A DNA stretch of 20,305 nucleotides from Bugula neritina. Lineage: Eukaryota; Animalia; Bryozoa. Made by a program: the position numbers and the translations under genes. The notes beneath the pieces were generated by a model. That model was not told where the DNA came from, made no database searches, and worked only from the letters and a program-made list of their open reading frames with translations. Shown piece after piece: positions 1 to 20,305 of the stretch. Each line of letters begins with the position of its first letter. Positions within the stretch are counted from its first letter, which is position 1. Where the stretch lies: the NCBI GenBank assembly GCA_964035545.1, contig CAXIUT010000157.1, positions 1 to 20,305 on the forward strand, given 5' to 3'.

Positions 1-100
1 CCCAACCCCAACCCCAACCCCAACCCCAACCCCAACCCCAACCCCAACCCCAACCCCAACCCCAACCCCAACCCCAACCCCAACCCCAACCCCAACCCCA
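1..100 (+). repeat. Left telomere, (CCCCAA)n
   Basis: Perfect C4A2 hexamer array at the window start, in the orientation expected for the left end of a ciliate macronuclear chromosome. Confidence 0.97.
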
Positions 101-203
101 TTATTTATTTATCAAATATTGAAATATTTATCTTTATGATTATTTAATAAATCTGTCATTTCAGTCATAATGTTCATTTATAAACTGTTATAACATAAGT
201 TTA

Positions 204-1034
204 ATGCGCAAATCTCCTTCCCCCCGAAAACAAAAAACATCTCCTCTTCCTTCTCGTTCATAATCACCCTCTCATCGATCTCGTTCCCCTCCAAGATCTT
301 CAGGACCTTCTGAACTACTTATTGAAGATAAATTAAGAATCAATAGATAGAAACTCTCCCACACTTTGGATACTTATTCAATGTTAATTAGCTCAAATAA
401 TCCTATTCGTTGTCTAGAACATAATAGTTCTATTTCTATGTATTGTTCTACAGATAATAAACTACTATGTGGTAATTGTATCTTTGAAAAAAATACTCAT
501 AAATTCCATAAAATCACACCTATCGACAAAAGCTACAATCAACTTAAAGAAGACATCAGAGAAATGACATTTTCAGTTGAAAAGTAAGCAATTACTATTG
601 GAAATATTGCATCTATAATTGCCAATAACATATTAACAGAAGAAGCTACAATCTTTCAAACTATCGATCTACTTAACATGAAATATACCTAAACTCAATA
701 AATGCTCAAAGAATGTTTTAGTCATTCAAAATAAAGATTAATAAGAGCTTTAGAAGAAGTTAGAATCAAACAGTAGACAGTAGTACTATAGCTAAACTAT
801 CTTAAAGAAATTTATACTCCAAGAAAATCACTTTCTCTTGCTTATAACTAAAATGATCTTCTTCAATAAATTCTATATGATCATTCAATTTTGAAGACTA
901 TAAACGGGCAAAAAAAGTTTTAAGGAAACGTAGAAAAATACATAAAAACTGAATTAGAACAATTTGCAAATGAATAAATAGTTAAAGTGGATTCTATAAG
1001 AAAAATAATATTAAGTGTATTATAGTATCAATGA
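204..1034 (+). CDS. B-box zinc finger / coiled-coil protein (~276 aa) with S/P/R-rich N-terminus
   Basis: ATG 204 to TGA 1032-1034 is open when TAA/TAG are sense. Contains CLEH-x7-C-x7-CGNC-x6-HKFH (B-box type 2 pattern) followed by a helical, coiled-coil-like region. N-terminus MRKSPSPRKQKTSPLPSRS... Confidence 0.85.
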
Positions 1035-1093
1035 TATTGATGTCTATGAACTCTCTCTGATAGATATGAATAAATAAATAATAAGGATTAAAA

Positions 1094-2034
1094 TCAAAAG
1101 ATTTCATTACTTTTTTGAGGGAACAAAAGACCTTTGAAGATCTCATAAAAGTAGAAATAAATGCCCTTCTGGAAGACTCCTCTCATCAAATTAGCTGTTA
1201 TACCTTTGTAGAATCCTTTTAATCCTTCTTCTCTTGCAGTTCTTAAGAAAAGATCAGATACTCCATTGTATTTTTAAGCTTGACTTTCTCCCACATACTG
1301 GTTTTGCTGAATTCTAGTGCGCATAGTCGTGATCGGGTAGGAGAGAAGGACGGAAAAGATTTTACTAAGACTACCACAGAGGAAGTGTTTCTCATCTAAA
1401 CGACTGGTTGGAATATTGAGTTTTTCATAGAGGAGTTTAGCTCCCTAATAGACATACATCTGCACTACTCCTGAAAAGGAAAGTACCAAACTCAACTGTA
1501 ATCCCTTTAAGAAACCCTTCATCCCATGCTGGCTGTAGATCTCTCCGACCTGTTTCTTGCAATTTCCAAACTAGCTGATACGTTTATTCACATTCAGCAA
1601 CATTCGAGTTTTAACGACCCAAAGAGGTTGAGTAAGGAAGGTGGTCAAGAAGCTAGCTTATATACTGGCAAGAGTGACAGCATCCATTACCTGGTATCCT
1701 CTATTTTGGTATGTATTTTTTCTTGTTTCATAGTTCCAAAAGAAGAAGGCCATAGATGAGCCTTGACAGAGAAGAGAGATATAGAATCCTTTGTAAAGTC
1801 CTTTAAAGCCTTAATTTTTATAGATGCTTTTGAGAGCGTTTTTGATTCCTGTATATTTGGGCACAAGGTTTTGATTTGTATTTTTTCCATCGTGACCTTC
1901 ATGAAGAAATATTTACTTTGGAAACGAGTCTTAATTAGTTATAAAGGATGAACAATGCCAGAGAAATATGTAGCACACATGGAAGCGGCCACATATTTGA
2001 TGGAAAAAATATTAAGTTAGTCTTTTGACGTCAT
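1094..2034 (-). CDS. Mitochondrial carrier (SLC25) protein, folate/FAD carrier-like (~306 aa), one intron
   Basis: ATG 2034, intron 1897-1916, TGA 1094-1096. Three carrier repeats: HPLELIKTRFQ...EGFKGLYKG, QPLWVVKTRM...HGMKGFLKG, YPITTMRTRIQ...EGLKGFYKG. The PLWVVKTR second-repeat motif is typical of SLC25A32/Flx1-type carriers. Confidence 0.92.
1897..1916 (-). other. 20-nt spliceosomal intron (GTAAATATTTCTTCATGAAG)
   Basis: Removal restores the carrier frame (TRFQSHDG...). Confidence 0.9.
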
Positions 2035-2389
2035 AATTGAATAATTTGCGACAGTTCTTACGATTAAAATATTATAAGTTTAAATAGATAGTACAACCAC
2101 TTATATTATCAAATAATCAACACCTTGACAGAATCCATCAGAAATCAATTAACACCCTGCATTCATATTCTTCTCCTGTATTCTCTTATTTTCTCAATCA
2201 ACAATGATTTTTAAATAACTTTTTCGAAAAGAGCTTATGTAGATTTTTTCTATGACATTTAGTCTATTTTTCGAGTTCGATATTTGAATTAGATTTTAAT
2301 TTAGGAGTTGATAATTAGTTAAGATAAATATATCTATGATAATTCTAAAAACATTCGATTAATTTTATTGATTCTATCGATTATCTATC

Positions 2390-3365
2390 ATGTCAATCAA
2401 TCCATAGTTAGACCTCATGCCTATTTGCAAATCAATCCAAAATAAAATGGAGAATTCTCTACTTAATGAGTTAGAACATGTACTAGCACAAACTCATCTG
2501 TTGTAAGATTGTCGACAACAAATCTAGAGGAAACAATTCAATGAATTCAATAACTTTTCATTGTATTTATGCGTTTATAAAGTAATATCACCAATAATTC
2601 AATAGGATGTAATCTATCAACGGAAGAATCGTTTAGAAATCGATTTTCTTAAGAATTTTAAAACTCCATAATTAATTCAGCCATTGAGGAAATTAAAAAT
2701 AATTGCTCCCAAGAGACCTTAGACACAGTCACTAGCTATCTAGTTAACAGCAAAGTTAGATAGTATTAAGATATTAAGGTTTAGTATGATAAAAAAGTTA
2801 AGGAATGTGAAGAATTATCTGTCCTTATCATCATGTAAATACTTCTTTATAAAGAAAACAAAAAGATATCAACTATGTGTAAAGAGATCTTGCTAATTTG
2901 AAAGGAAAATAGTATTTTTTAGATGACTAAAGAAAAAAGAATAAGAAGAAAGCTGATCAATTAGACGTAAAATAAAAAAGAATTCATAATGCTTAAATGT
3001 CCCTTATTTTTAAAGAAAAACTGCATATTTAAGGTAAAAAAAGATATTAAAGACAAAAAGATCTTAACTAATCCCTTATTCGAAAACTAAATCAAATTTA
3101 TAACTAATTGAACAGTCTCTAGGAGTCAATCTTCTCTAAAATGGAAAAAGCAAGTTGTGAATGTCAATCAAACTGTTGGAAACAAGATGTAATGAAAAAA
3201 TGTAAAGATCAGTTAGTTCAGCAAAGGAAGATTCTTCAGTAGGAGTCAGAATAGATCGAAAAAGAATACTAGATTATGAGAAATTTATCATAACAGATGA
3301 AAAAAGTTTTTATCAATGTCCATGCTGAGAATGGAAGCAAAAAAAATGAAGATATAGCTAAATGA
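2390..3365 (+). CDS. Hypothetical coiled-coil protein (~311 aa), two introns
   Basis: ATG 2390; 20-nt GT-AG introns at 2563-2582 and 2835-2854 give a continuous E/K-rich frame to TGA 3363-3365. No recognised domain. Confidence 0.72.
2563..2582 (+). other. 20-nt intron (GTATTTATGCGTTTATAAAG)
   Basis: GT-AG, 20 nt; joins into the natural downstream frame. Confidence 0.7.
2835..2854 (+). other. 20-nt intron (GTAAATACTTCTTTATAAAG)
   Basis: GT-AG, 20 nt; required to reach the terminal coding frame. Confidence 0.75.
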
Positions 3366-3429
3366 TATTTATTATCTGATATTTATTTTGATAATAAGAT
3401 AAATATTTAAAAAGTATAGTGGATAGTAA

Positions 3430-4593
3430 TCATTTATTGATAAACTTTTTGTATTTCTAAATATTTCTTTGAAGAATATTTTCAATAGGACCTAGAAGTC
3501 TTTTAAATTCATTTCTGCCGATTGATAATAATTTACATTTAGTCGTTGTTTTGATGCTTGCCTGTCTGACTGTATTTTTGATCAATGAAATCTCACCAAA
3601 ATATTACTTTTCTTTATATTTAAAGACAACTTATTTCTTTTGTGTTTTAGGATTCATCTTTTATGCAACCAAATTGCCTTCTTTAATGAAATATAGTCGA
3701 TCACCATTTTAACCTTCTTCTACCACATACTCATTAGCCTCAAATATTTATTATTTAAGAGAATCACATAGTTGCTATCGTTCTGAAGCTTATACTTCTG
3801 ATAAAATATCTATTTGTTTTATAATTTATTCGCATTATTGTCTCCTTTTGATTGCTGATTCCTGAACAATATTAGAAAATGTTTGTCGATCTAATCCATA
3901 AATTATTCCTGCTTTTATGCATTTAATAGTCGCAGCTCTTTTCGCATTATACATCAATGATAACTCACCAAAAAGCTCACCTGATTTATAAGTTTTCAGA
4001 TAAGTCTTCATTCCATTTATAACTTTACTACATTCATATTCGCCCTACCCAATAACGTAAAGCATATCACCAGCTTCACCTTATTTAATTATAATTTCTC
4101 CTGTTGAACATTTTTTTGTCTACATAGCCTCAATTACTATTTTCATGTTATCTTCTGAAAGGTTATCAAACATAATAGATTTCATCAGCAAAGATTGAAT
4201 AAAAGAAAATGATCTTTCACTTTTTCTAATAGTTTTAGGCTTAAATTCTACCTTCTTATTAAAAGAACCAAAAACTTCAGCACTGATTCCTTTTCGACTA
4301 TGACTTTATCGATTTTTGTTTTTTCTATCATTGGCTTTTTTAAGCATTGCTTCTTCTTGCTCTTTGCTATAGGCATTTCCTTAACTTGCTTATGATAGCT
4401 CAGTATCACAATTTTTGGCATTTTCCTAAGCTTCTAAATAATGAAGAAATATACATATTTGTTTCTGAGCATACTAGAAGATAAACTTCATGATATTCTA
4501 TGGCTTGGCATCAACTATCGCCTCAACCATAGGTCTTAGTAAAGGATTAACTGTATCGGTGAGATATTTTTTGATCTTCTGATTTTCTTCCAT
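3430..4593 (-). CDS. cAMP-dependent protein kinase regulatory subunit (~380-387 aa)
   Basis: ATG 4593 to TGA 3430-3432. N-terminal docking-like helix (YLTDTVNPLLRPMVEAIVDAKPENIMKFI), inhibitor site SRKGISAEVFG, and two cNMP-binding domains (FGELSLMYNAKRAATI; FGEISLIKNTVRQASI). Possible in-frame 21-nt intron at 4434-4454. Confidence 0.93.
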
Positions 4594-4631
4594 AAATATA
4601 AAAACAAATTATAGAAAATAAATTGACATTA

Positions 4632-6980
4632 TCACTATTTTCGAATATTAGAACTCTTCATTAAAGGCCAATTATCAATTATTTTTGATATTTTCTCTTT
4701 ATTTTCCCTACGAGATACACTTTGCTCACTAAAAGATTCTTATAATCGAGAAATATCTTCAATTAGTCCTTCAAGTCTTTAACCCTAATAGTTGGTTGCT
4801 TTTTTCGTGGAAGTCTTTGATTATTAGATTGAGTTTTTATGAAGTAGATTTAAATAACCAAAAATTTGTTTTTAGTAAGATTGCTTTTCTTCAATCAGTT
4901 TATTCTAACTAAGAATTCTTTGATTCATTTATGATTATATTTATTTGATTTTACTCTAGAGTCTAAATATTTTATGGATCAACTATTCTTTTTCTTTATC
5001 GAATTCTTTTATTCTTTATTTGAGCATCAAGTTACTTTGTTGCAACTCATTACGTTCATTTTGAACTACTTATATTTTTGCCTTCATCTATCTATTTACG
5101 ATGAGTATTTCCTACCTTTCTTTTTAAAAAGAATGTATTTTGCTCAAATCTTGATGATATCTCTCTTGAAATTCATACACTCTTTTTTTCATACTACTAA
5201 GTAGTTCTTTTGATAAAATACTTTCTTCAGATTATTCTTTCAACAATAAACATAATTGTTTATATTGCTCTACTTTATCAATACACTAAGATAACTCTCT
5301 TTTAAGATGACTATTTTATCTCTAAAGATCAGATCGAAAACTATCAGCATTCTAAAATTTTTTGTTTTCAAATAATGATTCTTACAATTTAAGTCTTAAA
5401 GAACCTAATTCAGATCTCAGTTAATTAATAAATCTATCTTTTTGAAGAATTTATTCCAAATGATTTTGCTAACTATGATTCTTCTATCTTTTATACATCT
5501 CTTCTACAGTCATAACTTTTATTTTTAGCCTTTAAATTTATTCCAACAATTATTTTTCTTTAAAATCCCTTTCTATCCTATTTTTAGAGCGATATGATGA
5601 TATTTAAACCGAATTGTCTATTTATCTTTCTTTACTAGAATGATAGTTTGATTTTTGGTTGATACGACTCTCAAGTTAACTTACAATTGATTTTAATCGG
5701 TGTATTTAATCTTTCAAAGGCCTTGTCATTTAAATTCCTTAGCGATTTTCTTCATAAATATGACTTGTAATAAAGGGAACTTCCTTCAAGTTGATCAAAT
5801 TGCTATTATGAGTTTTATTTATCAATTATTATTCTGGTTATTCGATGTATATTTATGATTTTTTAATACTAACATTAGATTTTTGTTTTCTCTATTTTAA
5901 AGATTAAAGATAATGTTCAATAGCAGCTTATTTCTCTTAAAGCAGAATAACTTTTTTAATTAGTTGTTCTAAATGTAAACGAAATTGCTAAAATAATTTT
6001 TAATTCTAATTTACTACCTTTTACTTAAATACCCTTATATTACTATCAAATTGTTCTTTCATCTTTTTGAAGTGAACCTTTTAATGTTATTCATTGATAG
6101 CTATTTTTTCTTCATAGTTAAGAGTCGATAGCTGATATTTTTGTTAGAGCTAACTCAATTGTAATCCTATTTTTTGATATTCTTGTTCAATAATATTTTT
6201 TTGCTGTTGAGATTTGTTGTATTAGTTTGCTAAATTTTTATTAGCTGCAATTATTTTTGATAATTATTGTTAATAATCTGCTTTTTGCTGGTCAATTATC
6301 TTTTTCAATATATTTATCTATGCTAAATAGCGATTATCAACATTTTATTGTATTACTGTGTTATTTTTCTTTTATTTTGTTGAATATTCAACCATTTTTG
6401 ATCCCAAAGTTACCTTAAGTCGATCAATATACTCTTGAAGACTTATATTTTATGATGTCAACCTTTTAACTGTCCTTTGCAATTCCAATAACTCCTTTTC
6501 TTGTTATTATTGACTATTTTATATTTTTTCTTTTACAAATATAGTTTTTCCTTTTCCTTTGTCATTATACAATCTAATAATATTTTTTAATTCTATGATA
6601 ATATCTTATTTTTCTCTTACCTATGTTTGTAGTTGAAAAATCAGTTATTGCTCATGCTGTCTTCCTTAATTTGGAAGCATAGCAGTTGAATGTGCTCTTT
6701 CTTCTGTGAAAAATCTAGATCTAGGCTGTGTTTCTACTATCTGTTGACTCTGAGACTAGCAAATAGCTCTATATGGTTGTGATGTGGTGATTTATATGTT
6801 GTTATTAGGGTCTATGATAGAATACTTAAATTGATTGGCAGGAGTTGGTGGACGGTTGCTTAGAGACTGAGGACTTAACTGCTTACTATTAACAGATAGA
6901 TCGATGGAAGGAATTTGAGCTGGTTATAGTTTAAGGACTAAGTTTTTGAATTTATCATCAATGTTGTTTCTATCAGTCAT
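4632..6980 (-). CDS. Long coiled-coil hypothetical protein (~782 aa)
   Basis: Uninterrupted 2349-nt frame from ATG 6980 to TGA 4632-4634 with TAR as sense. Low-complexity S/P/Q N-terminus, then E/K-rich heptad-like sequence. Confidence 0.85.
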
Positions 6981-7060
6981 CGATAAACTTTTATTGATTT
7001 TATTTATTATAATAGTATTCAATATTTAAATATATTTTCACATATTATTAAATGTCATCA

Positions 7061-7231
<171 letters not shown>

Positions 7232-7269
7232 TTATATTATTAATTTATATCTTCCGCCTCTTATAGTTA

Positions 7270-9457
7270 ATGAGCGACGAACTGCCAGTCAAATTTTACA
7301 GTAATTAAACTCTAATTCAGAACGAGATATCTTATACGCAGTAGAACACAATCATGTAACCATTATCTCAGCATAAACTGGATCAGGAAAAACAACTCGT
7401 ATATTGATCATTATTTAGAACTTCCTCAATTTCTCATTCAAGCTGGCTATACTCTAAGTGATAAAAAATAGCAATAGTATTACCCAGAAAAATAGCTGCC
7501 ATTTCAATAGCTCGAAGAGTTGCTGAAGAACTTGGATGCAATAATGCTGAAATAGCTCATAAAGTAAGATTTAATTCACAAGTAAATTCAAATACAAGAG
7601 TAGTTTTCATGACTGATGGATCTCTAGTTCAAGAATTATATTCAGATCCTTTGCTTTAAGCATATTCAGTTGTTGTCCTTGATGATGTTCATTAAAGATC
7701 TGTAAACTACGATATCTTGTTTAGCTTTCTTAAAAGAATTTTAACTCTGAGAAAGGACTTCAAAGTTATAATAACATCTGCTACTGTTGATACTTAAAGT
7801 ATTGCTAGTTTTTTCACTCTTAGAAGAGAATATAAAAATAACGAAGAGAGTCTCAAAGTCAAAACAGTCAATATAACAGGAAGGCTTCATTAAGTTTATA
7901 TTCACTACTTAAAATAACCAACTAAAAACTATTTTCTTAAAGTTTTTCAGACTATTGTCTACATTGACAGAGAAAAATCTCATGGAAATGTGTTGGTATT
8001 TCTTACTTCAGTTGAATAAATCGAAGGAATGATCAATATGTTGGATTCCTACTCAGTATAGAATAAAAGAAGACTTAAATTGCTACCTCTTCATGCAAAA
8101 TTAGGTTCTTAAGAGCAAAATCGTATTTTTGAAAAGAGTTTTGATAGAAAAATTATACTATCAACCAATATAGCTGAGAGTTCTATCACTATTCCTGATA
8201 TTAAGTTTGTTATAGATTGTGGTTATGTTAAGGTCAAAAGTTTCGATTGGTAAGCGGGAATCGATAAGATGATAGTGGTTCCTTGTGGGAAAAGTAGTTC
8301 CAATCAAAGAGCAGGAAGAGCTGGTCGAGTAACTGACGGATAATGTTTCAGAATCTATCATCAAGAAGGATTCAATAATATGAATGATCGTTTGCCGCCT
8401 GAGATAATGAGAATTGACCTTTCAAATTTTATTCTTAAATTGAAAGGATTGGGAATAGCTGATATTCTTACATTCTAATTTTTAGAAAAACCTGAGGAAG
8501 AACATATAGCTAAAGCTATTGACATTCTTTATGCCTATTAGCTTATTGACTAACATTTTTAATTGACTGAAAAGGGGAAAAAGGCTGCCTAGTTGTCAGT
8601 TGAAATAAGAAATGCCTGTATGTTACTTAACTCTTTTGATGCTAAATTCGGATGTTCTAAATAAATTTTGATGCTTGTGGCAATGTTATAAGTTCAGGGT
8701 GAACTTTTTGCAGGACATGGACTAGGAATCCTGAAAGCTAAGAAGAAAGTTGGAGCCAAATAAGGTGATTTTTTGACTTTGATTAACTTCTTTATCAGAT
8801 TTCACCATGGAAATGTAGGAGATCGTAAAAGAATTTGTGGATAGTACAAATTAAGATTTCCTATTATGGAACAAGCTCTGAAAATCTATGATTAGCTAGC
8901 TGCTCAATTTAAACGTTTTAACAGATTCAAAAATTCAGAAGAGTAAATGTAGTTCAATTTGGATAAGAACCCAAAAGAAAAACATTTTAAGTTAAATCTT
9001 CTCTTGATGAGCATTAAGCCATTCTGAGATGTATTTTGACAGGATATTTTACCAATGTAGCTCAAATACAAGGAGATGGATCTTATTTAAATATAAGATC
9101 AAAATAAAAACTAACCATCCACTCTACTTCTATACTTTCAGTAGTCTATCCTGAGTGGATTATCTATCATCAGATCATTAAAAGTAGTAGTCACTTTATT
9201 CACAATGGAAGTCAAATTGACCTGAATGGATTTTCTAACTTGCCCCAAACTACTATAAAGATAAACGCAAGGATCACGCACAGACTAATTATAAGAAATA
9301 GACAGAGGTATAAAGACCTGAATAGATATATAAAAAAGAACAAAAAGGACTTGTTGAAGTTGGCGGGTCAAAGAAGAAAATTGAAGGTTTTAATACTGCT
9401 GTATTTGGATTCAAAAAGATGAAAAAAGCAACTCTTTCTTTTCAAGAAGATATTTGA
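7270..9457 (+). CDS. DEAH/RHA-family RNA helicase, DHX35-like (~716 aa); two introns and three apparent 1-nt deletions
   Basis: [19 protein letters not shown]..., motif I AETGSGKTTQLPQFL, Ia [53 protein letters not shown]; HA2/OB-fold motifs [35 protein letters not shown]. Introns 7301-7320 and 7399-7418. Frame breaks near 7463-7468, 8985-8990 and 9221. TGA 9455-9457. Confidence 0.9.
7301..7320 (+). other. 20-nt intron (GTAATTAAACTCTAATTCAG)
   Basis: Removal links the conserved LPV motif to ILYAVE. Confidence 0.88.
7399..7418 (+). other. 20-nt intron (GTATATTGATCATTATTTAG)
   Basis: Removal restores the canonical GKTTQLPQFL. Confidence 0.93.
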
Positions 9458-9546
9458 TAAATCTATTGTAATATTTTTATTTAAAAGTTATCTTGTTCAC
9501 ATTGATTTAGTTATTTTTAAATCATTGAATCAATAATAATAATTTA

Positions 9547-10235
9547 ATGTAGAAAAAACACAAAATTATAGATAAAAAAATCTAAATGGGTGAATCACAA
9601 TATCTCATCAAGATGTTTGGAGATCACATCTCGAATGCTAAGTGGCTTAACTTAGAATAAATATAATCTCAATATCCATAGCTTAAAAAATAGATATAAA
9701 GATATGATTAAGAGGTAAGTAGTAGATATAGAATACTGACAAATATATCTAGATAAAATCTGATAAAAAAGTATAGTATTTAACAAAATGGTGACAAAAG
9801 TGCCTAAGTAAAATAGAAGAAAAAAAGAGGTCCAAAACCTAGATTAAGAGATAGACATAAGGCATAAATCTTTTAAAAAGCTAAAATAGATGTGAGAGAA
9901 AAGAACAATAGTTATATAATTCCTTCTGATGATTTAGTATTGAATATAAAAACTTCAGTAAAAATGGAAAGTAATTGGATTTTTGGAGATAAAGTTAAAG
10001 AAGTAATAAAGTTAAAGAAGTACTTTCTAAAACAGAAGGAGAACCATTTTATAAAGTTGTTTGGTAAGATGGATCTGAAACTGGAGTTAGAGAAGATCAG
10101 TTGATTCAAAGAGAAACATAAAATCTTTGTTTATATTGGGAGAAAATGTTGAAAATCAATAGAAAAAGACCAAGAAAAATATAGAATAAGTCAGTTCAAG
10201 AATAAAAAATTAAATCTATAAATCTTGAGTAATGA
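9547..10235 (+). CDS. HP1-like protein: divergent chromodomain, basic hinge, chromoshadow-like domain (~223-229 aa); one frame break
   Basis: N-terminal IIDKKIEMGESQYLIKMFGDHISNAKWLNLEEI resembles the chromo fold. Hinge KKKRGPKPR. C-terminal WIFGDKVKEV...GEPFYKVVWEDGSETGVREDQLIQRETENLCLYWEKML resembles the chromoshadow fold. Frame break at ~10006-10022; TGA 10233-10235. Confidence 0.62.
9989..10022 (+). repeat. Perfect 17-nt tandem duplication (ATAAAGTTAAAGAAGTA x2)
   Basis: 9989-10005 is identical to 10006-10022. Confidence 0.95.
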
Positions 10236-10344
10236 AAAATTCAATGATAGTTTTAAAGGCAATGATATTACTTTTTTATTAATCCACAAATTATGTGAGA
10301 GATACTCAAGTTTTATAACAGATTATTATCAGACAATATTGCTG

Positions 10345-12556
10345 ATGTACAAACAAACTAAATAAAAAGCTAAAAGAGAATAACGATCATCATAGGAGTT
10401 ACTTTTCTAAATTCGTAATCTACTGACTCCTGTACCCAAATAAACTACCCATAAACATATGAATGCAGATGAAATTGAAGATATTCTTAAAGAGTCGTTC
10501 GAGAACTATAAGCTAATCCAAAACAAAAGCTAAAAACCTCATCTAAAACAAAGAGCACAGGAAGCTGTCAACATCGTTCAAACTAAACATCCACAACAGT
10601 TCATTCAGAATTATACATAACAAAAAGTATATTCTGAAATGTTTTTCAACTTAAGAGGACCTCTTCCGGAATAATAATAAGAATCTTTTCAGAGATAAAG
10701 ATAGGAATTGTTAAGGCAAAGAGAAATTGAACTTGAGGAGGATAGAAAAAGAGAATAAATGGTCATTGCTAGCCGTAAAAAGATTTCTCAATTATTAAAC
10801 AAATTAACTTCCTATGTCAGCTATTTCTGAATTCACTATGAGAGAAGGATAAGCAGCTATGCCCTATCTACTGAATCAAGCAGCTGAAAAGCAACATAAA
10901 TCGACTAATAACTTGATTCGATAAGTTGAATAGCTATAATTATAAAATAAGTTTGAAGAACTCAAGAAACATTCTTTGAACCCTTCAAGTAGTTCAAGGT
11001 TAATTAAACAAGGAGATGATATAGTTTTTGAGATCATTGATGAGGATAATCATATCAATGAAAAAGATTTTAAGCATAAAATGGAACAAAATATTCAAAA
11101 TGTTCTCAAACGTTCTCCAAGATTTGTACAGGCTTTTAAGTGTTTATTATAAAAAAATATAGCTCTTAATAAATATCAAAATGAAGATATTTCTTCAATG
11201 AGAAATAGAAATTCTTTGATTCGCAGCGATGCTCTTTACAACTACCCTACTCAAACTCAAATTTATCCTGAAAGTAAGAATCGTCCTTAAACTTTAGCTG
11301 AATTAACTAGATCATATAAAAGCAAGGGAATAGTTTATAAGATAAATCGGAGGAAAAATCAGTATCAAAAGAATAAAAAATTATATCATAAAGAATAGTA
11401 AATAAAATGAATGGATAAAGTACTGAATTTCATTCTAAAAAGATCATTCTAAAAGAAGATTAGTTAATTTGGTGTATGTAAGATGAATAAATTACAAAAT
11501 AAAGTAAAAAAAGTTATCTTGATTGTTCAACAAATCAAAGTTATCAAGTGTTATAAAGAAGAAGGAGGCATTCTAAGCAAAACTAAAACTTAAGTTGAGG
11601 TTGTCCATCTTAAAGGAAAAAATAGAGATATTAAATTTGAAAAGAATCATCTTTAAGGAAATTAACTTTATAAATAGCTTTGTATTTTGATGGCTCAAAG
11701 ACTACTACACTTAAATACAATTTTAACTGGCAGTATAAATTAAAAACTAATCGATTTTGTGAACAATCCTAAAGCAAAAACATTCTCTTTAGCATAAAAT
11801 TTTTTTACATGATTACTAAAAATATCCCGACAATAACTATAAACTAATGATAATAAATATCCTTTCAGCTTTATTTCCAATGAGAAACATAAGTAACAAC
11901 TCTTGACCTGAGCAACGTACAATTTAACATCTTATAAACAGCTACAATAATCAAAGGCATCCAGCCGTTAACCAAATTAAAGAAGATATTCTTAGACTAA
12001 ATTTAGTAATTAATCTTTTGGAAGTCTAATGACATTTATATCTAAACTTGTCTGGCAATAGTTAGATATAACTCTTTCTTCTTGTTTTATTAGTGATTAG
12101 CTATTAAATAAAACAAGATAAATTATTATCAAATGCACTAACATACAAAAACTTGATCTATCTGATAACAACATCACGATGAATGGCTTCGGAGTGCTAA
12201 CCTAATTAGTTTCCCAACCTAGAGAACACATGACCTAATTTAAAATCAGCAAATCAAAAATCCAAAATCTGATTACTCTTGGAGAATTCATTCGAAAAGG
12301 ATAGGATTTGGAAGTTATTTATGCCTAAGATTGTGGTTTTAGCTTTGATAGTGATGAGTAAGTATCTTCTTTCTTTAAATGTTGTAGGGAAAGTCATCTA
12401 AAAAAGCTGTCTTTGTTGAAAAATTAATTAGTAAATAATTTACATCCTTTTGAATAGTTTTGGACAACTGAATATCCAAAGGAAATCTAGATGGATGTGG
12501 GTACTTTTGCTGAAAAGACTTCTAGAAATATTCAAGGCAAGTTGTTATAATATTGA
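10345..12556 (+). CDS. Large protein with coiled-coil N-terminus, PH-like domain and C-terminal leucine-rich repeats; exon/frame structure unresolved
   Basis: ATG 10345. PH-like segments KSKGIVYKIN / FHSKKIILKEDELIWC / VILIVQQIKVIK / HLKGKNRDIKFE / ELYKELCILM. LRR units VTTLDLSNVQF, IQKLDLSDNNIT, LKKLSLLKNEL. TGA 12554-12556. Needs a candidate 23-nt intron (11398-11420) and +1 shifts near 10760-10830, 11500, 11800, 11890 and 12000. Confidence 0.55.
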
Positions 12557-12787
12557 TTGAATAAAATAATATTAAAGTTTATATTAAATAATATGTGATG
12601 ATAATTAGCTGCGTACAATTGACTTATGATACTATGTTCTGCAATTCTGATCAATAACTTACCCTATCAATATTATTTTACTCTAAAAAATCAATGATCA
12701 AATTGATTTGATTTTAGGTGAGCAACTTGTTGAATGCTTCTTGAAACAATCATCATTGATAGTATTTTATTTAATAAGAAATGTCAA

Positions 12788-14073
12788 TCACTATTTATTT
12801 CTCACATTGTTTAGGGCAGCTTTCAACTTTTATTGTCGCTACAACATTTATTCGAGATTTTATCCTTTGGATTCATACTAGATATCAATGTTTTCTTATT
12901 TATTTGCTTTTAATTCTGCAAAATAGTCTTTCTTATAGCTATTTTACTCTTGATTCAGCTATTAATCTTCGTATTGGATATCTTTCTCGCCTTTATTAGC
13001 ATGACTACAACTTTGCTATGAGAAATCTAAGGGAATTTCTTCAGAACGACTGACTGTTTTCGATAAACTTTGATCTAAAGGTAGCAAATGAATAGTTTTT
13101 CCAGCTATGAGAACGATCAAATTTTAATCAATTGAGATATCAAAAGATGAAAGAACCTAAATATAATAAAAAAAAAACTTGTTTTTGATTTTTATTGAAA
13201 AGAACCTTCAAGCATCCAGCTTTGATTGAAGTATTCACTCCATAGAGAGTTCTATCACTACCCAAAAGAACTAACTGTCCTGAATAGCTAAACTGAAGAT
13301 GTAAAATTGATTGAAAAGGAAGTTAAGCCATATGACATCCTAATTATCCTTCGTTATTTTTATTTAATATGAAAAGCCATCTTGCTTTACCACTAAATAT
13401 AAATAATATTACTGGATTGCAATTGTTTTTCCACAAGTAGAAGCAGCTATTTTCATATCTGGAATGGTAAATGGAAGTTTGAAAAAAGAAAATAACTTTA
13501 GAGAAGAACTTTCTAGCACTCTAACTTATCCATTTCTCAGAAGGATACCAATATAACTATTATTGCCAAGGAAACATGCACCAACGAAGATCTCATCATT
13601 TTTTGCTTTGACTGATTTGATTTTTTGTTTTTTATCAACAAGAAGCACGATTTTGTATTAAGCCAAAAGAGTGGTATCAGTGAGTGAGTTCTTTTGGAAG
13701 TTAACAAGTTTATTGAGACAAGGATTGAATAATCGACATATTTTTTTGTTTTAAAAATGAATATGCAACAGTTCTGAGTTGCTAGCCACAGCTGTAATAG
13801 ATAGACTGCTTTGACCTACTTTAGAGATAGAGTACTATTGGGATGGAATTGTTGAAGTTTACAAGTTGATAAAGTAGAAACAGATTTATCAGTAAGGTGT
13901 AGACATGTTAGTTTTCCTGCTGAATCAAGTAGATAGAGTCTTTATTTATCAATTGTTAGTTTGGATTGAACTAATTATTGAACCTTATCGAGCTGAATAG
14001 TTTTGGAAGTTAGTTCTTTGCCATCTTAATAGAACCTTCCGAATCTAGAAGAAGAAAGCAGACTTGAATGCAT
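12788..14073 (-). CDS. Beta-propeller (WD40-like) protein with acidic coiled-coil tail (~407 aa), three introns
   Basis: ATG 14073; introns 13816-13835, 13393-13412 and 13157-13178; TGA 12788-12790. Blade-like strands RLYLLDSAGKLTCL, IGILLRNGEVRVL, LQFSYSGQLVLLGSD, FDISIDENLIVLIAG. Confidence 0.68.
13157..13178 (-). other. 22-nt intron (GT...poly-T...ATATATTTAG)
   Basis: The unspliced frame hits TGA immediately; removal continues the ORF. Length is uncertain because of an 11-nt homopolymer. Confidence 0.7.
13393..13412 (-). other. 20-nt intron (GTAATATTATTTATATTTAG)
   Basis: GT-AG, 20 nt; restores the frame. Confidence 0.85.
13816..13835 (-). other. 20-nt intron (GTACTCTATCTCTAAAGTAG)
   Basis: GT-AG, 20 nt; restores the frame. 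Confidence 0.78.
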
Positions 14074-14172
14074 TTTATCCAATCAATATGAAATATAGCA
14101 CTTAGATTATTGTAACAGTCATACCTATCAATATATTTTATTAATTTATAATATTTGACCTTGAGTAAAAGA

Positions 14173-15012
14173 TCATTGATGGACGTTTTCAATTACAAAA
14201 ACATTCCTAAAGAGTTCAATTATTTCTTTCAGCGACAACTATAGCATTAAAGGATAAATTTTAACTGTCTCAGCTGTTCCATTTAAATAGTATGGTTTCA
14301 GGGCTACTAAAGGTGTTTCTTCTTATCCAAGTTTGAGTTTCTTGTCTGCTTATCCTTCAGCCATTACTACTATAAAATCTTTATTAGTCAAATGATTGTG
14401 AAGTTTTTGGAAAATGTTCTATCTTTATTTCTATGTGTCTCCACAGTGACGTAAACTATTTTTACCTGTTAATTATAACAATATTTGATTGATTCCTATG
14501 TTAAGAATTCCTTTATAACAATATCTGAATTTAGAATATGCCTTTTAGAGGAAAGAATAAGGACTGAAAGAAGCTAAAGGAACTCCATCGATGAAGGGCA
14601 ATAAATTATCAACCAATACATATCTTTTATCTTTTTAGTTGATATAAAATTAGAAGATAAAGGGAACACTGGATTCTAAATATTAACTATTTTACATTAT
14701 TTAAGAGGTTGTAACTAAGGAATGTGCAACTTGAATCCTTCTTTTTGATTGTGAATAGCTAGCAGTTCACATAAAGGTACTACCATACATCTTTTCATTG
14801 GATATTGTCTATTTTAATGCTATTTAGCTGATAAAAAGTTGACTTGCAGATACCTCGTTCCATTTCAGAGTCTCAAGTATTGGCCAACCTTTAGGTAAGA
14901 TATTATCATAGTAAAGAACTGAATAGAGACCATTTGGACTAGCATCATTAGGACCAAAATCTGTATCTATCCACTTTTATCCTTTTTTCAATTGTTTTTG
15001 AATAACATTCAT
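14173..15012 (-). CDS. Degenerate calpain-family (CysPc) domain, in frame with upstream UFL1
   Basis: KGEKWIDTDFGPND...LKW, FEFYINEKDKRYVLVDNLLP, FLEKAYSKFRYCYKGI...ILLELTG and LVALKPYYL correspond to calpain motifs (DxDFxP, VxVDDxLP, LEKAYAK, DLTG, GLVxGHAY). Intron 14676-14695, one +1 break at ~14770-14860, TGA 14173-14175. Confidence 0.75.
14676..14695 (-). other. 20-nt intron (GTAAAATAGTTAATATTTAG)
   Basis: GT-AG, 20 nt; leads into the calpain-motif frame. Confidence 0.75.
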
Positions 15013-16427
15013 ATTGATGTTCAAACTTTACTCAGTTCTAAGAATGGTTTTACAAGACTTGTATTTAAGGAATGAACTTGAAATTAATCCTTTACTCTGT
15101 GCTAAATCTTTTTCTATGCTCTTTTTTAGTTATTCTAATTTATGAAGTAAAAGATCTAATAACTACTAAGAAAGATTTTCTGCTGACGAATAGTCAGTAT
15201 ATCCACAGTTAAACAACACTTCTTGTAGTTATTGCTGTGTTATAAGCTCAGTTTTTTCTTTTTTACCCTTCTTTTTTGCATCTTTTCCTTTGGGATCAGG
15301 TTTTTTGAAAAAAATAGTATGAATAATTTTATGTTTAAATTAATTTGCAAGTCGATCAAGCCATTAGTTTGAATAGATAAATCCTTAATATAAAAAGTAG
15401 TCTTTTAGTCCACATTTTTCTTAAAGGAAGTAGTGAAGTTCTTTTTAATCCAAGTCGATGGGCATAACTTGACTTAGTTCAAGATATCCTTAACTTTTAA
15501 GCCCAGATGTAACCTGAGCAGCTAGAGTTTCTAGTTTTGTTTATTCGAAATACATGTTATTTATTTTAATAAAATTGTTTTCAAGGTTTTTTTCAATCCA
15601 TTCTTCAGGTTTCATTATCAAAAATTTCTTTCTAAGCATATCTGTATCAATATATCCATTATTTGCAAGGAACTGAGTGACTAATCGCTTTTGATTGAAA
15701 GTAAAATGGGCTGGGATATAGTAGCCATTTGCATATTTGCCTTTTAATTTTCCTTAATCAAGTAGTTATAAGAGTAAAATTTCTGTATTTTTAGGATCAC
15801 TTTCCACTGTTTTATAGAGTACTTCGAATTGTAGAGGGTTATTGATGGCACTTAGAAATCCTAAAATTTTAGCTTTTTCAAGTAAAGTATACTCTTTTGT
15901 AATAAGTTGTTTCCCTGATAATTAAGCTTTAAGTTTTTAAAGGTTTTGAGCAACTAATTTGTCCATAAACTATAGTTTAAGATCATGTTCAATAGCAAGA
16001 TGTTCTAGATCTACTTTACCTTACTCCTATAATTGTTGTTTAAGAGCGATGATCAGATTATCAAAGTACTTATTAGAAAATAAATTAAGACCATTTCTAG
16101 CAATATTTTATCTTTGCATTAACCCATTGACTCTGCTTTCAACTAATTCTGGACCGATGTTAAGTAGTTGTGGAAGCATATCTACATTAAAAGAAAAATA
16201 CTTAATCCTATTTTACCTCTCTACTTGACTAAGCTAGATATTTAAAAATCAAGTTGTGAGGGAGTAATGTATTAGTTATTATCGGTGGTAGGTATAAAAG
16301 CAAAACCTTTATGATGTAGTTTGACCATAATTTAGGCAACTGTCCGTTCAGATAAAGGGTTGGTTTTCTCTTCCTGAACAGACATTAGTTCTCTTTGCAG
16401 CAATTAAAGTTCAAGATCGATGTCCAT
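15013..16427 (-). CDS. UFL1: E3 UFM1-protein ligase 1 homolog (N-terminal ~460 aa); no in-frame stop before the calpain-like region
   Basis: MDIDLELELLQRELMSVQEEKTNPLSERTVAEIMVKL...TTDNNEYITPSQLDFEI...ERGKIGL matches the UFL1 N-terminus (LSERNCIEIV...DGKEYITP). Later YIPAHF...FLANNGYID and a KGKDAKKKGKK basic patch. Intron 16182-16201. Confidence 0.88.
16182..16201 (-). other. 20-nt intron (GTATTTTTCTTTTAATGTAG)
   Basis: Removal restores the UFL1 frame. Confidence 0.9.
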
Positions 16428-16585
16428 GAAATAATGAAATTTATAATATCAACATTGACACCATGATAGATATCAAATAATATTTAAATTCAAAAAATTA
16501 TCATTTTTTAAACTTTAGCTAAATATCTGGTTTTAATGATCAGATATTTAGATTATAATTATATCTTTTGAAAAATATTATAATC

Positions 16586-17968
16586 ATGCGCATCCTTTTT
16601 GACCTCAAAAAAGTCAATGGCAAGTTCAACTATAAAGGACGCATAAGACTCAGACTGAAAGTATATTTTATATAATCAGATTGACTAATCTCTTACTATT
16701 CTCTCGGAATTAAGCAACTACAACAGTGGTAGTTATGCCTTTCTAGAAAAATAAATTGTCAAAATTGTCAAATTTAGCTAACAAGCTTCAGTCTAGATCT
16801 CTCTTTTAGCTGAGACTGGAGTTTTACTCTGTCAAATAACTATATTCTATGCTAAATTTGTATAATTATTATTATTAAGCGTGACTTAAATAGTATCTAA
16901 GTCAGACACTAACAGGAAGTCTATAAAGTTTACTATAAATTGACAGAACTTGCAGACGATGACGATTAGGATCTCATAAGAAATACTCTTATTAGAACTA
17001 GCTCAAATGAAAAAGGTTTTTAGCAATCTCAAGAATCAGGAAAACTGGAAATACTCAAACTAGGAGTATTAATGTATGAATTCGCCCAAAGACTTGACCC
17101 ACTTATTTACATATACAAAGGAATAATCGATATCTTAACTTGGAAAAGTCCATATAAAACGATATCTCTGGGTATTCTACTTACTTTAGTTATCTACAAT
17201 TTGAAAACAACAATAGTCATTGTTGGTTTGTTACTTTATTTCGGAAAAGCTTTTCTCTTCAAGAAACTCTACAAATTACAACCATTTAAAAACATTCATA
17301 AACGAATCATAGTTCCATAATAAAACGCCTATTTTCTTCAACAAAGCATGGACAACTATTGCCTAGTATATTCCAACCTAAATTAATTTCTATTTAATGA
17401 AGACAAAACTGTCCTCATCAACATCATCAATCTTTTTTGTAAATTAGGTATATTTCTCACAATTTTACTCTTCTTCTTTGGAATAGATCATTTAGTCGTT
17501 ATTGGACTATGGACTGTTCTTTTCATGACTAGTCCTTATAGAAATTCAGCTCTCAAATATGTCAAACCGTTGATGCAGTTTGTCGTTGGGTAGTATAGTA
17601 AAATTGTTGATAAAATATCTTTAGGGATATCTAATGTACTTGGTAATGGATCAGAAATTGAAAATAACTATGTGCAAAAGGAATTTTACTTCTATAAATA
17701 TTAAAGATGGTGGGTTCTCAAGGGATGGCTCGATTAAACCAAAAAGTTTTCAGACTAAGACTATGAATGCATAGTTATTCCAAAAGAAGATCCTCCAGAA
17801 GGATGGGCTTGGGTTTAAGAGTGGAAAATCGACCTCTCTGGTGAAATGGATCCAGATGGTTATCAATACACCAACGATATAAAGACTTCTTTCGATGCCA
17901 ATCATACTTTGGCTGTCAGGAGAAGAAGAAAATGGAAAAGGACTTGCCAGCAATTGAAACCTGAATGA
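16586..17968 (+). CDS. Pex30/Pex24-like membrane protein: putative C2-like N-terminus, reticulon-like hairpins, C-terminal DysF domain (~447 aa), two introns
   Basis: ATG 16586; introns 16661-16679 (19 nt) and 16860-16879 (20 nt); TGA 17966-17968. ILTWKSPYKT followed by two long hydrophobic stretches; DysF signature YERWWVLKGW...PPEGWAWVEEWKID...DPDGYQY...VRRRRKWKRTC. Confidence 0.85.
16661..16679 (+). other. 19-nt intron (GTATATTTTATATAATCAG)
   Basis: GT-AG; the unspliced frame stops at TGA just downstream. Confidence 0.75.
16860..16879 (+). other. 20-nt intron (GTATAATTATTATTATTAAG)
   Basis: GT-AG, 20 nt; joins to the frame of the transmembrane region. Confidence 0.82.
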
Positions 17969-18071
17969 TAAGCGAGATAAATAGCTTAATTAATAAGTAT
18001 AATCATTTTAATTAAATCTATAATAAAGATACTTGAAATATAAACTAATAAGATAAAATTAACTTTATGAA

Positions 18072-19841
18072 TCAGTTCCCAAAATAGAGTTTAAAGATAA
18101 TTCTTATAATTTTCGAAAGAACATCTGTTTTGCAATTTGACAGCCACATTTTGAGATCAGAATAATCTATTTTATCAGCAGTTATTTTCTTTTCATTGAG
18201 GTAGTCTTCAAAAACTGTTGATATTTATCCATGATTTTCGAATAATTGATTATAAGCATGACATATAACCAACATAGTCATTGTATAATATATTTTATTA
18301 CCTTTTATATTAGTAGATTTAAGTGCATCAATATATTTAGAGTAGGCACTACTTGTTGATTTCCTATAAGATTGCTTGAACTCAGAGAAATCTTTTTCAT
18401 TAATAGTTAGTTGAAATGAATTCAAGAACTCTTTGTTGAATTATGCTATATATTCTTTAAATGGTTCACATTGATCGTAAATGACTATAAATTTTAATTA
18501 GTATTGACAAAGATCCTAATTGATTTCTATTATTAGATCTTTATAAGGTTGAGTATGCGAATATTATTACCATTTAGCACCAGGATATTCTTTGGATAAA
18601 ATTTAAACGGAACATTCTATTCTAAATCTTCTTAGAAGAATCAGATAATATTTATATATATTATAGCTGAGAGATAAACGTTAGGCAGCTTTGAGTACTC
18701 TACCATCATTGATAAATAATTATGCGCTATCTCTAAGATAATCTATTTGATCTTTTTTACCTCCTAGAAGTTGCTATTATTTTGCAAATTATTTTGTATT
18801 TGAGTGAATTCTGCTTAGTTCTACAGGAATATTCTACTATTATTATTCTAATTTAGATTTTTCTTCCTAACTAATCTATTCCTTGATTGGTTTATCTTAT
18901 TTTTCTTTATCTAAAGATTTTTTTTTCTATATTTATCCAGAAGATATTCTAAATATTTTAATTTTTTGACTATACATAATTTTAGATTTCTCTAAAACTT
19001 TAACAAAATGTTTAGCAAAAATAGGGTGTTCCTGGATCTCAGCAAAAGTTATTCTAGTTGTAGGATTGGGATCAAACATTCTTTTAAAAAGATCTTCAAC
19101 ATCAGGAGTACAATTTTAGACTATTTTAAGTTTAGTATGAGAAACAAGTTCTTTATAACTGAAATTTAATGCTGCTTTTTTCAGTTATTTTCCTTTTACC
19201 AATTCACTAGCATTGCGGTTTATTCTAAATGGCATTTGATTATTAAGAAGTTCAAAAAAAATAACACCAAAAGACCACATATCAACTTCAAATCCATACT
19301 CTTATTCTAGAAAAACCTCTGGGGATTTATAATATTCTGTTCCGAGATTGGTTCCCTGTACATCTTTATGCTGTTTGCTAAATCCAAAATCAGTAAGCTT
19401 AAAGGTATATTTTCCATTTTATTCCTTAGCTAAAATATTTTGAGGCTTAAGATCTCTATGAAGATACCCCTAACTATGAAGGTGCTCAAGTCCTCTGATA
19501 ACATCAGAAAGTAGACAAGTTGCTTCCTACAAGTTAAGTGTTTTTAATTTTTTAGTTGACATGTATTTGAAGATATCTCCTCCATTGCAAAACTACATAA
19601 GTAGATATAGGGATTTTTAATCTCTACTTTTCTAAAAAAGTTTAGCAATGTAAGGAGAGTTCATTGTCTACATGCACTTGATTTAATTAACGAGGCATTT
19701 TTGAAGATAGGGATCATTTTTTGTTTGATAAAGAGACAATATTTTAAGAGCATACTCTTTATTCCCTTCCAAAACCAAGTAAACCTTTCCAAAGGCTCCT
19801 GAACCTAGAGTTCTTTTGATTTTTAGCTTTTCGAGAAACAT
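18072..19841 (-). CDS. Serine/threonine protein kinase (~589 aa) with helical C-terminal extension
   Basis: Intronless frame from ATG 19841 to TGA 18072-18074. LGSGAFGKVY, YALK, alphaC NEI, MEFCNGGD, HRDLKPQN, DFG, SPE, DMWSFG. Loosely ULK/ATG1-like; subfamily not certain. Confidence 0.95.
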
Positions 19842-20236
19842 CAGATAATTATATTCTTAAAAAATTAGAGTTGAGTTACATAAATCATAAAGCTTAATAT
19901 TATTTCTACTTATAAATCTATAGTTTAAAATAGAATAAAAATAATATTTATTGATATTTTATTATTCTCATTAATTTTGAACTTTTTAGGATTGATAAAG
20001 ATCGATTAATAAAAGATATTTTTTACATATTTGAAATATTTATTGATTAAATAAAATATTTTAGAGATAATTTAAATAAGAAATAATGTATTAACTAAAG
20101 GTTTTGCTAGAAATAAAGAATTAAAATAGTTTGACTATTAAAGTGATTTTATTTGATAATATTTTAAAACAGGCATAAAATTTTTATAAAAATATTCTGA
20201 ATCTTCAACACATCAATATTTTAAAATAATAAATAT

Positions 20237-20305
20237 GGGGTTGGGGTTGGGGTTGGGGTTGGGGTTGGGGTTGGGGTTGGGGTTGGGGTTGGGGTTGGGG
20301 TTGGG
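20237..20305 (+). repeat. Right telomere, (GGGGTT)n
   Basis: Perfect G4T2 array at the window end, preceded by ~395 nt of very AT-rich non-coding DNA. Confidence 0.97.

Follow-up and report, generated by a model that had tools for sequence, protein, structure and literature searches.

The window, by which we mean the whole 20,305-nucleotide stretch of DNA analyzed here, is very probably somatic DNA, from the macronucleus of a ciliate that entered an animal assembly as a passenger, it uses the code of NCBI table 30, and its most likely source is a sessile peritrich that lives on the sequenced host. Table 30 is the peritrich nuclear code, known from Vorticella, Opisthonecta, Carchesium, and Campanella. 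The code in the window, in which UAA and UAG (UAR) specify glutamate, is real, but it is not new, because UAR = Glu has already been described for peritrich ciliates and stands in the NCBI tables. In peritrichs it is regarded as having a single origin (PMC11687900; PMC10553269). The window is bounded by telomere tracts at both ends, carries a third tract internally, and contains the following features:

6–95, forward strand: (CCCCAA)n telomere at the left end of the contig
123–1031, forward strand: B-box zinc-finger gene frame, with 10 TAA, 4 TAG, and no TGA, then TGA
1097–2116, reverse strand: mitochondrial carrier gene (Pfam PF00153), containing TAA 1939, TAA 1811, and TAG 1445
2811–3362, forward strand: conserved frame of an unnamed gene, rich in in-frame TAA and TAG; ortholog on contig L089 58% identical
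3430–4674, reverse strand: PKA regulatory-subunit-like gene, with 16 TAA and 7 TAG; stop TGA at 3430–3432
4635–7037, reverse strand: coiled-coil gene frame of 801 codons, with 52 TAA, 19 TAG, and no TGA
7108–7203, forward strand: internal (GGGGTT)n tract
7270–9422, forward strand: DHX35-type DEAH helicase gene (Pfam PF00271 and PF07717)
14476–14634, reverse strand: calpain-like stretch, with TAA 14545 within SFL-TAA-KAYSKF
14770–16300, reverse strand: UFL1 (E3 UFM1 ligase) gene (Pfam PF09743), containing TAA 16272
16814–17965, forward strand: Pex24p-like membrane protein gene frame (Pfam match), with 10 TAA and 3 TAG, then TGA
18075–19967, reverse strand: protein kinase gene (Pfam PF00069 on two pieces), with 23 TAA and 12 TAG
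20237–20305, forward strand: (GGGGTT)n telomere at the right end of the contig

The first-pass annotation had rested its reading of the code on nine codons (TAA 7374, 7693, 19683, 1939, 1811, 16272, and 14545; TAG 19593 and 1445), and the coordinates, strand, frame, and peptide context of all nine are correct. Pfam was run on gene pieces uninterrupted by TAA or TAG, and it bore out the labels helicase, carrier, kinase, and UFL1. Eight of the nine codons fall in genes recognized in this way; the exception is the stretch labeled calpain, for which Pfam matched none of the three short pieces tried and the label was not confirmed, while the codon and its context were. Several of the codons lie in known motifs: TAA 7374 and TAA 7693 of the helicase are in motif I and motif II (DDVH-E-R), TAA 1939 of the carrier is in the motif P-x-[D/E]-x-x-K, and, by motif knowledge only, we place TAA 19683 and TAG 19593 of the kinase in the alphaC region and the hinge (M-E-F). 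Other domains recognized were a B-box (PF00643, piece 351–584) in a gene with an ortholog on L089, and two cNMP-binding domains (PF00027 twice) in the PKA regulatory-subunit-like gene. In UFL1, the pieces 15769–15921 and 15544–15753 match positions 165–206 and 220–270 of the PF09743 profile, and these profile coordinates bridge TAA 15766 and TAA 15754 exactly, with a spacing that agrees with one residue for each TAA. Rfam and ARAGORN found no match in the window, and a word-index protein search with the N-terminal piece of the kinase returned no candidates. The best match of the large search, a repetitive protein of 4,564 amino acids (P0001), had no tblastn match to the window and was discarded as spurious.

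Nine reading frames of 104–801 codons each, 3,991 codons in total, contain 154 TAA, 59 TAG, and no TGA, and every one of them is directly followed by TGA. TGA makes up 2.2% of codons across all six frames, so that the probability of a TGA-free frame of 801 codons is 2e-8 for that frame by itself. Four orthologs keep the stop of the PKA regulatory-subunit-like gene, TGA 3430, and nine codons before it TAG 3457 lies opposite GAA or GAT in orthologs. The DNA of the window thus supports the earlier claim that TGA is its only stop. TAA and TAG together account for 48% of the inferred glutamate codons.

The reading of TAA as glutamate is supported by deep homologs, close orthologs, and one paralog. 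Over the 19 TAA columns of an alignment with 120 eukaryote-wide DHX35 orthologs, the summed log-odds were +15.1 for Glu, -8.1 for Gln, -15.3 for Asp, and -26.5 for Lys, and the controls in the same test returned the expected residues (GAR as E, CAR as Q, and AAR as K). Glu occupies 119/120 sequences at TAA 7693, 106/121 at 8662, and 100/118 at 8761 in these orthologs, and against 70 mixed DEAH helicases it was the commonest residue at TAA 7374, 7693 (70/71), 7795, 8017, 8110, 8662, and 8761. A closer comparison was made with orthologs on eight contigs of related environmental ciliates, which are 45–84% identical to the window; the helicase codons were also compared with contigs L074 and L075. 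Glu was the commonest partner at 28/46 TAA sites, followed by Gln at 5 and Lys at 2, and it filled 60 of the 103 aligned cells (Gln 8, Lys 7, Tyr 1). The empirical log-likelihood from these orthologs was likewise best for Glu (-164, with Asp at -267 and Gln at -311), and D, K, Q, and Y show standard-looking substitution profiles. Among individual genes, the carrier orthologs on L084 and L089 have GAA or GAG at 1445, 1658, and 1811, in a carrier paralog on L082 GAC stands at 1939 and TAA at 1445, and TAA and TAG in the frame at 2811–3362 lie opposite mostly GAA or GAG in its L089 ortholog. Partial orthologs of the 801-codon frame occur on L090–L094. A search of the assembly for orthologs in the host and paralogs in the ciliate of the PKA-like and carrier pieces turned up few loci; telomeres were masked before tblastx, as the unmasked output for these pieces was dominated by telomere matches.

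For TAG the deep homologs carry little weight (log-odds +2.0 for Glu versus +0.6 for Gln over 5 columns); TAG 8590 of the helicase faces Glu in 117/121 of the DHX35 set. The assignment to glutamate is supported by the close orthologs, a reciprocal test, and three sites on another contig. The commonest partner was Glu at 8/16 TAG sites and Gln at 3, the aligned cells held Glu in 17 of 47 cases (Gln 7, Asp 6, Tyr 0), and the log-likelihood was best for Glu (-147, with Asp at -193 and Gln at -223). Reciprocally, TAA or TAG of the relatives fell on 25/79 Glu sites of the window, 2/54 Gln sites, and 3/141 Lys sites. TAA and TAG also replace one another at 12 aligned cells among the close orthologs. 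In the eRF1 gene of the same ciliate (contig C314), three of three aligned TAG codons lie opposite a host Glu, and a TAA lies opposite the host Glu of ADEYG. The first-pass annotation had held that both codons encode glutamate and that the code is the same on either side of the internal telomere tract; both statements agree with the alignments, as recoded genes with ortholog support occur on each side.

A decoding apparatus of the expected kind was sought in the rest of the assembly. Two tRNA(CUA) genes are present in ciliate contigs (G000:C10:16787-16858 and C256:3981-4052), both with full cloverleaves followed by T-runs. No tRNA(UUA) gene was detected in the assembly when it was searched with three patterns for the anticodon loop and T-loop and with a covariance model derived from the CUA pair. 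What these searches picked up instead were tRNA-Lys genes of the host, a mitochondrial tRNA on C73, a tRNA-like pseudogene of the host, and a non-tRNA on C27. Compared with the one candidate ciliate tRNA-Glu(UUC) that was found (contig C54), the two CUA genes show 64% and 56% identity, and the covariance model separates host tRNAs for Glu, Gly, Asp, Lys, and Gln by no more than 3 bits, so that neither the covariance score nor identity to host tRNAs or the candidate tRNA-Glu(UUC) discriminates the isotype, and an origin of the two genes from a tRNA-Glu body is not clearly apparent from their sequences. The NIKS and GTS motifs of eRF1 serve in stop codon recognition, and between host and ciliate they change from TASNIKS to RASQIKD and from NGTS to NGSV. 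In such a system, dedicated tRNAs, for which the two intact tRNA(CUA) genes on other contigs are candidates, would read the former stop codons UAA and UAG, and an eRF1 with altered motifs would no longer recognize them.

The C4A2/G4T2 telomere repeat is of the Tetrahymena type. For a DHX35 maximum likelihood tree, tblastn helicase segments were stitched with X at every TAA and TAG; the window formed one clade with Tetrahymena, Ichthyophthirius, and Paramecium (100/100) and was sister to Paramecium (92/76) among taxa that included no peritrich reference. By this gene the organism is an oligohymenophorean, and the earlier choice between a peritrich and some other lineage with an independent reassignment is narrowed to an oligohymenophorean beside Paramecium. 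Published maximum likelihood phylogenomic trees place Peritrichia beside Peniculida (PMC10553269), and the organism is likely a peritrich, the window adjoining Paramecium, where those trees put Peritrichia. The match to table 30 peritrichs extends to UAA and UAG as Glu, UGA as the only stop, and the class Oligohymenophorea; the differences are that the window comes from a marine animal assembly and that only tRNA(CUA) decoders were found. The assembly contains no ciliate rRNA gene; a BLAST search with host 18S detected no 18S of ciliate origin, which makes a search with the published peritrich-specific 18S primers uninformative. The relatives occur in wastewater metagenomes, other metagenome collections, and two NCBI assemblies, and, judged by their aligned codons, these environmental ciliates share the UAR = Glu code.

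It is unlikely, though conceivable, that an oligohymenophorean outside Peritrichia acquired the same code independently. The tree without a peritrich reference and the lack of ciliate 18S in the assembly leave room for such an origin, and Oligohymenophorea already has at least three code variants (PMC10553269). However, a position beside Paramecium within this class is that of Peritrichia in maximum likelihood trees (PMC10553269), and the habitats, on a marine animal and, for the relatives, in wastewater, fit sessile peritrichs. Narrow distributions of tiny intron lengths are reported for peritrich genomes (PMC13685798), with which the 20-nt intron of the helicase gene (7399–7418) agrees. If the source were nevertheless not a peritrich, the window would represent a second origin of UAR = Glu, and the tRNA(CUA) genes an independent recruitment.

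A table 30 code in a peritrich has also to be set against codes that divide UAA from UAG. Oligohymenophorea sp. PL0344 shares with the window its class, UAG = Glu, a UGA stop, and tRNA(CUA) genes, but there UAA encodes Lys (PMC10553269), and in the window Glu. That the window uses the PL0344 code, or that its UAG is partly read as Gln, is highly improbable. TAA 3826 and TAA 4306 do lie opposite Lys codons in relatives, and TAG 3252, 4120, and 4474 opposite mostly Gln codons. The close orthologs as a whole nevertheless favor Glu over Lys at TAA sites, the deep homologs give Lys the lowest log-odds of the four residues, and the interchange of TAA with TAG speaks against a divided code. At TAG sites Glu outnumbers Gln, ordinary GAR sites show a similar Gln minority (6/79), and arithmetic on the site counts favors Glu over Gln by a likelihood ratio of ~5e4.

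We give hardly any credence to a context-dependent code, in which UAA and UAG would be sense codons within genes yet terminate some of them, as in Condylostoma and karyorelicts. The case for it is that the analysis covered nine frames and took gene ends from DNA; against it, all nine end at TGA, and in the PKA-like gene the final TGA is kept by four orthologs while the TAG just upstream faces GAA or GAT. Tables 27 and 28 themselves, in which UGA is also Trp and no codon is dedicated to termination, were rejected on the lack of in-frame TGA in 3,991 codons, and the Mesodinium code, table 29 (UAR = Tyr), on the occurrence of Tyr in 1/103 TAA and 0/47 TAG cells. The common ciliate code of table 6 (Tetrahymena, Paramecium, Oxytricha) resembles that of the window in having UAA and UAG reassigned together and UGA as the only stop but differs in the amino acid, Gln instead of Glu, and although oligohymenophoreans use it and Gln is found opposite a few sites (7891, and 8893 and 9105 against deep homologs), this reading, to which we assign next to no probability, is refuted by the aligned sequences, in which Gln scores negatively at TAA in the DHX35 columns, trails Glu by about 150 (TAA) and 76 (TAG) log-likelihood units in the orthologs, and faces TAA or TAG of the relatives at very few window sites.

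The table 30 reading has practical value chiefly for annotation. Under the standard, bacterial, or table 6 code, every gene on the ciliate-type contigs of this assembly would come out fragmented or mistranslated, with roughly half of the glutamates lost or misread. Shredded pieces from related organisms are already present in public protein collections. For the biology of these ciliates, the eRF1 with its RASQIKD and NGSV motifs and the two tRNA(CUA) genes provide handles for studying how UAR = Glu is decoded.

Nine TGA-bounded frames in the window comprise 3,991 codons, among which TAA occurs 154 times, TAG 59 times and TGA never, and each frame is directly followed by TGA (9/9). Since TGA accounts for 2.2% of codons across the six frames of the window, the probability that the 801-codon coiled-coil frame would lack TGA is 2e-8. 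The stop codon of the gene for the PKA-regulatory-subunit-like protein (TGA 3430-3432) is TGA in 4/4 orthologs reaching that position, and a TAG nine codons upstream of it aligns with GAA or GAT. No sign of termination at TAA or TAG was seen anywhere in the window at the level of DNA, and TGA as the sole stop, as proposed in the first-pass annotation, is upheld by these data.

Pfam searches with uninterrupted pieces confirmed the DEAH helicase, mitochondrial carrier, protein kinase and UFL1, and identified a B-box protein, a Pex24p-like protein and the PKA-regulatory-subunit-like protein, which has two cNMP-binding domains. The nine TAA and TAG codons cited in the first-pass annotation are correct in coordinates, strand and peptide context, and its calpain label was not confirmed, the short pieces there having no Pfam match. 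In UFL1, the pieces flanking TAA-LLD-TAA-G match profile positions 165-206 and 220-270, a spacing of exactly one residue per TAA. The UFL1 frame passes without a TGA into the calpain-like stretch (14176-16300, reverse strand; KWIDTDFGPNDAS...). The catalytic-cysteine motif of calpains is GDCW, and at its position the window has GSTF; the stretch may be part of a fusion, or a calpain-like domain that is inactive. The helicase gene contains a 20-nt GT-AG intron at 7399-7418, excision of which restores motif I (GSGKTTQ-LPQFL), and its frame switches within an A6 run at 7463-7468. A close relative (L074) reads the stretch AGY..DRKIGVVLPRK in a single frame, and the switch is either an assembly homopolymer indel or a real -1 shift.

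Public close relatives of the helicase and PKA-regulatory-subunit-like pieces include ENA GROS21-1, a wastewater metagenome, Logan runs, JGI samples and NCBI GCA_020054605.1, and the gene order PKA-regulatory-subunit-like, coiled-coil, carrier is kept on the relatives' contigs. With telomeres masked and duplicates dropped, eight contigs at 45-84% protein identity cover 65 in-frame TAA/TAG/TGA codons of the window.

Partners of window codons in aligned cells (one cell is a single relative at a single site)
TAA, 103 cells: Glu 60, TAA/TAG 18, Gln 8, Lys 7
TAG, 47 cells: Glu 17, TAA/TAG 9, Gln 7, Asp 6

Substitution profiles trained on these same eight-contig alignments gave Glu the best log-likelihood for both TAA (-164, with Asp at -267 and Gln at -311) and TAG (-147, with Asp at -193 and Gln at -223). 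By site, Glu was the commonest partner of TAA at 28/46 (Gln 5, Lys 2) and of TAG at 8/16 (Gln 3, Asp 1), with ordinary GAR sites as a baseline (Glu 43/79, Gln 6/79); for TAG, the likelihood ratio of Glu over Gln calculated from the per-site rates is ~5e4. Reciprocally, TAA or TAG in the relatives stands at 25/79 Glu sites of the window, as compared to 2/54 for Gln, 3/141 for Lys and 3/48 for Asp, and the relatives therefore use the same code. At the positions of 1939 and 1445, a carrier paralog on contig C288 reads GAC and TAA, respectively.

For TAA, deeper homologs of the helicase point to Glu as well. A 64-residue piece returned DEAH helicases in a full HMMER search, and in tblastn against the window Glu was commonest at TAA 7374, 7693 (70/71), 7795, 8017, 8110, 8662 and 8761. 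Among full-length matches Ichthyophthirius DHX35 was the best, and a word search with it yielded 120 orthologs of the DHX35 family, drawn from animals, fungi, plants, amoebae and ciliates. Summed over 19 TAA columns, the log-odds were +15.1 for Glu, -8.1 for Gln, -15.3 for Asp and -26.5 for Lys, and as controls the GAR, CAR and AAR columns were assigned E, Q and K by the same statistic. The five TAG columns did not separate the two residues clearly (Glu +2.0, Gln +0.6), with position 8590 being Glu in 117/121 and 8893 Gln in 41/46. Both assignments are borne out, that of TAA by the ortholog sites and these log-odds, and that of TAG by the ortholog sites, the log-likelihood and three sites in a ciliate eRF1 described below.

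The code is one already described rather than a new one. It matches NCBI table 30 and differs, in reading UAR as Glu, from table 6 (Gln), the PL0344 code (UAA = Lys) and the Mesodinium code (Tyr), and, in retaining UGA as a stop, from codes where UGA is also sense.

The decoding machinery was sought across the whole assembly, with patterns for tRNAs bearing UUA or CUA anticodons, as had been suggested earlier, and by comparison with the eRF1 of the host, the main animal of the assembly.

C10:16787-16858, forward strand: tRNA(CUA), intact, full cloverleaf followed by a T-run, ciliate-type contig
C256:3981-4052, reverse strand: tRNA(CUA), intact, full cloverleaf followed by a T-run, ciliate-type contig
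C314 ~17040-18380 (L104), reverse strand: ciliate eRF1 gene

The search succeeded for CUA; for UUA, neither three patterns nor a covariance model derived from both CUA genes found a gene in the assembly, a miss that is not evidence of absence because the assembly contains just part of the ciliate genome. The two tRNA(CUA) genes are 75% identical (54/72), and in that on C10 acceptor-stem pair 4-69 is an A-A mismatch. The CUA model ranked host tRNA-Glu(CUC) first (59.8 bits), with Gly, Asp, Lys and Gln tRNAs at most 3 bits behind, and identity to host tRNAs did not discriminate descent of the CUA tRNAs from tRNA-Glu. They are 64% and 56% identical to a tRNA-Glu(UUC) on C54, the sole candidate canonical ciliate Glu tRNA found. 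This gene (C54:4581-4653, reverse strand; L103:1581-1653) lies on a ciliate-type contig with 33% G+C and long TGA-only frames. The tRNA(CUA) genes may be part of how the code is read.

The TASNIKS, NGTS and YxCxxxF motifs of eRF1 are determinants of stop-codon recognition. The ciliate protein has RASQIKD for TASNIKS and NGSV for NGTS relative to the host and retains YxCxxxF, changes which, given the role of these motifs, suggest a release factor restricted to UGA. Three TAG codons in this gene align with host Glu (DF-E-PF, RL-E-KRHNY and VA-E-TAV), as does a TAA with the Glu of ADEYG. TAA and TAG are frequent in the reading frame of this gene, and one TAA occupies the conserved Glu position preceding the NIKS loop.

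The window, contig C166 (20,305 bp, 24-36% G+C), belongs to an assembly of 216 Mb in 321 contigs, nine of them chromosome-sized, in which many small contigs carry C4A2/G4T2 telomere tracts.

6-95: (CCCCAA)n telomere tract, window start
7108-7203: internal (GGGGTT)n tract
20237-20305: (GGGGTT)n telomere tract, window end

On the related environmental contigs L090 and L091, the coiled-coil gene is followed further along the chromosome by RING and strumpellin genes, whereas in the window the internal tract comes next and then the helicase gene; 1-7203 therefore looks like a complete telomere-to-telomere unit attached to other DNA. Elsewhere in the assembly, C73 (L073, L010; 19% G+C) carries organelle-type tRNAs, among them two identical copies of one whose anticodon loop has 6 nt, and is probably the ciliate mitochondrial genome. 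In C214:41188-45349 (L002, L013), at least 11 tRNA genes of organelle or bacterial type are densely clustered, one of them an 81-nt tRNA-Tyr. A tRNA-like gene on a host chromosome (C5 ~1314250-1314330; L063:1468-1542) has the anticodon UUA, is mismatched at several stem pairs and is probably a pseudogene.

All eukaryotic SSU genes detected in the assembly belong to the host, with no ciliate SSU among them, and published peritrich-specific 18S primers (PMC4103560) consequently give nothing useful there. A maximum-likelihood helicase tree (LG+C20+F+G4; 29 rows, none a peritrich reference; 688 columns), in which the window and its relatives were represented by stitched tblastn segments with X at each TAA/TAG, recovered ciliates at 100/99. 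Within it, Tetrahymena, Ichthyophthirius, Paramecium bursaria, a Logan sequence, the window and two environmental relatives formed a clade at 100/100, the window group being sister to Paramecium (92/76). In published maximum-likelihood phylogenomic trees, Peritrichia stands next to Peniculida within Oligohymenophorea, with a single origin of UAR = Glu inferred in Peritrichia (PMC10553269), and peritrich genomes are reported to have narrow length distributions of tiny introns (PMC13685798). Wastewater is one habitat of the window's relatives. On the tree of this one gene and on indirect evidence (the published trees, the tiny intron and the wastewater relatives), the source of the window is very probably a sessile peritrich.
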